In this document: in pieces, positions 1 through 64,000 of the stretch
Numbering within the stretch: the stretch's first letter is position 1
Layout of the letters: every line of letters begins with the position of its first letter
From: Gemmatimonadota bacterium
GTDB lineage: Bacteria; Gemmatimonadota; Gemmatimonadetes; Gemmatimonadales; GWC2-71-9
Assembly (NCBI GenBank): GCA_003221005.1
Contig: QHTZ01000099.1
Location: forward strand, 2,829-66,828
Length of the DNA stretch: 64,000 nt
Direction of reading: 5' to 3'
Made by a program: the position numbers and the translations under genes
The notes under the pieces: generated by a model
What the model was told of the DNA's origin: nothing
Database searches by the model: none
Seen by the model: the letters and a program-made list of their open reading frames with translations, nothing else

Positions 1-1934
1 TGGACGAGTTCGTGATGGTCCGTGTGGGCGCCCTCAAACGAGCGGTGGTCACGGGTGAAGCAGGCCCGAGCGATGACGGCCTCACGCCGCAGGACCAGCT
101 CGACGCCATCGCGATCCGCTTGCGCCCATTGCTCGAGCGCCAGGCCCGGTGTCTTGCGGCGAGCCTGGTGCCCCAGCTGGCCGAGCACGACGTCCGCATC
201 CTGCGCTGGGGCGACTTGTCCCCGCGGCAGCGCGACGCTCTGGTGCGCTATTTCGCGGAGCAGGTCTTTCCCGTCTTGACGCCGCAGGCCATAACCCGGG
301 CCCCGGGATACCCGTTCCCGCTGATCCCCAATCTCCGGCTCTCGCTCGCGGTCATGTTGCGCGATCCGAGAACGGGACCCATGCACTTCGCCTACGTCAA
401 GATTCCGGATGGCCTGCCGCGCTTCGTGAAAGTGCCCGAGGACGGAGGGCTGGTGCCCCTGGAGGATGTCGTTCGGGCCAATCTGGAGGCGATATATCCC
501 GGGCGGCGCGTCGAAGGGGCCTACGCGTTCCGCCTCACCCGCAGCGGCGAGCCCGACCCCGACGAACAGCAGGCGACGAGCCTGCTGCGGACGATCCAGG
601 AAGAGACCAAGCGTCGGCCCTACGGGCCGGCCGTGCGCCTCGAGCTGGAGCGGGCGACGCCGGCGGCGTTACGGGAGCAGCTGCTGCGGGAATTGCGGTT
701 CGAGGCCGCCGAGGACGTGAGCGCGCTCGGGCCGGGAGACGTGTACGAGGTGGACGGCATCCTGGACCTGGGAGGGTTGCGCGAGATCGCCGACCTGCCG
801 CTCGAGCAGCTGCAATACCCGGTGTTCCGTGGCCGCTCCCCGCTCCCCGCAGGACGGTCGATCTTCGATATCCTGGCCGACCGCGACGTCCTGATCCATC
901 ACCCGTACGATTCCTTCGAGGCGACGGTGGAGCGCTTGCTCGCCGAAGCGGCGGCGGACCCGGACGTGTTGGCCATCAAGCTCACGCTGTACCGGGCGGG
1001 CGGGAGGTCTGGGGTCGTCGATTCACTGCTGCAGGCGGTGCGGGCCGGCAAAGAAGTGTTCGTCTTCGTCGAGCTCAAGGCGCGGTTCGACGAGGAGCGC
1101 AACATCGAGTGGGCGAAGAAGCTCGAGGAGGCGGGGATCCACGTCGTCTACGGGCTCGTGAACCTAAAGACCCACGCCAAGACCGCGCTGGTGGTCCGCC
1201 GGGAGAAGAGCACGGTCCGGCGCTACGTGCACATCGGGACCGGCAACTACAACGCCGCGACGGCGGCCCTCTACACTGACTTGGGCTTGCTGTCGTCCGA
1301 CGAGGCGCTCGGCGCTGACTTGAATGCGCTGTTCAACGAGCTGTCGGGGTCATCCCGGGCTCCCGAGACCTCCTACCAGCAGCTGCTCGTCGCGCCGACG
1401 CACCTGCTGCCGCGCTTCATCGAGCTGATCGAGCGGGAAGCGGCACATGCCCGCGCGGGGCGCAGCGCTAGGATTTGCGTCAAGCTCAACGGCCTCACCG
1501 ATCCGGAGATGATCGCGACCCTGTATCGCGCCTCCCAGGCCGGGGTCGCGATCGACCTGATCGTGCGCGGCGTGTGCTCGCTCCGGCCCGGCGTGGCAGG
1601 CCTCTCCGAGCGGATCCGCGTCATCAGCCTGCTCGGGCGATTCCTCGAGCACGCCCGGATCTTCTATTTCGCCAACGGCGGCGAGCCGGAGTACTACATC
1701 GGCTCAGCCGACTGGCGCCCGCGGAACCTGCGCCGGCGGGTCGAGGTCGTGGCGCCCGTGCGCGATCCCGAGTGCCGCCGCCGGCTCGACGACATCCTGG
1801 CCGCGGAGCTCGCGGACCCGACGGCATGGGAGCTGTGTCCGGACGGCGGCTATCAGCGGCGCAGGCCGGAGGCGACGGGGGACCAGCGCAGCGCCCAGGA
1901 GCGATTCATCGATCTCGCCGCCCAGACGGCCTAG
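1..1934 (+). CDS. ppk1: Polyphosphate kinase 1 (5'-partial)
   Basis: Frame open from the window edge (DEFVMVRVG). PPK1 motifs HHPYDSF, ELKARFDEERNI, KTHAK, HIGTGNYN, RFLEHAR, GSADWRPRNL. Confidence 0.97.
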   Translation, partial: DEFVMVRVGALKRAVVTGEAGPSDDGLTPQDQLDAIAIRLRPLLERQARCLAASLVPQLAEHDVRILRWGDLSPRQRDALVRYFAEQVFPVLTPQAITRAPGYPFPLIPNLRLSLAVMLRDPRTGPMHFAYVKIPDGLPRFVKVPEDGGLVPLEDVVRANLEAIYPGRRVEGAYAFRLTRSGEPDPDEQQATSLLRTIQEETKRRPYGPAVRLELERATPAALREQLLRELRFEAAEDVSALGPGDVYEVDGILDLGGLREIADLPLEQLQYPVFRGRSPLPAGRSIFDILADRDVLIHHPYDSFEATVERLLAEAAADPDVLAIKLTLYRAGGRSGVVDSLLQAVRAGKEVFVFVELKARFDEERNIEWAKKLEEAGIHVVYGLVNLKTHAKTALVVRREKSTVRRYVHIGTGNYNAATAALYTDLGLLSSDEALGADLNALFNELSGSSRAPETSYQQLLVAPTHLLPRFIELIEREAAHARAGRSARICVKLNGLTDPEMIATLYRASQAGVAIDLIVRGVCSLRPGVAGLSERIRVISLLGRFLEHARIFYFANGGEPEYYIGSADWRPRNLRRRVEVVAPVRDPECRRRLDDILAAELADPTAWELCPDGGYQRRRPEATGDQRSAQERFIDLAAQTA

Positions 1935-1935
1935 G

Positions 1936-2541
1936 GTGCGGCTCCGGTTGCTGGCCGCGCTGCTCGCGCTCCCGGCGGCGCGCCTCGGCGCCCAGGGCGC
2001 GGCCTGCCGCGAGCCGCGCTACCGCTGGAGCGTCAAGACCGACACTTCCCTCGCCGCGCTCAAGCCACTGCCGGTCGCAATCCCCGTCATCCTGAGCGCT
2101 TGGGAGCCGCCGCCGCTCACCAGCCGCGATCGCTGCGCCAAACGCGGCGGACGCGAGCTTGCGCTCTACCGCGTCCAGGGCTGGGTGCGGCGCGTCGAGA
2201 AGATCAAGGACGATGGCGACTGGCACATCGAGCTCACCGATCGGCTCGATAGCCCTCGGGACTCGTGCATTGTGGCGGAGATTCCGCCGGCGCGGCTGAG
2301 CGCCCGCTACGCGCAGGCCCGCGCCGATCTCGACGCACTCCTTGGGAGCAAGAAGACGGTCAAGAACTTCAACCTCGCCCACCCCGTGCGAGTGCAGGTC
2401 ACCGGAGCCGCGTTCTACGACGGCCAGCACCGGCGCCGCAGGGGTGGGCTGGAGTGGCTCGACGGGGAGCACGGCCGCTGCAACTCGTCGGCGCGGGCGT
2501 TGTGGGAGATCCATCCGGTGTATCGAGTCGAGCGCCCGTGA
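1936..2541 (+). CDS. Secreted hypothetical protein (RWxVKT / DGDWHI / WEIHPV motifs, OB-fold-like)
   Basis: GTG start 1 nt after the ppk1 stop. Signal peptide and conserved-looking motifs. Fold assignment is inference. Confidence 0.7.
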   Translation: MRLRLLAALLALPAARLGAQGAACREPRYRWSVKTDTSLAALKPLPVAIPVILSAWEPPPLTSRDRCAKRGGRELALYRVQGWVRRVEKIKDDGDWHIELTDRLDSPRDSCIVAEIPPARLSARYAQARADLDALLGSKKTVKNFNLAHPVRVQVTGAAFYDGQHRRRRGGLEWLDGEHGRCNSSARALWEIHPVYRVERP

Positions 2542-2599
2542 CTCGGCTGACTCCAGTCCTCTGGCAACGCCCGCTCGGTCACGATACGTTCGCGTCGGC

Positions 2600-5599
2600 A
2601 TGGCGTACTGTTCCGAGTGCTCTGCTCCGCTGCCGGCGGACGCGCTGGCGTGCCCCGCTTGCGGGGCCATGACCGGTGCGCGGGCGCACGCCGAGGACGA
2701 GCGCGTGGACGTCCCGCCGTTCGACCTCGCCCGCCTGCGGAGTGAGCTCGCCGCCTCGGTCGCCCCCCGCTACGAGGTGCTGAAGCAGCTAGGAGGCGGT
2801 GGGATGGGTACTGTGTTTCTCGCGCGCGAGCCCGCGCTCAAACGCCTCGTCGCCATCAAGGTGCTGGCTCCCAGCCTCGCGGCAGACCAGACCGCCGTGG
2901 CGCGCTTTGAGAGAGAGGCGCGCATGGCCGCGGCCCTTTCTCATCCGAACGTCGTCCAGGTCTATGGGGTGGGCGAGACGAATGCGGCGAAGCTCCCGTA
3001 CATCGTCATGCAGTACGTCGCCGGGAAGCCCCTGGACGTACTGATTGCCGAATGGAAGGCCGAAGCGGAGAAGCAGGGGACCGGGGTCGGGGAACGGGAC
3101 GCCCGGCGGATTCTGGGCGAGGTCGCGGCCGCACTTGCGGTGGCGCACGAGCGGGACTTCGTCCACCGTGACGTCAAGCCGTCCAACATCATGGTCGAAG
3201 CCGCGGCCGGTCGCGCCATCGTGGTGGACTTCGGTGTGGCGGCCGCGGCTTCCGCTGCCGCTCGATCCGACTACCCGGCACTCACGGCCCGTGGCCTGCT
3301 TTTCGGTACCCTCGAGTATATGAGTCCCGAACAGGCGGAGGGCGGCGTCGTGGACGCGAAGAGCGACGTGTACAGCCTCGGGCTCGTCGCCTACGAGTTG
3401 CTGTCGGGGGAACTCCCGTACTGGGCGGGGTCCGTTTCTGGGTGGATTGAGGCCCACGCGAAGACTGTGCCCGCGCCGCTCAGCCGGCGCCGACCGGACC
3501 TCTCGCCCGCGCTCACAGGCCTGGTGAGTCGCTGCCTCGCGAAAAGCCCCGTGCACCGTCCGAGTGCCGCGGAGGTCGCTCACGCGCTGCTCCCTTCGAC
3601 GGAAGCGGACCCGCAATGGCCCCCGCCCGGCCTTGGAGCCCTGCGGGGTCGGGCGAGGACCCTGGGTGGCGTCGCCCTCGGCGCCACGGCAGCGGGACTC
3701 GTCGCCTTCCTCGTGCTGGCGGCCCCGCCCGACGCCATAAGCTTCGGTGCGGACTGGTGGATTCGATTCCGGCCGGTTCAGGAGGCGGCTGCCACGGCGC
3801 TCGGCGTGCGAAGTGTAGCGTCGACCGACGGCTCGGCGGCTGCGGCCCTCTGGCGGATCGTGGTCTGCGCCGGAATCGGGGGCTTCGTCATCGGCCTGTG
3901 GACGGTTCTCGCCCTAGCCGGAGGCGCGCTGCCTGTTCTCGTGCGGGGTCATCGAGTCGGCTGGACGTGGGACACCTTGACCGACGTGGCGGCCGACCCC
4001 GATGGTCGTACCGGCCTGCTGCTCGCGGGAGCGCGGGAGTGTGCGTATCTGCCGGCCTTCGATCGGCACGACATCCTGAATGAGCGCCGGCGGCGGGCCG
4101 CCGCGTGGCTGTGCGCCGGAGTCTGGGGACTCCTCAGCTTCGCGATCTGGGGGACGCTCGTTGCGACCGGTCTCCTCGCGGTTCTCGGCCTGTCCACGGT
4201 GGAGGGACTTGTCGTAGCGGCGCTTATCGCGGGCCCAGCGGCGGCGTGCTCGGCCCCTGGCCTCGCCGCTCGTCGGCGGGAGCGGCGCCTCCTCGGCGCT
4301 CTGAGCACGCGCGGAATACCCACGCCGTCCGCGCGCGGCGTCGCCCCGGTGGCAACTCCCCAGGCGGTGGCCGAGTGGTACGCCGGGGTCCCTGACGCCG
4401 GCTCTCCGGCTCTTGCTCGCCGTGGCGCGCTCGGTCTCGTGCTCAGCGGGGCTTGGTTGGCGGCGGCGGTCGCCGCCGCACTCGTGAGCCTCGGGCTCGG
4501 CGGGGTTGCGCTGGCCGCAGTGACTGCCGGGGCGGTGAGGCGGCAGCTCGCCGTTCAGGTCTCCGAGGTTCCTGCCACCCTGCGTCACCTCGACGAGGAG
4601 GATGCGGTTGGCGCTGCACGACCCGTGTGGGAGTCGTACCTTCCGCGGCCAAGGCGCGTCAGTGACAGCGTGGTGAACACTTGGGTCCGCGATCTAGCCG
4701 CCCAGCCTCCCAAGCTACGTGTCGAGCTACTCCGAAGCGGCGACTCCCTCCTTCCTCTTCTTCAAGCTGCTGGTCGGCGCGGGCTTTCGGCTGACACGCG
4801 GCAGGCGCTCGCGGCCCTGGTGCAGCTGCCCTGGGTGGGCGCGGTGCGCCAGATGGCCGCCGCCGAGTCCGTGGACGTCTTCGCTGCGGCGCTCGGCGGG
4901 CCCGTGTCTGAAATCCCGGCGCCGGCTGACGTGGCGGCGCGAATGCTTCAGCTGCAGCGACCCTTGCGTGACTGGGCGATGGCCAATGCCCTGGCCGCGG
5001 TCTTGGCCGTGGGGGACGGAGCGCTCGATCGCGCGGCCGCGCGGTTGGGGGAGAACGCTGCGCTGGCCGGGCACCTGCTTCGCGCCCCCGACGGGTCTGT
5101 GAATTCTTTGAACAGTTTCGGACTCGTGGTGCTCCAGAACCTCGCGTTGCGGCCGCTCGCCGTGATCGAGGAGTTGCGCCAGCGGCCCGTGCAGGCGCGT
5201 GCCCTGCGGGAGGCCGCGGATCGGTTGAGCCGCTATCTCGGCGAGCGGCCGGGGTGGAAGCAAGCGGCTGGGCTGGCCGGTGACCCGGGCGACCTCGGGC
5301 CTTTCACCCGGATCCTGGGCGATCAGCACCTCCTCCCCGGACATCGAGTGGAGCTGCTCCGGGCGGGCTTGGACGGCTTCTGCGCCAACGCACGCGAGAT
5401 CCTCACCGGCCCTGCCGCGCCCCGCGCGGAAAACGTGCGTGCCGCAGGCGCTGCCATGCCAGGCGTGCGCTACGCACCGGAGCTCGCTGCGTTGGTGCTC
5501 CGGGCCTGGCCCGAGCCGAGCGCGTCCCCGGGGGGCCGGCTGTTCCAGTGGGGGCCCCGCGGAACGTGGGCGCGCCTGGTGTTCTGCCGGCGGCTGTAG
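2600..5599 (+). CDS. Ser/Thr protein kinase with N-terminal zinc ribbon and C-terminal membrane region
   Basis: ATG 2600 (MAYCSEC...CPAC). LGGGGMGTV, AIK, HRDVKPSN, DFG, YMSPE; several hydrophobic helices follow. Confidence 0.9.
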   Translation: MAYCSECSAPLPADALACPACGAMTGARAHAEDERVDVPPFDLARLRSELAASVAPRYEVLKQLGGGGMGTVFLAREPALKRLVAIKVLAPSLAADQTAVARFEREARMAAALSHPNVVQVYGVGETNAAKLPYIVMQYVAGKPLDVLIAEWKAEAEKQGTGVGERDARRILGEVAAALAVAHERDFVHRDVKPSNIMVEAAAGRAIVVDFGVAAAASAAARSDYPALTARGLLFGTLEYMSPEQAEGGVVDAKSDVYSLGLVAYELLSGELPYWAGSVSGWIEAHAKTVPAPLSRRRPDLSPALTGLVSRCLAKSPVHRPSAAEVAHALLPSTEADPQWPPPGLGALRGRARTLGGVALGATAAGLVAFLVLAAPPDAISFGADWWIRFRPVQEAAATALGVRSVASTDGSAAAALWRIVVCAGIGGFVIGLWTVLALAGGALPVLVRGHRVGWTWDTLTDVAADPDGRTGLLLAGARECAYLPAFDRHDILNERRRRAAAWLCAGVWGLLSFAIWGTLVATGLLAVLGLSTVEGLVVAALIAGPAAACSAPGLAARRRERRLLGALSTRGIPTPSARGVAPVATPQAVAEWYAGVPDAGSPALARRGALGLVLSGAWLAAAVAAALVSLGLGGVALAAVTAGAVRRQLAVQVSEVPATLRHLDEEDAVGAARPVWESYLPRPRRVSDSVVNTWVRDLAAQPPKLRVELLRSGDSLLPLLQAAGRRGLSADTRQALAALVQLPWVGAVRQMAAAESVDVFAAALGGPVSEIPAPADVAARMLQLQRPLRDWAMANALAAVLAVGDGALDRAAARLGENAALAGHLLRAPDGSVNSLNSFGLVVLQNLALRPLAVIEELRQRPVQARALREAADRLSRYLGERPGWKQAAGLAGDPGDLGPFTRILGDQHLLPGHRVELLRAGLDGFCANAREILTGPAAPRAENVRAAGAAMPGVRYAPELAALVLRAWPEPSASPGGRLFQWGPRGTWARLVFCRRL

Positions 5600-5804
5600 T
5601 CAATGAGTCGCGCCCTTTGGTTGGGGAAGGAGTCCCACGCTCGGCGCCCTCGCCACACTGATCCGCTCCCTTGACCTCAGCCGTTATGCGTGAACGTTTC
5701 AACTAATGACGGTGCCCTTTCCCATGCTCTCCTGGGGTGGGTTTAGGGGACGTGCAGGTGGTAGGCTTGCTGCTTTCAGAAACGTGAGGCTGGGGAGGTG
5801 CCGC

Positions 5805-7427
5805 ATGGTTCGTCTCCTGGCGATTCTCTGCGGGGTTGTGTCGCTGAGTGGCCTGCTGGGCGGATGCCGCGATGACCCGAGTGCTCCGTTCGCGCGGCCG
5901 TCGTTCGCAAGTACAACGATTGGAGGTGGGGGATTCGACGGCGCCAATAATGCCGGAGTCATTCCCGGAACTGAGTGGGCGCCCCACGGGTGGGAACCCG
6001 CACGCGACGTGAATGCCTTCGACGTCTGCTTTGCTCAGGGGTTTTGCTTTGCAGGCACCACCATCGAGCCACAGTTTTCCGCGGTCGGTAGTGTCGGCGC
6101 GGTGCTGGGTGCAGCCCCGAACCCACTTCCTAACCCCGGTTCGGAGTGCCGCGATCCGCGTGATAATCCAGACGACCCTAACGATAATCTCCCTCCAGTG
6201 CCTGACTGCTTTGCGCTCCTTACGACGGCGAATTTTTTCCGGGGCAGTCCCGACCCCGTCATCAACTTGCGCAGCGGGCTCCAAACGTGCTTTACCCTGC
6301 CCGCTAACACGGGTTGGGTGATGAATTTCGATTGGGCGCTCCTGTCGCGCGCTCCCGCGACTTCTCCGAGCACGGATGCATTCGCGGTCGTGCTGGTCGA
6401 GGAGGCCAGCACGTGTTTCACCGCCCCGGTGGCACCGCTTGAGGCGTTCCGGATCTCGCGGAGCGAACTGCAGCAAGGCGCGGTGCCGTTGAAGGAGGGC
6501 GGCTGCGGTAGCCTCACCCTCGGTGGCGTGCCTTCCGAATACCCACTCTGCACGGGATGGCAGAATTCCTCGATCGACATGTCTGCGTTCGCTGGGAAGC
6601 TGGTCCAGGTCTGGCTCTACGTGGACGAAGGCGGGATCGACCCAGGCGTCGCCACCTCGTTCGCGATCGACAACCTGAAGTTTGAAGAGACCGTACTGGT
6701 CGGTCCCGTGACAGGACCCGCGGAGCCGCTACCGGTGAATACGGTCGTCAACGCATCGGCGAATTTTACGGACACAGAAGTCCTGCCCCACACCGCGAGC
6801 ATCGACTGGGGAGATGGCACGAGTTCCGCCGCTGACGTTACCGAGCCGGCAGGCTCGTCGCCGGGCTCTGCGAGCGGTAGCCATTCGTACACAACGGCCG
6901 GCATTTATTCCGTAACCATATCCGTTTCTGATGGCTCCGGGTCTCCCGGGAAGTCGAGTTTCGACTTCGTCGTCGTGTTTGACCTGACGGGAGGGGTCGC
7001 TGGGTGCGGTTGGATCGACTCTCCAGCGGGCGCGTATCCGCGGGATCCGACTCTGACGGGGAGGGCGAGGTTCGCGTTCCTCTCCCGGTACCCAAGGGGC
7101 TCCACCGTACCGAACGGCGTCACGTTCTTCCGGTTCCGCGCTGGCAATCTACGGTTTAGGAGCACGAGCTACGCCTGGCTCGCGATCGTAGGCGCCAAGG
7201 CCCAATACAAGGGCGTTGGGCTCATCAACGGTGGGGGAGACTTCGGGCTCCTTGTTTCGGCCATCGACGGACAGTTGCCAGGCGGCGGTGGCGTTGACAA
7301 ACTCCGGATCAAGATCTGGCAGCGACGCACCTTACGTGTCGCATACGACAATCAGGCCGGGGCGCCGGACGGCGCAGAACCCGTTGCGCCACTGGCGCTG
7401 GGGCGCATTGTGATTCGCAACAGATAG
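5805..7427 (+). CDS. PKD-domain secreted protein / probable lipoprotein
   Basis: Signal peptide ending LGGC. PKD motif IDWGDG...SHSYTTAGIYSVTISVSD. C-terminal beta domain GWIDSPAGAY...KLRIKIW...YDNQ. Start uncertain (5706 possible). Confidence 0.8.
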   Translation: MVRLLAILCGVVSLSGLLGGCRDDPSAPFARPSFASTTIGGGGFDGANNAGVIPGTEWAPHGWEPARDVNAFDVCFAQGFCFAGTTIEPQFSAVGSVGAVLGAAPNPLPNPGSECRDPRDNPDDPNDNLPPVPDCFALLTTANFFRGSPDPVINLRSGLQTCFTLPANTGWVMNFDWALLSRAPATSPSTDAFAVVLVEEASTCFTAPVAPLEAFRISRSELQQGAVPLKEGGCGSLTLGGVPSEYPLCTGWQNSSIDMSAFAGKLVQVWLYVDEGGIDPGVATSFAIDNLKFEETVLVGPVTGPAEPLPVNTVVNASANFTDTEVLPHTASIDWGDGTSSAADVTEPAGSSPGSASGSHSYTTAGIYSVTISVSDGSGSPGKSSFDFVVVFDLTGGVAGCGWIDSPAGAYPRDPTLTGRARFAFLSRYPRGSTVPNGVTFFRFRAGNLRFRSTSYAWLAIVGAKAQYKGVGLINGGGDFGLLVSAIDGQLPGGGGVDKLRIKIWQRRTLRVAYDNQAGAPDGAEPVAPLALGRIVIRNR

Positions 7428-7501
7428 CTGCGAAGTCGCGCGGATTGGTTATCGAGTGCCAGTGTCTACCGGCTGGCACTCGATTCATATGGGAGTTCTG
7501 C

Positions 7502-10138
7502 ATGGCGCGTGGCGCAGATCAGCGCTGGCACCGCGCACCGGCATGGCTGTGCATCGCGGCCAGCCTGTGCGTGGCTCTCCCGGCCCTGCCCGCACTTCCG
7601 TCACTCTCCTGCCAGGTTACGGGGTTAGTGACCGCTCGAGACTCGGCCGACGCGACCGCCCGGGATGGGGATGCCGCCTACGAGCTGGGCACAAAGCAAG
7701 GAGCCGAGTCATCGATCCTCCACTATCTGCGTGCCGCAGAATCTTATCGCCGGATCGGCGCGCTGCCTCAGATGGCGGAGATGCTCAGCAACATCGCGTA
7801 TGTGCATAACAGCCTCGGTAGGCCGGACTCTGCGCTTGTCTATTACAGCCGGCTCATCGTGCTCCTCCGCGAATCCCACCAACGCGCCGGCTTGGGCGAG
7901 GCGCTCAGCCGAGTGGGAGAGGTCTACCATGGGCTAGGGCAAATGGACTCGGCCCTTTTCCACTACCGAAACGCCCTCGTCCTCGCACGGGAAGCGCAAG
8001 ATCGTCGAACCGAGGGTCGAACGCTCAGTAACATCGGGGTCGCGTTCCAAGCGCTCGGCCGTCCCGACTCCGCGCTCGGTTACCTCAACCGTGCGTTGGT
8101 AATTAGGCAGCAGCTCGGTGACAGCGTGGGGGAAGGCGTCACGCTCAACAATCTCGCGATGGTGCTTCAGTTGCTGGGCCGTCCGGATTCCGCGCTCGTT
8201 TACCTGCGTCACTCCCTGTTGCTCCGCCGCGCGGTGAAGGACCGCGCCGGAGAAGGGACGACGCTGAACAACATCGGCTATTCCTTCGAGCAGCTTGCTC
8301 AGCGCGACTCCGCTCTCGCCTACTACCGCGAGGCCCTGCTGGTACTCCGCGAAGTCGGGCGGCGTTGGACCGTGGGCATTACCCTGGCCAACATGGGTCG
8401 CGTGTGGCTCGAGCTTGGGCGGCTCGACTCGGCGTTGGTTTACTTGAACGAGGGACTGGGCTTGAAGCGGGAGGTCGGAGACAAAGCCGGCGAGACGTGG
8501 GCTTTGAATGACCTCGGTCGGGTTTATCAGTCCCTCGGCCAGCCCGATACGGCAGTGAGACTTCTGAACCAGGCGCTTGCTCTGCTGCGCGAGGTCGGCG
8601 ATCGCGCGCGCGAGGGAGAAACGCTCTACAACCTTGCTCAGGTGTTTCACCGCTCCAAACGTGACTTCCGAGCCGCCGTCGCGTACTACGATTCCGCCTC
8701 AGCTACGCGGGCTCAAGTCGGCCGTTTCGCCGGCGGCGACGCTAACCGCCTGAGCTTCGCCGAGCAGGACGTCCAGCTCTACCAGAACTGGGCGCTGGCG
8801 TGGCTCGCATGGCCGAACGGCGTGGGCGGCGTGAGTGCGGAGGCGGGCGCCAGGGCTTCGCTGGCGGCGGCAGAGCGCGGCCGGGCGCAGGCACTCCTGG
8901 ACCTGATGCGCGGGACGTCTCGGGAAACCGGCCCAGGCCGGGACCTCGCCACCGAAGGTGGGCAACTCCTGGCGCGCGCCACCCACGGCGGCGCCGCCGT
9001 GCTCTCCTACCTCGTCACTCAAGACACGCTGTTGTTGTGGGTGGGGGTGCCTGGGGGCGAGGTCGTCGTCGTGCGCCGCGCCCTGCCGCGCGACACGCTG
9101 GCGCAGCTCGTCGGGGCGTTTCGCGCTGCGCTCGGAGCGGGTGAGCGTGCGGGTCGCGGGCGGCTTGCGTTGCGGGGCGGCGGGCCGGTCGAAGGCGTGG
9201 CGTTCGGGGGGCTTGGCGTCCGGCAAGTGAACACATCGTCCCTCGACTCCGTCGCCCACACGCTGAGCGCGCTGCTGTTGCCGCCTGGCCTCGGGCAACG
9301 CCTGGGGGCGGCCCGGGAGATCGTGGTGGTGCCGCACGGGTCGCTGGGGTTAGTGCCGTTCGCGGCGCTGTTCCTCGACTCAAGCGCCGCGCCGCTCGGC
9401 AATCGCTACGCGGTGCGGTATGCCCCGTCGCTCGCCGCCCTGGGCGAAGCGGAAGCCCGAGCTGGCTTGCCCACGGGCTCGGCCCAGACTACAGCGCTTC
9501 GCACGGCGCTCGTGGTAGGGAATCCCGTGATGCCGACGAAGTCGAGCTCCGGCGAGACGTTTGCGCTCGGGCCGCTGCCGCAGGCCGAAGCCGAGGGGCG
9601 GTGGGTGGCCCAGCGGCTTGGGACGCCAGTTCTGGTCGGCGCCCAGGCCTCCGAAGCCCAGGTGCGGGGGCGCCTGCCCCGGGCAGCCGTCGTTCACCTC
9701 GCCACGCACGGCTACGCGTATGCCGCCGAAGCCCGCGCGCGCCAGTCGTTCATCGCCTTGGCACCCGGGGCCGGCCAGGACGGCTTCCTAACGGTTGGGG
9801 AGGTGTTGGACGATCCGGCGTTCAAGCTCCGTGCCGACCTCGTGGTGTTGAGCGCCTGCCAAACCGGCCTCGGTGACTTGAAGCAGGCCGAGGGGACTGT
9901 GGGGCTGCAGCGCGCGTTCCTCGCCAAGGGCGCCCGCAGCGTGCTGGTGAGTCTGTGGAGTGTGTCGGACGAGGCGACAGCGCTGTTAATGAAACACTTC
10001 TACACCCACTGGCTCGGCGACACGGATCATCCGTCGAAGGCGGAGGCGCTCAGGCGGGCGCAGGAGGACGTGCGCGCCCGGCCAGAGTTCCACGAGCCCA
10101 AGTATTGGGCGGCGTTCGAGCTGGTGGGGGCGGGGTGA
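7502..10138 (+). CDS. TPR-CHAT (caspase HetF-associated) protease, exported
   Basis: Hydrophobic N-terminus, about 8 TPR repeats (recurring GRPDSALxY), CHAT motifs VVPHGSLGLVPF, HLATHG, LVVLSACQTG, SLWSV, PKYWAAF. Confidence 0.93.
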   Translation: MARGADQRWHRAPAWLCIAASLCVALPALPALPSLSCQVTGLVTARDSADATARDGDAAYELGTKQGAESSILHYLRAAESYRRIGALPQMAEMLSNIAYVHNSLGRPDSALVYYSRLIVLLRESHQRAGLGEALSRVGEVYHGLGQMDSALFHYRNALVLAREAQDRRTEGRTLSNIGVAFQALGRPDSALGYLNRALVIRQQLGDSVGEGVTLNNLAMVLQLLGRPDSALVYLRHSLLLRRAVKDRAGEGTTLNNIGYSFEQLAQRDSALAYYREALLVLREVGRRWTVGITLANMGRVWLELGRLDSALVYLNEGLGLKREVGDKAGETWALNDLGRVYQSLGQPDTAVRLLNQALALLREVGDRAREGETLYNLAQVFHRSKRDFRAAVAYYDSASATRAQVGRFAGGDANRLSFAEQDVQLYQNWALAWLAWPNGVGGVSAEAGARASLAAAERGRAQALLDLMRGTSRETGPGRDLATEGGQLLARATHGGAAVLSYLVTQDTLLLWVGVPGGEVVVVRRALPRDTLAQLVGAFRAALGAGERAGRGRLALRGGGPVEGVAFGGLGVRQVNTSSLDSVAHTLSALLLPPGLGQRLGAAREIVVVPHGSLGLVPFAALFLDSSAAPLGNRYAVRYAPSLAALGEAEARAGLPTGSAQTTALRTALVVGNPVMPTKSSSGETFALGPLPQAEAEGRWVAQRLGTPVLVGAQASEAQVRGRLPRAAVVHLATHGYAYAAEARARQSFIALAPGAGQDGFLTVGEVLDDPAFKLRADLVVLSACQTGLGDLKQAEGTVGLQRAFLAKGARSVLVSLWSVSDEATALLMKHFYTHWLGDTDHPSKAEALRRAQEDVRARPEFHEPKYWAAFELVGAG

Positions 10139-10234
10139 TGCATCCGGCGGCCGCGCGTTGACAGCTCTCGCCGACCGTGGCCAATTGAGACCGAGTCCGA
10201 TGGACGGAGTGCTTCTGTGGCGAGGAGGTGAGGC

Positions 10235-10936
10235 ATGAACCGGGCGGTGGTTACCCTGTTTGTCTTGTCGCTCTTCGGGAGCGATGGGGCGCGGCCCCGG
10301 GCAGCGACGGCCCAGAGCAACATCCCGGCAGTGAGCCTGCGGCAGACCGCAGCGGCGCTGGCTCGATCGGGGATCGCGCATCGCGACCCGCGGAGCGTGC
10401 TAGCCGCGGCGCAGCTACTGATCGTCGCCGAGCGGCCGTCGCCGGGGTTGGAGCGCGTGACCCCGCAGCGTGCGAGTGTGACCGCGGCCGGATTGCTGCG
10501 CGAGGCGGTTCGGATTGCCGTCGAGCAGCACGACGTCGTGACGGCGAACGCCGCCATGGAGCTCGCCGGGAATGCCAGGGCGGGGCTGGGCGACGCGGCG
10601 CTCGCGAGCGAATTGCGTGCGGCGGCGAGCCTCGGCGCGACGCGGGGCGCGGTCGGCGGCCCCGTCTGGGCCGACGGGGAGCTGGCCCCGGGCACCGAGG
10701 TCGAATACCGGATCACCTTCGAAGGCGACTACCAGCCCAGTCGCCTTGTGGTCACCGCGGGGGACGGGGCGGCCGACCTCGACTGTCACCTCTACGACGG
10801 CTCCCAGCTTGTGGGGAGCGACGCCGGCCACGCCCGGGAGTGCGGGCTCGCGTGGTCGCAACGCTTTACGGGGGTCCTCACCCTCCGCGTGCATAACTCC
10901 GGAGCGGCGACGTACTACGTGCTTGTGAGCAATTAG
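10235..10936 (+). CDS. Secreted protein: helical N-domain, TRG motif, PPC-like C-terminal beta-sandwich
   Basis: Strong RBS (GAGGAGGTGAGG), signal peptide, GDGAADLDCHLYD motif. Confidence 0.75.
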   Translation: MNRAVVTLFVLSLFGSDGARPRAATAQSNIPAVSLRQTAAALARSGIAHRDPRSVLAAAQLLIVAERPSPGLERVTPQRASVTAAGLLREAVRIAVEQHDVVTANAAMELAGNARAGLGDAALASELRAAASLGATRGAVGGPVWADGELAPGTEVEYRITFEGDYQPSRLVVTAGDGAADLDCHLYDGSQLVGSDAGHARECGLAWSQRFTGVLTLRVHNSGAATYYVLVSN

Positions 10937-10960
10937 CCGTGCCGGCTGGCGACTCCAGGA

Positions 10961-11836
10961 CTACGGCCCCGCGGCGACCGCTTCGAGCGCCCCCTGATTC
11001 GGGGGCGCTTGGTATTTGAAGAACCGGTACAACAGCCAGAGATCGAGCGTGCCCACGCCTGCCAGGACCGAGAACGCGGCACCGCCCTCGATCACGTGAA
11101 GCTGCTGTAGCAGCGTCGAAATGCCGAACCCCACGACCCACGCGTCGAAGCTCATGCAGATCCGCCGGAACGTCTCGGGCCGCACCTGACGAATGACCCA
11201 CGTACCGAGCGGGATGCCGATGACGAGACTGGGAAGGATGTAGGGCAGCAGGCCCGCGCTCTCCGTGGAGAACATGCCCGCCAGGTAGTATGCCACGGCG
11301 GTGAAGGTGGATTCCGACAGCCTGACCAGCCCGAGCGCGGCTCGGAAGTCCCGCTTCGCGAGACCCTGGTTGTTCAACATGATCGCGAGGGGCGGTCCGG
11401 AGATTGTCGTCACCGAGTACAGCACCCCCAGGCCGCCGCCGAACGCCAACCCCACACGGCGCTCGGCGCGGATCGGCTTGCGGAACCCCGCGGCCTGGAG
11501 CAGAATCAGCGGCAGCAGCACCACGAACGTCGCCAGCTTCAGCCACCCGGGGTGGACCCGGTGCACCACTGACGTCCCCACGACGACGCCGGGGATCAGC
11601 CCGAGGATCATGGGGGCGACGCGGCGCCACACGTGCGGCACGCTCGACCGATTGACCCAGAGGACGTAGCCGTTGAGCACGACCTCGACCCACACCAGCG
11701 CCGGGTTGAGGATCCGATTGGTGTAAAAGAGCAGCGCCACCGGCACGGTGATCGACGAGAACCCGTAGCCGAGCGCGCCGTTGACGGTGGCCGCGAGCAG
11801 CGTGATGAGGATCAGAGCGAGCGAGGCTGATGTCAT
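10961..11836 (-). CDS. TauE/SafE (TSUP) family permease
   Basis: NGALGYGFS and TTISGPPL motifs; about 8 TM segments. Confidence 0.88.
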   Translation of the reverse strand: MTSASLALILITLLAATVNGALGYGFSSITVPVALLFYTNRILNPALVWVEVVLNGYVLWVNRSSVPHVWRRVAPMILGLIPGVVVGTSVVHRVHPGWLKLATFVVLLPLILLQAAGFRKPIRAERRVGLAFGGGLGVLYSVTTISGPPLAIMLNNQGLAKRDFRAALGLVRLSESTFTAVAYYLAGMFSTESAGLLPYILPSLVIGIPLGTWVIRQVRPETFRRICMSFDAWVVGFGISTLLQQLHVIEGGAAFSVLAGVGTLDLWLLYRFFKYQAPPNQGALEAVAAGP

Positions 11837-11941
11837 GGCTCAGATGCCCCGCCCTGCTGAGCCGCAGTATGCCGTGTACCGCCTGTCATTAGCATCCCTA
11901 TCCCCCGGCTTCGCTGTCCGCTCCGTGTGAGCACGTTCGAC

Positions 11942-11977
11942 AAAAAAGGCCCGGCGCACGCTGGGGTGGCCGGGCCT
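11942..11977 (-). terminator. Intrinsic terminator (attenuator) in the tauE leader
   Basis: Minus strand AGGCCCGGC-CACCCCAGCGTGC-GCCGGGCCT followed by a T run, 105 nt upstream of the tauE ATG. Confidence 0.88.
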
Positions 11978-12013
11978 GGAAGTGCTCAGTGAGTGAAGAG
12001 GCTTAGGGATTCC

Positions 12014-12100
12014 TCATGTCGTCCACTGGCGCGCCGTGGCGTCCGTCCAACCCTGCGGCTGGCGGCGACAACAACACGCGCGACGACACATCACAGTCAT
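12014..12100 (-). CDS. Cys-rich leader peptide MTVMCRRACCCRRQPQGWTDATARQWTT (28 aa)
   Basis: ATG 12100 to TGA 12014. Four Cys codons, all TGT, three consecutive. Lies between the promoter and the terminator. Confidence 0.75.
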   Translation of the reverse strand: MTVMCRRACCCRRQPQGWTDATARQWTT

Positions 12101-12119
12101 GTTCACGTAACGGGCATGG

Positions 12120-12149
12120 AACCTAGACCGACCCGGGGCGCGTTGTCAA
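12120..12149 (-). promoter_or_regulatory. Sigma70-type promoter for the leader-tauE transcript
   Basis: Minus strand TTGACA (12149-12144), 18-nt spacer, TAGGTT (12125-12120). Confidence 0.7.
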
Positions 12150-12211
12150 CCCTGCACGGCGCGGCGCGAGCAGCGGTTGACACACCCGCCGCGCAGAATC
12201 GAGATTCCGCC

Positions 12212-12877
12212 ATGGCCCGCGTCATCTTCTGGGATGTCGATACGCAATACGACTTCATGAGAGCCGAGGGCAAGCTGTACGTGCCGGAGGCCGAAACGCT
12301 CATCCCCAGGCTGAAGCGCCTCACGGATTACGCCCACGGCCACAACATCCGCGTCGTGGCGAGCGCGGACGATCACGTCGCGGGCCACCCCGAAATCTCC
12401 GACACCCCCGACTGGAAGAACACGTTCCCGCCGCATTGCATGCGCGGCACCCCGGGACAGCAGAAGATCCCGGAGACCGCCCTGCGGGACCCTCTCGTTA
12501 TCGAGCCTGCGCGGGCGAATCCGGCCGCCCTGACCGACCGGGTGCGTGCTCACACGGGAGACATCCTGTTCCACAAGCACCGCTTCGACGTCTTCACGAA
12601 TGAGAACGTGATGACCGTGCTCGAGGTGCTCGATCCTCAAGACATCGTGCTCTACGGCGTCGCCCTGGACGTTTGCGACAAGGCGGCGATCGAAGGCTTG
12701 CTGGAGCGGCGTCCCGCGACGCGGCTGTTCGCGGTCACCGATGCGATGAAGCCGATCGACAAGGATGTCGCAGAGCACCTGCTCAAGGAGTGGGGCGAAG
12801 AGGGCGTGCGGCTCGTGAAGACCAAAGAGGTCGTGGAGGAAGGGCTCGTCGCGGAGCTCGCGCGCGCGACCGCATGA
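12212..12877 (+). CDS. pncA: Isochorismatase-family cysteine hydrolase (nicotinamidase-like)
   Basis: WDVDTQYDF, DDH, FPPHC, K...FDVF, GVALDVC catalytic motifs. Confidence 0.8.
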   Translation: MARVIFWDVDTQYDFMRAEGKLYVPEAETLIPRLKRLTDYAHGHNIRVVASADDHVAGHPEISDTPDWKNTFPPHCMRGTPGQQKIPETALRDPLVIEPARANPAALTDRVRAHTGDILFHKHRFDVFTNENVMTVLEVLDPQDIVLYGVALDVCDKAAIEGLLERRPATRLFAVTDAMKPIDKDVAEHLLKEWGEEGVRLVKTKEVVEEGLVAELARATA

Positions 12878-13905
12878 GCGAGCCTGCGTTCGGGCGCTTC
12901 TTTCTTCCGGGTCCCACCGACGTCCATCCCGAAGTCCTGGCCGCGATGCAGCGGCCGATGATCGGCCATCGCTCCGGCGCGATGGAGCAGCTGTTGGCGG
13001 GGATCGCGCCGGGGCTGGCGCGCCTGTTCCGCACCTCCGGCTCCGTCCTCGTCGGCACGGCGTCCGCGACCGGGTTCATGGAGCTCGCGGTCCGGAACGG
13101 CGTGCGGCGCCGCGCCCTGTCGCTCGTGAACGGAGCGTTCAGCGAGCGCTTCGCGCGCATCGTGGGCGCGTGCGGCAAGGAGTGCATTCGCCTAGACGTC
13201 CCCTTGGGCTGCGCGATCGAGGCCGACATGTTGCGCGACGCTCTGCGGCGCACCCCGGTGGACGCCGTGACACTGGTGCATTCCGAGACCTCGACCGGCG
13301 TGCTCCAGGACGTCGAGGCTCTCGCCGCCGCGGCGCGTGAGTTCGACGACGTGCTCTTGCTAGTCGACGCGGTCACGTCGCTCGCCGGATCGCCGGTCGA
13401 GCCCGACCGCTGGGGCCTGGATTTCACGTTCACCGGCTCGCAGAAGGCCCTCGCGCTGCCACCCGGCCTGGCGCTGGGCGTCGCTTCCGAGCGGATGCGC
13501 GCGCGGGCGAAGACCCTGCCGGCGCGAGGGCAGACCAACACGCCCGCTATCTCGCTGTTCTATGCGCTCCAAGTGCAGCTCGCCCGCATCGAGCGGGAGG
13601 GCGGAGTCGAGGCCCGCTGGGCGCGGCACGACGCCATGCGGCGTCGCGTCGAGGAATGGAGCGCGGCGCGGGACGTGGCCTACGTGCCGCGCGAGGGACG
13701 CCGCAGCTGGACGGTGTCGTGCCTCAAGGTTCCAGAGGGCAAGACGGCGCAGGACGTCGTGGCGCCTCTCAAGCAGCAGGGGTGGACGATCGGCGCGGGG
13801 TACGGGGCCCTCAAGGACTCGACGATCCGCATCGGCCACATGGGGGATCACACTGTCGACGGACTCGAGGAGCTTCTGGGCCTGATTCAGCGGTCGCTCT
13901 CATGA
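12874..13905 (+). CDS. Class V PLP aminotransferase (AGAT/serine-pyruvate-like)
   Basis: LPGPT, HSETSTG, VDAVTS, GSQKAL, RIGHMG. ATGA overlap with pncA. Looks shortened at ARG/QTNTP. Confidence 0.9.
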   Translation: MSEPAFGRFFLPGPTDVHPEVLAAMQRPMIGHRSGAMEQLLAGIAPGLARLFRTSGSVLVGTASATGFMELAVRNGVRRRALSLVNGAFSERFARIVGACGKECIRLDVPLGCAIEADMLRDALRRTPVDAVTLVHSETSTGVLQDVEALAAAAREFDDVLLLVDAVTSLAGSPVEPDRWGLDFTFTGSQKALALPPGLALGVASERMRARAKTLPARGQTNTPAISLFYALQVQLARIEREGGVEARWARHDAMRRRVEEWSAARDVAYVPREGRRSWTVSCLKVPEGKTAQDVVAPLKQQGWTIGAGYGALKDSTIRIGHMGDHTVDGLEELLGLIQRSLS

Positions 13906-15455
13906 CGTTTCGCGTCGTCGTCGCCGACCGGGTCGCAGAGGCGGGCCTCAAGCAGCTGAACGATGCGCCCGACATCGAGGTTGCGGCCGTCGCCGGCAAA
14001 CCGCATGAAGTGCTCGAGCGCGAGCTGGCTCAGGCGCACGCACTGATCGTGCGGAGCGAGACACGGGTCACGGCGGACCTGCTGACGCACGCGCCCAACC
14101 TGCGCGTGATCGCCCGGGCGGGCGCCGGCGTGGACAACATCGACGTGCACGCCGCGACCAGGCGGGGCATCGCGGTGATGAACGCGCCGGGCGCCAACAC
14201 AGTGAGTGCGGCCGAGCATGCGATCGCCTTGCTGCTCGCCCTCGTGCGGCGCATTCCTTGGGCCGCCGATGCCATGCGCCGTGGCGAGTGGGACCGCAAA
14301 CGGTTCGAGGGCTCTGAGCTCCGCGCCAAGACGCTGGGGATCGTGGGTCTGGGGCGCATCGGCGGGCACGTCGCCCAGCTCGCCCGCGCCTTCGGGATGC
14401 ACGTGCTGGGACACGATCCCTATCTCGCCGGCGAGCGCGCCCTGGAGCTCGAGGTGAAGCTCGTGGGGCTGGACGAGCTGCTGCGCCACGCCGACGTCGT
14501 CACGCTGCACATGGCGCACACCGATCAGACCCACCGTCTGATCAACGCCGAGCGGCTCCAGTTGATGAAGCCGACGGCCGTGCTCATCAACACGGCGCGC
14601 GGCGACCTGGTGGACGAGGCAGCGCTCGCGACCGCGATCGAGCAGGGGCGGATCGCCGGGGCCGCGATCGACGTGTTCGCGGTCGAGCCGCTCCCCGCGG
14701 ATTCGCCGCTCCGCAAGCTCGACCGCGTGATCTTGACGCCCCATCTCGCGGCCTCGACCACCGAAGCCCAGGAGCGTGTCAGCACCGAGACGTGCGGCGC
14801 CGTGCTGGACGCCCTGCTCCGGGGCGACCTGTCGTTCGCGATCAACGTCCCCGGGATCTCAGGCGACACGCTGCGGCGGCTCGGCCCCGTGCTCGACCTG
14901 GCGCGCCGGCTCGGCCGCCTCGCGCTCGCGCTCGGGGACGGGGCGGTGACGGCGGTCGAGCTCGCCTACGGCGGCGACGACGACGCGGCGCCGCGGCCCG
15001 TCCTCCTCGCCGCGCTCGAGGGGCTGCTCTCGGCGATGGGCGTGGAGCAGGTGAGTCTCGTGAACGCGATGCTCATCGCCGAGGAGCGGGGTATCCGGCA
15101 CGCACGCAAGACCGCTCCCCCGGAGCCCGGATTCGAGACCACGGTAGGCGTGACACTCGAGACGGCGGCAGGGCGGGTGCAGGTGGCGGGCGCGCTCGTG
15201 GGCGACAGCCACGGCCGCGTGATTGTGATCAGGAACCGCGACGTCCCCGGCGTAATCGGCAACGTCGGCACGCTGCTCGGGAAAGCGGGGATCAACATCG
15301 GGAGCTACCACCAGGCGCGACTCGCCGGCCCGGGCCGAGACGCGCTCGCGGCAATTACGGTGGATCAGGCGCTCACGGACAAGGTGCTCGGCGCGCTCGC
15401 ACGGTTACCGGATGTGGTGCAGGTGAGGCTGGCGAATTTGGGGGACGGTAACTGA
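13902..15455 (+). CDS. serA: D-3-phosphoglycerate dehydrogenase (type I with ACT domain)
   Basis: RAGAGVDNID, GLGRIG, INTARG, TPHLAASTTEAQ, ACT motif NRDVPGVIG. Confidence 0.93.
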   Translation: MTFRVVVADRVAEAGLKQLNDAPDIEVAAVAGKPHEVLERELAQAHALIVRSETRVTADLLTHAPNLRVIARAGAGVDNIDVHAATRRGIAVMNAPGANTVSAAEHAIALLLALVRRIPWAADAMRRGEWDRKRFEGSELRAKTLGIVGLGRIGGHVAQLARAFGMHVLGHDPYLAGERALELEVKLVGLDELLRHADVVTLHMAHTDQTHRLINAERLQLMKPTAVLINTARGDLVDEAALATAIEQGRIAGAAIDVFAVEPLPADSPLRKLDRVILTPHLAASTTEAQERVSTETCGAVLDALLRGDLSFAINVPGISGDTLRRLGPVLDLARRLGRLALALGDGAVTAVELAYGGDDDAAPRPVLLAALEGLLSAMGVEQVSLVNAMLIAEERGIRHARKTAPPEPGFETTVGVTLETAAGRVQVAGALVGDSHGRVIVIRNRDVPGVIGNVGTLLGKAGINIGSYHQARLAGPGRDALAAITVDQALTDKVLGALARLPDVVQVRLANLGDGN

Positions 15456-15519
15456 AGGCTCGGTCGCCGATTCCCACGCTTCAGCGTCGGACACGGCGGC
15501 GCGGAGAATCCATCCCGCC

Positions 15520-16212
15520 TCACCGCGTGACGATGAACCAGTCCTGGCTGACCCCGACCATCCAGTGAATGACCGCGATGTACCACACGGAGCCGAGGCT
15601 CAGGCTCACGCGGCCGAACAGCAGTCCCGCCGGGAGGGCGGCGAACGTTTCCGGCAGCGGCCGGCCGAAATGGGCCGTGACTGACAGTGCGGTCTGAATC
15701 GCATTCGCCACGCCTGGTCCCACCCGGCGGGCGAGCCCGAACAGCAACACCCCTCGAAACAGCACTTCCCAAGCAGCGAAGTAGGGCAGCTCAGTCAGCG
15801 CGTAACGCACGAAGCCGCTGGCTGTGACCTGCGGGTCGAGCGGATAGACCGCGCGCACCGCGGCTGAGCCGGCGCCGATCTTCCCCGCGAGCACCGCGAG
15901 CGGAACGCCGACCGCGAGCCACGCGAGCCCCGCCCGCCAGCGGCCCAGCCCCAGCCCCAGCGCGCGCAGCTTGAGCCCCGCGAGCCCACGCGCGGCGGCC
16001 ACGGGCACGAGCCCGAGCACGAGCAGCGACACCGCGAAGTGCCAGGCCGGGTCGAGCGGCCGCGCGGTCAAAGGGGACCAGCCGCGCCCCGCTGACGCCA
16101 CGCCGATCGTGTCGGCGCGTGCGAGGTAGTAGAACGCCACGAGCACCAGGGCCGCGAGGACGACCAGCCACTCGGTGGCGCGCGGGGCCTCGGGGCGCGC
16201 GGGCGCGCTCAT
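15520..16212 (-). CDS. CPBP/Abi (CAAX protease-like) membrane protein
   Basis: WEVLFRG, AHFGRP, IH motifs; multiple TM segments. Confidence 0.85.
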   Translation of the reverse strand: MSAPARPEAPRATEWLVVLAALVLVAFYYLARADTIGVASAGRGWSPLTARPLDPAWHFAVSLLVLGLVPVAAARGLAGLKLRALGLGLGRWRAGLAWLAVGVPLAVLAGKIGAGSAAVRAVYPLDPQVTASGFVRYALTELPYFAAWEVLFRGVLLFGLARRVGPGVANAIQTALSVTAHFGRPLPETFAALPAGLLFGRVSLSLGSVWYIAVIHWMVGVSQDWFIVTR

Positions 16213-17204
16213 GCGGCCTCCCCCGCTCGCTCACGGCGACTAAGCAGCCACCCTACGGTCTCTGCGATCGCCGTCGCGAGTGAGCGCGGGGCATAGCCGA
16301 GTTCGCAGCGCGCCGGCGTGATGTCCACACGCCGATCCTCGAGGAAGACCCGCACCCATCCCGGTGTGATGGGCGCCATGCCGCCCAGCCGACCCCACAG
16401 CTCCGCCATCCGCGCGGCGGCGAGCGCCGCTGCGGGCGGCAACGCCAGGACCTTCCTGTGCACCCCGGTCGCCGCTGCTACGAGCGCCAGAAATACGCGG
16501 AACGATGCGTTCTCGCCGCCGAGCGCATAGTGGGCGCCGCTCGCGCCGCGGGCCGCGGCGAGGAGGATGCCGGCCGCCACATCTTCAGCGTGGACGTAGT
16601 TGGAGAGCACGTCTCCGTCGGCCAGGCGGACGCGGAAGCGACCGGCGAGGTACAGCGCGATCACGCGGCTTACCGCGTTGGCGTCGGTGAGCGGTCCGGG
16701 ACCCATCACGCGCGTGGGATGCACGATGACCGCGCGGCGTCCAGCCGCGGCGTAGGACTCGACCAGGCGCTCGCCGGCGAGCTTCGACGTTTCATAGGGC
16801 GTGGGCAGCTGGCTCGCTCCGTTGATCGGGGCGCGCCGGTACGGCGGCAGCGTGAGCAGCGTGGACACATGCACCAGCCGCTCCACGCCCGAGCGCTGGG
16901 CGGCCTCGAGCAGCACGTCCACGGCGCGGACGTTCACTGCCGTGAACTCGCCGGGCTCGCGACTCCACGCGCGCGCCAGGGCCGCGAGATGCAGCACCGT
17001 GTGCGAGCCCGCCACGGCGCGGCGCAGGGAGGCGTCGTCTCGCAAGTCGCCCCGGATCACCTCCACCCGACCACGGACTGCGGCGTCCAGCAGCTCAGGC
17101 CGCCGCACCAGGACGCGGATCGCCGCACCCGCCGCGAGCAGGCGGCGGATCACGTAGCCCCCGATGAAGCCCGTCGCACCTGTGACGAGCGTGATCTCAT
17201 TCAT
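16209..17204 (-). CDS. NAD-dependent epimerase/dehydratase (extended SDR, HpnA-like)
   Basis: TGATGFIG, HLAAL, YETSK. RBS GGAG before ATG 17204. Confidence 0.9.
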   Translation of the reverse strand: MNEITLVTGATGFIGGYVIRRLLAAGAAIRVLVRRPELLDAAVRGRVEVIRGDLRDDASLRRAVAGSHTVLHLAALARAWSREPGEFTAVNVRAVDVLLEAAQRSGVERLVHVSTLLTLPPYRRAPINGASQLPTPYETSKLAGERLVESYAAAGRRAVIVHPTRVMGPGPLTDANAVSRVIALYLAGRFRVRLADGDVLSNYVHAEDVAAGILLAAARGASGAHYALGGENASFRVFLALVAAATGVHRKVLALPPAAALAAARMAELWGRLGGMAPITPGWVRVFLEDRRVDITPARCELGYAPRSLATAIAETVGWLLSRRERAGEAA

Positions 17205-18139
17205 GGCATACTCTCCGAGAAGCGCGGGACCGCCGGACGCGGAGCCAGTGGCAGCGCGGGCCAGGGAATGCCTGTTGGGCGCCGCCACTGCTGCGTGAGC
17301 GCCGGGACCGTCACCAGCTGCAGCCCCACCCCCCAGACGACGCCGGCGAGCGCGTCTACCGCGAAGTGGTTCTGTGTGTACACGGTGGCGAACACGACCC
17401 CGACCGCCTCGATCGTGAACAGCCACGCCACTGGACGTGCGAACCAGCGCCGCGCGGACCAGGCGATGGCGATGACGCCGGCGACGTGGGAGCTCGGGAA
17501 CGCCGTGCCCCGGGAATCGCCGGCGTGATGGAGGAGGTGGTTCAGCCGGTAGACGAGTCCCTCCGTGACGGCACCTGAGTGGCGCGCCGACGTGTACCCC
17601 GGGCCGTCCACGGGGAACGCGAGGTACACGACGTAGCAGCCCAGGTAGGTGACCAGCAGACGTAACGTCATGTCGCGTAGCGCGTCGCGCCGTCTGGTGA
17701 GCGCGGCCACGAGCGGCGGCCCCAGGACGACGGGGTAATAGGCGAAATAGATCCCCTCCATGATCTCGCTCAGCCACAGGCTGGGCATCCGACGCATCCA
17801 GACTGCGTTCAGATGGACGCCGAAGAGCCTCAGATCGAGCGCCGCCACGAGCGGATCATGCGCCTCCTGGGTCGAAAGCGCGTGCAGCAGCCCCAGCTCC
17901 GTCCAGAAGCCGAATAGCAGCAGCAGCGGATAGAGGTCGAGCACCACCTGCATGGTGGCCGACGGTCCTGCGGCATCCGCCCGGCGCACGAGCGCAGGCA
18001 GGAAAGCGGCGACCACGTGGGCCGCGCAGATGGGTGCGGTAAAGGGAGCCGGCACCCAGCTCGCCCATACCCCGGCGAGCAGCGCGTTGTATCCCGACAC
18101 CACCCAGTCCACCGGCAGCGGGTGACGATCTAGAGCCAT
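17201..18139 (-). CDS. PAP2 / Aur1 (IPC synthase)-like membrane protein
   Basis: FPVDGP, AFPSSHVA, QNHFAVDALAG; about 7 TM segments. Confidence 0.85.
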   Translation of the reverse strand: MALDRHPLPVDWVVSGYNALLAGVWASWVPAPFTAPICAAHVVAAFLPALVRRADAAGPSATMQVVLDLYPLLLLFGFWTELGLLHALSTQEAHDPLVAALDLRLFGVHLNAVWMRRMPSLWLSEIMEGIYFAYYPVVLGPPLVAALTRRRDALRDMTLRLLVTYLGCYVVYLAFPVDGPGYTSARHSGAVTEGLVYRLNHLLHHAGDSRGTAFPSSHVAGVIAIAWSARRWFARPVAWLFTIEAVGVVFATVYTQNHFAVDALAGVVWGVGLQLVTVPALTQQWRRPTGIPWPALPLAPRPAVPRFSESMP

Positions 18140-19110
18140 TGCGCCTCCCGATACCACGCTGCCGTTTCGGCGATCCCACGGGCGGCGGGATACTGCGGCC
18201 GGAAGCCGAACTCGGCCACCGCGCGGCCGGGATCGCACACCCAGCGCTCCTGGGTGATCTCGCGCACGCGCTCGCGGTTCAGGATCGCGGCGCGCGCGCG
18301 CGCGGCGGCGCACAGCTCGGCCCCGATCGCGATCAGCTGGGCGACGGGCCGCGGCACGCTCACGAGGCGAGGCTCGCGCGCGAGCGCGCGGCCCACGAGC
18401 GCGGCAAACGCCCGCCAGCTCACCGGCTCGGGATGCGCCAGGCAGTAGGTGCGACCGATCGCCCGGTTGCTCACCGCGGCCGCGATGAGTCCGTCCACCA
18501 GGTCGCGCACGTAGATCAGGCTGAGCTCCCGGTCCCACGCCCCGATCGTGAGGGCTAGCCCTCGCCGCACGAAGCGGAAGAACTTGAGCACGCCCCGCTC
18601 ACGCGGCCCGTAGACGGAGGGCGGCCGGATGATGGTCGTGGGCACGCGATCCGCGTACGCGTGCGCAACCGCTTCCGCGAGCAGCTTGGAGTGCCCGTAG
18701 TGGGAGATCGGGAAGGGCACGGTGTCGGGCGACAAGAGATCGCCGTTGCGGCACGGACCGATGGCCGCGAGCGAGGACATGACGAGTACTCGCGGCGCGG
18801 CGCCGTTGTGACGCGCGGCGGCCTGCAGCACGCGCGCCGTGCCCTCCGTGTTCACTGCGTAGAAATCGGCGGGGGTCCGGGCTTCCGTCAGGCCCGCGAG
18901 ATGGAACACGACGTCGGCGCCGGCGAGCACGCGCGTCAGCCGTGCCGGCTCCTCGAGTCCGATCTCGTGATAGTCGATCGGGAGGTCCGCGATCCAGCGC
19001 CGCGGCGCGCCCGTCCGCTCGATGCAGGCGACTGCGTCGCCTCGGGCGAGGAGGGTCTCGATCAGATGACTGCCGATGAATCCAGCTCCGCCGGTGACGA
19101 CCGCGCGCAT
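18130..19110 (-). CDS. NAD-dependent epimerase/dehydratase (extended SDR)
   Basis: TGGAGFIG, SSLAA, YGHSK, VYGP. AGGAG RBS. Confidence 0.9.
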   Translation of the reverse strand: MRAVVTGGAGFIGSHLIETLLARGDAVACIERTGAPRRWIADLPIDYHEIGLEEPARLTRVLAGADVVFHLAGLTEARTPADFYAVNTEGTARVLQAAARHNGAAPRVLVMSSLAAIGPCRNGDLLSPDTVPFPISHYGHSKLLAEAVAHAYADRVPTTIIRPPSVYGPRERGVLKFFRFVRRGLALTIGAWDRELSLIYVRDLVDGLIAAAVSNRAIGRTYCLAHPEPVSWRAFAALVGRALAREPRLVSVPRPVAQLIAIGAELCAAARARAAILNRERVREITQERWVCDPGRAVAEFGFRPQYPAARGIAETAAWYREAQWL

Positions 19111-19168
19111 ATGCATCTCCTGTCTTGTGCGCTCGTGGACACGGTCGCACCGCCGGGTCAAGGCCGAG

Positions 19169-20107
19169 TCAAGGCGCGAGGCGAGCGGGCAGGGTGAGGG
19201 CGAGCCGCGCGCCGCCCGGGCCCCAGGCGCGGCGCACGAAGCGGCAGAAGTCGAGCAGCAGACGCGTGTAGGATCGGTATTCGGCTGCGCCGGCCTGCGC
19301 GAGCTCGGGCGCGAGCAACCGGTGCAGACGGGGCAGGTTGTACCACGGCACGCCGGGATAGAGGTGGTGGACCAGATGGTAGTTGAGGTTGCACATGAAG
19401 AACGAGACGAACCTGTTGGAACGCACCGTGCGGGTCACGGCGAAGCGGCCGCCATGCCCTGTGAGGGCATGCTCGGCAAAGGTCCGCACGTTGGTCAGCT
19501 GAAGCGCCACCAGCGCCGGAATGAACCAGACGTGCAAGAGAATCCCGGGCGGCACCAGCGCGAACGCCACCGCGAACGTCATCACGATGAGGACGTACTC
19601 GACGATGATGTCCCGCCGCTCCTCCGGCCGGCCCCGCATTGCGTTGGACGGCCCCACCCGCCACACGCCGAACAACTCCCCAGCTAGGAGCACAAGTAGC
19701 AGCAGCCCGGCGACCACCCGGGGGTCGCGGCTCAGGTTCTCCACCTCGTCCGGATCCCCGGCGCCGCGCTCGTAGCGGTGATGCGGCAGATGGCCCACGC
19801 GGTACGCCGTCACGGAGAGCAGCGCCGGCAGTCCGCACAGGAACGCCACGCCCCGGTTCAACGTGCGATCCCTGAACATGATGCGGTGCACGCCCTCGTG
19901 CATCAGGATCGCGAGGCCCTGCAGCGTCGCGCCGATCAGGAAGTAGCACGCGAGCCGGACGGGGAGCACGGGCACGCTCACAGCCACGAGCCCGCATCCG
20001 GCCCAGATCCCGAGGAAAGCGAGGATCTTCAGGTTCCACCATGGATTGAGCCGGTGCAGCTCGCGGATGTGCCGCTTCTTCTCGACGGAAATGTCCCGCA
20101 GCGTCAT
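19169..20107 (-). CDS. Membrane fatty acid desaturase family protein
   Basis: Three His boxes: HEGVH, HLPHH, HLVHH. Confidence 0.9.
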   Translation of the reverse strand: MTLRDISVEKKRHIRELHRLNPWWNLKILAFLGIWAGCGLVAVSVPVLPVRLACYFLIGATLQGLAILMHEGVHRIMFRDRTLNRGVAFLCGLPALLSVTAYRVGHLPHHRYERGAGDPDEVENLSRDPRVVAGLLLLVLLAGELFGVWRVGPSNAMRGRPEERRDIIVEYVLIVMTFAVAFALVPPGILLHVWFIPALVALQLTNVRTFAEHALTGHGGRFAVTRTVRSNRFVSFFMCNLNYHLVHHLYPGVPWYNLPRLHRLLAPELAQAGAAEYRSYTRLLLDFCRFVRRAWGPGGARLALTLPARLAP

Positions 20108-20985
20108 CACGGCGTTGGCCACTCGTCGGCGGCAATCCGCTCCACCGCCGCTACCACCGCGTCTGGTCGCTCCTCGTACACGAAGTGCCCTACATCCGGC
20201 ACGCTGTCCACGGCGAAGCTCGGCAGCGCCGCGGCAAGCACGGCGACCTCGCGCGGCGGCGGGCCACCCGCGTGCGGCCACGCGCCTACGATGAGCAGGA
20301 CGGGACAATGGATCGCGCCGAGGTGCGGGCGAAGCGCTTCCGGCTCCCGCGCCGCGGCCATCGCGAGGTAGGCCTTGAGTGTGGCGTCCAGGTCTCGCAC
20401 CGCATCGGCCGTGTACCCGGCCACGGTGGCCTCAGTCACCCAGCCTGTATCGCGCGACGCCGCGGTGAGATAGTGGTGAATCTGATTTCGCACCCGTCGC
20501 ACGCCGCCGAACAACTTGATCCACGGGGCGAACTTCATCGCGCGGCGGAACCCCGGCGTGGCAGCCGCCTCGGCGGGCCCGCCCTCGAGGGAGAGGACGG
20601 CGCGCACCAGATCGGGACGCAGGTACGCCAAGCGGTAGGCGATGGCGGCACCCACTGCGTGCGCCACGACGATCGCTCCCTGCACCCCCAGGACGTCGAG
20701 CACGCGCGCAACGCGGCCCGCCTGGGCCGCGAGCGAGTAGTCGGCGCGAGCCGGGCGGGCGGACCCGCCGATCCCGAGCGGCTCGATGACGATCGCCTGG
20801 TAGCCCGCGGCCGTGAGCTGCGGCACGAGGGTGCGGTAGGCGAACGCCGAGCCGAACAAGCCGGGAATGAGCACGACCGGCGTGCCCTGACCGGCCACGG
20901 TCACGCTGAGCGACTCAGCTGGCGCGACGGACACCCGGAGCTCGCCCGTCGTGTCCGCCAGCGCACACAGCAGCAGCATCCACAT
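20107..20985 (-). CDS. Alpha/beta hydrolase fold protein (nucleophile Ser apparently absent)
   Basis: LIPGLFG, PLGIGGS, AHAVGA at the GxSxG position, VGHFVYEE. Confidence 0.85.
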   Translation of the reverse strand: MWMLLLCALADTTGELRVSVAPAESLSVTVAGQGTPVVLIPGLFGSAFAYRTLVPQLTAAGYQAIVIEPLGIGGSARPARADYSLAAQAGRVARVLDVLGVQGAIVVAHAVGAAIAYRLAYLRPDLVRAVLSLEGGPAEAAATPGFRRAMKFAPWIKLFGGVRRVRNQIHHYLTAASRDTGWVTEATVAGYTADAVRDLDATLKAYLAMAAAREPEALRPHLGAIHCPVLLIVGAWPHAGGPPPREVAVLAAALPSFAVDSVPDVGHFVYEERPDAVVAAVERIAADEWPTP

Positions 20986-21107
20986 GCGTCGCTCCTCAGA
21001 CTGCGACGCGCCCATTATGGCGCGACGCGGTCAAGCGGTCGTCAAGGTGAGAGAATGCAAAGAGGGGCACGGACGCGCCGTGCCCCTCAATCAGTGGTGG
21101 GGTGTCT

Positions 21108-22700
21108 CTAGAACCGGCTCGCCACGAGCGTCACGTCCGCGCCCTGCCACGCCTGCCGGAACCGCTGCTCGGCCTGGTCGGCGTCGGCGGTCTTCCCTTG
21201 CGCCCGCAGCGCCTGCAGCAGCCCGAACAGCGCCCAGCCGTTCTCGGGAAATCGCTTGAGGTCTTCCCGGTAGACCTGCTCCGCATCGGCGGGGCGGCCG
21301 GCCCGTAGGAACAGCGCGCCCAGCGAGTGGCGGATGGGATAGTACCAGATGGGCGGCTCGAAGTAGAGGATCCCATCTTCGATGCCTCTGGCCGCCTGGA
21401 AGTGGGTGATGGCTTCGTCGAGCTGCCCCTTCCGCGCGGCGATCTCTCCCATCAGCGCGTGCATCGCGATCTCGAGCACGGGCCTGCCTTCTCCGGTCGC
21501 TGCGGTCGCTGCCTGCTTCACGGCATCGAGCTCGGCCGCTGCTTCAGCCGATTTTCCGGTGGCCGCGAGGGCGACCCCGCGCGCGTAGTGCGCCATCGTA
21601 CTGGCGTAGTGCAGGTCGGTGGGCGGCAGCGGCTGCTGGAGCACGTCGTCCCAGCGGCCGAAGGTCACCAATGTCAGGTCGAGGAAGGGAACGAACGACT
21701 GCACCATCGGCACCTGCCGTGCCACCTGAAGATCGGTCTTCGTCAGGAGCTTCCGGGCGGCATCTATAGCTGTCGCGCTCCGGCCAGCCATCGTTGCCGC
21801 GAAGGACAGGAAGTGCAGGTTGTGCGGGTAGTACCCGATGGGATATACCCCCATCGGACGCTGGTCCTCGATGTAGCTCTCGTCGGTGTGCACCGCGTGC
21901 ACGTTGCTCTCGATGGCGTCGGCATAGCGGCCGACGCGGATGTAGATGTGCGCCGCCATGTGCACCATGTGCCCGTCCCCAGGCATCAGGCCCGCCACGC
22001 GCTCGGCGCAGGCGATGGCTTTCTCCGGGTGGACCGCCTCGACGGCGTGGATGTAGTAGTGGCACGCGCCCGGGTGATTGGGATTGCTCTGCAGCACGCG
22101 CTCGAGCTGGCTGACGATCTCGAGCGTGCCGGGGTACGGCTCGCCCGCGGGCATCTTCCAGTAGTTCCAGGGCCGGAGATCCATCAGGGCTTCCGCGTAC
22201 AGCGTCGCGGCGTCGAGATCGTCGGGAGACTTGCGGACGAGGTCTCCCATGGCGCGCGCGTACGCGGAGTCGAGCGGCGCGCGGTTGGGCGGCGGCGCTG
22301 CCGCGTAGCGCTTCGCTACCGCACGGACGTAGTCGCGCTCGCGCGCGCTGGCCCGCGGCAGATGGGCGAGCGCGTTTTGCGCGGCGGCGTACGCCGCGAC
22401 CCCGCTCGCCGAATCCATTGGCGCGTTCACGTGCGGCCCGTAGGCGAGCGCCTTCCCCCAGTAGCACATCGCGCAATCGGGATCGAGCCGGATCCCCTCG
22501 TTGAAGGCGCGGATCGCCTCGGCGTGGTTGAAGCCGAACACCAGGCGTAAGCCCTGGTCGAAGAACTGTTGGGCTTGCGGAACCTTCGTCGTGATTTCGT
22601 GGTGGTGATTGCCGAGATTGGTGTACAGCGGGACGGTGTCGTGCGTGGCGCGCGGTGCCGACAGGGCCAACGCCAGCAGGGCGCCGAGATGCGCGATCAT
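21108..22700 (-). CDS. Secreted TPR protein with His-rich motifs
   Basis: Signal peptide; FNHAEA, HPGACHYYIHAVE, HMAAHIY, YYPHNLHF, NGWALFGL. Confidence 0.85.
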   Translation of the reverse strand: MIAHLGALLALALSAPRATHDTVPLYTNLGNHHHEITTKVPQAQQFFDQGLRLVFGFNHAEAIRAFNEGIRLDPDCAMCYWGKALAYGPHVNAPMDSASGVAAYAAAQNALAHLPRASARERDYVRAVAKRYAAAPPPNRAPLDSAYARAMGDLVRKSPDDLDAATLYAEALMDLRPWNYWKMPAGEPYPGTLEIVSQLERVLQSNPNHPGACHYYIHAVEAVHPEKAIACAERVAGLMPGDGHMVHMAAHIYIRVGRYADAIESNVHAVHTDESYIEDQRPMGVYPIGYYPHNLHFLSFAATMAGRSATAIDAARKLLTKTDLQVARQVPMVQSFVPFLDLTLVTFGRWDDVLQQPLPPTDLHYASTMAHYARGVALAATGKSAEAAAELDAVKQAATAATGEGRPVLEIAMHALMGEIAARKGQLDEAITHFQAARGIEDGILYFEPPIWYYPIRHSLGALFLRAGRPADAEQVYREDLKRFPENGWALFGLLQALRAQGKTADADQAEQRFRQAWQGADVTLVASRF

Positions 22701-22817
22701 GGCGGAATCCTCCTTCGATCGAGAACCCGGAAGAAGCCCTCTCTTATACTGCGACCGCCAGCTCTTGGCTAGTCTCGAGCCTCGCCTCTCCCCGCGCCCC
22801 GCGCTAGTTTGGCGTTG

Positions 22818-25448
22818 ATGCTGGACGCCCTCGAGTCAGTGCGGGAACGGCTCGCGCCCCACTACGATGTCGTACGCGAAATCGGGGCCGGGGGCATGGC
22901 GCGCGTGTACCTGGCGCTCGAGCAGCACCCCCAGCGGCGCGTCGCGATCAAGGTGCTCGCCCCGGAGCTCGGCAGTCGGCTCCTGCGTGAGCGCTTCCTC
23001 CGTGAAGTGGACCTCTCCTCCAAGCTCAGCCATCCGCACATCGTGCCGATCTTCTCGGCCGGGGAAGCCGGCGGGCTGTTCTACTACGTCATGCCGTACG
23101 TAGAGGGGGAGTCGTTGCGGCTGCGCCTGCTGCGCGAGCGCAAGCTGGCGTTCGAGGACGCCCTTCACATCGCCCGCGACGTCGCGGACGCGCTCGCCTT
23201 CGCGCATGCGCAGGGGGTGATCCACCGCGACATCAAGCCCGAGAACATTCTGCTGTCGGGCGGCCATGCGATCGTCGCCGATTTCGGGATCGCGCGAGCG
23301 ATCAGCGCCGCGGGTGCGCCGGCGCTCACGCAGACGGGGCAGTCCGTCGGCTCCCCCGGCTATATGAGTCCCGAGCAGGCGCTGGGCGTCCAGCTGGACG
23401 CCCGCACCGACATCTACAGTCTCGGGTGCGTGCTGTTCGAAGCGCTCACGGGGGAGCCGCCGGTGCCGAGCCTCGGAGAGCGGCGCATCCGCAACTGGAC
23501 GGCCCTGAAATCGTCCGACGTGCTGCGTCAGGCGGACGCCCCGGTCATGCGAGCGGTCCGGCACGCCATCTCGAGAGCGCTTTCGCCGCTCCCCGACGAT
23601 CGGTTCGCCACGGCGACGGAGTTCGCCGCGGCAGTCGGGGGCACAGGGCACCGGACGAGCGTGCCGACGCGCGGAGTCTTCGCGGGGCGGCGCGGACGGC
23701 GGATCGCGCTCGCCTCGGCGGGGACGCTCGCGCTGCTCGGCGCGGCCGGGGTGCACCTGCTCCGCACCCAAGGCCCCCGGTCCAACGAGCGGCGGGTCGC
23801 GGTGGCGGTGATCGAGAACCACACCGGTGACCGCGCCCTCGACAACCTGGGGTACATGGCGGCGGATTGGGTGACGCAGGGCCTCGCCCAAACGGGGCTG
23901 GTGGAGGTCGTACCGTCCATATCGGTGATGACCTCCTCGCTCGCCCCCACGGAGCACGGGCCCGCTGCCCCACACCTCGACGCCGCCGCGATTCGGGCGC
24001 TCGGCCGCGAGACCAGCGCCGGCACCGTGGTCTGGGGCGCGTACTACCGCCAGGGCGACAGCATCCGCTTCCAGGTCCAGATCTCCGCGGCGGAGGACGG
24101 CAAGGTCCTGCGGGCGCTCGACCCCGTCGCCGGGCCCTTGACTCAACCGCTCACCGCTGTCGAAGCCCTGCGCCAGCGTGTGATGGCCGCGCTCGCGACT
24201 CTGTTCGACTCCCGGCTCAACCGTTGGGCGACGAGCGCCAGTCAACCGCCCAACTTCCAAGCCTACCAGGAGTTCATCGGGGGCCTGGACCGGTTCGTCC
24301 AGTTCGACATGCGTGGGGCGATCGCGCACTTCGAGCGGGCGGCGGCGGTGGATACGACGTTTCGGCTCCCCCTCATCTTCGCCGCGAATGCATACATGAA
24401 TCTCGGACGGTTCGCCGCGGCGGATTCCCTCGCCCACGTTGCCGAGCGGCACTCCGAGCGGCTCGCACCGCTCGACCGATTCTACCTCGCGTGGGTGCTG
24501 GCGATCTGCCGGGGTGATCGAGCTGAGGCGTTCCGGGCTTCGCGCGCGATGGTGAGTGTCGCGCCCGCGTCCGAGGCGCTCTACCTCGTCGCGGAGGACG
24601 CCATGGCGCTTAATCGTCCGCGCGAAGCGGTGAACGCCCTGACCGCGCTCGGTCCCGACCGCGGCTTCACCCGCGGCTGGTGGATATACTGGGACGACCT
24701 GACCGGCGCACTGCATATGCTGGGCGACCATCGGAGCGAGCTCAAGCAAGCGCTCGAAGGGATACGCCGGTTTCCCCACAACCTGCAGATCTTGACCACG
24801 CAGGTCCGAGCCCTCGCGGCGTTGGGCCGAACCGAAGACGTCGGACGCCTGCTCGCGGCCAGCGTGAACTTCTCCCCCGAGCTGGGTTTGACGTCGGCGG
24901 ATGCGATGATGATTGCGGCCGCCGAGCTACGGGCACACGGCTACCCGGCGGCGGCAGACACGGCGCTGGGCCTGGCCCGCAACTGGCTTGCCGGCCGCTC
25001 GCCCGCGGAGTCGGAATCCGACGCGCACCGGTACTGCGTCGCCCTCGTCGCCTACGCTGCGGGACGGCTCGACGACGCCCGGCGCGAATTCGAGCGGCTC
25101 GTGGCGCGTGGGAGCCGTTGGACCGCAGCCACGGCGGGCGACGCGCCCGACCAGATGGACTATCTCGGGTATCTGGGCGCCATCGCCGCGCGCCAGGGAG
25201 ATCGCGGACGTGCACTCCGCGTCGACAGCACGCTCGCGGGCCTGAAGCGGCCCTATCTATTCGGCCAGCACACGATGTGGCGGGCGCGCATCCACGCGCT
25301 CCTCGGTGAGCGGGAGCGGGCGATCGCGCTGTTGTGGGAGGCCCTCGGTCAGGGGTACCCGCACTTCCACGGTCTGCATACGGACCTGGCGTTCGCGTCG
25401 CTGCGGGACTACCCGCCGTTCGAAGAGCTGGTCAAGCCGAAGCCGTAG
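22818..25448 (+). CDS. Ser/Thr protein kinase with TM segment, TolB-N-like region and TPR-like repeats
   Basis: IGAGGMARV, HRDIKPEN, DFG, YMSPE; TM at about aa 300; helical repeat C-terminus. Confidence 0.92.
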   Translation: MLDALESVRERLAPHYDVVREIGAGGMARVYLALEQHPQRRVAIKVLAPELGSRLLRERFLREVDLSSKLSHPHIVPIFSAGEAGGLFYYVMPYVEGESLRLRLLRERKLAFEDALHIARDVADALAFAHAQGVIHRDIKPENILLSGGHAIVADFGIARAISAAGAPALTQTGQSVGSPGYMSPEQALGVQLDARTDIYSLGCVLFEALTGEPPVPSLGERRIRNWTALKSSDVLRQADAPVMRAVRHAISRALSPLPDDRFATATEFAAAVGGTGHRTSVPTRGVFAGRRGRRIALASAGTLALLGAAGVHLLRTQGPRSNERRVAVAVIENHTGDRALDNLGYMAADWVTQGLAQTGLVEVVPSISVMTSSLAPTEHGPAAPHLDAAAIRALGRETSAGTVVWGAYYRQGDSIRFQVQISAAEDGKVLRALDPVAGPLTQPLTAVEALRQRVMAALATLFDSRLNRWATSASQPPNFQAYQEFIGGLDRFVQFDMRGAIAHFERAAAVDTTFRLPLIFAANAYMNLGRFAAADSLAHVAERHSERLAPLDRFYLAWVLAICRGDRAEAFRASRAMVSVAPASEALYLVAEDAMALNRPREAVNALTALGPDRGFTRGWWIYWDDLTGALHMLGDHRSELKQALEGIRRFPHNLQILTTQVRALAALGRTEDVGRLLAASVNFSPELGLTSADAMMIAAAELRAHGYPAAADTALGLARNWLAGRSPAESESDAHRYCVALVAYAAGRLDDARREFERLVARGSRWTAATAGDAPDQMDYLGYLGAIAARQGDRGRALRVDSTLAGLKRPYLFGQHTMWRARIHALLGERERAIALLWEALGQGYPHFHGLHTDLAFASLRDYPPFEELVKPKP

Positions 25449-25462
25449 CTCCCCAGGCAGTC

Positions 25463-27502
25463 CTAATCCGCCGCCTGCCGCTCGGGCGGCGGCTCCTCGT
25501 CCGCGAGCAGCCGGAACGATTTCACGGCATCGCTCAGCTTGTCGGCGGCCTCGGCGAGCCGGTTCGCGGACGCGGCGATCTCTTCAGTCGAGGCGCTCTG
25601 CTGCTCGCTCGACGCCGCGATCTCTTCGGTCGACGCGAGCAGCCCTTCGGTCCCCTGCGCCACGCTGCCGAGCCGGCTCGTGATCTCCTCCACCAGCGCC
25701 CGCACCTCGCCCGTCATTTTCGCGATCTCGCGGCTCCAGGCGTCGTTCGCGGTGGCCTCCGCCGCGACCGTGCCGAGCCCCTGCGCGGCCGTCTGGGCCG
25801 CTTCGCGCGCGGCGGCGCCGCCCTGGGCCAATGCGATGAGGCGCTCGCGCGTAGCGTGAACGCGTGCCAGCACACCGCGCACCATGTCTGCGGTCTCGCC
25901 GGCCGCCGCGGCGGCCACCGAGGCAAGCTTTCGCACCTCGTCCGCCACCACCGCGAAGCCGCGGCCCTGCGGGCCGGCCCGCGCGGCTTCGATGGCGGCG
26001 TTGAGCGCGAGCATGTTGGTCTGCGTGGCCACCGTCTTGGCTTGGGTTACGAACTTCTGAATCTCACCCGACGCCGTCGCGAGGGCGTCGGCCTCCTCCG
26101 CGCCTCGCGCGACCTCGTCGGCGAGCTTGGAGAGCTGAGCAGTGCTCTGATCGAGCACCTCCTTGTTCTTGCGGGCGAGCGTCGCGAGGTTGGTGTTGCG
26201 GCGCACCGAGTCTTCAGCGCCCGCGGCGAGGATGGTGAGGATTTGCAGGATCTTCGCCGTGTCGTCCGCCGCCGCACGGACCAGCTGGGCCTGCTCCGCG
26301 GCGCGGCGCGACAGATCCTGGCAGGTCGCGGACATCTCCTGGGTGGAGGCGCTCATCTGCTCGGTCGACGCCGAGATCTGCGCCGCCATCGCAGCTGCCT
26401 CGTCCGCCGCGCCCCGGATCGCCCCTACGAGGCGCCGCAGCGCAACCACCATCGAGTGAACCGAGGACAGCAGGTCTCCCACCTCGCTCGACCCGGTGCG
26501 GTGCGTCACGACGGTGACCGAGAGATCGCCACCCGCCACGCGACTCGCTACCGCCCCCGCGGCCCGCACCGGCTCGGTCACACGTTCCGTGACCCAGGTG
26601 CCCAGGCGCCACACGAGTAATAGGGCGAGGACGAGCAGCGCCGCCGCACCGAGCCAGATCGTGTGCAGGGTCGACTGCACGGCGGCGTAGGCGCGACTGG
26701 TGGGTTGTCGGAACAGCACCCACCATTTTCCCTGGTTCGCGGGCGCAGAAACCACCAGCTCCGGGCCGCGGCTCGTGCGCACGACCAGGGTCACCGGCCG
26801 CTCCTCGCGGGGGATCGCCTGCTCCTGCGCGCCCGGCTCCGGCTGAGCCCGGTTGGGCGTCGCGATCACGTGGCCCATGTCGTCCACCAGCTCGAGGTAG
26901 GCGCCGTCACCCAGATCTGAGGTGGCGAGGAGCTGGCCCAGGCGGTCGAGCGCGACCCCCGCGCGCAGCACGCCTGCGGGGCGGGCCGCACCGGGCGCGC
27001 GCACCGCCACCGCGTACTCGACCGCCGAGCCGGACCGCGACGAATCCCCGGGACTGTAGCCCTCGAACGCCCCGTCGCGCAGCGCCGCCTGCCACCAGAC
27101 TTCCTGCTGATAGGTGCCGAGCCCCAGCCTGCCGGTCGACGCGACGACGCCGACGCCGTGGCTATTCGTGAGCACGAGCTCCGCGATGTCGGAGCGCTGC
27201 GGATAGTCCCGGAGGAAGACGGCGAGCTGCGGGTCAGCGCTCGCGGCATCGCGGGCCGCCGTGACGACGAGCGGCGAGCGCGCCAGCACGTCCACCTCGT
27301 GACGGCGCTCGCGCATGTAGCTCGACGCCAGCGTGGCGACGCGTGTGGCGATTTCGCGTCCCCGCGCGTTCGCCAGGCGCTCGAGGGTGCCGCGCGCGTT
27401 CTGGCCGCCCACCAGGGCGACGCCGACCGCGAGCGACACGGCGGCTGCCACTCCCGCGAGGAGCAGGCTCGACCGCAGACGCTGGTGCGACGACGTCGCC
27501 AT
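25463..27502 (-). CDS. Methyl-accepting chemotaxis protein (Cache-HAMP-MCP)
   Basis: [32 protein letters not shown]; two TM segments and a HAMP region. Confidence 0.95.
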
Positions 27503-27570
27503 GTGGGGTTGGAGGGGCTAAGGTAGGGATGGTTACACACCGGGGCAAGTCCGTTTAATTTCAGGCACTT

Positions 27571-29985
27571 ATGGGAAGCATCCCGACCTACGACCCCGCC
27601 GCCGTCGAGGCCGCGTGGCAAGAGCGCTGGGCCCAAAACCACACCAACGAGCCCGACCTCGACCACCCGTCACGGCCATTCTACAACCTCATGATGTTCC
27701 CGTACCCGTCGGCCGAGGGGCTGCACGTTGGGAATATGTTCGCGTTTACGGGCGCCGACATTTATGGGCGGTTCCAGCGGCTCCATGGTCACGACGTGTT
27801 CGAGCCGATCGGGTTCGACGCGTTCGGGATCCACTCCGAGAACTACGCGCTGAGCATCGGGGCGCACCCGGCGCGGCTAATTCCTGAGAACATCGAGACG
27901 TTCCGCCGCCAGCTCAAGCGCTTCGGCGCCATGTTCGACTGGCGGCAGGAGCTCTCCACGATTGACCCGCGCTACTACAAGTGGACCCAGTGGATCTTCC
28001 TCCAGCTCTTCAACGCCGGACTCGCCTTCCGCAAGAGGGCGGCGGTGAACTGGTGCCCCGTGTGCAAGACGGTGCTCGCGAACGAGCAGGTGATCAACGG
28101 CTACTGCGAGCGACATCCGGACGTGAAGGTCGAGCAGCGGTTCCTCGAGCAATGGTTCTTCGCCATCACGCGCTACGCCGAGCGGCTGCTCGGGAATCTG
28201 GACCGGCTCGACTGGCCGGAGAGCACGATCGCGATGCAGCGGAACTGGATCGGGCGAAGCGAGGGTGCGGAGCTCGTGTTCGAGACGCCCGCCGGCCAGA
28301 AGATCACCGTGTTCACCACCCGGCCCGACACCGTGTTCGGGGCGACCTACTTGGTGCTGGCCCCGGAGCATCCGCTGGTCGATGCGCTCACCGCCGTCGA
28401 GCAGCAGCCGGCGGTGCGCGCGTACCAGCGCGAGGTCGCGGCCAAGGACATCGTCTCGCGCAAGGTGGGGGACAAGACGAAGACCGGGGTGTTCCTCGGC
28501 TCGTACGCCCGCAATCCGGCCACGGGCGAGGCGATCCCGATCTGGATCGCGGACTACGTCCTGATGGAGTACGGGACCGGCGCGATCATGGCCGTCCCCG
28601 CGCACGACGGGCGGGACTTCGAGTTCGCGACCCAGTTCCGCCTCCCGATCGTGCAGGTGGTGCGGCGAGACGGGGAGGCGCTCCCCTTCGAATCGCTGGA
28701 CGGCGTTCTCACGGCTTCCGGGCCGTTCGACGGGCTCCCCGCGGCCGAGGGCGGGAAGCGGATCGTCGCTTGGCTCGCCGGGCGGGGGCTGGGCACGCCG
28801 CGCGTGCAGTACCGGCTGCACGACTGGTGCATCTCGCGGCAGCGCTACTGGGGGCCGCCGATCCCGATCATCCACTGCGAGCGGTGCGGGCCCGTCGGGG
28901 TGCCGGAGCGGGATCTCCCGGTCGAGCTCCCCCTGATCGAGGACTTCCGCCCCGACGACACGGGCGTGAGCCCGCTGGCGCGCCACCGCGAGTGGTACTT
29001 CGTGAAGTGCCCCAAGTGCGGCGCCGCAGGGCGGCGCGAGACCGACGTCTCGGACACGTTCCTTGACTCGGCGTGGTACTTCCTCCGCTACCCCTCCACC
29101 GACGAGGACGGCCGGCCGTGGGATCCGCGCCGCACTAAGACGTGGCTTCCCGTGAGTACCTACATCGGGGGCAACGAGCACGCGGTGCTGCATCTCTTGT
29201 ATTCGCGGTTCATCACGATGGTGCTGCGGGACCTCGGGCACCTTGAGTTCGAGGAGCCGTTCCCCAAGCTGCGCGCCCACGGGCTCATCATCAAGGACGG
29301 CGCGAAGATGTCCAAGTCGCGCGGCAACGTGGTGATCCCGGACGCCTACATCCAGAAGTGGGGCGCCGACGCCTTCCGCATGTATCTCATGTTTCTAGGG
29401 CCTTTCCAGGAAGGCGGCGACTTCCGGGACGAGGGGATTACGGGCGTCCGTCGCTTCCTGGACAAGGTGTGGACACTCGTGTACGACGCGGCCGGCGCGC
29501 CGCCGCAGCCCGTCCCGCTCCCGCCGGCCGTGGATCGCAAGCTGCACCAAACCATCCACAAGGTCACCGTGGACACGGAGCGGCTTGACTACAATACCGC
29601 CATCGCCGCGATGATGGAGTACGTCAACGAATTGCGGAATGCGGAATGCGGAATGCGGAATGCCGTGGAGCCGCTAGTAGTGATGCTCGCTCCGTACGCG
29701 CCGCACGTGGCGGAAGAGCTGTGGCAACGGCTCGGACACGACACTTCGGTGTTCGACGCCGACTGGCCCGCCTACGACGCGCGGCTCGCGGCGTCGGGGG
29801 ACGTCGAGATCGCGGTGCAAGTGAACGGCAAGGTGCGTGCGCGACTCACCGTTGCCCGGGGCCTCGACGAAGCCCAGGTCCGGGCGATCGCCCTGAAAGA
29901 CGACACCGTGCGCAAGTTCGTGGATGGGAAAGCGGTGAAGAAGACGATCTACGTGCAGGATCGGCTGCTGAATCTCGTGGTGTAA
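27571..29985 (+). CDS. leuS: Leucine--tRNA ligase
   Basis: MFPYPSAEGLHVGN (HIGH), FTTRPDT, GTGAIMAVPAHD, SRQRYWG, KMSKS. Confidence 0.98.
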   Translation: MGSIPTYDPAAVEAAWQERWAQNHTNEPDLDHPSRPFYNLMMFPYPSAEGLHVGNMFAFTGADIYGRFQRLHGHDVFEPIGFDAFGIHSENYALSIGAHPARLIPENIETFRRQLKRFGAMFDWRQELSTIDPRYYKWTQWIFLQLFNAGLAFRKRAAVNWCPVCKTVLANEQVINGYCERHPDVKVEQRFLEQWFFAITRYAERLLGNLDRLDWPESTIAMQRNWIGRSEGAELVFETPAGQKITVFTTRPDTVFGATYLVLAPEHPLVDALTAVEQQPAVRAYQREVAAKDIVSRKVGDKTKTGVFLGSYARNPATGEAIPIWIADYVLMEYGTGAIMAVPAHDGRDFEFATQFRLPIVQVVRRDGEALPFESLDGVLTASGPFDGLPAAEGGKRIVAWLAGRGLGTPRVQYRLHDWCISRQRYWGPPIPIIHCERCGPVGVPERDLPVELPLIEDFRPDDTGVSPLARHREWYFVKCPKCGAAGRRETDVSDTFLDSAWYFLRYPSTDEDGRPWDPRRTKTWLPVSTYIGGNEHAVLHLLYSRFITMVLRDLGHLEFEEPFPKLRAHGLIIKDGAKMSKSRGNVVIPDAYIQKWGADAFRMYLMFLGPFQEGGDFRDEGITGVRRFLDKVWTLVYDAAGAPPQPVPLPPAVDRKLHQTIHKVTVDTERLDYNTAIAAMMEYVNELRNAECGMRNAVEPLVVMLAPYAPHVAEELWQRLGHDTSVFDADWPAYDARLAASGDVEIAVQVNGKVRARLTVARGLDEAQVRAIALKDDTVRKFVDGKAVKKTIYVQDRLLNLVV
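29633..29660 (+). repeat. 4 x TGCGGAA heptamer inside leuS
   Basis: Perfect tandem repeat encoding LRNAECGMRNA. Confidence 0.9.
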
Positions 29986-30061
29986 CGAGGGACGGGGGAC
30001 GAGGGACGTGTAGATCCGCTGCCACTCGTCCCCCGTCCCCCGTCCCCCGTCCCGCGTCCCT
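29985..30061. repeat. Inverted heptamer-array hairpin between convergent leuS and VIT1 genes (probable bidirectional terminator)
   Basis: (G[A/G]GGGAC)x3, loop, (CGTCCCC)x5 imperfect. Confidence 0.85.
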
Positions 30062-30062
30062 C

Positions 30063-31214
30063 CTAGAACACCTTCGCGACCATCTCCCCGACAAAGTACC
30101 CTACGCCCGCCACTCCGAGTCCCACGACGAACATGTCAGTCCCGCTTCGGATCACCCCCCGGCCGGTGAACAGGCTGCGCGCCGCGCCGACCAGGAAGTG
30201 CGACAGCATGGCGATCGTGAACGCCGTCCACGCCGCTGCGCGGGCCGGCAGCACCAGGAACGGTGCGACGGGGATCAACGCACCGACGGCGGTCGCGGCG
30301 CCCGTGAGCCACCCTTCCTTGAACGGCGTCGCGTGCGCCTCGCCGATCTTCAGCTCCTCGCGCACCTGCTCCCCCAGCGCGCGCTGCGGGTCCTGCATGA
30401 CCTCCGAGGCCATGCGGTGCGCCGTACGGGGATCGACGCCCTTGGCCTGGTAGAGCAGCATGAGCTCCTCCTGCTCCACGTCGGGCATCAGTCGGATCTC
30501 TTCCTTCTCCATCGCGATCTCGTGCGCGTACACCTCGAGCTCGCTCTTCGCCGCGAGGTACCCGGAGGCACCCATCGAGAGCGCGTCCGCGATCATCCCA
30601 GCGAGCCCGGACACGAGCACCACGTGCGGCGCCACGTCCGCCCCGATCACACCTGCGACGAGTCCGAAGTTGGCCGTCAGCCCGTCGTTGAACCCGTACA
30701 CCACGTTGCGCAGGAAGCCGCCCGACTCGGTCCGGTGCCACGGCTCGGAGCTGCGCCCGGCGAGACTCGCCAGCGTCTCGGCGTGCTCGGCCGACTCGCG
30801 GGCGAGGGTGAGCGACACCTGCCGCGCGTCCGCCGCCCGCGACGCCGCGTGCAGGTCCATGTAGCCCTTCACCTCGCGTCCCTCTTCCCGCAGCAACAGC
30901 GGCAGCAAGTAGCGCGGCCCGAAGCGTCGCCCCAGCCACGCCAGTATCCGCGCCTTGAAGGACGGCGGCGGGTCGGTCGCCACCGGTCGGCCGTTGTTAG
31001 AGAGCAGCTTGGCCCAGAGCTCGGTGTGTCGCCGCTCCCCGTCGGCGAGCTGCCGGTAGATTTCCTGCTTGCCCGGGTCGGGCTCTTGAGCCGCAAGCTC
31101 CCCATAGAGGTAGGCGGCGTCGGATTCGTCTTGCCAGTGGTGCAGCCATTCGTGTAGGCTGTGCCGATCTGGCGCTAGGCGTGGGGCGGGGGCGGGGGCG
31201 CGGGCCGTCATCAT
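30063..31214 (-). CDS. VIT1/CCC1 transporter with N-terminal ferritin/rubrerythrin-like domain
   Basis: DE..Y...ERRH...E...EH motifs; VYGFNDGL, ALSMGASGY. Confidence 0.92.
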   Translation of the reverse strand: MMTARAPAPAPRLAPDRHSLHEWLHHWQDESDAAYLYGELAAQEPDPGKQEIYRQLADGERRHTELWAKLLSNNGRPVATDPPPSFKARILAWLGRRFGPRYLLPLLLREEGREVKGYMDLHAASRAADARQVSLTLARESAEHAETLASLAGRSSEPWHRTESGGFLRNVVYGFNDGLTANFGLVAGVIGADVAPHVVLVSGLAGMIADALSMGASGYLAAKSELEVYAHEIAMEKEEIRLMPDVEQEELMLLYQAKGVDPRTAHRMASEVMQDPQRALGEQVREELKIGEAHATPFKEGWLTGAATAVGALIPVAPFLVLPARAAAWTAFTIAMLSHFLVGAARSLFTGRGVIRSGTDMFVVGLGVAGVGYFVGEMVAKVF

Positions 31215-31333
31215 CTAGAAGATAGTCGCAACTTGCAGGATGGCAATAGGTTAGACGATGTCACTGGATGCGGTCGTCCGCGCGTACTTGAGCGCGACGG
31301 CTTACGTCGTTCACGCATCTTAGCTTGCAGGAG

Positions 31334-31873
31334 ATGACGATCTCACTCGCCGTTTCGGACGTTCTGATCGCCCGAGCCAAATCCGGGGACGTGGAGGCTC
31401 TCGAGGCGCTGTACCGCGCCTTCGAGACGCCCGTCTACAACCTGGCGCGCCGCATCCTGCGGAGCCCCGAGGACGCGGAGGACGTGCTCCAGGAGACGTT
31501 TCTCGAAGTCGTGCGGAGCATTCGCTCGTTCCGGGGCGAGGGGCACCTGTGGAGCTGGATCCGCCAGATCGCGTCCTCGAAAGCGCTGATGCGCATCCGG
31601 CGACATCAAGTTCGGGCGGAGGAAGCGTTCGACGAGGAAGCGACCGCCGGTTCGCCTCCCGTAGGCGTGCCCGCGCGCGTGGACCTCGAGCGGGCGTTTG
31701 AGCGGCTGAGCGAGACGTCGCGCGCGGTGGTGTGGTTTCACGACGTCGAAGGGTATACGCACGAGGAGATTGCGGAGATGATGGGCAAGACGGTGAGTTT
31801 TTCGAAGTCGCAGCTGGCGCGGGCCCACGCGCGGCTGCGGCGCATGTTGGAAGGGGAAGGGGCGACCCGATGA
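31334..31873 (+). CDS. ECF RNA polymerase sigma factor
   Basis: DAEDVLQETF, WIRQIA, EGYTHEEIAEMMG..SKSQLARA. Confidence 0.93.
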   Translation: MTISLAVSDVLIARAKSGDVEALEALYRAFETPVYNLARRILRSPEDAEDVLQETFLEVVRSIRSFRGEGHLWSWIRQIASSKALMRIRRHQVRAEEAFDEEATAGSPPVGVPARVDLERAFERLSETSRAVVWFHDVEGYTHEEIAEMMGKTVSFSKSQLARAHARLRRMLEGEGATR

Positions 31874-32457
31874 TGCACTGCACAATTGAGGAGCTGCTCG
31901 CCCTGCGGGCGAACGAAGGATCCGTGTGGGCGCGGCAGCATCTGGAAGCCTGTCCCGCGTGCCGCGCGGAGCTCGAGGCGCTGTACCAGCGCGTGGCGCA
32001 GCTCAAAGCGCTGCCGGTACTGGGGCCCGCCCGGGACCGCTGGCCGGTGATCCGCGACCATCTCGCGGCGCAGCAGCTGCGCCGCCGCCGGCGCTGGACC
32101 GCCTGGGGCCTCGCGGCAGCGGCGGCCGTGATCGGGGTGATCGTGTTGCGCCCCTTCGGGGGCGAGCAAGCGTACGGGGACGAGCTGGCGCAGGCCAAGC
32201 GACAGTCGGCCTCGCTCGAGGCGCAGCTGCAGCGCTACGACCCCGATTCGCGGGTGGAGACCGGTCGCGCGGCCGCGCTCGCCGCCGAGCTCGAGGACCG
32301 GATCGCGGCGGTGGACGCGGAGCTGGCGCGGTTGAATGTCGGCGCGCCGGCTGACCGGGGCGATCGTGACCTGGTGAAGCTATGGCAGGACCGCGTGGGC
32401 CTGATGCAGCAGCTCATGGAAGTCCACGTCACGCGCGCGTCCTACGTCGGGTTGTAG
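31870..32457 (+). CDS. Zinc-binding anti-sigma factor-like membrane protein
   Basis: HLEACPAC (HxxxCxxC), one TM segment, coiled-coil C-terminus; ATGA overlap with the sigma gene. Confidence 0.8.
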   Translation: MMHCTIEELLALRANEGSVWARQHLEACPACRAELEALYQRVAQLKALPVLGPARDRWPVIRDHLAAQQLRRRRRWTAWGLAAAAAVIGVIVLRPFGGEQAYGDELAQAKRQSASLEAQLQRYDPDSRVETGRAAALAAELEDRIAAVDAELARLNVGAPADRGDRDLVKLWQDRVGLMQQLMEVHVTRASYVGL

Positions 32458-32496
32458 CGGGCCGTCGTGGAGATCATTCGGAAGGGTAGGAACTAC

Positions 32497-33396
32497 ATGA
32501 AGACGGCCACCGCAGTCCTTGCACTCGCGACCCTCATCCTAGGTGGGGCCGGTAGCGCAGCAGGCCAGGAGCCTCCGCGCGTCCCCGCCGCACCCGCTCC
32601 CCCTCGTGCCACGCGCCACCCCCGCGCGTGGGCGTTCTCGATGGACGACCACCACGGCCGGCTGGGGGTGCTCGTGAACACGGATGCCAACCCCGCGATG
32701 GACAGCGTCGGGGCGCGACTCGAGGCGGTGACGCCGGGTGGCCCCGCGGCCAAGGCGGGGCTCAAGGCAGGCGACGTCATCACGCGATTCAACGGTACCG
32801 GGCTCGCCGGCCCGCGGGGCGATGATGACGAGTCAGGTCCCGGCCAGAAGCTCGTGCAGCTGGCGCGTGCGCTCGCTCCCGGCGACACGGTGCAGATCGA
32901 GTATCGCCGGGGGGGCGGGACCGACGTCAAGAAGACGACGCTCGTCGCAGCGGAGGTGGGCGGCATGGGCCGCATGATGGATATGGACCGCGTCGAGCTA
33001 CGGGCGCCTCACGTGATGGACATGCTCCCACACGAGGGCGAGTTCTCATTCTGCTTTGGGGACGCCTGGTGCGACATGGAGCTGGTCAGCCTCAACCCGG
33101 ACCTGGGCGAGTACTTCGGGACCAAGGAAGGGGTCTTGGTCGTCAAGGCGCCCGCCGACTCGAGCCTGCCGCTCAAGAGCGGGGACGTGATCCAGGCGAT
33201 CGGCGCGCGCAAGCCCACGTCCGCTTCCCACGCGATGCGCATCCTGCGCTCTTACGACACCGGCGAGACGGTCACGATCGAGGTCATGCGGAAGCAGAAG
33301 CGGACCAGCATCACCTGGCACGTGCCGAGTCGCGGCGAGCGCGGACGCCCGTACATGCGGGTGCACCGCGACTCGGACGAGGACGACCCTAACTAG
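32497..33396 (+). CDS. Secreted tandem-PDZ protein
   Basis: Signal peptide; GRLGV, GPAAKAGLKAGDVI, LKSGDVI; no trypsin domain seen. Confidence 0.85.
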   Translation: MKTATAVLALATLILGGAGSAAGQEPPRVPAAPAPPRATRHPRAWAFSMDDHHGRLGVLVNTDANPAMDSVGARLEAVTPGGPAAKAGLKAGDVITRFNGTGLAGPRGDDDESGPGQKLVQLARALAPGDTVQIEYRRGGGTDVKKTTLVAAEVGGMGRMMDMDRVELRAPHVMDMLPHEGEFSFCFGDAWCDMELVSLNPDLGEYFGTKEGVLVVKAPADSSLPLKSGDVIQAIGARKPTSASHAMRILRSYDTGETVTIEVMRKQKRTSITWHVPSRGERGRPYMRVHRDSDEDDPN

Positions 33397-33400
33397 CTAA

Positions 33401-33426
33401 CGGGCCACGCAGCTCAGCGTGGCCCG
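33401..33426. terminator. Hairpin between convergent genes
   Basis: Perfect 10-bp stem CGGGCCACGC / GCGTGGCCCG with a 6-nt loop. Confidence 0.65.
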
Positions 33427-33447
33427 CTGTGCGTCGCGCCGCCGCGC

Positions 33448-35361
33448 TCACTTGCTGCGGCGGGCGTGCGGGAGTGCCTGGTCGAAGGCGGTGAACTCGA
33501 ACGGCTTGGGGATGTAGGGCCGGCCGGTGGAGGCGAGGAAGTTGCGCACCTGCTCGTCCACCAGCTGGCCGGTCGTGAAGATCACCCGCTCGGCATGGGC
33601 CGGGTCCTTCACCCGCAGCTCCTCGTACAGCTGCTCTCCGGAGAGGTCGGGCATCCGCATATCCACGACCACCGCGTCGAAGGTACCCTCGCGCAGCCGC
33701 GCCAACGCGTCTCGGCCGCTCGCCGTGGTCTCGATCTCGTGCCCGCGCGAGGCGAAGTAGCGCTGCAGGGCGACGCGGACGGAGGCCTCGTCGTCCACCA
33801 CGAGAATGCGGAGCCGCTCGCCAGCGGCCGCGCTGGTCGGCGTTCCGGCGAACTGCTCGCTCTCCTGTGACGCGACGAGCGGCAGCTCGATCGTGAAGTG
33901 GGCGCCGCCCGTGGGGGCGTTTTCGGCCCAGATCTTTCCCTCGTGCTCGCGCACGATGCCGAGCGAGATCGAGAGCCCGAGGCCGGTGCCTGACCCCGTG
34001 GGCTTGGTGGTGAAGAACGGATTGAAGATCCGCTCGAGCAGGTTCGGGGGGATCCCGGGGCCGCTGTCCTCCACCTCGATCCGGATGACGTTGCCGGCGC
34101 GGCGCGTGCTGACGAGCAGGCGCTGGGTGTTCCCCTGGCGCTTCTCCATCGCCTGTTCCGCGTTGGTGATCAGGTTTAGGAACACCTGCTGCAGCTGGTG
34201 CGCGTCGGCCATCGTCTCGGGAAGGTCTTCGTCGTAGTCCCGCACGACTTCGATGCCCCGGACCCGCAGCTCGTATCCCCGGAGCTCGAGCGCGTCGTCC
34301 AGCACCTGATTGAGGGACGTGGAGGTTCGCTCGGGCTTGTGCTGGCGCGCGAAGGTGAGAAGGTTCTGCACGATGCGCGACGCCCGGCGTGCCTCGGCGT
34401 AGATCATCTCGGCGGCGGTGCGCTGGTCGGGGGGGAAGCGCTTTTCCGTGAGCAACAGCTGGGCGAAGGCGGAGATACCCGCCAGCGGGTTGTTCAACTC
34501 GTGCGCCACGCCCGAGACGAGCTGCCCGATCGCGGACATCTTCTCCGACTGGATCAGCTGCTCCTGCAACATCTTCTGATCGGTCACGTCACGAATGAGG
34601 CAGAGCACCTCCTCGTCGCGCTGCGGCGTCGAGTACGTCACGGAGATGGTGCGGATCTCCCGGTCCTTGCGGTAAAACGTCGTCTCGTACTGCCCCGTCT
34701 CCCCCGCCAACGCCTTCTGGAAGTGGCCCAGTACCTTGGGAAGCTCGTCGTCGGGGAGCATCGGGGCGAACCACTGCCCGATCAGCTCCTCGCGCCGGTA
34801 CCCCGAGAGCAGCTCGCCGGCGTGATTGACCGTGGTGAACCGGCCGCTCGCGTCGAACGTCACGATCGCGTCGGACGCCGACTCGACGAGGTTGCGGTAG
34901 CGCGCCTCGGAGCGGGCGAGCGTGTCATGGGCCCGCTTTTGGTCGGTGATGTCTCGCAGCATCGCGACGGTCCCGACCAACTCGCCGTCCAGCTCGAGCG
35001 GCGTCGTCGAGACCGCCACGTCGCGTTCGACCCCGTCCAGCCGTATGATCTTTGTCTCGTAGCGCTGTTCCTCGCCCCCCCGCGCGCGCTGCTCCCGCTC
35101 CTCGACGTGCGGCCGCTCCTCCGCGATGACGAGCTCGTTGACCGCCGTGCCCGGCAGGTCTTCGAGCGGCCGCCCGAACAGCTCGGCGGCGGCGCGGTTG
35201 ACCGTGAGGATGCGGCGGTCGGTGCCCGTGACCACGACCGCGTCCGCCAGCGCCGCGACGATCTCGCGAGCGATGGCGAGCGGATCGAACGCTGCCCGCT
35301 TCGCGGTCGCGGCCGATTCCCGCAGCTCCCGCGACGGCGATGTGCGTTGCCGCCTACTCAT
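33448..35361 (-). CDS. Cytoplasmic PAS-PAS hybrid histidine kinase with receiver domain
   Basis: AHELNNP, NLITNA, DSGPG, FFTTK, GTGLGL; REC motifs VDDE, DMRMP, KPF. Confidence 0.95.
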   Translation of the reverse strand: MSRRQRTSPSRELRESAATAKRAAFDPLAIAREIVAALADAVVVTGTDRRILTVNRAAAELFGRPLEDLPGTAVNELVIAEERPHVEEREQRARGGEEQRYETKIIRLDGVERDVAVSTTPLELDGELVGTVAMLRDITDQKRAHDTLARSEARYRNLVESASDAIVTFDASGRFTTVNHAGELLSGYRREELIGQWFAPMLPDDELPKVLGHFQKALAGETGQYETTFYRKDREIRTISVTYSTPQRDEEVLCLIRDVTDQKMLQEQLIQSEKMSAIGQLVSGVAHELNNPLAGISAFAQLLLTEKRFPPDQRTAAEMIYAEARRASRIVQNLLTFARQHKPERTSTSLNQVLDDALELRGYELRVRGIEVVRDYDEDLPETMADAHQLQQVFLNLITNAEQAMEKRQGNTQRLLVSTRRAGNVIRIEVEDSGPGIPPNLLERIFNPFFTTKPTGSGTGLGLSISLGIVREHEGKIWAENAPTGGAHFTIELPLVASQESEQFAGTPTSAAAGERLRILVVDDEASVRVALQRYFASRGHEIETTASGRDALARLREGTFDAVVVDMRMPDLSGEQLYEELRVKDPAHAERVIFTTGQLVDEQVRNFLASTGRPYIPKPFEFTAFDQALPHARRSK

Positions 35362-36032
35362 GTCTCATACGATGCCGTCATGGCCTCCCGCATCAGCTTG
35401 AGGCTTTTCACCGAGGCGGTGCTTACCTCCTCGGCCTCCTCGCCCTTCGCCACGCAGCGCTTAATGATTTCGAGAGCATGCAGCGGGTGCTCGTCGTCGT
35501 ACTTGGCATGCTCCTCGAGCCACCAGCGGCCGCGCGGACCGATCTTCTCGTTGTTGCCCAGGCCCCGCAGCGCCTTTTCCGAGATCTTCTGCGCCACTCC
35601 CTCTACCGCATAGTTCACGGCGCCGACCGCCGCGGCGAATGCCGCCGTACGGCTCATGGCCGTGAGATAGTCGTGGAACACCCGCGTTTCCGGAATCATC
35701 GGCTCCGGGATCTTGAACCGCTCCCGCGGCACGTTGAACCCGTCGCCCATCGCCCGCCACATGGCGTCGTGGCGCTTCTCCACCCTGATATTATCCCTGA
35801 AAAACGCTTGCCCCTCGGCCGGAGAGCGATCCAGCAGCATCTGGAGCCATTGCGGAAAGTCCCGGATGATGGGGTAGAAGGCAACCAGGAAGTTCTGAAC
35901 CTTGCCGTCGGCTAGGTGGTTCTCCGACGCCTCTACCACCACCTTCGTGTCGAGGATCGCCTCACGATGCGGCTCCAACGCCGCATCCAGATCGGCGACC
36001 CAAGGCGGGTGGGGAGTGACCTGCACAGTCAT
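35358..36032 (-). CDS. Heme-oxygenase-like diiron protein (TenA/PqqC/CADD superfamily)
   Basis: EKRH, AVEG, HAKYDDEH metal-ligand pattern. Confidence 0.8.
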   Translation of the reverse strand: MTVQVTPHPPWVADLDAALEPHREAILDTKVVVEASENHLADGKVQNFLVAFYPIIRDFPQWLQMLLDRSPAEGQAFFRDNIRVEKRHDAMWRAMGDGFNVPRERFKIPEPMIPETRVFHDYLTAMSRTAAFAAAVGAVNYAVEGVAQKISEKALRGLGNNEKIGPRGRWWLEEHAKYDDEHPLHALEIIKRCVAKGEEAEEVSTASVKSLKLMREAMTASYET

Positions 36033-36200
36033 GCGAGCTCCTTACAGGGCGCGAGCGGTCGGAAACAGGGGACCTAGCAAGCGCACTAATCTACACCCGG
36101 CATGGAGTGACGCAAATTGAGATAGCGTGGTGACTTGGGACACATCAGGTGGACCCTAGGAAGCCCTCCAGTTGCACCAGTTTGGGCTGACCCTCGCCCA

Positions 36201-36230
36201 TTGACACGATATATCTACACGCAGTAACTT
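36201..36230 (+). promoter_or_regulatory. Sigma70 promoter with palindromic operator upstream of padR
   Basis: TTGACA (36201), 18-nt spacer, TAACTT; palindrome GATATATC at 36208-36215 within the spacer. Confidence 0.6.
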
Positions 36231-36258
36231 GACGTAACATCTTACCACAGGTGCAATC

Positions 36259-36795
36259 ATGACACGCGGACTCGGATGGGACGCCTTCGGCTTCGGGTTT
36301 GGCCCGCGAGCCTGGGCCTGGTCGGGGCGGCGGCGCCGCCGGCAATGGTTTGAGTCCGGGGATATGAAGTACGTGATCCTCAAGCTGCTCCAAGACAAGC
36401 CCCGACATGGCTATGAGGTCATGAAGGAGCTGGAGGAGCGGATGCACGGCTGTTACAGCCCCTCTCCCGGGACCGTCTACCCCACCCTGCAGTGGCTCGA
36501 GGACGAGGGCCTGGTCACAGCGCGAGACGTGGATGGCAAGAAGGTTTACGAGGTGACCGACGCGGGGCGACAGTTTCTCCAGGAGCACCGCGACGTCGTA
36601 GACGACATCTTCGAGCGGGTGCGCGAGGCGGTGGATCGGGTGGCTGGCGGGGGGATGGTCGACGTCAACCGTGCCCTCGGGCGGGTGGTCAAGGCCGTAT
36701 ACCGCGCCGGCTGGAAGGTCGATGAAGCGGCGCGGAAACGCGTCGCCGAGCTGCTCGCCAAGGCGGCGGAGGAGATCGAGGGGCTGGCAAACTGA
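36259..36795 (+). CDS. PadR-family transcriptional regulator
   Basis: PRHGYEVM, SPGTVYPTLQ.LEDEG, KKVYEVTDAG. Confidence 0.93.
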   Translation: MTRGLGWDAFGFGFGPRAWAWSGRRRRRQWFESGDMKYVILKLLQDKPRHGYEVMKELEERMHGCYSPSPGTVYPTLQWLEDEGLVTARDVDGKKVYEVTDAGRQFLQEHRDVVDDIFERVREAVDRVAGGGMVDVNRALGRVVKAVYRAGWKVDEAARKRVAELLAKAAEEIEGLAN

Positions 36796-36806
36796 CGGAG
36801 ACGCAG

Positions 36807-38165
36807 ATGGAGCGCGGCAGGCGGCAGGCGATCGTGATGGGCGGCAGCATGGCCGGATTGCTGGCCGCCCGTGTCTTGAGCGACCACTTCGACCACGTCA
36901 CTGTGATCGAGCGGGACCGCTTCCCCGAGGGCCCTGAGCATCGCAAGGGCGTGCCCCAGGGGCGACACTTTCACATCCTGCTCAAGCGGGGCGAAGCTGC
37001 CCTGGCGCGCTTCTTCCCGGATCTGGCGCCGGCGCTCACGGACGGCGGGGCTCCTGTCGTGGACATCGGCGCCGACATGCGCATCTACCAGTACGGCGAC
37101 TACAAGGTCCAGTGCGCCACCGAGGCATGTCTGGTTTTTCTGAGCCGCCCGTTTCTGGAGTGGCACGTGCGCCAGCGGGTGCTTTCCCGCAAGAACGTCG
37201 CGGCGCTCGACCAGTGCGACGTCGGAGGACTCATCACCAATGGCGATCACACGCGTGTGAGCGGCGTGACCGTCCAGCGGTCCCCAGGACGGGGGCAGGA
37301 GACACTGGAGGCCGACCTCGTCGTGGACGCTACCGGACGGGGGTCGCAGTCGGCGGCATGGCTGGAAGGGCTGGGGTATCCCCGACCGCCCGAAACGACC
37401 GTGACCGTGGACCTCTCGTACACCAGCCGCGTGTACCGGCGCACGCCTGCCGATCTACCGGGCGCCAAGGCCGCCTACGCCCTCCCCAAGCCACCGCACG
37501 AGAAGCGCTTCGGGGCGCTCTTCCCCATGGAAGGGCAACGCTGGATCGCCACGCTCGGCGGCTGGCTGGGAGAGTGCGCTCCGGCGCACGAGGCGGGGTT
37601 TCTGCAGTTCGCCCGAGGCCTTCCCGCGCCCGACATCGCCGCTGTCCTGCCGCGCCTCGAGCCGCTGACCGACTTTGTCGTCCATCACTTCCCGGCGAAC
37701 CGCTGGCGGCACTACGAGCGCCTGGCCCGGTTTCCCCTAGGCTATCTGATCGTGGGCGACGCCATGTGCAGCTTCAACCCCGTCTACGGGCAAGGCATGA
37801 CGGTCAGCGCGCTCGAAGCGCAGACGCTCGATGACTGTTTGCGGGAGCGTGGCGATGGCGACCTGAGCGAGCTGTCGCGGAATTTCTTCGGGCGCGCGGC
37901 CAAGGCGGTGGCCGAAGCCTGGCTGATGACGGTCACTGAGGATTTCCGTCACCCGGGCGTCGCGGGCACCAGGCCGCGCGGCAGCGGCGTGATGAACTGG
38001 TACACGGGGAGGATCTACGAGGCGGCGGTCTACGACGCATACGTGTACCGCTCGTTTCTCCAGGTCCTCACCATGCTGCGTCCCCCGGCGAGCCTGCTCG
38101 GACCGCGCCTGTTGCTGCGGGTAATGAGTGGGGGCCGGGGCGGAGGCCGGAGACCGAAGGTCTAG
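36807..38165 (+). CDS. FAD-dependent oxidoreductase (monooxygenase/epoxidase-like)
   Basis: GGSMAG, ERD, VDATGRGS, GDA.CSFNPVYGQGM. Confidence 0.88.
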   Translation: MERGRRQAIVMGGSMAGLLAARVLSDHFDHVTVIERDRFPEGPEHRKGVPQGRHFHILLKRGEAALARFFPDLAPALTDGGAPVVDIGADMRIYQYGDYKVQCATEACLVFLSRPFLEWHVRQRVLSRKNVAALDQCDVGGLITNGDHTRVSGVTVQRSPGRGQETLEADLVVDATGRGSQSAAWLEGLGYPRPPETTVTVDLSYTSRVYRRTPADLPGAKAAYALPKPPHEKRFGALFPMEGQRWIATLGGWLGECAPAHEAGFLQFARGLPAPDIAAVLPRLEPLTDFVVHHFPANRWRHYERLARFPLGYLIVGDAMCSFNPVYGQGMTVSALEAQTLDDCLRERGDGDLSELSRNFFGRAAKAVAEAWLMTVTEDFRHPGVAGTRPRGSGVMNWYTGRIYEAAVYDAYVYRSFLQVLTMLRPPASLLGPRLLLRVMSGGRGGGRRPKV

Positions 38166-39151
38166 CGACCGCGTCTGTTGCGCAGCTCGTCGAGCGCGCC
38201 TTTCACGTACACGCGCGTCATCTGCTTCCGCCACGACAGGTCGAAGTCGGTGTTGTCGAGCGGCTTCGCCGGGCGGTAGGCCGACTCGGCGGCCGCCGCG
38301 ATGCGCTCGTCCGAGAGGTGCTCCCCTCGCAGCGCGGCGCCCGCTTCGGGCACCTCCAGGGGTTGGCTTGCCACCCCGCCCAGCACGATCCGCGCGTCGG
38401 CAACCACGGCGTCATCCCAGCGAACCCACGCCGCGACCCCGAGGACCGGGAAGTCAAAGGACCCGCGGCGGCGGAGCTTGCGGTATACCGCGTCCCACCC
38501 GTCCGGCGGCGGGAGGCGAACCTCGACCAGGATTTCGTCGGGGTGCTTGGCCAGATAGTTGATGCCGTCGTTCTGATAGAGACGCGCGGCGGGGACCATG
38601 CGCTCGCCTCCGGGGCCGACCAGCAGGAATTCCGCGCCGATCGCGACCGCGACGGGCGCGACGTCGGACGAGCTCACCGCCCAGCAGCGGGGGCTGGACG
38701 GCGCCACCCAGCAGATCGCCCCGTCCTTCTTCATGCAGAAGTCGATCGCCTTCCGCCACTCGTAGGTCTGGTTGTAGTAGTTGCAGCGGGTGTCGAGGCA
38801 CAGGTTGCCGCCCAGCGTCCCCATGTTGCGGAGCAGCGGAGTGCTCACCAGCTCGGCCGCGTGCGCGACTGCGGAATACTTCCGGCGGATTGCCGGATGG
38901 GCGGCCAGGTCGGTCAAACTCGTGTTTGCGCCGACCACGCATCCCGCATCCCGCATCTCGCATCCCGTGAGCTCCCGGATTCCCATCAAAGAGATGACGG
39001 TGCGCGGCTCTTGATGTCGCCGCTTCATGTTGGGGTAGAGGTCGGTCCCGCCGGCGACGTACATCCCGTCCGCCCCCGCGTCGGTCTTGGCGGCGACGGC
39101 CTCGCGCACGCTGCGAGGCTGGCGATAGGTGAAGCTGGGAAGGCGTAGCAC
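38162..39151 (-). CDS. Xanthine-oxidase-family FAD subunit with [4Fe-4S] insert (HcrB-like)
   Basis: AGGTDL, TLGGNL, C-x15-C-x7-C-x8-C insert; GTG start. Confidence 0.88.
   Translation of the reverse strand: MLRLPSFTYRQPRSVREAVAAKTDAGADGMYVAGGTDLYPNMKRRHQEPRTVISLMGIRELTGCEMRDAGCVVGANTSLTDLAAHPAIRRKYSAVAHAAELVSTPLLRNMGTLGGNLCLDTRCNYYNQTYEWRKAIDFCMKKDGAICWVAPSSPRCWAVSSSDVAPVAVAIGAEFLLVGPGGERMVPAARLYQNDGINYLAKHPDEILVEVRLPPPDGWDAVYRKLRRRGSFDFPVLGVAAWVRWDDAVVADARIVLGGVASQPLEVPEAGAALRGEHLSDERIAAAAESAYRPAKPLDNTDFDLSWRKQMTRVYVKGALDELRNRRGR
38938..38965 (-). repeat. 4 x heptamer ([G/A]GATGCG on the coding strand) inside the FAD subunit gene
   Basis: Plus strand CGCATCC CGCATCC CGCATCT CGCATCC; encodes GCEMRDAGC. 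Confidence 0.85.
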
Positions 39152-41643
39152 TAGCGATGTCTCGATGCTGTCGCTATGGTGTCTACGTCTTCCCAGGGCG
39201 GCGGCACGTACGTCGGCTCAGGCCAAGGGATGGCGGGGAAGCTGGTGGGGCCGTAGCGGGGCGGCTCTCCCTTGGCTTTGCGCTTGAGCGCCTTGAGCAC
39301 CTTCTCGGGGGTGATCGGGACTTCGTCCACGCGGACCCCCACGGCGTCGTACACGGCGTTCGCTACCGCCGGCATGACGGGGAGGAGCGGTCCCTGTCCG
39401 GCCTCTTTCGCGCCGAACGGCCCATTCGGGTCCGGGTGCTCCACGATGTAGGTGACGACGTCACACATCTCGAGCGTGGTCGGGCTCTTGTACTCGAGCA
39501 GGCTGGGGATCTTGTGCACCACGTGGCGATTGGCCCGATACGGCATTTCCTCCATGAGCGCTTCGCCGAGTCCCATGTAGACGCTGCCTTCGATCTGGCC
39601 GATGACCGCCGCCGCGTTGATGCAGCGCCCGACATCGTGGGCGATCCAGATCCGCGGCACCCGCACGATCCCGGTGTCGGGCTCGACTACCACCTCAGCT
39701 ACGGCCGCGCTGTACGAATACGCGGGCGACGGTCCCACTCCCGCCCCGCGGTAGCGCCCCGACGCGGGGCTGCGCGGCGGCGTGTACGACCCCATGGTGC
39801 CTACCGTTCCCTGTGCCGCTTCGGCGAGCTGGACCGCCTCGGCGAAGCTGATGGCGCGGGTCGGGTCTGCCGCGTCGCAGACCCTCCCGTCGGCGAACCG
39901 CACCCGCACGGCGCTCACACCGAGGCGCTCCCCGGCATAGCGGGCGAGGATGTCACGTGCCCGTTCGGCGGCCTGAATAGCCGCGTTTCCGGTCATCAGC
40001 GTGACCCGGCTCGAATAGCTCCCCAGGTCCACCGGCGTGAGATCGGTGTCGGCGGCTACGACGGCGACGTCGAAGGGGTCGAGCCCCAGGACTTCCGCGA
40101 CGATGATGGCGAGGACGGAGTCCGAGCCCTGGCCGATTTCGGTGGAGCCGCAGAACACCGTCACGCCCCCGCCGCGGTCGCACTTGAGCTGCACGCCCGA
40201 GTGCGGCATGTCGTTCCAGTACACGGGCAGCCCGGCGCCCGTGAGGTAGCTCGAGCAGGCGAGCCCGACGCCCTGGCCGAACGGCAGCTTGCGGAAGTGG
40301 TCCTTCCATCCCGACCCGTCCACCACCTTGCGGATACAGTCGCCCAGGCCGATCGAGCCGACGCGCAGGTAGTTCGCCGTGACGCTGTCGGGGGGGACGA
40401 GGTGGCGGAGCCGCAGCTCGGCGGGATCGAGGCCGAGCTGCTCTGCGATCTTGTCGAGGTGGACCTCGAGGGCGAAGCGGGGTTGCGGCGTGCCGTGGCC
40501 GCGCTTGGGGCCGCACGGCGGCTTGTTGGTGAAGGCGCGTGCGCCCTGGAACTTGTACCGGGGAATGTGATACGTGACTGTCTGGAGCGCCCCCGTGTAG
40601 TACGTGCTCGCGACGCCGTAGGACCCATACGCTCCGCCGTCGAGCAGCGACCGGAAATGCATCGCCGTGATGGCGCCATCGCGCTTCACACCCGTCTTCA
40701 CCCACATGAGCGTCGGGTGGCGCCCGCGGTGGCAGTAGAACACCTCCTCCCGCGTCAGGGTGATCTTCACCGGCCGGCCGGTCACCATGGCGAGCTTCGC
40801 CACCACGATCTCGTGGCTGAAGGGGTCGCTCTTGCCCCCGAACGCGCCGCCGTTGGGCGTCGCGATCACGCGGATGCGGGCGGGCGGGAGCTCGAGCACC
40901 TGGGCCAGGGCGCGGTGCACGTAGTGTGGTGTCTGCGTCGAGCTCCAGAGCGTCAGCTTGCGGTCCGGCGACCAGTCCGCCACGGCCGCGTGCTGCTCCA
41001 TGGGGAGGTGCGTGCTCCCCTCGAAGAAAAGCAGGTCCTCACGCACCAGATCCGCCTCGGCGAAGCCGCGCTCCACGTCGCCGAATTCGAGGGAGACGAC
41101 CTTGTGGAGATTGCCCCCGTGTCCGTAGTCGTGGATGCGCGGGTCCGGGGTCTCGACTGCGTCCTCCGCCGACGCGATGGCCGCGAGCGGCTCGTACTCG
41201 ACCACGATCAGGTCGAGCGCCGCGGTAGCGATCTCCTCGCTCCTGGCGGCGACGGCGGCAACCGGGTCTCCGACGAATCGCACCTTGTCGAGCGCCAGGG
41301 CGTGCTCGTCCTGGCTCACGGGCAGGATGCCGAAGGGGATCGGGAGGTCTCGCCCGGTGAGCACCGCATGCACGCCGTCGAGCGCGAGGGCACGCGAGAC
41401 GTCAATGCGCCGGATACGGGCGTGCGGCTGGGTGGAGCGCAGCACCTTGGCGAACAGCATGCGGGGCAGGAACAGGTCATCGGCGAACTTGGTGACGCCG
41501 GTGACTTTCGCGGTGGCGTCGACCTTGCGGAACGCCTTCCCAATGCGACGGAAGGACGGGACGGCAGGGGGACCCATGCTAGTGTCCTGTATCCCCTTTC
41601 CGTCCTTCCGTCGTTCCGTCGCTTTTCTCTTACCGGCGGCCAT
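39151..41643 (-). CDS. Xanthine-oxidase-family molybdopterin subunit (HcrA-like)
   Basis: GGAFGGK, EIGQG, GSYSSR, AKEAGQG; GGAG RBS before ATG 41643 (alternative start 41577). Confidence 0.9.
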   Translation of the reverse strand: MAAGKRKATERRKDGKGIQDTSMGPPAVPSFRRIGKAFRKVDATAKVTGVTKFADDLFLPRMLFAKVLRSTQPHARIRRIDVSRALALDGVHAVLTGRDLPIPFGILPVSQDEHALALDKVRFVGDPVAAVAARSEEIATAALDLIVVEYEPLAAIASAEDAVETPDPRIHDYGHGGNLHKVVSLEFGDVERGFAEADLVREDLLFFEGSTHLPMEQHAAVADWSPDRKLTLWSSTQTPHYVHRALAQVLELPPARIRVIATPNGGAFGGKSDPFSHEIVVAKLAMVTGRPVKITLTREEVFYCHRGRHPTLMWVKTGVKRDGAITAMHFRSLLDGGAYGSYGVASTYYTGALQTVTYHIPRYKFQGARAFTNKPPCGPKRGHGTPQPRFALEVHLDKIAEQLGLDPAELRLRHLVPPDSVTANYLRVGSIGLGDCIRKVVDGSGWKDHFRKLPFGQGVGLACSSYLTGAGLPVYWNDMPHSGVQLKCDRGGGVTVFCGSTEIGQGSDSVLAIIVAEVLGLDPFDVAVVAADTDLTPVDLGSYSSRVTLMTGNAAIQAAERARDILARYAGERLGVSAVRVRFADGRVCDAADPTRAISFAEAVQLAEAAQGTVGTMGSYTPPRSPASGRYRGAGVGPSPAYSYSAAVAEVVVEPDTGIVRVPRIWIAHDVGRCINAAAVIGQIEGSVYMGLGEALMEEMPYRANRHVVHKIPSLLEYKSPTTLEMCDVVTYIVEHPDPNGPFGAKEAGQGPLLPVMPAVANAVYDAVGVRVDEVPITPEKVLKALKRKAKGEPPRYGPTSFPAIPWPEPTYVPPPWEDVDTIATASRHR
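41547..41621. repeat. Inverted octamer-array hairpin (GACGGAAG / TTCCGTCN) in the 5' end of the Mo subunit gene
   Basis: GACGGAAGGACGG... at 41547; TTCCGTCC TTCCGTCG TTCCGTCG at 41598-41621. Confidence 0.8.
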
Positions 41644-42073
41644 AGAGGCTCTCCGGGGCCGGTGTCGAATCTTCACCACGCAGGCGGGCCGCAGCCATTT
41701 CCACCGCTTCGTAGATCTTGTCGCGCAGCAGCGCAAGGGCGGTGAGCAGGAACGCCGGGGTGCAGTAGCCGCACTGCGCCGCGCCCAGCTCGGCGAACGT
41801 GTCCTGCAACGGGTGCAACTGCCCGCGCGCGGCCATCCCCTCGACGGTTTGCACTCGGCGCCCAGCGCACGCCTGGCCGAGCACGAGGCAGGACAGCACG
41901 GGCCGGTCGTCCAGCAGCACGGTGCAGGTGCCGCATTCGCCCAGCTCGCAACCGTGCTTCGTTCCGGTGAGGCCGAGGTCCTCGCGCAGCACTTCGAGCA
42001 GCGTCTTGTGGGGGGCAAACGCGACCTCGGCCGGCTCGCCGTTAAGGTCGAGCGCGATCTTGACCTTGGCCAT
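41630..42073 (-). CDS. [2Fe-2S] subunit (HcrC/CoxS-like); the second-cluster CxC segment is missing
   Basis: GCELGECGTC and QCGYCTP present; NLCRCTGY segment absent before KIYEAV. Confidence 0.85.
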   Translation of the reverse strand: MAKVKIALDLNGEPAEVAFAPHKTLLEVLREDLGLTGTKHGCELGECGTCTVLLDDRPVLSCLVLGQACAGRRVQTVEGMAARGQLHPLQDTFAELGAAQCGYCTPAFLLTALALLRDKIYEAVEMAAARLRGEDSTPAPESLYGRR

Positions 42074-42131
42074 ACGCGAAACCTAACAGCCTTGGCGCCC
42101 CGGCAGTGCAGCGGTATCATTCGCGGCATCC

Positions 42132-43352
42132 ATGGTCCCTCGAGCGATCGCCGCGCCGCTGCTGACACTGGGTCTCTGGGTCGGTCCAGCTCGCCACCTG
42201 ACCGCCCAAGCGCCCGCCTACCGCGACAGCGCGGTGCGCATCCTCCGCACAGTCCCCCTCATCGACGGCCACAACGACATTCCCGACGCGATCCGCGAGC
42301 ACGGCGGGCTCGACTCGGTGAACTTCGCGGTACCGCAGCCCAAGCTGATGACCGACATCCCCCGGCTCAGGGCCGGCGCAGTGGGGGCCCAGTTCTGGGC
42401 GGCGTACGTTCCGGTGACGACGCTCCATGGCGGCGAGCACCCCGGCGTTTACGCGCTCGAGCAGATCGACCTCATCCATCGGCTGTGTCGCAAGTACCCT
42501 CAGACGTTCGCAATCGCGCTGACCGCCGCCCAGGTTCAGGCAAACTTCGCCCGGGGACGCATCTCATGCCTCATCGGGATCGAGGGCGGTCACGCGATCG
42601 AGAACTCGCTTGGAGCGCTGCGGATGTTCTACGCGCTCGGCGTACGCTACATGACCCTGACACACTGGGAGACGATTGATTGGGCGGACGCCGCGACTGA
42701 CAGCGCCAAACACGGCGGCCTGACGCCGTTCGGCGAGGACGTGGTGCGTGAGATGAACCGCCTCGGCATGCTGGTGGATCTGGCGCACGTGTCGGACGGC
42801 ACCATGAGCGCGGCGCTGCGCGTGTCGCGCGCCCCCGTCATCTTCTCGCACTCTTCCGCCCGGGCGCTGTCCAACCACGTGCGCAATGTGCCCGACTCGA
42901 TCTTGCTGCGGGTCAAGGCAAACGGCGGCATCGTCATGGTGAACTTCTATCCCGCGTTTGTGTCGGAGGCGCTGCGCCAGCATGAGGAGAGCGGGCAGGC
43001 GCGGGTGCGCGCATTCCGCGCGGCGGGGCTCGACAGCGCCGCGATCGCGGACTCGACCCGCCGTTGGGCGGCGGCGGCACCGCACGCTACCCTCGCTCAG
43101 GTTGCGGACCATATCGATTACGTCCGCAAGGTGGCCGGCGTGGACCACGTGGGCGTGGGCTCGGACTTCGACGGCATCACCACGACGCCCGACGGCCTGG
43201 AGGACGTGTCGAAATTCCCAGATCTGATTGCGGAGCTGCTGCGCCGTGGCTGGACGGCACAGGATATTCGCAAGCTGGCGGGGCTGAACCTACTGCGAGT
43301 GATGAGCGAGGCAGAGAGGGTGGCTGGGCAGGGTCTAGCTGGTAGTCGATAG
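42132..43352 (+). CDS. Membrane dipeptidase (peptidase M19)
   Basis: IDGHND, IEGGH, DLAH, FSHS, GSDFDG; signal peptide. Confidence 0.93.
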   Translation: MVPRAIAAPLLTLGLWVGPARHLTAQAPAYRDSAVRILRTVPLIDGHNDIPDAIREHGGLDSVNFAVPQPKLMTDIPRLRAGAVGAQFWAAYVPVTTLHGGEHPGVYALEQIDLIHRLCRKYPQTFAIALTAAQVQANFARGRISCLIGIEGGHAIENSLGALRMFYALGVRYMTLTHWETIDWADAATDSAKHGGLTPFGEDVVREMNRLGMLVDLAHVSDGTMSAALRVSRAPVIFSHSSARALSNHVRNVPDSILLRVKANGGIVMVNFYPAFVSEALRQHEESGQARVRAFRAAGLDSAAIADSTRRWAAAAPHATLAQVADHIDYVRKVAGVDHVGVGSDFDGITTTPDGLEDVSKFPDLIAELLRRGWTAQDIRKLAGLNLLRVMSEAERVAGQGLAGSR

Positions 43353-43373
43353 TTCTCCCCGTCTCGCTTTTGC

Positions 43374-44789
43374 CTATCCTGCCACCTGTTTTCCTGTCGC
43401 CTCAAACCCCTTTCTCGTCATCTCGCCCCACACCGCCCGCTGCCTCCATACCGTGAAGAATGCCCGTAGCCGCCACCACACCGTGCGCTGGCGGTACCCG
43501 AAGTTCTCGAGCATCGCGAACAGCACGAGGCGCGCAAGGTCGCCGAGGCGGCGGTAGCGGCGGAAGCTGACCTCCTCGAGCACCACGGCCCAGAGCGACA
43601 GCAGCATCCCGTAACCCCAGGCGACGAGCATGAACAGCAGGGCGAACGAGGTGCTCACTACGCCGGCCGCTGCCCCCGCGACGGTGATCACGTACCCCAG
43701 GACCTCGACGAGGGGCGCGAGCATCTCGCCGAACGTGTAGAACGGCACGGCCACGAGTCCCACGCGGCCGTACCGCGGGTTCAGCAGCATGCCCTTGTAT
43801 TCCCACATCGCGGCGATAAGGCCGCGATGCCAGCGCTCGCGCTGGCGGGCGAGGACGCGCGCCGATTCCGGTACCTCGGTCCAGGCCACCGGGTCGGGGA
43901 TGAAGGAGATCTCGTAGGGGATCTTGCGGAGTCGCAAGTAGCGGTGCAGGCGCACGACGAGGTCGAGGTCTTCCACGATACTGCTGCTGTGGTAGCCTCC
44001 GACCGCGAGCAGGTGGTCCTTGCGGAACAGCCCGAACGCCCCGGAGATGATGAGATTGCCGCCGAGGCGGTTCCAGCCGAGCCGGCCGAACAGGAACGCC
44101 CGCAGGTATTCGACGACCTGGACGCCGGGGAGGAAGTGCCGAGGGACGCGCGCGTCCGTCACGCGGCCATGCTCGACGACGCAGCCGTTCGCGACGCGCA
44201 CCGTCCCGCCCACCGCCGCGATCTCACGCCCCAGCAGGAAAGGGCGCGTGAGCCGCAGCAGCGCGTCGGGCTCGATCAGGGTATCGGCGTCCACGGCGAT
44301 GACGAGGGGGAAGCGGCTGGCGTTGATGGCAGTGTTGAGCGAGTCCGCCTTGCCGCCGTTTTCCTTGTCGATCACGAGGAGACGGGTCCGCGTCCGGGAG
44401 CGGTACAGCGCGCGCAGCGTCCGCGTGGGGAGCGTCTCGGGGTAGGTGCGCGGGACCTCGTACAGGTCGAAGGCGTGCCGCAGCGCCTCGAGCGTGCCGT
44501 CCTGCGAGCCGTCGTTCACGACCACCACTTCGTAGTTGCGGTACTCGAGCGTGAGGATCGCGGTCACACTAGCCTCGATCGTCGCCTGCTCGTTGTGGGC
44601 GGGGACGAGGATCGTGATCGGGGGCAGCGCGTCGCTCTGCATCAGGCGCTGGAAGTCGTCGTCTTCGGCGAGCCGCGTCTGCTCCCAGATCTCGGGGACC
44701 GACAGCACGAGCAGCAGGGCGTAGAACGAGTTCAGGGCCAGGAAGTAGACCAGGATCACGAGGTCGGTCGTCTGAACCAGCTCGGTCAT
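43374..44789 (-). CDS. Processive GT2 glycosyltransferase (PgaC/IcaA/BcsA-like)
   Basis: PAHNE, NDGS, GKADSLN, DAD, VED, QRERW. Confidence 0.93.
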   Translation of the reverse strand: MTELVQTTDLVILVYFLALNSFYALLLVLSVPEIWEQTRLAEDDDFQRLMQSDALPPITILVPAHNEQATIEASVTAILTLEYRNYEVVVVNDGSQDGTLEALRHAFDLYEVPRTYPETLPTRTLRALYRSRTRTRLLVIDKENGGKADSLNTAINASRFPLVIAVDADTLIEPDALLRLTRPFLLGREIAAVGGTVRVANGCVVEHGRVTDARVPRHFLPGVQVVEYLRAFLFGRLGWNRLGGNLIISGAFGLFRKDHLLAVGGYHSSSIVEDLDLVVRLHRYLRLRKIPYEISFIPDPVAWTEVPESARVLARQRERWHRGLIAAMWEYKGMLLNPRYGRVGLVAVPFYTFGEMLAPLVEVLGYVITVAGAAAGVVSTSFALLFMLVAWGYGMLLSLWAVVLEEVSFRRYRRLGDLARLVLFAMLENFGYRQRTVWWRLRAFFTVWRQRAVWGEMTRKGFEATGKQVAG

Positions 44790-45847
44790 GCCGCGAACTC
44801 GGCGAGCGCCTGCGTTGAGAGCCCGAGCATGAGGTGAGCCATGTCGCGGGCGTTCTGGTCCGGGCCCACGTCCGCCTCGAGCAGCGCGTTGCGACCGGGC
44901 GGGCCGAAGCGCGTCAGCGCCAGGCCCGCGCGCAGCCGCACCCACCACTCGGGATCGCGCAGCGCAGCCTGCACCAGGGGTAGCGTCTGCGGGTCCCCGA
45001 GCATGCCGAGCGAGCGCACCGCCTGGGCGCGCACCGACCACTCGGCGGCGGCGGCGGCCCGCGTCAGCGTCGCGATCGATTCCGCGTGGGGATAGCTCCC
45101 GAGCCCCCGCACCGCCTGGGTACGGACCTCCGGGTCGCGATGATCAGCGAGCGCCGTGAGGCGCTCGCGCAGCGCGGGCTCTTGGAGCCGGGCCGCGAAT
45201 TCCGCCAGGCGCGCCAGGGCGGGGTCATCGGTCCGGCGCAGCATCTTGAGGAGCAGCTGCACGACGACCGGTCGGGAGCGCCGCAACATGCCCGCGTAAT
45301 ACGCCCCGACCGTTGGGGCGAGCTTGGGCAGCCGCTCGAGCGCCGCGGTGGCGAGCGCGGCGCTCTCGAGCCGCTCCAGGGTGGCTACGGCCGCGATGTG
45401 CACGGCGGGGTGGGGATCACGCAGCAGCTTGAGGACGCGGGCGGTGTCGGCCGGCACCGCCGCGATGGACAGGAAGCGCGCCGTCTCGAGGCGCTTCCAC
45501 CACCGCGCCGAGCCGCTGTTGGCGCGTACCAGCCGGGCCCACCATTGATGCGCGAGCGTGGCGGCGAGCCGCTGCCACCGGTCCCCCGGCACCCGCGCCG
45601 ACCAGCTCACGAGCGCGTCCACGGCCAGCGGGGCCGGCAGCCGGGCGAGCCGCAGCAGGACCATACCCACGTCCGCCTGGCCCAGCGCCCAGCGCTGCAT
45701 CACCGCGTCGACCGCCAAGCGGCGCGGGTGGACCCGGGCGCGACGCCGCAGCCGAAACCAGCGGTTGAGGACGATCAACACGATCAGGGAGGCCAGCAGC
45801 ACGCCCTGCACGAGCCCGACGATCGCGAGGAACTGGCGGCTCGTCAC
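44786..45847 (-). CDS. Membrane-anchored HEAT-repeat protein
   Basis: N-terminal TM segment; repeats DPEVRTQAVRGLG, WSVRAQAVRSLG, DPEWWVR. Confidence 0.85.
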   Translation of the reverse strand: MTSRQFLAIVGLVQGVLLASLIVLIVLNRWFRLRRRARVHPRRLAVDAVMQRWALGQADVGMVLLRLARLPAPLAVDALVSWSARVPGDRWQRLAATLAHQWWARLVRANSGSARWWKRLETARFLSIAAVPADTARVLKLLRDPHPAVHIAAVATLERLESAALATAALERLPKLAPTVGAYYAGMLRRSRPVVVQLLLKMLRRTDDPALARLAEFAARLQEPALRERLTALADHRDPEVRTQAVRGLGSYPHAESIATLTRAAAAAEWSVRAQAVRSLGMLGDPQTLPLVQAALRDPEWWVRLRAGLALTRFGPPGRNALLEADVGPDQNARDMAHLMLGLSTQALAEFAA

Positions 45848-46629
45848 CTCCCGACCCAGCGGCGGATCTTCTCGAGCGCTACCCGCAAACTGATCGGCTT
45901 GACGAGATAGTCGAGCGCGCCCGCCTCGAGGCCCCGCAGCTGCTCGGCTTCGTTCCCGTGCACCGTGGTGAACACCACCCGGAACGTCCCCGGGCGCTCG
46001 CGCTGCAGCGTATCGAAGATGGAGTAGCCGTCCAGCGCCGGGAGGTCGACGTCGAGCAGCAGCAGCGGGTGCGCCTCCCCGGAGTCGAGGGCGAGCAGCG
46101 CGTCCAGTGCCTCGCGGCCGTTGCGGAACAGGCGGAAGCGGTAGCCGCGGGATTGCAGTCCGTAGCTCAGCAGCTCGGCGAGCGCCGGGTCGTCCTCGAC
46201 GAGGATCACCTCAGGCGTCTCCGGCCCCGCCCTGGGCCGGTCCGCCGGCATGGATGCCGGTCCAGGCTGCGGCGCGGCCGGGGTCGATATCGGCGCTTCC
46301 AGTCCCAGGGCCCCAGCCAGGCGAAGTACGAACCAGCGCGCCAGCGAACCCCGGTCTGCCTCGGTGTCGCCAGGCCGCGCCGCCCAATCTTTCGCGGTCT
46401 CCTCCATCCCGGCCGCCAGCCGCGAAGCGGACCAGAACCCGTACGAGCCGGCGGACCCGTGGATCTTGTGCACCTCACGGCGCAGCGCCTCCAGGGCCTC
46501 GACGTCGTCGTTCCGGGCGGCGAGCCGGTCGGCCAGCTGGGCGAGCAGCTGCAACTGCCCGCGGGCGCTCTGGAGGTACTCCTCGAGCAGCCCCGGTGGC
46601 AGCTCCGCTGGGGTCGGGTCGGCGGACAT
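45844..46629 (-). CDS. Hpt-REC phosphorelay protein
   Basis: HKIHGSAGSYG (Hpt); VEDD, LLDVDLP, KP (REC). Confidence 0.88.
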   Translation of the reverse strand: MSADPTPAELPPGLLEEYLQSARGQLQLLAQLADRLAARNDDVEALEALRREVHKIHGSAGSYGFWSASRLAAGMEETAKDWAARPGDTEADRGSLARWFVLRLAGALGLEAPISTPAAPQPGPASMPADRPRAGPETPEVILVEDDPALAELLSYGLQSRGYRFRLFRNGREALDALLALDSGEAHPLLLLDVDLPALDGYSIFDTLQRERPGTFRVVFTTVHGNEAEQLRGLEAGALDYLVKPISLRVALEKIRRWVGR

Positions 46630-46709
46630 AGTACAACATGGGGAATCCGGCTCCGGGAATGCCATAGCCGCAGGGGGGATGTCGCTGGCTATAATGGGGT
46701 TTGGGGGCT

Positions 46710-47177
46710 ATGCCGCCGCACAACGCCGCGCCGGATCCCGAGGCCGTGGGACTGTGCTTCACCTGCCGCTGGAAGCGAGCTCTCACGAGTCGGCGCGGCT
46801 CGACGTTCTTTCGCTGCGCCCGCGCCGAAACTGACCCCCGCTTCGTGCGCTATCCCCCGCTGCCCGTCCGCTCGTGCAGCGGCTACGAGGAGGCCATGCT
46901 CTACGTCGTCCTGAACCACTACACCCAGCCGCTCGCGGCCGTGGACGCCGTGCGTGCGAAGCACCTCGAGTACCTGGAGCGCTACGCCCGCGAGGGCGTG
47001 TTTTACGCCTGGGCCCGGCGCGATCCGCCAATCGGCGGCGTGATCGTCGCTCTCGTCCCGGACCGCGCGACGCTGGAAGCGATCCTCGCGCAGGACCCCT
47101 ATATCCGGGCGGGCGTCGCGCGCGCTGAGCTCGTCGAGTTCCACGCCGCGAACGTGCGCGGCGCGCTGCGCACCTGA
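46710..47177 (+). CDS. Four-Cys small domain fused to a YciI-like domain
   Basis: CFTC...C...C followed by HLEYL...GG...DPY; internal RBS and ATG at 46896. Confidence 0.7.
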   Translation: MPPHNAAPDPEAVGLCFTCRWKRALTSRRGSTFFRCARAETDPRFVRYPPLPVRSCSGYEEAMLYVVLNHYTQPLAAVDAVRAKHLEYLERYAREGVFYAWARRDPPIGGVIVALVPDRATLEAILAQDPYIRAGVARAELVEFHAANVRGALRT

Positions 47178-47330
47178 GTCAGACGGTTCCTGACGGTGCG
47201 AGGCGTAACCTCAGTCCCCACCGGCAAGTACCGCGCATCACGCCGTGCGGTCTTGGGCGCCGCTATTGCGCAGGCTCCCCTCGGTCGCCACTATGGGGCC
47301 GCGCCCCCCCGAAAACGAGCGAGGTCTTTC

Positions 47331-48257
47331 GTGGTCCATCCCACGCTGGTGGAGCGGGCCAAACTCTTTCTGTATCGCTACTTCGAGCGGATCTTCGTGC
47401 TGCTGCTCGTGGGCGCGATGGTGGTCATCCACACGCTCGTCGAGCAGAAGTTCGCCTTCCTGAGCTTTTACTACCTGCCGGTCATTCTCGCCGGGTTCTA
47501 CGGCGGGCGGCGGTTCGCCGTGGTCTCGGGGGTGTTCGTAGCGAGCCTGGTGTTCTTCTACCAGGCGGTCCAGGGGCTGGACATGCTCCCTGGTCTGTAC
47601 GCGGGCGCCCTGCTCGGCCTCGTTCCATGGGCGGGGTTCCTGATCCTCACCGGCTACGTCGTTGGTCGGCTCGCCGAGCAGCGCGAGGCGAGGCTCGCCG
47701 AGGTGAAGAACGCTTACATGGCGACGCTCGAGCTCCTGGCGTTTCACATCGAGTCGTCCGAGAAGCACCTGCAGGGGCACAGCAACCGCGTCGCGCAGCT
47801 AGCGGAGGCGATCGCGCTCGAGCTGAAGCTGCCGGAGGAGGAACGCGAGAACCTGCGGGTCGGGGCGCTGCTGCATGAAGTGGGGACGCGCGACCAGCGG
47901 CTGCTGCGGCTCCTGTCCCGCTCCGAGAGCGACGCGGCCGTTCCCGTCGCGCGCGCGATGCACGGGGCGGCGGCGATCATCGCCGAATACGCGCACTATT
48001 ACGAGATCGTGGGCGAGGACTGGGACATCGATGCGCTCTCGATCCCGGTGACCGTGAAGGTCCTGGCGGTAGCGGACTCGTTCGAGACACTCCAGATGTC
48101 GACGCCGGTGCGCGAAGCGTTCCCGAAGTGGCGGGCGCTGGAGGAGATCGAGAAGGGGGCGGGAAAAACTTTCGCGCAGGACGTGGTCCGGGCCCTCCGC
48201 GTCGTCGCGGGCCGGCCCGAGGTGTCCACGCCCCTCGCCGGCCTCAAGGTCGTCTAG
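47331..48257 (+). CDS. Membrane protein with degenerate HD-GYP-like domain
   Basis: About 4 TM segments; GHSNRVA, LLHEVG, AVADSF; no GYP motif. Confidence 0.75.
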   Translation: MVHPTLVERAKLFLYRYFERIFVLLLVGAMVVIHTLVEQKFAFLSFYYLPVILAGFYGGRRFAVVSGVFVASLVFFYQAVQGLDMLPGLYAGALLGLVPWAGFLILTGYVVGRLAEQREARLAEVKNAYMATLELLAFHIESSEKHLQGHSNRVAQLAEAIALELKLPEEERENLRVGALLHEVGTRDQRLLRLLSRSESDAAVPVARAMHGAAAIIAEYAHYYEIVGEDWDIDALSIPVTVKVLAVADSFETLQMSTPVREAFPKWRALEEIEKGAGKTFAQDVVRALRVVAGRPEVSTPLAGLKVV

Positions 48258-48508
48258 CGGGTCTCGGGCTCCCGGCGCCCACTCGCGACGCCGCCGGCCA
48301 CGCCGGCGCCGAACGCGATGGCGGTCGCCACCGTGACGAGCGGTAGGGCGGCGACGGGGAGCGCGAGCGCGGTGGCTGCCACCCCGGCGACGAGCGGTGC
48401 CGCGGGTCGGCGGATGGCATCCACGAAGCGCAGCCGGCGCCGCACGAAGCTGCGGGCCCCCAAGAACCCGCTCCCCAGGGCCGCAGCGGCGAGCAACAGT
48501 CCGATCAT
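48254..48508 (-). CDS. Small membrane protein
   Basis: GGAGG RBS; hydrophobic 84 aa; FVRRRLRFVDA. Confidence 0.7.
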   Translation of the reverse strand: MIGLLLAAAALGSGFLGARSFVRRRLRFVDAIRRPAAPLVAGVAATALALPVAALPLVTVATAIAFGAGVAGGVASGRREPETR

Positions 48509-48578
48509 GCGACCTCCTTGTCCGGACGTCTACGCGGCTCGGGGACGTCTGGTTTCACGCGTGAACGACAGCGGTCAG

Positions 48579-49490
48579 CTATGTAGCCGGTGGCGGCGCC
48601 GCTGCCACCGCCATCCCCATGACGTGGTAGCCCGCGTCCACGTAGACGATCGAGCCGGTGATCGCGCGGGCGAAGGGGCTCGCGAGGAACGCTGCCGTGT
48701 GGCCCACGTCCTCCGCACGGATCGGCCGCGGTAGCGGGGAATTGGCGCTGGTGTAGGCGATCATCTGCTCGATGAACCCGATGGCGCTCGCCGCGCGCGA
48801 CGCCCACGGCCCTGCCGAGATGGCGTTCACGCGCACCCCGAAGCGGCGGCCCGCCTCGTAGGCGAGCGTGCGGGTGTCGGCCTCGAGGGCCGCTTTCGCG
48901 GACGACATCCCCCCGCCATAGCCGGGAATCACCCGCTCGCCCGCCATGTAGGTGAGCGAGAGGAAAGAGCCGTCAGGACGCATCAGCGGCCCGAGGTGGC
49001 GTACGAGCGAGATGTTGCTGTAGGCACTGACGCTGACCGCATCGAGGTACCCGCGGCGGCTCGTGTCGAGCAGCGGTTTCTTCACCTCGGGGGCGTTGGC
49101 AAGGCTGTGGATGACAATGTCGAGCCCCCGGGGGCCGAAATCCTGCTGCAAGCGCGCCGCCGCCCCCTGTACGCTGAAATCGCCCACCTCGCGGTAGCGC
49201 TTGTTTTCCCGCACCTCCGCCGGCGCGTCCGCAAGCGCGTCGAACGCCGCGTCGAGCGGGTAGATGCGCTCGAACTCGAGCTTGCCGCTGCCGTCCGACA
49301 GCTGCAACGAACCCGCGATCTTGCCGCGCTCGAGCAGCTTGGTGAAGATGCCGAGGGCGGGAGGCCAGGTGCCGACGCAGATCGACGCGCCGGCTTCGGC
49401 CAGCGCCTTGGCGATCGCGAAGCCGAAGCCGCCGTCGTCCGCGACGCCCGCGACGAACGCACGCTTCCCCGTCAGGTCGATCTTCAGCAT
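48579..49490 (-). CDS. fabI: Enoyl-ACP reductase (plant/chlamydial-type)
   Basis: GVADDGGFG, VGTWPPAL, HSLANAPEV, YGGGMSSAKAALE, SRAA. Confidence 0.9.
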   Translation of the reverse strand: MLKIDLTGKRAFVAGVADDGGFGFAIAKALAEAGASICVGTWPPALGIFTKLLERGKIAGSLQLSDGSGKLEFERIYPLDAAFDALADAPAEVRENKRYREVGDFSVQGAAARLQQDFGPRGLDIVIHSLANAPEVKKPLLDTSRRGYLDAVSVSAYSNISLVRHLGPLMRPDGSFLSLTYMAGERVIPGYGGGMSSAKAALEADTRTLAYEAGRRFGVRVNAISAGPWASRAASAIGFIEQMIAYTSANSPLPRPIRAEDVGHTAAFLASPFARAITGSIVYVDAGYHVMGMAVAAAPPPAT

Positions 49491-49500
49491 GGGCTTGGGC

Positions 49501-50496
49501 TCACCAGCGAATGGCCGCGCTCCCCCAGGTGAACCCTGAGCCGAACGCCGTGAAGATCAACAGGTCGCCGCGTCCCACGCGACCGTCGGCAATCGCTTCG
49601 TCGAGCGCGATGGGGATCGAAGCGGCGGTGGTGTTGCCGTACTTCTGAATATTCACGTACACCTGATCGTCGCGCAGCCCGAGCGTCTTCTGCACCATCT
49701 CGATGATCCGCAGGTTCGCCTGATGGGGAACGAGGAGTTTCACGTCCGCCGCCGTCAGGCCGTGCGTGCGGAGCGCGAGCTGGACCGCCTGCGGCATGAG
49801 GACCGACGCGAACTTGAACACCTCGCGCCCGTCCATCACGGCGTGGTGCTTGCCCTCGCGCAGCAGCTCCTCGCTGACGTAGGGATCGTGGGCCAGGCCG
49901 GGCGCGTCCACCCACAGCTTCTCGGCGTGGCGCCCATCCGCGAACAGGTGAGTGGACAGCACGCCGCGCCCCGGGGCGTCCGTGGCGCCCAGGATGGCGA
50001 CACCCGCCCCGTCGCCGAACAGCACCGCGGTGTCGCGCCCGCGCGTGGTCTTGTCGAGGCCGCGAGAATGCACTTCGGCGCCGACGAGCAGGATGCGGCG
50101 GTACTGCCCCACCCGGATCCACGCGTCCGCCACGGCGAGGCCGTACAGGAAGCCGCTGCACTGATTGCGGACGTCGATCGCCGGGATGCCCGAGAGGCCG
50201 AGCTCGCGCTGCAGGAACACGCCGTTGCCGGGCTCGAAGTGATCGGGCGTGCAGGTGCAGTACACGATGCAGTCGAGATCGCTCGCCTTGAGGCCGGCCT
50301 TGGCGAGCGCCCCGCAGGCGGCCTCGCGCGCGAGACTCGCTCCGGTCTCGCCGTCGCTCACCCAGTAGCGGGTGCGGATGCCGCTGCGTTGCGTGATCCA
50401 CTCGTCCGAGGTGTCCATCACCTTGGCCAGGTCCTCGTTCGTGACGCACCGCGCGGGGACGTGGAAGGCGGTGGCGATGAACTCGGTGCGGGGCAT
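49501..50496 (-). CDS. fabH: 3-oxoacyl-ACP synthase III
   Basis: DTSDEWI, QCSGF, FGDGAG, PHQAN, YGNT, FGSGFTWG. Confidence 0.93.
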   Translation of the reverse strand: MPRTEFIATAFHVPARCVTNEDLAKVMDTSDEWITQRSGIRTRYWVSDGETGASLAREAACGALAKAGLKASDLDCIVYCTCTPDHFEPGNGVFLQRELGLSGIPAIDVRNQCSGFLYGLAVADAWIRVGQYRRILLVGAEVHSRGLDKTTRGRDTAVLFGDGAGVAILGATDAPGRGVLSTHLFADGRHAEKLWVDAPGLAHDPYVSEELLREGKHHAVMDGREVFKFASVLMPQAVQLALRTHGLTAADVKLLVPHQANLRIIEMVQKTLGLRDDQVYVNIQKYGNTTAASIPIALDEAIADGRVGRGDLLIFTAFGSGFTWGSAAIRW

Positions 50497-50573
50497 GGCT
50501 CCTCAGGCAACCGGTTGCGGGGCGCGAGCGAATGGGGAAGATTTCGCCCCCGGCGCGGCAAAGCAAGGGAGCC

Positions 50574-50831
50574 ATGCAGCTCACGGTCAGCCGAGCACAG
50601 CTCGAGGCGGTGCGCGGCGCCAAGCATCTGCCCGACGTGCTGCAACGCGTGCTCGGCGCTGCGCGTCCGCTCGGCGATGGCTACGTCCTCACGCTGACGT
50701 ACGAAGAGGCCACCGCCCTGAACGAGCTGTGCGCGTGGAACGTGCACACCGACGCGGGCGGCGCGGTGACGCCGGCGTCGCGCCCGTTCGACGAGGTCGT
50801 CAAGGCGATTCTCACGCATCCGGAGTACTGA
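50574..50831 (+). CDS. Hypothetical protein (85 aa)
   Basis: GGGAG RBS; high-GC3 codon usage. Confidence 0.7.
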   Translation: MQLTVSRAQLEAVRGAKHLPDVLQRVLGAARPLGDGYVLTLTYEEATALNELCAWNVHTDAGGAVTPASRPFDEVVKAILTHPEY

Positions 50832-50876
50832 GGCGGCAGAGGCGGCAGAGGCGGCAAGGGCGGCAAGGGCGGCAAA
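50832..50876 (+). repeat. 5 x 9-mer GGCGGCA(GA/AG/AA), intergenic
   Basis: Seen directly between the stop at 50831 and the ATG at 50893. Confidence 0.9.
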
Positions 50877-50892
50877 GAGAAAGGCGGAGCGC

Positions 50893-52925
50893 ATGAGCTG
50901 GTTGCGACAGCTGGTACTGATGGGGCTCGTTACCCTTCCCCCGTTCGTCGTCCCCCGTCCCGTTGTTGCTCAGAAGCGCGCTCTCACGTTCGACGATTTC
51001 ATCGCCCTCCCGAGCGTCGGCGATCCGCAGCTTTCGCCCGACGGCAGGCGCGTGGCCTACACCGTCACGACCTACTCGCTCCAGGACAACCGCGGCACGG
51101 GGCGCATCTGGATCGCTGACGTCGCGACCGGCGAGGCACGCCAGCTCACCCAGGGGCCTGGGTCGGACCGGCAGCCGCGCTGGTCGCCGGACGGGAGCAC
51201 GCTCGGCTTCGTCTCCACCCGCCAGGGGAGTAGCGGGGGGGGCGGTGGCGGCCCGCAGCTGTGGGTGCTGACCCTCTCAGGAGGTGAGGCGCGCAAGGTG
51301 ACGAACCTGCCGGACGGCGTCTCCGACCCGGTGTGGCTGCCCGACGGCAAGGGGCTGCTCGTGACGAGCGACATCAAGTGGCCCGCGGAGCAGGAGATCG
51401 ACCGCCGCAACGGCAACTATCCCACAGATGCGCGGCTGTGGACCGACCTGTTCTACCGGCACTGGGACGACTGGCGCGCTGGCAGGCGGCAACACGTCTT
51501 CTCCGTGAGCCTTGCCGAAGGCCACGCGACCGATCTGATGCCGGTGGACCGCGACGTCCCCACGATCGCGACTTCAGGCGACGGGGACGTGAGCGTCTCC
51601 CCAGATGGGCGGGAGATCGCGGTGGCGATCCACGGGGAGCCGGTCGCCGACAACACGAATGTCGACATCTACGTCATGGTGAGGGATGGGGGACGAGGGA
51701 CGGGGGACGGGGCAATGCGGCAGGTCTCGAGCGGCCGGGGTTCGAAGCGGATCGGTCACGCCTCATGCTGCTGCGACGGAAGGACGGAAGGACGGAAGGG
51801 GGAAGCCCGACCGAGGTCACAGCGGGGTGGACGTTGTCGGTGGGCTCCTATGTCTGGTGCCCAGACTCGAAGTGCATCTACGCGGTGGTGGACGAGCGCG
51901 GAGCCGAGAACGTGCACCGCATCGACGTTCCGTCCTTCCGTCATTCCGTCGCCTTTTCGGGCGGCGTCAACACGGGCGTCGCTGTCGCTCCCGACGGGAG
52001 GAGCTTCGTCCACCTGCACTCGAGCGGCAACCATCCGGCGGAAGTGTGGGTCACCGGGCGGCCGCTCAGCCACCACAGCGACGCTGGGATCGCCGGCCTG
52101 GACCTGCGTCCCCTCGAGCCGCTCGGCTTCGTCGGCGCGCTCGGTGACTCGGTATTCGGCTGGCTGCTGAAGCCGCCGGGGTTCGACCCCGCGAAAAAGT
52201 ATCCACTCGCCTACTTGATCCACGGGGGCCCGCAGGGGGCGTGGCACGATGAGTGGCACGCCCGCTGGAACTACCAGATGTTCGCGAGCCGCGGCTACGT
52301 CGTCGCCGCCGTGAACTTTCACGGCTCGACGGGCTACGGCCAGAAGTTCACCGACGCGATCTCGCAGCACTGGGGCGACTACCCGTTCGAGGACCTGATG
52401 AAAGGGCTCGACGCCGTGGCGCGCCTGCCGTACGTGGACTCGACCCGCATGGGCGCGGCCGGCGCGTCGTACGGCGGCTACATGGTCTACTGGCTCGCGG
52501 GCCACACCAACCGTTTCAAGGTGCTGGTGGATCATGACGGGGTCTTCAATCCCACCAGCATGTACGGCAGCACCGAAGAGCTGTGGTTCGTGGAGTGGGA
52601 GTTCGGTGGGGCGCTGTACGGCAACCGCCCGCTGTACGACAAGTGGTCGCCGCTCGCCTTCGCCGCGAGCTGGAAGACCCCGATGCTCATCGTCCACTCC
52701 CAGCTCGACTATCGGGTGGACCTGTCCGAGGGGTACCAGGCGTTCAGCGCGCTCCGTAAGATGGGGGTACCCGCGAAGTTCTTATACTTCCCCGACGAGG
52801 GACACTGGGTGCTACGCCCTCGCAACCGCCGCATCTGGTGGGGGACGGTGCTCGACTGGCTCGACCAATACCTGAAGCCGGCAGGGGCTGCGGTTGGAGC
52901 GGGGGCGGGGGCGGGGTCACGCTGA
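50893..52925 (+). pseudogene. S9 (prolyl oligopeptidase/acylaminoacyl) peptidase, frameshifted at about 51727-51740 (probably an assembly collapse)
   Basis: N-half propeller (SPDG repeats) in the 50893 frame; C-half IHGGP, GASYGG, DYRV, DEGH in the 51333 frame. Confidence 0.85.
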
Positions 52926-53344
52926 TGGGCGGCGAACGCTTCCTGACGACGCTCACGCGCACGGCGGCCGGGGCGCTGCTGCTCGGGCTGCTGTTGGTCC
53001 TGGTGCTGCCGCGTCACGCCGGACTGCTGTTGGACTATGTGGACGCGTTCACGCTCGCGTTCTGCTTCACGTTCATCGGGCATTACGTCGAGGTGCTGCT
53101 GCTGGCGCTGCCGCAGATCGAAACCGGTGCCGGTCGCCTGGTGCGGGTGGCGGGCTGGTTCGCGGGCGGGCTGTGGTGCTACGTGGTGGCGCGCTGGCTG
53201 TGGCTCCGCTACGGGCGCGACCTGAACGACCTGCCCGGCCTCGTGTGGGGCGGCGTGTTCTTTATCGGGCTCGAGCTCGTGGTGCATGCCGCATTGAAGG
53301 CGCGCGGCCAGCCCAACTTCTACCAGCCCGCAGCGGAGCCCTAG
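52925..53344 (+). CDS. Hypothetical membrane protein
   Basis: TGATG coupling to the peptidase gene; about 4 TM segments. Confidence 0.7.
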   Translation: MGGERFLTTLTRTAAGALLLGLLLVLVLPRHAGLLLDYVDAFTLAFCFTFIGHYVEVLLLALPQIETGAGRLVRVAGWFAGGLWCYVVARWLWLRYGRDLNDLPGLVWGGVFFIGLELVVHAALKARGQPNFYQPAAEP

Positions 53345-55299
53345 CGCCCGGTGCCCGCCCCCGCCCCCGGCTTCGCCCAAACGTTGTTGTCGCGCCGCAC
53401 GTCAGGGAACGACTGCTGCGGATCGATCTCGACCTGGACGACCGCCGTCGGCGCCGGCCGGATGTAAACGTAGCGGTTCCGCAGGAGCCAGATTTCGACC
53501 GGCAGGCGCACCCAGGCCTTCGCGCCGTCGGCGAAGCTGAGGCGCAGGTCCACCGGCATCGGGAGCGCGCCCGGGCTCGAGAGGAAGACGGCGGCGTAGG
53601 CCGCCCCCGCTGAGTCCCGCAACGCGGTCACCGAGTCCACCGCCTGATCGACCACGTCGGTCGTGTAGAACCAGCCACGCCAGAACCACGACAGGTCTTC
53701 TCCCAGTCCATCCTCCATCGCGCGGAAGAAGTCGGCGGGCGTGGGATGCCGGAACGCCCAGCGCCGGATGTACTCGCGGAACGCGGCGTCGAAGCGCGTG
53801 GTGTCGTTCAGGATGTGGTGGCGCAGTAGGTAGAGACCCGTCGCCGGCTTGGTGTATTCCACCTGGCCGAGCAGCCGCGGCTCCACGCGGTCGGCGGGGA
53901 GCATCGCCGGCTGGTCGAGGCCGGTCGTCGCGAACCGCGCCCAGTCGCGCGCGTCCCCGCGGCCCTGCAGCGTGTCGTGGTAGAACGTCATGCCGGAGTA
54001 GATGTTGATGAACGTGTTGAACCCCTCGTCCATCCACGCGTACAGCCGTTCGTTCGAGCCCACGATCATCGGGAACCACTGGTGGCCGAGCTCGTGCGTC
54101 GTGACGCCGAACAAGCCGCGGCCGCCGGAGCGGTCCCCGCAGAACACGATCATCGGGTATTCCATGCCGGCGACAGGGCCGGCGACGTTGATCGCCGTCG
54201 GATAGGGATAGCGGAACCACTTCTCGGAGTAGTGCTTGATCGTGTGGCGCGCGTACGCGGTGGAGTTCTGCCAGTCGGCGTTGGCCTCGGGCGGGTAGAC
54301 GGACTGGATCAGGACGCCGTCCCACCCGCTCGCGTCCCAGATGAAGTTGGGCGCCGCCGCCCAGGCGACGTCGCGCACGTTCTTCGCGCTGAAGCGCCAG
54401 GTCAACGTCGTGCGCTTGCCGGGAGGACGCGTGAACGGCTGCCCTACCTCGGTCTTCGCGATGATGGGCGTGGTGCTGTCCGATCGCAGCGCCCGCGCCA
54501 GGCGGGTGCGCTGGGTGGTCGTGAGCACTTCGACTGGATTGAGCAGCGTGCCCGTGGCCACGACTACGAAGCTCCGGGGCACGGTGATCTCGAAGTCGAA
54601 GTCGCCGTACTCGAGATAGAACTCGCCCTGACCGAGGTACTGCTCCGTGTTCCAGCCGCGGACGTCGTCGTACACGGCCATGCGTGGATACCACTGGGCG
54701 CTCTCGTACAGCCAGCCTTCGGGGAATTGCTCGCGCCCCATCCGGTCGGAGCCGTGCTCCGGGATCTGGAAGTGGTAGGCGACGTCGAACGTCGCGGTGC
54801 CACCCGGGGCGAGGGGGCGGTCGAGCTCGGCCCGGAGCATCGTCCCGTTTGTGGTCGTGGCGAGCGGGACGCGGTTGACTGCTTGGCCCACCCGCCGCGC
54901 TGCCCGGAACTCCTCGATCGTGAATCCGCCGATGAAGCCACCGCCCGCGAACCGCGCCCCTGGCGGGTTGATCGCGGAGCCACGGCTGTCCTCACGGTAG
55001 ATGTTTTGGTCCACCTGCAGCCACACGTAGCGGAGCGTGTCCGGGGAGTGGTTCGTGTAGCGGATCGTCTCGCGGCCCGCGATCGTGTGCGTCCCGGTGT
55101 CGAGCGTCGCGCGGATCGTGTAGTCGGCGCGCTGCTGCCAGTAGCTCGGTCCCGGCGTGCCCGCGCCGGTGCGGAGCAGGTTGGGAGCGGGGAGCTCGAG
55201 GCGCCGGAACGGCGACGTGTCGGAGACCTGGGGCGGCAGAGCGGGGAGTGCGCGCGGCTGCTGTTGCAAGGCGGCGATGACGAGCACGAGTGCGAGCAT
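53341..55299 (-). CDS. M1 family metallopeptidase
   Basis: AGMEYP, HELGHQWF-x-DEG; signal peptide. Confidence 0.92.
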   Translation of the reverse strand: MLALVLVIAALQQQPRALPALPPQVSDTSPFRRLELPAPNLLRTGAGTPGPSYWQQRADYTIRATLDTGTHTIAGRETIRYTNHSPDTLRYVWLQVDQNIYREDSRGSAINPPGARFAGGGFIGGFTIEEFRAARRVGQAVNRVPLATTTNGTMLRAELDRPLAPGGTATFDVAYHFQIPEHGSDRMGREQFPEGWLYESAQWYPRMAVYDDVRGWNTEQYLGQGEFYLEYGDFDFEITVPRSFVVVATGTLLNPVEVLTTTQRTRLARALRSDSTTPIIAKTEVGQPFTRPPGKRTTLTWRFSAKNVRDVAWAAAPNFIWDASGWDGVLIQSVYPPEANADWQNSTAYARHTIKHYSEKWFRYPYPTAINVAGPVAGMEYPMIVFCGDRSGGRGLFGVTTHELGHQWFPMIVGSNERLYAWMDEGFNTFINIYSGMTFYHDTLQGRGDARDWARFATTGLDQPAMLPADRVEPRLLGQVEYTKPATGLYLLRHHILNDTTRFDAAFREYIRRWAFRHPTPADFFRAMEDGLGEDLSWFWRGWFYTTDVVDQAVDSVTALRDSAGAAYAAVFLSSPGALPMPVDLRLSFADGAKAWVRLPVEIWLLRNRYVYIRPAPTAVVQVEIDPQQSFPDVRRDNNVWAKPGAGAGTGR

Positions 55300-55314
55300 G
55301 ATGTGAGTCCTCGG

Positions 55315-56259
55315 TTAAGGCGCGTGTGCATCGCGTGCTTCCTTCAAGTATCCACCCGCTACGCCGCCCACGACCATCGTGAGCCCGAGCCAGCCGAGGC
55401 TCGTGAGCCGCTGGCCGAACAGGAACAGCGCGAGCAGGGTTCCCACGACCGGCTCGATCGTCGCCGCGACGGCGGTCGGGGCCGCGTCGATGCGGCGCAC
55501 GCCGGCGAAGAACAGGAAATTCGCCGCCAGCACCGTGGCGAGGGCGAGCGCCACGATGTAGACCCAGCCACCGAGCGTCGGCGGGGGCACGGGCGGATGC
55601 CCTGCCAGAGGAAGCACCAGCCCGAGAATCACGGTTCCGCCCGCGATTTCGAGCAGCAGGACGCGGGCGGCGCCGTAGCGTGGCACGGACCAGCGGGCGA
55701 GCAGGGTCGTGCCGGCATACGAGAGGGCGGCGAGCAGTCCCCCCGCAACCCCCGCGACGAGGCTCGGCGTAGCCACGCCGGCGAGGCCCGAGCCGTGGCT
55801 GCCCCCCTGCACCGTGAGCGCCGCACCCGACATCACCACGAGCGCGAGCAGCAGGCGCGTGGCAGTGAGCGTCTCGCCGAGCAGCGGCTGCGCCAGCACG
55901 GCGACGATCACGGGGGCCGTGTACAAGAGCGCGGCCGCGCTTGCCACCCCGGCGCCCGCGATGCCGAACTGATAGGCGACCTCAAACAGCGCGACGAGCG
56001 CCCCGCCGCCGAGGCCGACGAGCAGCAGCCCGCGGCGGTCGATCCGGAAGAACCCGGGGTGGAACATGCCGTACGCGATGAGCCCGAGTGTGCCGAGCAG
56101 GATGCGCCAGAAGCCGATGCCGGTCAGCGCCGCGCCGGCGGCGTACAGCGCGGTGCTGAGCGGGCCGGTCGTGCCCCACAGGGCGCCCGCACCCAGGGCG
56201 AAGAGGTAGCCGGCGAGACGGGTGGTGCGGGCGGGATAATGGGGCGCGGCAACGTCCAT
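55315..56259 (-). CDS. EamA/DMT family transporter
   Basis: About 10 TM segments; LWG, YTAP, GE, EPV motifs. Confidence 0.9.
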   Translation of the reverse strand: MDVAAPHYPARTTRLAGYLFALGAGALWGTTGPLSTALYAAGAALTGIGFWRILLGTLGLIAYGMFHPGFFRIDRRGLLLVGLGGGALVALFEVAYQFGIAGAGVASAAALLYTAPVIVAVLAQPLLGETLTATRLLLALVVMSGAALTVQGGSHGSGLAGVATPSLVAGVAGGLLAALSYAGTTLLARWSVPRYGAARVLLLEIAGGTVILGLVLPLAGHPPVPPPTLGGWVYIVALALATVLAANFLFFAGVRRIDAAPTAVAATIEPVVGTLLALFLFGQRLTSLGWLGLTMVVGGVAGGYLKEARDAHAP

Positions 56260-56339
56260 GGACTCGTCCTGGGAGATCGAGTTGGGAAGTCTAATACACT
56301 ACGGGTGACATGACCGGTGCGTTCACCCGCCGTGCGGCG

Positions 56340-57128
56340 TCACACCAGCTCCCCCCGCAGCACCGTGACCGCCTGGCCGCCGAGGATGACGCGGTCGCCC
56401 TGTGGCCGGACGCGGACCACTCCGCCCCGGGGCGAGGCCTGGTAGGCGACGAGCTCCGGCTTGCCGAGTCGCGCGGCCCAGAACGGCGCCAGGGTGCAGT
56501 GCGCCGACCCAGTGACGGGATCTTCGTTCACCCCTGCGCGCGGCGCGAAGAAGCGGGAGACGAAGTCGAATCCCGGAGTTGATGCGCGGCTCGTAACGAT
56601 GACGCCGCGCGCATCCGCGCGAGCGAGGGCGGCGAAGTCGGGAGCGATCCGCCGCACCGCGGCTTCGCTCTCAAGCTCCAGCAAATAGTCGAAGCGGCTG
56701 CGTCCCACGCTGCGCGGCTGCACGCCGAGCGCCTCGACGAGCCCGGGGGGTGGCTCGGCGGGCGTCGCGGGAGTGGCCGGGAAATCGAGCTCGATCCAGC
56801 CGTCCCACCGCTCGGCCGTGAGCAACCCGCTCTTGGTGTGGAACCGCGCCTGCTGGTCGGGCGCGAGATGGTGGTCTTCCCACAGCACATGCGCGCTCGC
56901 CACCGTGGCATGCCCGCACAGCGCGACTTCGACCGCCGGCGTGAACCATCGCAGGTCGTACCCGTCGTTCTGGCGGACGAGGAAGGCTGTCTCCGACAGG
57001 TTCATTTCCTGTGCGACGTGCTGCATCCAGCCCTCGTCGCGCGGGCTGGGGAGGATGCACACAGCAGCCGGGTTGCCGGCGAAGGGCTTGTCCGTGAAGG
57101 CATCTACCTGGATGATCGCGAGTCCCAT
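56340..57128 (-). CDS. PhzF-family epimerase
   Basis: VDAFT..GNPAAV, NLSET, LCGHAT, EDPVTGSAH. Confidence 0.94.
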   Translation of the reverse strand: MGLAIIQVDAFTDKPFAGNPAAVCILPSPRDEGWMQHVAQEMNLSETAFLVRQNDGYDLRWFTPAVEVALCGHATVASAHVLWEDHHLAPDQQARFHTKSGLLTAERWDGWIELDFPATPATPAEPPPGLVEALGVQPRSVGRSRFDYLLELESEAAVRRIAPDFAALARADARGVIVTSRASTPGFDFVSRFFAPRAGVNEDPVTGSAHCTLAPFWAARLGKPELVAYQASPRGGVVRVRPQGDRVILGGQAVTVLRGELV

Positions 57129-57229
57129 GGGCGTCTAAGTGTAATGGACGGGGAGGTTGTGCACGCCGGCGCCCGAAGAGCGCGAGTGAACTCGCGGCTC
57201 GGCGCTCGCCCGTAAGCGGGCGGGTGACG

Positions 57230-57769
57230 TTACCCGGCCGCGCGCTTGGGGAGGGTGCCGAAGCGGCGCTCCCGGGCGCGGAACTCCTCGATCGCCGCCG
57301 CCAAGTCCGCGGGTGCGAAGTCGGGCCACATGCGCTCGGTGAAGTACAGCTCGGCGTAGGCGCATTCCCACAGGAGGAAGTCGCTGAGCCGCTGCTCGCC
57401 CCCCGTCCTGATCAGGAGATCGACGTCGGCCGCCGTGTCGCCGTAGGCTTCTCCGAGCCGACGCGCGAAATCGGCGCGCGTGTGCTCGCCGGGGGCGAGG
57501 CGGCGCGCCGCCTCGACGATCGTGTCGCGGGCCGAGTAGTCGACGGCGAGGCGAAGATGCAGTCTGCGGTTTCCCGCGGTGGCCAGCTCGGCCGAGGCGA
57601 ACAGCGTCAGTGCGCCGACGCCGAGTGTGGGCGCGGTTTCGACGATGGGGCGCACGGCGCGGGCGCCGGCGCGGTGGCCGTGCGTGCGGGCGAGGCCGCG
57701 GCGCGTGGCCCAGCGCCCGTTACCGTCCATCACGATGGCAACGTGCAGTCCAGAAGTACTCTGCTTCAT
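57230..57769 (-). CDS. uppS: cis-prenyltransferase (undecaprenyl diphosphate synthase), internally shortened
   Basis: [31 protein letters not shown]; FSxxNW.R motif region missing. Confidence 0.85.
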
Positions 57770-57797
57770 AAAGTCCGTAGGCAAATAAAAAACGCCG

Positions 57798-58166
57798 TCA
57801 GCGCTCGCGCGTCGCGCGGATCAGCGCCTCCATGTGGTCGAGGTAGTGCTCCAGCGCGCGGCGCCCCGCGGGAGTGAGCCGGTACTCGGTCTGCGGCACG
57901 CGGCCGGCGAAGGACTTGGTGCACTTGATGTACTGCGCGTGCTCGAGCTTGCGCGCGTGCACGCTCAAGTTGCCGTCGCTCGTCTTGAGGAGCCGCTTCA
58001 GCTCGCTGAAGGTGAGCGCGTCGTTCACGGCGAGCGCGCTCACGATCCCGAGCCGGACCCGCTCGTGAATCAGCCGGTCGAGCTGCGCGGGCGGCGGCTG
58101 CCGGCGCCCGCGGGGGACGGGGCGCTCGGCCGCATCCGACCGCCTGGCCGCGGTCGACTTAGCCAC
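57798..58166 (-). CDS. Winged-helix (MarR/ArsR-like, HTH_34) regulator
   Basis: [29 protein letters not shown]; GGAGG RBS with GTG start. Confidence 0.88.
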
Positions 58167-58743
58167 CGTACCTCCGCGCAATGATGGCGCCGAACACGAT
58201 GTGCAGGCCGCCGAAGCCCGCCGCCATGCACCAGTTGCCCCACGCCGGCGGTCCGAACAGCGCGACCACGCCTACCAGCATGAAGCACAGCCCCATCACC
58301 GGGACGATCCGCACGGAGAACGTGCCCGCCGTCGCGACGCCCGCGCCATACGACATGAGCCAGGTGGTGGGGAGCTCCCGCGTCACGCCGGCGCGGTACA
58401 GCGCGATCGTGAGGAGGCCGCCGACGACCATGGGTGGGAGGAAGCTCAGGCCAAAGCGGCGGGCGGGGCCGGAGAGGATCGGGTCGTTCGCCGCATGGGC
58501 CTTGCGGGCCAGCGCCCAGCCGCCGATCACCAGCGCTACGACGGCCTCCGCGAGCCAGGTCGCGAGCCACAGCTCGACACTCGGCTGGCGCGCGGCGAGC
58601 AGCGCGGCCGCGAGCGCCGTCGCCCCCACCGCCACCTGGCCCCACCCGGGCACGGCGGTGAAGGCGCCCGCGCGCTCCATCGTTTCCCTGATGAAGCGCA
58701 GGTTGTCCATCGCGCGGTCGTGTAGCGGATGGGGCTGCGACAT
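58159..58743 (-). CDS. Hypothetical membrane protein
   Basis: [12 protein letters not shown]-terminus, about 6 TM segments, FGGLHI. Confidence 0.8.
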
Positions 58744-58750
58744 GAGCGAG

Positions 58751-58798
58751 AGGCTAGCTTTCGGCGCGACTCGTGTCAAGTACTTTACGTTACAAAGT
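58751..58798 (-). promoter_or_regulatory. Leaderless sigma70 promoter with upstream ACTTT-N7-AAAGT palindrome
   Basis: TTGACA, 17-nt spacer, TAGCCT, 7 nt, ATG 58743; palindrome at 58782-58798. Confidence 0.7.
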
Positions 58799-59916
58799 CT
58801 ACGCGTGAGGCGGCGGCTTGCGCCGCAGCAGCGCGCGCAATTTGAGGCTTCGCGCCAGGATGCCGAGCCCGGGCGCGTCGCCTTCGCGTCGTGGCGTGGC
58901 CCGATAGATCAGCACCAGAAGGATCCAGGTCAGCCAGCTCACCCGCTCCGGCCAGCTGAGCGAGCGCAGCATGAACCAGCCCTGCGTGTAGGGCGCGGTC
59001 CAGGGCAGCCACTCGCCCTGCAGCAGTACGAGCGGCCGGACGAGGACGCGGTTCGCCTCGTACCCGTGCGCGCTGGGGCGCGCCAGATTCCACAGACACG
59101 TCACCTTGCCCCACCCGTGATTGTCGCTCCCGCCCACGACCAGCAGGTCGTGCTGCCGCGCCAGCGCGTCCACGCGCGCGCGCGCTTGATCGGGGAACCC
59201 GATCGCCTTGGGGGCGCAGTTCGCGATTTCGAACCCGTCCACCCCGGCCCGCACGAAATCGTCGAGATCGTCCCAGTGGTTTTCCCAGTACTCCGGGATG
59301 GACGCGACGGCGATCGCGCCGCGCCGGTGGAGGTCGGCGAAGATGGCCAGCAGCGAGCGCGTGTCCCGGTTGTAGCGGTCGCGATCGATCGGAGTCAGTT
59401 CGCCGAGGGCGAGCAGGTGCTGGCGGTACACGCTCCACTCCACGCCCGGCAGCAGCCGGATCGGCGTCTCGATGTGGCCGTCATACAGATGGTTGTGATC
59501 GGTGACGTACGACGCCTCGAAGCCCTGGGCCGCGTGCCAGCGCGCGAGGTCAGCGGCGGTCCATCCCGGTCGCCCATCGTGCGACGCTTCCGTGTGCGCG
59601 TGATAGTCGATGACTGTGAACGACGAATCGGCGACCGCGATGCGCGGAACAGGGCGGGGCAGCAGGACGGTCGCGAACGCGGCACGCTCCAGACTGCGAG
59701 CAGCACCTGGGCGCGCCCAAGGCTCAGGAAGGTGAGGGCGTCCAAGACGTCCGAGAGGGGTGCGAGCAGCAGATACCCGAGGGGTCGGGTCAGGTCCGCG
59801 TCCGCCGCGGGGGCGCGGGTCACTGCGTCCACCAACGCCGGCAGTGGATCCACGGAGCTCCACACCACCAACACGATCAGCGCGAGCGCGATCGGGTGGC
59901 GGCGCAGCAGGTTCAC
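58799..59916 (-). pseudogene. Membrane PHP-domain protein, frameshifted/deleted near 59685
   Basis: N-terminal TM part (GTG 59916) lies in a different frame from the PHP motifs DYHAHT, TDHN, GVE, GSDNH. Confidence 0.75.
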
Positions 59917-59940
59917 TCGTAGAATCCGAGGGTGAGGGCG

Positions 59941-60474
59941 ATGGAAGCTATTGCCGGAAGCGCCGCCGTGTCGAGCCTCTCCCGGTTCGCCGGGATCCCG
60001 GACCTGGTGCTGGGCCCGCTCGCCCAGCGCCCCGACGCCGATTGGTACCGGGCGCCGCGCGGCAGGTGGTGCCCGGCGCAAATCGTCCAGCATGTGGCGC
60101 TGGGTATCGAATACAGTGCACGGACGTTCGAGGCACGCCGTCACCACGCGCCGATGCGCCGCCGGCGGCGTTCGGCGCGGCAACTCGTCGGCTACGAGCT
60201 GGTGATGCACGTGGGCTGGCTGCCCTCGGGGTTCCAAGCCCCGACGGCGACTCGCCCTGCCGAGCGCCCGGAGCGGCAGGCGGTCGAGCGGCAGCTCTGC
60301 GACGGGGTCGAACTGTTGCAGACGCTTGCGGGCGAGCTGCTGCCGGCCCGCGGCACCGACCTCTTCGTCAAACACCCCGCGCTCGGCGACCTCACGCTCC
60401 CCGAGTGGCTCGTCTTCCATCTGTGGCACTGCGCGCACCACGCGAAACAGATCCGGGCGCGTCTAGAGGCATGA
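59941..60474 (+). CDS. DinB-family protein
   Basis: GRWCPAQIVQH, HP.LG.LT, HCAHH. Confidence 0.85.
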   Translation: MEAIAGSAAVSSLSRFAGIPDLVLGPLAQRPDADWYRAPRGRWCPAQIVQHVALGIEYSARTFEARRHHAPMRRRRRSARQLVGYELVMHVGWLPSGFQAPTATRPAERPERQAVERQLCDGVELLQTLAGELLPARGTDLFVKHPALGDLTLPEWLVFHLWHCAHHAKQIRARLEA

Positions 60475-60629
60475 GCCGCAGCAAGAAGGACAAGGTCACA
60501 GTCCGTGTACCGAACCCCGAGGCCCCCGTGAAGGGTCGCCTCAGGACACCGTCGCACAAGGTGCATCGCTCGAAGAAGGCGTATCGGCGGCAGGAGAAGC
60601 ATCGGCGGCCCGCTGAGGAGGGTGAATAG
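60471..60629 (+). CDS. Small basic protein (52 aa)
   Basis: ATGA coupling to dinB; KVHRSKKAYRRQEKH. Confidence 0.65.
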   Translation: MSRSKKDKVTVRVPNPEAPVKGRLRTPSHKVHRSKKAYRRQEKHRRPAEEGE

Positions 60630-61306
60630 GCCCGTGAGCGCAACGTCGCGAGTCCTGACGCTGATGGTCTTGTGCGGACCGGCTCTCCTGACGGGGGTCG
60701 AGGCTCAGGGCGTGCGCGTGGCGGGTCACGTCACGATCCTTGAGAAGCACCGCAAGCCTGCGGGCGACGTCGGTGACGCAGTTGTTTACCTCGAGGGCGG
60801 CGCGCCGGCGGCGGCGCGCCCCGGTGCGTTCGAGATCGCGACCAGCGACAAGGAGTTCGTGCCGCGCGTGCTGGTCGTGCCTCTGGGTTCGACGGTGAAG
60901 TTCCCCAATCACGACCCGTTCGACCACAACGTTTTCTCGGTGAGCGATCCCAACCAATTCGACTTGGGCAAGTACGGGCGCGGCGACGCGAAGGGCCACA
61001 TCTTCGCGAGCCCGGGCTTGGTGCGGGTGTTCTGCAACGTCCACCCCCGCATGGTGGCGTTCGTGCTGGTGATGGCGACTCGCTTCTTCACCCAGCCGGC
61101 GGCGGAAGGCAGTTTTGCCATCGAGGCTGTGCCGCCCGGGCGTTACACGCTGCACGTCTGGCACGACCGCACTCCCGAAGTCGCGCGGGAGGTGGTGGTC
61201 GGCTCCGCGGGGGTCGCCGACCTCCCGATCGAGCTCGACGCCCGCGGCTTTCGCTGGGTGGCCCACAAGAACAAGTACGGCGAGGACTATCCCACGAATG
61301 CTGGGC
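60622..61306 (+). CDS. Secreted cupredoxin-like / carboxypeptidase-regulatory-like protein (3' end lost at a junction)
   Basis: FVPRV, FPNHD..HNVFS, FDLG.Y, FCNVHP.M, PGRYTL.VWH; the frame runs into non-protein-like sequence after YPTNAG. Confidence 0.8.
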
Positions 61307-63232
61307 TTCGGCGTGACGTCGCTGCGCGCCAATCGCACCGCCGACGAATCCATCCATCGGGCGCTCGCGAATACGCGACGCGCCGTGGTCGACTTCCTCG
61401 CCGCACGCACTCGCGCCCTGGCGGGCTTGAGCCAAGTCTCCGCGCGGGTCCCCCAGTTCCGCGAGCGCCTGCTCACCAGCCGCGAGCGCGCCAACGTTCT
61501 GGACCAGGCGCAGGAGTACCGCGACCTCATCGGCGCCGCCTGGATCCTCGTGACCGACGACCAAGGCATCCTCCGCGCTCGGACCGACTATCCGGAGCAG
61601 TACGACCGCGACCTGTCCCGGGGCGCTCTCATCGGGGGGGCCCTGTCCGGCACGGAGACCGAGGGAGCGTGGCTCGACGACGTGGCGCGTCGGCTGTACA
61701 TGGCCGTCGCGACCCCGCTCGCCGCGTCGGCCCAAGCCGCGCCCCAGGGCGTGCTCGTGGCGGCCTACGCGCTCGACGACTCGCTCGCGCAGGCCGTGAA
61801 GCAGGCCACCAACTCCGACGTCGTCTTCTTCGCGCTCGACACGCTGAACCATCCCTACGTCGTGGGCAGCACGCTCCCGCGGGACGAGGTCGGCGCGGCG
61901 CTCGCCGCCGACAGCGGGGGGATGGGGTCCCTCACGAGCGATTCGAGCGGGATGGAGCTATCGGCGCAGGTCGGGGGCGAACACTTGATCGGTCTCGGGG
62001 GACCGATTCGCTCGGCGGGGAACGACGTGTACGGGGGCTTCGTGCCGTTCCGGTCGCACGAGGCCGAGCTCGCGGCGTTTCGCACGCTGCAGCGCACTAT
62101 GGTGCTGGCGCTGGCGTTCGGCGTGCTGCTCTCGCTCGCCCTCGCCTTCTTACTCGCGCGCCATATCGCGCGGCCCGTGCAGCGGCTCGCGCTCGCCACG
62201 CGTCGCGTGCAGGACGGCGACTACTCCGTCGACGTCGAGGTGAGGTCCGGCGACGAGATCGGCGTGCTGTCGCAGGCGTTCAAGAGCCTGGTCGAAGACC
62301 TGAAGGAGAAGGCGGCGCTCGTGGAGTACATGATGTCGGCGTCGGGCGCGATGGCCACGCAGCCGCTCAGCGCGATGGCAGCCCCAGCCGCGGGGGGCGA
62401 GGGACTCAAACCGGGGACTGTGTTCGCGGGCCGGTATGACGTGAAGGAAGTGCTCGGGACGGGCGGGATGGGGGTCGTGTACCGCGCGTTCGATCGCGAG
62501 CTGCAGGAGCCGGTCGCCATCAAGACGTTGCGCCCCGACGCGCTGGCCGGTGACGCCGTCGCGGTCGAGCGGTTCAAGCAGGAGATCCGGCTGGCGCGCA
62601 AGATCGCTCACCGCAACGTGGTCCGCACTTACGACCTGGGTGAGACGGGCGGGATGTACTACCTCACCATGGAGTACGTGGAGGGAACCTCCCTCAAGCA
62701 GCTCATCGCGTCGCGCGGCCGGCTGCCGATCCCCGTCACGCTGACGGTCGGGAAGCAGCTGTGCCGCGCGCTCGAGGTGGCGCACGAGCAGGGCGTGATC
62801 CACCGCGACATCAAGCCCCAGAACATCGTCGTGGAGCCGAGCGGCTTTCTTAAGGTGATGGACTTCGGGATCGCGCGGCTCGCGCATCCCCCCCAGGGGA
62901 AGGGGCTGACGCAGGAGGGCACCTCGATCGGCACGCCGGACTACATGTCACCCGAGCAGCTGTCGGGCATGGAGCTCGACGCGCGCAGCGATCTGTACGC
63001 AGCGGGCGTGGTGCTGTTCGAGTGCGTGACGGGACGAGTGCCGTTCGAGGCCGAGACGACATGGGCGCTGGTCGCGAAGCAGCTCGAGGAGGAGCCACCA
63101 GATCCGCGTGGGGTCAACAGTGACATTCCGGAACGGTTGGCTCGCCTCATCCTACGGGCCATGGCGAAGACCCCAGGCGACAGGTACCAGTCGGCGGGGG
63201 AGATGCACGATGCGCTTGCTGCCATCGGATAG
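61298..63232 (+). CDS. Cache-like sensor-HAMP-Ser/Thr kinase (N-terminal TM apparently lost)
   Basis: TM and HAMP (DEIGVL); LGTGGMG, HRDIKPQN, DFG, GTPDYMSPE. Confidence 0.88.
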   Translation: MLGFGVTSLRANRTADESIHRALANTRRAVVDFLAARTRALAGLSQVSARVPQFRERLLTSRERANVLDQAQEYRDLIGAAWILVTDDQGILRARTDYPEQYDRDLSRGALIGGALSGTETEGAWLDDVARRLYMAVATPLAASAQAAPQGVLVAAYALDDSLAQAVKQATNSDVVFFALDTLNHPYVVGSTLPRDEVGAALAADSGGMGSLTSDSSGMELSAQVGGEHLIGLGGPIRSAGNDVYGGFVPFRSHEAELAAFRTLQRTMVLALAFGVLLSLALAFLLARHIARPVQRLALATRRVQDGDYSVDVEVRSGDEIGVLSQAFKSLVEDLKEKAALVEYMMSASGAMATQPLSAMAAPAAGGEGLKPGTVFAGRYDVKEVLGTGGMGVVYRAFDRELQEPVAIKTLRPDALAGDAVAVERFKQEIRLARKIAHRNVVRTYDLGETGGMYYLTMEYVEGTSLKQLIASRGRLPIPVTLTVGKQLCRALEVAHEQGVIHRDIKPQNIVVEPSGFLKVMDFGIARLAHPPQGKGLTQEGTSIGTPDYMSPEQLSGMELDARSDLYAAGVVLFECVTGRVPFEAETTWALVAKQLEEEPPDPRGVNSDIPERLARLILRAMAKTPGDRYQSAGEMHDALAAIG

Positions 63233-63235
63233 CTA

Positions 63236-63372
63236 AGACAAGCGGGGCAATGCAAAGACTAGACGCACAGTGGTGAACAGTCAGAGGGGTCAGTAAGAGC
63301 TTTTCCTGACCGCTCACGGCTATCAACCGCTATGCGTCTGTCCGTCTAGCTTTTGCATTGCCCCGCTTGTCT
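63236..63372. mobile_element. 137-bp palindromic element (MITE/REP-like)
   Basis: 30-bp terminal inverted repeats matching 28/30, with further internal pairing. Confidence 0.55.
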
Positions 63373-64000
63373 AGACTCCTGCAAACCACGGATACCCCTG
63401 ATCTTCCCAGTAACCGCCTGGTCGTTTTTCAGTGAATGTCATCGAAACTAGGTACTTGGTCATTTTGTATCCCAATTTCGTCGGCGAGTACAGCCGCAGC
63501 GGTGCTCCGTGTCCGGGCTCGAGCGGTTTGTCGTTCATTGCGTACGCGAGGATCGTCTGCGGGTGCAGCGCGCTCGCCATATCCCAGCCGTTCGAATAGT
63601 CGGAGTCGAATGACACGAAGTTGATGTAGCGCGCATTGGGGAGCGGCTGGCACCGCTCCACCATGGCGGCGACGGGGACGCCATGCCACGTCGCGATCGC
63701 CGTCCAGCCCTCCACACAATGGTGCTTCACCGTGTAGGATGCCCGCGGCATCCGCATCAGATCATCGAGCGACAGCACCAGGCTCTGCCGCACCAGCCCG
63801 TCCACTTTGAGGCGCCAGGCGCCGGGGTCCGCGAGGACGGGCATCGTCCGCGACACGAAGTAGCGTGGGAACGAGGTCGAGCGCCAGGACGGATCGTAGG
63901 TCCGCGCGAGGCGCGTCGGCGAGTACAGGATTTTCTCTCCTACCCAGTCATTCAGGCGACTCACGGCCAGGAGCTGGGGGCGAATCGCGTCGCCGCCGTC
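63371..64000 (-). CDS. Sulfite-oxidase-family molybdopterin oxidoreductase (MsrP/YedY-like), 5'-partial
   Basis: HHCVEGW, LHPQTILAY, HGAPLRL, GYK..K, GGYWED.GY. Confidence 0.88.
   Translation of the reverse strand, partial: DGGDAIRPQLLAVSRLNDWVGEKILYSPTRLARTYDPSWRSTSFPRYFVSRTMPVLADPGAWRLKVDGLVRQSLVLSLDDLMRMPRASYTVKHHCVEGWTAIATWHGVPVAAMVERCQPLPNARYINFVSFDSDYSNGWDMASALHPQTILAYAMNDKPLEPGHGAPLRLYSPTKLGYKMTKYLVSMTFTEKRPGGYWEDQGYPWFAGV

What the first reader, a model, noticed from the sequence alone, without database searches (positions are those of the whole stretch)
10961..12149. Complete cysteine-sensing ribosome-mediated attenuator controlling a TauE/TSUP permease
Seen on the minus strand, in order: promoter TTGACA-18-TAGGTT; a 28-aa ORF (12100-12014) with four Cys codons, three consecutive and all TGT, whereas other genes here mostly use TGC; hairpin CCAGCC-GCAG-GGTTGG (12062-12047) just 3' of the Cys run; a GGGTTGGA segment (12053-12046) that can instead pair with TCCAGGCCC (11980-11972), overlapping the 5' arm of a 9-bp GC terminator with a T tail (11977-11942); then tauE 105 nt later. 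The Cys region GTGTCGTC also pairs with GACGACAT at the leader stop. Inferred model: a ribosome stalled on the Cys run masks CCAGCC and frees the antiterminator, so the permease is made under Cys starvation. Established: trp/his-type attenuation and poly-Cys leader ORFs in Actinobacteria. I know of no terminator-coupled Cys attenuator on a TauE gene or in this lineage. It would also imply that this 'sulfite exporter' homolog serves sulfur uptake.
Basis: partly seen in the sequence, partly recalled or inferred. Interest (0 to 1): 0.88.

Follow-up and report, generated by a model that had tools for sequence, protein, structure and literature searches.

The report
Cysteine-sensing leader before sulfur permease
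A tiny upstream reading frame packed with cysteine codons, followed by a transcription-stop hairpin, most likely lets this soil bacterium switch on a sulfur-import gene only when cysteine is scarce; the design is classical, but this version and its sister elements had not been described in this phylum.

Summary
The element is conserved. I collected 23 distinct homologous leaders from Gemmatimonadales genomes and soil metagenome contigs. All 23 have a run of 3-5 Cys codons (72 TGT, 5 TGC in the runs). All keep the same C-rich segment, G-rich segment and GC-rich hairpin followed by a T run. They precede tauE, porin and sulfate-binding-protein (sulfate ABC) operons, or yezD-porin-tauE.

The same genome holds a second, sequence-distinct Cys leader with the same three-segment layout, upstream of cysH. 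Relatives have further ones before adenylyl-sulfate kinase, sulfite reductase and O-acetylhomoserine sulfhydrylase.

Folding the nascent transcript shows a switch. With a ribosome footprint on the Cys run, the G-rich segment moves from its 5' partner to the 5' arm and loop of the terminator. This happens only with the footprint on the run.

Covariation statistics are not significant, and no transcript ends are known.

The mechanism class is classical. Terminator-coupled Cys uORFs have been predicted before cysS, and Cys leaders acting on translation are known in mycobacteria. This is a real new member of a known kind.

The parts
12144..12149 (-). -35-like hexamer TTGACA
   Evidence: TTGAC(A/T), a 17-18 nt spacer and TAnnn(T/A) occur in 21 of 21 leaders that have enough upstream sequence. 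Not reported by the consensus scan.
12120..12125 (-). -10-like hexamer TAGGTT
   Evidence: In 20 of 21 homologues the sORF ATG lies 7-10 nt after this hexamer; in the window it lies 19 nt after.
12014..12100 (-). Leader sORF, 28 codons plus TGA stop (an in-frame GTG lies at 12106)
   Evidence: An in-frame ATG or GTG start with a Cys run is present in 22 of 23 homologues; L010 has none.
12068..12076 (-). Run of three TGT (Cys) codons, the proposed sensing site; a further TGT lies at 12086-12088
   Evidence: Runs in the 23 leaders hold 72 TGT and 5 TGC, against 17% TGT genome-wide. One tRNA-Cys(GCA) was found in the genome.
12057..12067 (-). Segment 1 (CGCCGCCAGCC), anti-antiterminator arm, begins directly after the Cys run
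   Evidence: Pairs with segment 2 in the free fold. The hairpin is -14.1 kcal/mol. 79.9% of cells paired across 23 leaders.
12043..12053 (-). Segment 2 (GGGTTGGACGG), the shared arm of the two alternative helices
   Evidence: Invariant or nearly so in 23 leaders. It stays conserved as nucleotides in L017 and L069, where the reading frame differs.
11998..12015 (-). Small hairpin GAGG...CCTC that overlaps the sORF stop codon
   Evidence: 98.4% of cells paired. One pair shows changes on both sides (G:C to A:U in 2 sequences). Role unknown.
11964..11973 (-). Segment 3 (CCGGCCACCC): the inner part of the terminator's 5' arm plus the first loop bases; partner of segment 2 in the antiterminator
   Evidence: RNAalifold picks this helix on its own. 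99.5% of 207 cells paired, 7 of 9 pairs invariant. It forms in the footprint-masked folds.
11942..11977 (-). Intrinsic terminator: 12-bp GC-rich stem with one bulge, then T6 (11947-11942)
   Evidence: -24.1 kcal/mol. 94.2% of cells paired across 23 leaders.
10961..11836 (-). tauE (TauE/TSUP-family permease, 291 aa), the regulated gene
   Evidence: Pfam PF01925, 3.2e-25. All four close orthologues in the relatives searched (78-84% identity) lie behind a homologous leader, either directly or after a porin gene.

Best explanation
This is a ribosome-mediated (leader-peptide) transcription attenuator that senses charged tRNA-Cys and controls tauE.

Proposed sequence of events:
1. Transcription starts a few bases after TAGGTT.
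2. A ribosome translates the 28-codon sORF.
3. When Cys-tRNA is plentiful, the ribosome runs through the three rare, wobble-read UGU codons. Segment 1 (12067-12057) then pairs with segment 2 (12053-12043). That leaves the 5' arm of the terminator free to close with its 3' arm, and RNA polymerase stops at the T6 run (11947-11942).
4. When Cys-tRNA is scarce, the ribosome stalls on the run (12076-12068) and its footprint covers segment 1. Segment 2 pairs instead with CCGGCCACCC (11973-11964). The terminator cannot form and tauE is transcribed.

Shown: the conserved anatomy, the gene context and the in-silico switch.
Inferred: the transcription start, translation of the sORF, stalling, termination, and the direction of the response.
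By association, the TauE permease most likely imports an oxidised sulfur source such as sulfate. That too is inferred.
For: Conservation
- 23 distinct homologous leaders were collected.
- Each has a run of at least 3 Cys codons. An in-frame ATG or GTG is present in 22 of 23.
- TGT/TGC synonymous changes occur inside the runs (72 TGT, 5 TGC). All Cys codons of the sORFs together are 86 TGT and 16 TGC, against 17% TGT in the genome.
- The N-terminal residues vary freely.
- In L017 and L069 the frame after the run differs, yet GG(C/T)TGGACGG is kept. Segment 2 is therefore conserved as RNA and the Cys run as codons.

Gene context (12+7+1+2+1 = 23 leaders)
- 12 leaders directly precede tauE.
- 7 precede a Porin_O_P gene. 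It is followed by tauE in L009 and L016, and in L080 by a sulfate-binding protein and a further ORF I did not scan.
- 1 precedes DUF2292(YezD)-porin-tauE.
- 2 precede a sulfate-binding-type solute-binding protein. L017 and the L080 protein score NF008022 at 447 and 515 bits (cut-off 288); L069 is a partial ORF with Pfam SBP_bac_11 only.
- 1 contig ends after the leader.

Second system in the same genome
- G000:C61 has a sequence-distinct leader. Its sORF has 6 Cys. Its segments are CGCTCC / GGGAGCGG / CCGCTTCCC, followed by a terminator and T5.
- It lies before cysH (NF002537, 247.6 bits, cut-off 154).
- Its homologues were matched in 21 of 301 family genomes. They precede cysH, adenylyl-sulfate kinase or sulfite reductase.
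- A third group of Cys/Met-rich leaders precedes O-acetylhomoserine sulfhydrylase.

Folding
- Window transcript cut before the terminator's 3' arm. Free: 9 segment 1:2 pairs and no 2:3 pairs. Footprint with the A site on the first or last run codon: 8-9 segment 2:3 pairs.
- The dot-bracket folds show the same antiterminator for A sites at 12076, 12073 and 12070. It is absent for footprints at 12088, at the stop codon and at 12055.
- Across the family, with the A site on the last run codon, at least 6 segment 2:3 pairs form in 16 of 23 leaders.
- RNAalifold finds the 2:3 helix unprompted.
- Bases of the terminator loop, which the terminator does not constrain, change together with segment 2 in the related groups: ACCC/GGGU (window), ACUCC/GGAGU (L114), ACCUC/GAGGU (L120) (read by eye).

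Promoter
- TTGAC(A/T), 17-18 nt, TAnnn(T/A) in 21 of 21 leaders.

Rfam
- No known family matches: the best hit scored 18.7 bits against a gathering score of 40.
Against: - No significant covariation. The 2:3 helix is almost invariant (7 of 9 pairs never vary), which argues neither way. The terminator-state structure does not exceed shuffles.
- The swap test among 16 related leaders is inconclusive. Native duplexes average -22.7 kcal/mol and swapped ones -20.7. In 5 of 16, most swapped partners do as well or better. The type 1 versus type 2 test gives only modest gaps.
- With the full terminator present, the minimum-free-energy fold keeps the terminator even under the footprint, in the window and in most homologues. 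The switch therefore rests on a co-transcriptional (kinetic) argument.
- With the A site on the last run codon, 6 of 23 leaders show no 2:3 pairs and 1 shows only 4.
- L010 has no start codon.
- The cysH leader already folds into its antiterminator without any footprint.
- The sORF has no Shine-Dalgarno sequence, and its ATG lies 19 nt after the -10 hexamer rather than 7-10 nt.
- The promoter and terminator were not called by the consensus scan.
- There are no data on transcript ends.
- G000 also has a SulP gene and a PiT-family gene, so TauE's substrate is not pinned down.
Confidence: 0.8

Rival explanations
1. The Cys sORF acts on translation or mRNA stability, as the mycobacterial polycysteine sORFs do (by unmasking a ribosome-binding site). 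The hairpin plus T run would then be a constitutive or leaky terminator that is not under control.
For: In the mycobacterial systems, stalled ribosomes block RNA structures that sequester the downstream ribosome-binding site (10.1101/834739, abstract read). The full-length minimum-free-energy folds keep the terminator even when the footprint is masked.
Against: In the window the terminator lies 105 nt upstream of the tauE start, and I saw no pairing with the tauE start region. The terminator's 5' arm and loop are invariant while its 3' arm varies, as expected for an arm with two partners. Segment 2 is complementary to that arm in all three leader groups.
Confidence: 0.07
2. The leader is mainly a small terminated RNA, or a dual-function RNA, that acts in trans. 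Its Cys-rich peptide or its RNA would be the product, as with rnTrpL/peTrpL in Sinorhizobium.
For: A short terminated transcript of about 170 nt is predicted. Leader RNAs and leader peptides with functions in trans are known (PMC7298713, abstract read).
Against: Apart from the Cys residues, the peptide is conserved only where the RNA is. Two of 23 leaders shift frame after the run. The element is always directly upstream of, and on the same strand as, sulfur genes. A role in trans would add to the role in cis rather than replace it.
Confidence: 0.05
3. A metabolite- or protein-binding RNA switch (a riboswitch or an RNA-binding attenuation protein) uses the conserved G-rich and C-rich segments, and the ORF is incidental.
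For: Segments 2 and 3 are invariant, as ligand-binding cores often are.
Against: Three sequence-distinct leader groups share only the Cys-rich in-frame sORF and the layout. Synonymous TGT/TGC changes preserve Cys. No Rfam family matches.
Confidence: 0.04
4. A chance ORF beside an ordinary terminator.
For: Runs of three Cys codons are common in off-frame GC-rich DNA: 369 in this genome.
Against: The whole arrangement recurs in 23 distinct sequences from several genera. The strict pattern found it only in Gemmatimonadales-type records: 5 true hits among 20.
Confidence: 0.01

Closest known systems
Classical leader-peptide transcription attenuators of enteric bacteria (trp, his, thr, leu, pheA, ilv operons; recalled textbook knowledge, summarised in PMC4007540, passages read)
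   Same: A short ORF with a run of codons for the sensed amino acid. Three overlapping helices (1:2, 2:3, 3:4). An intrinsic terminator before the structural gene. Segment 1 lies within the footprint of a ribosome stalled on the regulatory codons.
   Different: The amino acid is cysteine. The targets are sulfur uptake and assimilation genes. There is no Shine-Dalgarno sequence, and most homologues look leaderless (ATG 7-10 nt after the -10 hexamer). The stop codon lies 27 nt beyond segment 2, so a terminating ribosome does not cover segment 2 as it does in trp.
Polycysteine leaderless sORFs of mycobacteria (Canestrari et al. 2020, bioRxiv 10.1101/834739; abstract and outline read)
   Same: [quoted passage not shown] They sit in front of several cysteine and sulfur loci and form a ribosome-directed regulon.
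   Different: [quoted passage not shown] Earlier comparative work found no terminators there (PMC1262725, passages read). Here every leader carries a strong GC hairpin and a T run. No sequence similarity was found; the lineage is Gemmatimonadales, not Actinobacteria.
uORFC-8-2 motif upstream of cysS in Rhodobacterales (Brewer et al. 2021, PMC8632094; passages read)
   Same: A predicted ribosome-mediated attenuator with tandem Cys codons inside a stem, ending in an intrinsic terminator.
   Different: It has two Cys codons, mostly UGC, and is found only before cysS in Alphaproteobacteria. Here there are 3-5 codons, mostly UGU, before transport and assimilation genes, and the sequence is different.
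Leaderless 10-aa cysS leader peptide of Deinococcus deserti (de Groot et al. 2014, PMC4007540; passages read)
   Same: A leaderless transcript whose first codons encode a short Cys-containing peptide that is predicted to attenuate transcription.
   Different: It has two Cys codons and precedes cysS. The passages I read give no comparative or structural model.
TauE-family and TSUP sulfate importers: TK06_RS10770 / Ac3H11_578 (PMC11535334, passages read) and C. glutamicum CysZ (PMC5840216, passages read)
   Same: A member of the family named for sulfite and sulfoacetate export, tied to sulfate assimilation by context. The published cases rest on complementation of E. coli cysA and on fitness data.
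   Different: I did not measure similarity between the window's TauE and those proteins. Here the link is co-regulation only.

Membership tests
Ribosome-mediated (leader-peptide) transcription attenuator | A short translated ORF enriched in codons of the sensed amino acid | tested here: met
   4 Cys among 28 codons, against 0.8% genome-wide. A Cys run is in frame with a start codon in 22 of 23 homologues. Translation itself was not tested.
Ribosome-mediated (leader-peptide) transcription attenuator | An intrinsic terminator between the sORF and the structural gene | tested here: met
   A 12-bp stem of -24.1 kcal/mol followed by T6. 94.2% of cells paired in 23 leaders. Termination in vivo was not tested.
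Ribosome-mediated (leader-peptide) transcription attenuator | An antiterminator helix that excludes the terminator | tested here: inconclusive
   A 9-bp helix between 12053-12043 and 11973-11964 forms in masked folds and is paired in 99.5% of cells. It is nearly invariant, the covariation is not significant, and the swap tests are weak.
Ribosome-mediated (leader-peptide) transcription attenuator | An anti-antiterminator segment lying within the footprint of a ribosome stalled on the regulatory codons | tested here: met
   Segment 1 starts at the base after the last Cys codon (12067). Only footprints on the run switch the fold.
Ribosome-mediated (leader-peptide) transcription attenuator | Read-through responds to the supply of the charged tRNA | not testable with these tools
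   Needs reporter assays or Term-seq under cysteine limitation.
Mycobacterial polycysteine leaderless sORF attenuators | Leaderless mRNA that begins at the sORF start codon | tested here: inconclusive
   The ATG lies 7-10 nt after the -10 hexamer in 20 of 21 homologues but 19 nt after it in the window. No transcription start data.
Mycobacterial polycysteine leaderless sORF attenuators | Control through sequestration of the downstream ribosome-binding site, without a terminator | tested here: not met
   A terminator is present in all 23 leaders. In the window, 105 nt separate it from the tauE start.
Rfam families (release 15) | A score at or above a family's gathering threshold | tested here: not met
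   The best of 12 sub-threshold matches scored 18.7 bits against a threshold of 40.
TauE/SafE (TSUP) permeases, Pfam PF01925 | A profile match above the curated cut-off | tested here: met
   89.6 bits against a cut-off of 32.6. No NCBIfam model matched.

The most novel reading that the evidence does not exclude
In Gemmatimonadaceae the ribosome itself may be the main sensor for sulfur assimilation. At least three sequence-distinct families of poly-Cys leader ORFs, each coupled to an intrinsic terminator, together control uptake (an outer-membrane porin, the sulfate ABC transporter, TauE), reduction (adenylyl-sulfate kinase, cysH, sulfite reductase) and incorporation (O-acetylhomoserine sulfhydrylase, and perhaps aspartate kinase). 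This would be a transcriptional counterpart of the mycobacterial Cys regulon, arisen independently, and it would mark this TauE clade as a sulfur importer.
Probability: 0.6. Interest if true: 0.65.

Novelty: new member of a known kind. Interest (0 to 1): 0.55.

Why it matters
- It gives a testable regulatory logic for sulfur assimilation in Gemmatimonadota, an abundant soil phylum with few cultured members. In the library searched I found no paper on attenuators or leader peptides of this kind in the phylum; none of the 15 papers listed holds the terms 'leader peptide' or 'attenuator'; 12 papers hold 'Gemmatimonad' and 'leader peptide'; the 10 listed concern other kinds of leader peptide, judging by title and abstract start.
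- It extends Cys-sensing leader ORFs from translational control in Actinobacteria, and from cysS-only predictions, to terminator-based control of a whole pathway.
- It offers context-based annotation: this TauE clade and the associated Porin_O_P gene are probably sulfur-uptake components.
- The unannotated sORFs would be missed by gene callers.

Tried and rejected
Rfam scan of 11700-12300 at E up to 10: only sub-threshold noise.

Consensus promoter/terminator scan: neither element was reported, so it gives no support.

Full-length masked folds: the terminator persists in the window and in most homologues. I therefore modelled the decision point with transcripts cut before the terminator's 3' arm.

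Covariation counts: not significant.

Duplex swap tests: modest or inconclusive.

Covariance model R1 on the window's own genome: one strong hit, the window itself. Four weak hits (E 0.013-0.28) lacked a Cys sORF when inspected.

R1 on 151 genomes of the order: matches outside the family were weak. L099, L105 and L108 have no Cys-rich sORF. L106 and L107 are partial matches to the terminator part of the model and were not inspected.

tblastn of sulfate-binding protein, porin, the L080 terminal ORF fragment and yezD from relatives against G000: no hit at 1e-5, and I ran no positive control. Completeness is 93.9%, so this means 'not found', not 'absent'.

SulP, PiT and a second TauE fragment in G000 have no Cys leader upstream.

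RNA data. Four soil metatranscriptome runs of one study were laid. The data are contigs only, at depth about 3. Two contigs (X1: 11885-12072; X3: 11849-12040) bridge the terminator. This shows only that a close relative's leader and the downstream stretch occur contiguously in RNA libraries, which may contain DNA. It gives no information on starts, ends or expression level. The parts of the stretch without cover mean nothing.

Supplementary files of the papers were not seen. Supplementary table S9 of PMC4007540 and the motif files of PMC8632094 may list further Cys leaders.

Not done: structure prediction, large protein-database searches, and a comparison of this TauE with the published sulfate importers.
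Full report
**Observation.**
On the minus strand the window reads as follows.
- TTGACA (12149-12144), 18 nt, TAGGTT (12125-12120).
- An sORF from ATG 12100 to TGA 12016-12014, encoding MTVMCRRACCCRRQPQGWTDATARQWTT. Its four Cys codons are all TGT (12088-12086 and 12076-12068).
- The hairpin CCAGCC-GCAG-GGTTGG (12062-12047).
- A GC-rich hairpin (11977-11966 / 11959-11947, -24.1 kcal/mol) followed by T6 (11947-11942).
- 105 nt further on, the ATG of a 291-aa TauE-family gene (Pfam 3.2e-25).

The upstream neighbour is a divergent isochorismatase-like gene (12212-12877, + strand). The terminator therefore cannot belong to an upstream gene on the same strand.

The genome is 69% G+C. It uses TGT for 17% of Cys codons (642 of 3788) and Cys for 0.8% of codons. 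One tRNA-Cys(GCA) was found.

The leader (186 nt) folds at -81.3 kcal/mol, z = -2.88 against shuffles. No Rfam family reaches its threshold. The simple consensus scan did not report the promoter or this terminator.

**Lineage and homologues.**
The window is G000:C8 of a 2.79-Mb assembly that is 93.9% complete. Record titles of matching contigs read 'Gemmatimonadales bacterium'.

Close tauE orthologues (78-84% identity) occur in 4 of 60 relatives searched.

A 221-nt leader query matched 34 of 301 family genomes at E <= 0.01, including all six genomes of the same genus. About a dozen matches cover both the sORF and the terminator.

A strict pattern (Cys run, then GGNYGGACGG, then GCCCGGCC) gave these results:
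- 20 hits in 185,579 species genomes, of which 5 are true. Four are Gemmatimonadales MAGs and one is an uncultured-bacterium MAG. The other 15 show no leader-like sORF or terminator.
- 30 hits in metagenome contigs, of which 15 are true.

After removing duplicates there are 23 distinct leaders (alignment A2).

**What is conserved.**
- All 23 leaders have a run of 3-5 Cys codons.
- 22 of 23 have an in-frame ATG or GTG. L010 has none.
- TTGAC(A/T), 17-18 nt, TAnnn(T/A) is present in 21 of 21 leaders with enough upstream sequence. The ATG lies 7-10 nt after the -10 hexamer in 20 of these, which suggests leaderless or nearly leaderless mRNAs. The window is the exception at 19 nt.
- The residues before the run vary freely.
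- Cys codons are 86 TGT to 16 TGC overall, and 72 to 5 within the runs.
- After the run the nucleotides GG(G)TTGGACGG, GGCCCGGCCACC and CCGGG are invariant or nearly so.
- In L017 and L069 the reading frame across GGNTGGACGG differs. That stretch is therefore kept as RNA, while the Cys run is kept as codons.
- The terminator's 5' arm is invariant, whereas its 3' arm varies through G:U pairs and bulges. That fits an arm with two alternative partners.

**Gene context.**
Of the 23 leaders:
- 12 directly precede tauE.
- 7 precede a Porin_O_P gene. Pfam confirmed this for L009, L012 and L016. The other four (L014, L061, L074, L080) I assigned by resemblance of their N termini only.
- 1 precedes DUF2292(YezD) followed by a porin. 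That porin is also Pfam-confirmed.
- 2 precede a sulfate-binding-type solute-binding protein.
- 1 contig ends after the leader.

In G002, G005 and G006 the porin is followed by tauE. In L080 it is followed by a sulfate-binding protein and a further ORF that I did not scan.

The binding proteins of L080 and L017 score 515 and 447 bits on NF008022, sulfate ABC substrate-binding protein, cut-off 288. The L069 protein is a partial ORF with only a Pfam SBP_bac_11 match.

All four tauE orthologues found in the relatives searched are thus behind such a leader.

**Sister systems.**
A scan of G000 for Cys-rich sORFs followed by a hairpin and a T run found a second leader on contig C61 (locus L127).
- Promoter-like TTGACA, 17 nt, TAGCGT.
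- sORF MPRTCATTVCCKACCMCARSLGSGHGGGALSGGNRT.
- CGCTCC / GGGAGCGG / CCGCTTCCC in the positions of segments 1, 2 and 3, then a terminator and T5.
- It lies upstream of cysH. A siroheme-synthase-like gene follows (named from its N terminus by recall), and sulfite reductase follows that.

Its homologues were matched in 21 of 301 family genomes at E <= 0.001. In the 15 that I read, they precede cysH, adenylyl-sulfate kinase or sulfite reductase.

The covariance model R1 also pulled out a third group: 14 Cys/Met-rich leaders before O-acetylhomoserine sulfhydrylase. Two of these were checked and score 659 and 673 bits on TIGR01326. The other 12 were assigned by their N termini only.

It also found a related leader before an [19 protein letters not shown] gene in two genomes (family assignments).

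The shared features across the three groups are the Cys-rich in-frame sORF and the three-segment layout, not the sequence.

**Mechanism in silico.**
I modelled the decision point with the window transcript cut before the terminator's 3' arm.
- Free RNA pairs segment 2 with segment 1 (9 pairs).
- With a 30-nt footprint whose A site is on the first or last run codon, segment 2 pairs with CCGGCCACCC (8-9 pairs).
- The folds for A sites at 12076, 12073 and 12070 all show this antiterminator. It is absent when the footprint is on the isolated Cys codon (12088), on the stop codon, or on segment 2 itself.

Across the family, with the A site on the last run codon, at least 6 segment 2:3 pairs form in 16 of 23 leaders, 4 pairs in one, and none in six. 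Four of those six have a longer spacer between the run and segment 2.

RNAalifold proposes the same 2:3 helix on its own.

**Results against the model.**
- With the whole terminator present, the minimum-free-energy fold keeps it even under the footprint, in the window and in most homologues. The model therefore needs co-transcriptional kinetics, as in the trp operon.
- The cysH leader folds into its antiterminator even without a footprint.
- The 2:3 helix pairs in 99.5% of 207 cells, but 7 of 9 pairs never vary.
- The terminator-state structure (89.3% paired) is no better than shuffles on the covariation measures.
- Duplex energies of native against cross-type or swapped partners differ only modestly: -14.8 and -18.4 against -10.6 kcal/mol, and -22.7 against -20.7 kcal/mol.

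Suggestive, but read by eye: terminator-loop bases change together with segment 2 across groups. The pairs are ACCC/GGGU, ACUCC/GGAGU and ACCUC/GAGGU.

**Expression.**
Two low-depth contigs from soil metatranscriptome runs of one study bridge the terminator (X1: 11885-12072; X3: 11849-12040). They show only that a close relative's leader and the downstream stretch are present contiguously in RNA libraries. They give no ends, no strand and no level.

**Comparison with what is known.**
- Leader-peptide attenuation is classical.
- Cys-rich leader ORFs were predicted in Actinobacteria without terminators (PMC1262725, passages read).
- In mycobacteria they were shown to act by unmasking the next gene's ribosome-binding site (10.1101/834739, abstract read).
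- A terminator-coupled tandem-Cys uORF was predicted before cysS in Rhodobacterales (PMC8632094, passages read).
- A leaderless 2-Cys peptide was predicted before cysS in Deinococcus deserti (PMC4007540, passages read).
- A TauE-family sulfate importer has been shown by complementation (PMC11535334, passages read). C. glutamicum CysZ is described as a TSUP-family sulfate transporter in PMC5840216 (passages read).
- My searches for attenuators or leader peptides of this kind in Gemmatimonadota found none (search listings only). Searches found no Cys attenuator on sulfate-uptake genes.

**Verdict.**
The antiterminator register is corrected, and there is no experimental or covariation proof.

It is a new member of a known kind of system, in an understudied phylum. 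Its added value is that it is one of several Cys leaders spanning the sulfur assimilation pathway.

Confidence in the mechanism is 0.8. Interest is 0.55.

Noticed in passing
G000:C61, locus L127 about 1270-1525 (minus strand); not in the window: A second, sequence-distinct Cys leader in the same genome. Its sORF has 6 Cys. Its segments are CGCTCC / GGGAGCGG / CCGCTTCCC, followed by a terminator and T5. It lies upstream of cysH, a siroheme-synthase-like gene and sulfite reductase. Homologues in relatives precede cysH, adenylyl-sulfate kinase or sulfite reductase.
   Followed up: yes
Loci L096, L098, L101-L104, L097, L114, L116-L118, L120, L123, L125: Cys/Met-rich leader ORFs (for example MCCRICMC..., MVARSMCCCCMC...) with a GGGGTGGAC-type segment and a terminator, upstream of O-acetylhomoserine sulfhydrylase in other genera of the family. 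They may sense both Cys and Met.
   Followed up: partly
Loci L020 and L023/L115: A leader ORF MPMCHLLRGW... or MPMRHLLRGW... plus a terminator upstream of an [19 protein letters not shown] gene. The best NCBIfam scores are just under the cut-offs. The amino acid sensed is unclear.
   Followed up: partly
Locus L126 (G126:C94): A Leu-rich leader ORF MPFALVLVLLLLVLLLS... plus a terminator upstream of 2-isopropylmalate synthase (NF002086, 689 bits). It looks like an ordinary leucine attenuator and shows that leader-peptide attenuation is used more widely in this family.
   Followed up: partly
Window 12144-12185 and the equivalent place in loci L009, L012, L014-L016, L018, L019: The -35 hexamer is one half of an inverted repeat, TGTCAAC ... 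GTTGACA, with variable spacing. In several relatives the repeat is followed by a gene start on the other strand. It could be the -35 of a divergent promoter, which in the window would serve the isochorismatase-like gene at 12212-12877, or a regulator binding site.
   Followed up: no
Locus L010 (G104:C161): This tauE leader keeps the Cys run, the segments and the terminator, but has no ATG, GTG or TTG in frame and no TTGACA promoter. It may be a decaying copy or an assembly artefact.
   Followed up: no
Loci L063 3436-3540 (-) and L077 7864-7967 (+): On two metagenome contigs, a cysH-type Cys leader before adenylyl-sulfate kinase lies about 7.5 kb from the tauE leader. In G126, G033 and G278 the two leader types lie back to back within about 300 nt.
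   Followed up: partly
G000:C7, + strand about 6862-7609; not in the window: Four copies of the same short translated stretch, spaced about 207-270 nt apart and with a run of N in one copy, turned up in the Cys-run scan. This is a repeat of unknown kind.
   Followed up: no
G000:C62:13055-13426: A second TauE-family match that covers only profile positions 114-237 and has one in-frame TGA. No Cys leader lies upstream. It may be a broken or split gene.
   Followed up: no
Window 7445-10138 (+): An 897-aa ORF with TPR-like repeats and a C-terminal part that, from memory, resembles a CHAT-type protease domain. It was not scanned against any library.
   Followed up: no

Follow-up and report, generated by a model that had tools for sequence, protein, structure and literature searches.

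A conserved gene pair of an UndA-related heme-oxygenase-like diiron protein and a soluble hybrid histidine kinase in Gemmatimonadales

Some soil Gemmatimonadales keep, as one overlapping gene pair, a heme-oxygenase-like diiron protein (HDO) of the UndA branch and a soluble PAS-PAS hybrid histidine kinase. We analyzed the pair in a 64,000-nucleotide stretch of DNA from a Gemmatimonadota bacterium (GCA_003221005.1 QHTZ01000099.1:2829-66828), called here the window, together with its relatives in the order and in other phyla. The reading that we prefer, with a probability of about 0.45, is that the two proteins form one signalling unit in which an oxidase of the UndA type controls, by synthesis or removal, a fatty-acid-derived signal that the kinase senses.

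Results

The HDO has the ligands and the fold of UndA

The HDO gene (35358..36032, minus strand) encodes a protein of 224 residues and the kinase gene (33448..35361, minus strand) one of 637 residues; both open reading frames, and the ATGA sequence by which they overlap, are as the original prediction had described them. The HDO matches PF14518 (Haem_oxygenas_2, 'iron-containing redox enzyme') with an E value of 1.7e-15 (57.7 bits versus a cut-off of 28.9), and NCBIfam contains no model for it. Its AF2 model is all-helical (pLDDT 95.5, pTM 0.92) and, judged with the Foldseek matches, has the seven-helix heme-oxygenase-like bundle described in a 2026 review of HDOs. The best match in both sequence and fold was UndA, the Pseudomonas 1-undecene synthase (4WWJ, 4WX0, 6P5Q). 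A phmmer search of the PDB found UndA and its homologue, with UndA as the nearest solved relative (E 4.3e-13), and the top Foldseek match was UndA 4wx0 (TM 0.87), followed by CADD and the TenA/PqqC folds; the best fold matches were UndA structures with fatty acids bound (TM 0.84-0.88).

The diiron ligand pattern (EKRH, E and HxxxDxxH) had been predicted to be intact, and the alignment to UndA bears this out residue for residue. The ligands are E85 and H88 of the motif E85-x2-H88 (E85-K-R-H88, encoded by GAG AAG CGC CAC; 35769..35780, minus strand), E144 (35601..35603, minus strand), and H175, D179 and H182 of the motif H175-x3-D179-x2-H182 (35487..35510, minus strand). The two motifs were recognized from the sequence and the UndA alignment, and E144 from that alignment and its conservation in relatives. 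All six ligands align with those of UndA chains 4wwj and 6p5q, identical in residue and in spacing. They show no variation in 19 of 19 close relatives, and 58 of the 63 sequences of the wider clade retain them. By this alignment the 3His/3carboxylate (3H/3C) set is complete, a motif that the 2026 review defines as the primary ligand motif on the core helices.

The UndA alignment also shows W11, F59, N81, W171, A186 and E188, residues shared by the clade of the HDO. However, identity in the structural alignment is just 20-22%, and the 224-residue HDO is shorter than UndA (about 260 residues); it lacks three short segments and has a shorter C-terminus. At this identity and with an E value of 4.3e-13 the HDO does not rank as a close relative (orthologue) of characterized UndA, and the low identity means that its substrate cannot be assigned. 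According to the HDO review, the hydrophobic channel of UndA takes a C10-C14 acid with the carboxylate on Fe1. Given the PF14518 match, the six UndA-aligned ligands and the UndA-like fold of the model, the HDO looks competent as a diiron enzyme.

The partner is a soluble hybrid histidine kinase

The Pfam domains of the 637-residue protein run PAS-PAS-HisKA-HATPase-REC, in agreement with the prediction of a PAS-PAS hybrid kinase lacking transmembrane (TM) segments. PAS1 (residues about 32-140; 34942..35268, minus strand, as for all domains given here) is variable among orthologues, and PAS2 (residues about 153-265; 34567..34905) is nearly invariant among them; PAS2 is a candidate ligand or partner site. 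These are followed by HisKA (residues 279-340 with the phospho-acceptor H287; 34342..34527; E 4.1e-18), HATPase_c (residues 386-495; 33877..34206; E 1.6e-28) and a receiver with D567 (residues 519-628; 33478..33807; Response_reg E 6.1e-19). Hence the protein has the HisKA histidine, the HATPase_c domain and the receiver aspartate of a hybrid histidine kinase, and neither H287 nor D567 varies in any of the 30 orthologues compared. Pfam gave no match to an Hpt domain in the protein. No credible TM segment was found: the most hydrophobic stretch of 19 residues (residues 28-46; 1.66) contains R, E and D and falls within PAS1.

The kinase scored below every NCBIfam equivalog cut-off and so belongs to no named family among AtoS (298 bits versus a cut-off of 646), FixL (167 versus 850), NtrB, CckA and others. 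Searches of the PDB with the PAS-PAS region returned only weak matches to phytochrome and MmoS PAS domains, so that no cofactor is assigned to the PAS domains. Nor did the kinase show specific PAS kinship with an RbdA homologue or with a 7TM-GAF kinase of the kind described below; the similarity is generic (27% identity and E 7e-6 for the RbdA homologue). A complex prediction made with kinase residues 1-505 and HDO alignments gave a score of 0.00 (mark 0.32; controls not run), which we treat as neutral.

The overlap and the co-occurrence are conserved in Gemmatimonadales

The genes overlap by four bases (35358..35361, minus strand), the end of the HDO gene reading GAG ACA TGA and the start of the kinase gene ATG AGT. 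Among 80 species loci of the Gemmatimonadales, 78 preserve a four-base ATGA or GTGA overlap, which is thus no accident of a single genome. The other two loci have a one-base overlap and a disrupted kinase start (L075), respectively. The 80 loci all come from one order, and loci within one bacterial family are non-independent observations.

Among 131 genomes of the family, an orthologue of the kinase sensor (at least 59% identity) was present in 20, all of which carry the HDO, and in 0 of the 110 genomes that lack the HDO. The single HDO genome without a kinase orthologue is G361, where the HDO is truncated by the end of the contig. Co-occurrence is therefore perfect where it can be assessed (20/20 and 0/110). 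The pair is patchy, being found in 27 of 301 sampled genomes of the phylum and in 21 of the 131 of the family, and a 59%-identical copy of it is present in G160. Around the pair, synteny extends across loci to LeuRS, VIT, ECF sigma and CoxLM genes, but neighbours vary while the pair stays: an insert upstream is variable, and in L040-L080 an insert of about 3 kb downstream of the kinase gene encodes an M14 carboxypeptidase and no phosphorelay partner. Second HDO copies without a kinase also occur, one (69% identity; G000 C121) flanked by genes for a PKD protein and an S9 peptidase, and one followed by an SRPBCC protein (G174 C20).

Neighbourhood conservation had been named beforehand as the check on functional coupling, and the result was strongly positive in the overlap, in the co-occurrence and in the signalling links of relatives in other phyla (see below). 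The conserved linkage supports the coupling itself and is compatible with both mechanisms offered, an O2/Fe sensor and a signal synthase-receptor pair.

Upstream region and other neighbours in the window

An AAGGAG ribosome-binding site (36038..36043, minus strand) lies 5 nt ahead of the HDO start codon, and the GGAGGAG/AGGAG block is kept in 12 of 12 aligned loci. Divergent from the pair is a gene for a PadR-family regulator of 178 residues (36259..36795, plus strand; PF03551 E 3.2e-23), which was found upstream in 79 of the 80 loci, the sole miss (L008) having a flank of just 67 nt. The intergenic region contains conserved blocks, GATGTTACG ... GATATATCGTGTCAA (36201..36242, minus strand), located 17-58 nt upstream of the PadR start. 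On the plus strand these read TTGACA-N18-TATCTT around the palindrome GATATATC, with invariant columns in the 12-locus alignment, and are likely to be the PadR promoter and operator. A scan of 33200-36400 for consensus sigma70 promoters found none, including at these blocks, and the single terminator-like match in that interval falls inside the HDO gene and is within chance expectation. A gene for a VIT1-family iron transporter lies 2.2 kb from the pair, and is also near it in many other loci.

Relatives in other phyla adjoin signalling genes

The nearest out-group of the HDO is a set of proteins with an N-terminal PilZ domain (PilZ-HDO proteins), which are 35-44% identical to it and fall into 251 clusters at 90% identity, the named ones from Nitrospiraceae, 'Deltaproteobacteria' and Thermodesulfobacteriota. 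PF07238 (PilZ) matches five of seven long forms, and 14 of 29 of these proteins carry both c-di-GMP motifs (RxxxR and D/NxSxxG). A quick tree, built without any UndA sequence, placed the clade of the window's HDO apart from the other clades.

Scanning of 25 large neighbours gave 17 histidine kinases, mostly 7TM-GAF, together with three (REC-)PilZ-LuxD-like acyltransferase-methyltransferases, one methyltransferase and four PAS-GGDEF-EAL proteins. Further neighbours in this sister clade are FadL/TodX channels, LuxD-like thioesterase-methyltransferases, sigma54 response regulators, REC-HD-GYP-like proteins and a fatty-acid desaturase. When the loci were dereplicated, 47 of 66 had a gene for a kinase or a GGDEF-EAL protein no more than 650 nt away, 18 had flanks too short to judge and one informative locus lacked a signalling gene (hence 47 of 48 informative loci). 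Where both flanks were at least 1.5 kb a signalling neighbour was present in 30 of 31 loci, the well-flanked locus without one being L163. In 34 dereplicated loci a same-strand kinase gene directly adjoins the PilZ-HDO gene. Unfused HDOs stand behind RbdA-type PAS-GGDEF-EAL genes, and 10 dereplicated metagenome loci have an RbdA homologue directly in front of the HDO. In L151 the GGDEF-EAL neighbour matches RbdA (PA0861) as a homologue with an E value of 4.7e-217. Across at least three phyla, this UndA-related branch is tied to two-component and c-di-GMP signalling.

The PilZ-HDO/7TM-GAF kinase loci of Nitrospirota and Thermodesulfobacteriota resemble the window's pair in that the ligands are kept and a kinase is adjacent. 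They differ in having the N-terminal PilZ domain and membrane kinases, whereas the window's HDO lacks PilZ and its kinase is soluble, and in their LuxD-like thioesterase-methyltransferase, FadL, sigma54 regulator and REC-HD-GYP genes, none of which is found in the window. In the literature searched we found no description of the PilZ-HDO and 7TM-GAF kinase arrangement, nor of an HDO-histidine kinase pair or of an HDO with PilZ or a two-component system. Publications naming both 'iron-containing redox enzyme' and 'histidine kinase' appeared, from the portions of text available, to do so incidentally, and mentions of 'PF14518' appeared irrelevant.

Several longer forms were set aside. Three HDO-PAS-kinase 'fusions' (P0407, P0408 and P0410) are singleton 'src' entries, presumably from a catalogue built by protein-level assembly; they have three different internal junctions with parts of both proteins deleted, and are probably assembly chimeras. 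A P-type-ATPase-HDO fusion (P0409) is likewise a single-member 'src' entry.

Comparison with undA and rbdA in Pseudomonas

In the Discussion of PMC10614000, which cites Rui et al. 2014, undA is said to be always associated with rbdA in Pseudomonas. That paper argues that 1-undecene is an aerial communication molecule affecting biofilm maturation, and states that work on a receptor role of RbdA 'is planned'. If that association is as given there, undA-rbdA and the HDO-kinase pair are alike in having a conserved PAS-containing signalling neighbour. They differ in that the undA partner is a GGDEF-EAL protein, whereas the HDO partner is a translationally coupled, soluble PAS-PAS hybrid histidine kinase in a different phylum. 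The adjacency is given here as published; among the control genomes that we searched, only Caulobacter and Sulfolobus gave matches.

Discussion

The signalling unit that we favour goes beyond what is shown above on fold and ligands, kinase domains and catalytic residues, coupling, co-occurrence and the recurrent signalling context of relatives: its class of substrate, its chemistry, the binding role of each PAS domain and the direction in which control runs are inferred. The HDO with Fe(II)2 and O2 would act on a free fatty-acid-like substrate with oxidative chemistry of the UndA type, for example decarboxylation to a terminal alkene, such that a small hydrophobic signal would be made or removed. 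The co-translated kinase would read the substrate or the product, most likely via the nearly invariant PAS2, and sensing would set autophosphorylation of H287 and transfer to D567 of the kinase's own receiver. The signal would then pass to a phosphotransfer or response-regulator partner not encoded nearby. As such an enzyme would need both O2 and Fe(II), output would also depend on both. Kinship with UndA and the lipid-handling neighbours of the sister clade favour a synthase. In that clade the putative synthase and receptor genes stand together with genes of substrate supply or export (LuxD-like thioesterase-methyltransferase, FadL). In the window there are only the HDO, kinase and PadR genes, without genes of substrate supply or export. 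The window's genome (93.9% complete) gave no LuxD-like thioesterase-methyltransferase homologue and only weak methyltransferase-motif matches, and hence the lipid context of the sister clade does not carry over to it.

That absence of substrate-supplying genes also speaks for the main rival, unlikely in our view but the weightiest of the alternatives, that the HDO is not a biosynthetic enzyme but a stand-alone sensor subunit, which binds and switches its partner kinase or RbdA-type protein. Binding or oxidation at a labile diiron site (by Fe(II) supply, O2, peroxide or NO) would order or disorder a ligand-bearing helix, and the protein would work with kinases and cyclases much as H-NOX or NosP does. 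The pairing of one small protein with non-homologous signalling partners is the H-NOX and NosP pattern, and here the same small protein is paired with such partners in different clades; their sensor modules (soluble PAS-PAS, 7TM-GAF, RbdA-type) are not homologous, and a sensor shared by all of them, the HDO itself, would account for that more easily. The strict four-base overlap (78/80) would fit production in fixed proportion, and the iron transporter gene 2.2 kb away offers a faint hint in the same direction. The review describes, for several HDOs, lability of the cluster and flexibility of the core helix alpha3, which becomes ordered when metal binds; this would provide a ready-made conformational switch. 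The variety of partner modules and this lability keep sensing by the HDO under consideration. However, all of the functionally validated HDOs, about a dozen according to the same review, are fatty- or amino-acid enzymes, and lipid-handling genes surround the sister clade. A search for longer forms found no genuine HDO-kinase or HDO-cyclase fusion, although by the tool's own note this counts for little, and the only robust fusion partner of the HDO is PilZ. PilZ domains usually gate enzymes. The broader proposition, that the HDO represents a new class of stand-alone O2, Fe(II) or oxidant sensor based on the labile cluster, modular across soluble PAS kinases in Gemmatimonadales, membrane 7TM-GAF kinases with PilZ in Nitrospirota and relatives, and c-di-GMP phosphodiesterases of the RbdA type, with UndA-RbdA as one instance, strikes us as rather doubtful.

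The overlap could reflect co-expression and nothing else, the HDO being an output or housekeeping enzyme (lipid remodelling or fatty-acid detoxification) and the kinase PAS domains sensing something unrelated. ATGA overlaps occur widely in bacterial operons, irrespective of what these do, HDO paralogues stand without a kinase next door, and the divergent PadR could control the operon by itself; yet plain co-expression does not predict that the signalling association would be re-created with three partner types in other phyla, and together with the perfect co-occurrence this makes it improbable. Synteny inherited without function is very improbable. It is what the extended synteny and the origin of all 80 loci in one order might suggest, but both genes of this patchy pair are always gained or lost together, the four-base junction stays while the flanks rearrange, and analogous pairings occur in distant relatives. 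We give hardly any credence to a self-sacrificial para-aminobenzoate synthase like CADD or NePabS, or to a metal-free enzyme of the TenA/PqqC type. The fold allows both (Foldseek TM of 0.84 to CtCADD and 0.7-0.78 to TenA/PqqC proteins), the 3His/3carboxylate motif family is shared with CtCADD/NePabS, and sources label relatives of the HDO 'PqqC' or 'TenA'. However, phmmer against the PDB found no CADD, TenA or PqqC chain at E values up to 10, the genomic context and distribution differ from those of CtCADD/NePabS, the patchy distribution ill suits an essential folate or thiamin role, and the full ligand set argues against a metal-free enzyme.

The proposed synthase-receptor unit has precedents in gene-pair logic. 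In the DSF family, RpfF with RpfR or with RpfC-RpfG places the gene of a fatty-acid-modifying enzyme beside that of a product-sensing PAS-GGDEF-EAL protein or kinase. These systems, like PhcB and its kinase (3-OH PAME), follow the same logic as the HDO-kinase pair, a resemblance of logic and not membership, given that the Rpf and Phc enzymes (a crotonase and a methyltransferase) are unrelated to the HDO. An RpfG-like REC-HD-GYP architecture does occur in sister-clade clusters. For sensing by the HDO the precedents are H-NOX-HnoK and NosP-NahK, in which a small metalloprotein is found together with kinases or GGDEF/EAL proteins of diverse architecture, in the same genomes and as gene neighbours. 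The HDO shows the same adjacency to and co-occurrence with varied signalling enzymes, and would have diiron chemistry in common with hemerythrin-type sensors, but its fold and cofactor environment differ from those of H-NOX, NosP and hemerythrin. For volatile signals, PMC10614000 cites PhcB and its system as a precedent.

The literature treats HDOs as natural-product and hydrocarbon enzymes, and the text of the 2026 review has no occurrence of 'sensor', 'kinase' or 'signal'. An UndA-related branch wired to signalling may mean one of two things. If the HDO is a synthase, hydrocarbon or lipid signals with a dedicated receptor for each would form a family so far unrecognized, and these pairs would supply a receptor candidate for volatiles of the 1-undecene type. 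Alternatively, the HDO would be a new kind of iron or oxygen sensor. With just two soluble proteins encoded in a single operon, the Gemmatimonadales have the minimal version, which is thus the easiest for tests in vitro. In either case the pair is relevant to how abundant but little-studied soil bacteria signal.

The gene pair and its products

The HDO gene (224 aa; 35358..36032) and the hybrid kinase gene downstream of it (637 aa; 33448..35361) are open reading frames of the minus strand. As the original prediction held, they overlap by four bases, ATGA, common to the end of the HDO gene and the start of the kinase gene. An AAGGAG ribosome-binding site lies 5 nt 5' of the HDO start codon, and the window has a G+C content of about 70%. 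Pfam gave the kinase two PAS domains, HisKA, HATPase_c and a receiver domain; the scan matched no Hpt domain, and the protein fell far under every cut-off of the named kinase families of NCBIfam. No credible membrane segment was seen, in agreement with the proposal that the kinase is soluble. H287 and D567 are kept in 30 of 30 orthologues, among which PAS2 is nearly invariant and PAS1 variable.

The HDO protein matched PF14518 (Haem_oxygenas_2, E 1.7e-15) in Pfam and no NCBIfam model, and every relative with a name is from a MAG of Gemmatimonadales or Gemmatimonadota. Searched by sequence, the PDB yielded only UndA (4wwj and 6p5q), the Pseudomonas 1-undecene synthase, and its homologue from Pseudomonas syringae (3oql), with E values of about 5e-13. 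The ligand pattern had been called intact, and E85-x2-H88, E144 and H175-x3-D179-x2-H182 indeed align to the UndA ligands; the six residues are invariant in 19/19 close relatives and kept in 58 of 63 wider-clade sequences. The AlphaFold2 model, made from a 63-sequence alignment, was of high confidence (pLDDT 95.5, pTM 0.92) and all-helical. Its top PDB fold matches were UndA structures with bound fatty acids (TM 0.84-0.88), followed by CtCADD (TM 0.84) and then by the TenA and PqqC folds; a CADD/TenA/PqqC-type role seems hardly credible. A structural identity of 20-22% does not support orthology with UndA. A 2026 HDO review defines the superfamily by a seven-helix heme-oxygenase fold and a three-His/three-carboxylate motif, describes a labile cluster and a flexible helix alpha3, and counts about a dozen validated members, each an enzyme acting on fatty or amino acids. 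The window protein has both the fold and the motif and so belongs to the superfamily by each feature that sequence and model can show. On the same grounds it is a diiron oxidase of the UndA branch, and one that looks competent.

Conservation and co-occurrence of the pair

Neighbourhood conservation, which had been put forward as a check on the coupling, was borne out. A scan with one genome per species gave 111 relatives, and the best 80 of the 111 loci (71-86% identity) were kept. Among these best 80 the kinase gene lies directly 3' of the HDO gene in 78 (tblastn); in the other two the contigs stop 140-185 nt past the HDO stop codon, with the start of the kinase reading frame still there. The junction is a four-base ATGA or GTGA overlap in 78 of the 80 and a one-base overlap in one, and is disrupted in locus L075. 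A divergent PadR-family gene precedes HDO in 79 of the same 80, the one miss having a 67-nt flank. In L040-L080 the kinase gene is followed by an inserted gene for an M14 carboxypeptidase, and the interval between PadR and the CoxL/CoxM-like genes varies between loci. Within Gemmatimonadales the two genes are thus conserved as a unit, which stays while its surroundings change.

The HDO gene is patchily distributed, being present in 27 of 301 genomes sampled phylum-wide, nearly all of one family. When a set of 131 genomes of that family was searched with the PAS-PAS region of the kinase, an orthologue (59-100% identity, E <=4e-90) was found in 20; the remaining matches were at most 40% identical, save a partial second copy in genome G337 (57%, residues 24-150). 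HDO is present in 20/20 genomes having the kinase orthologue, and the orthologue is in 20 of 21 HDO genomes and in none of the 110 HDO-negative genomes. In the sole HDO genome lacking it (G361) the HDO gene is cut by a contig end, and hence this genome is uninformative. Genome G068 has the two genes on separate contigs with the kinase match beginning at residue 21, which suggests that the assembly broke at the junction. Two unpublished genomes (G182 and G308) are counted in these tallies; leaving them out gives 18/18 and 18/19 and the same conclusion. The G182 contig may itself be among the 80 loci, as L068. The HDO and kinase genes come and go together.

Two second copies of HDO count against obligate coupling to the kinase. 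One, in the window's own genome (contig C121; L081:6873-7577, minus strand; 69% identity), has intact ligands, lacks a kinase and sits between the genes of a PKD-domain protein and a convergent S9 peptidase. The other, in genome G174 (contig C20; L082:2311-3433, minus strand; 64% identity), is followed on the same strand by the gene of a 161-aa SRPBCC (START-like, polyketide-cyclase-like) hydrophobic-ligand-binding protein. In a quick tree the C121 copy nests within the kinase-linked clade (SH-aLRT 98), and thus the copy on this 9-kb contig looks either like a duplicate that arose later and was parted from the kinase, or like the gene of another population whose contig was binned here.

The search for HDO-kinase fusions gave no genuine one. 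Four single-member 'src' proteins (P0407, P0408, P0410 and P0409) that join HDO to a kinase or a P-type ATPase were rejected; the three HDO-kinase fusions join at different internal points and hence are probably assembly chimeras. These proteins call for care when that catalogue is mined for domain fusions.

Intergenic region and nearby genes

The HDO-PadR intergenic region contains two blocks, GATGTTACG and GATATATCGTGTCAA (36201-36242), 17-58 nt before the PadR start, which are invariant or nearly so in 12/12 aligned loci. On the strand of PadR the blocks read TTGACA-N18-TATCTT, with the palindrome GATATATC between, a predicted PadR promoter with its operator; a consensus promoter scan reported nothing at 36201-36242.

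A VIT1-family iron/manganese transporter gene (30063-31214, minus strand; PF01988, E 9e-58), the product of which has a weak rubrerythrin/ferritin-like stretch at its N-terminus (E 7e-4), is syntenic with the pair in loci free of the M14 insert and could be relevant if the pair senses iron. A trio kept across loci (31325-33396, plus strand) converges on the kinase gene: an ECF sigma factor, a 241-aa reading frame that overlaps the sigma gene in the anti-sigma position and has no Pfam match, and a PDZ-domain protein whose N-terminus resembles a signal peptide. Genes for a CoxM/CoxL-like molybdenum hydroxylase (38162-42168, minus strand), among them a [2Fe-2S] small-subunit-like reading frame (41630-42073), were named by eye from translations and serve only as synteny markers. 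Just past PadR is an FAD-dependent oxidoreductase gene (36807-38165, plus strand; weak Pfam matches). Among the best 80 of 111 loci it accompanies the pair only in the window, L001 and L002, and thus is not part of the conserved unit.

Relatives outside the phylum

An exhaustive profile-free search with HDO over 1.84 billion representatives indicated a small family, with 190 clusters at E <=0.001 and 28 at E <=1e-30. The nearest full-length out-group members are 365-443 aa long (32-44% identity), and PilZ (PF07238, E 2e-11 to 3e-15) was matched at the N-terminus of five of the seven long forms scanned. At 90% identity such PilZ-HDO fusions fall into 251 clusters, of which five are named, all of them from MAGs: three of Nitrospiraceae, one of 'Deltaproteobacteria' and one of Thermodesulfobacteriota. 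Of 29 fused forms examined, 14 have both c-di-GMP-binding motifs.

Metagenomes scanned with the sister clade as query held 247 relatives, and 80 of the loci were retained. By Pfam, 25 large neighbours comprised 17 histidine kinases, mostly 7TM-GAF-HisKA-HATPase, four PAS-PAS-GGDEF-EAL proteins, three (REC-)PilZ-LuxD-like acyltransferase/hydrolase-methyltransferases and one methyltransferase. Further neighbours were a LuxD-like thioesterase-methyltransferase, sigma54-type response regulators, more kinases and REC-HD-GYP-like proteins (RpfG architecture). FadL/TodX outer-membrane channels are among the neighbours in L088 and L094, and L163 has a fatty-acid desaturase neighbour. The Pfam-verified proteins then served as BLAST probes, and clustering at 97% nucleotide identity reduced the loci to 66 clusters. 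In 47 of them HDO had, no more than 650 nt away, a kinase or GGDEF-EAL gene (34 same-strand kinases, three divergent kinases and 10 same-strand GGDEF-EAL genes); 18 had flanks that were too short and one (L163) had long flanks and no signalling neighbour, a 47-to-1 ratio that is biased in that a locus was scored informative once a neighbour was found. Such a neighbour is present in 30 of the 31 loci having at least 1.5 kb on both sides. In a quick tree each of the three contexts has a group to itself, one being the clade of Gemmatimonadales, one a PilZ/7TM-kinase grade and one a clade with GGDEF-EAL neighbours, and therefore they represent about three independent signalling associations rather than dozens.

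Some sister-clade loci (L111, also L109-L114, L116 and L124) have a fixed gene order: LuxD-like thioesterase-methyltransferase, a 579-aa protein, 7TM-GAF kinase, PilZ-HDO, a second 7TM-GAF kinase, sigma54 response regulator and REC-HD-GYP-like protein. The 579-aa protein has a C-terminal NAD(P)-binding domain and BLAST matches inside the PilZ-HDO gene, possibly owing to a shared PilZ-like part. In L097 (4901-8487, plus strand) a 7TM-GAF kinase gene is followed by those of a C39-peptidase ABC exporter and an HlyD-type protein, a peptide-export pair.

How the pair may work

In sister-clade locus L151 the PAS-GGDEF-EAL neighbour is clearly homologous to Pseudomonas aeruginosa PA0861 (RbdA; 5xgb; E 4.7e-217 over 558 residues), and the HDO behind it matches UndA at no better than E 6.7e-23. 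PMC10614000 cites Rui et al. 2014 for the statement that undA always accompanies rbdA in Pseudomonas. It adds that RbdA modulates c-di-GMP and biofilm and that 1-undecene acts as an aerial communication molecule in P. fluorescens MFE01, and calls a study of RbdA with 1-undecene one that 'is planned'.

Given the coupling, the co-occurrence and the recurrent association, we consider it likely (roughly 80%) that HDO and the kinase act together in signalling. The original prediction is thus supported as to functional coupling, with its sensor and its signal synthase-receptor pair as candidate mechanisms. Beside that evidence, plain co-expression is an unlikely explanation of the coupling, and mere synteny of the linkage a far less likely one. 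We tentatively favor a mechanism in which the UndA-like oxidase would make or remove a fatty-acid-derived hydrophobic molecule that the kinase would sense through PAS2, because the characterised HDO proteins are all enzymes, UndA is the nearest relative, lipid-handling genes surround the sister clade and undA-rbdA with 1-undecene provides a precedent. Two results count against such an oxidase: the window's genome has no thioesterase-methyltransferase homologue, and the partners' sensor modules are unrelated across the HDO clades. The latter would be simpler if HDO itself were the shared sensor, and it favors the more doubtful alternative that HDO senses Fe(II) or O2 as a stand-alone protein, by means of its labile cluster.

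Literature searches, which did not extend to about 1.7 million PMC articles and most subscription papers, gave no paper that links HDO to PilZ, a histidine kinase or two-component signalling and only PMC10614000 for 1-undecene with RbdA; the words 'kinase', 'sensor' and 'signal' have 0 occurrences in the 2026 HDO review. An UndA-family oxidase with a dedicated signalling partner would be a known but barely explored kind of system, of which the Gemmatimonadales pair would be a new form.
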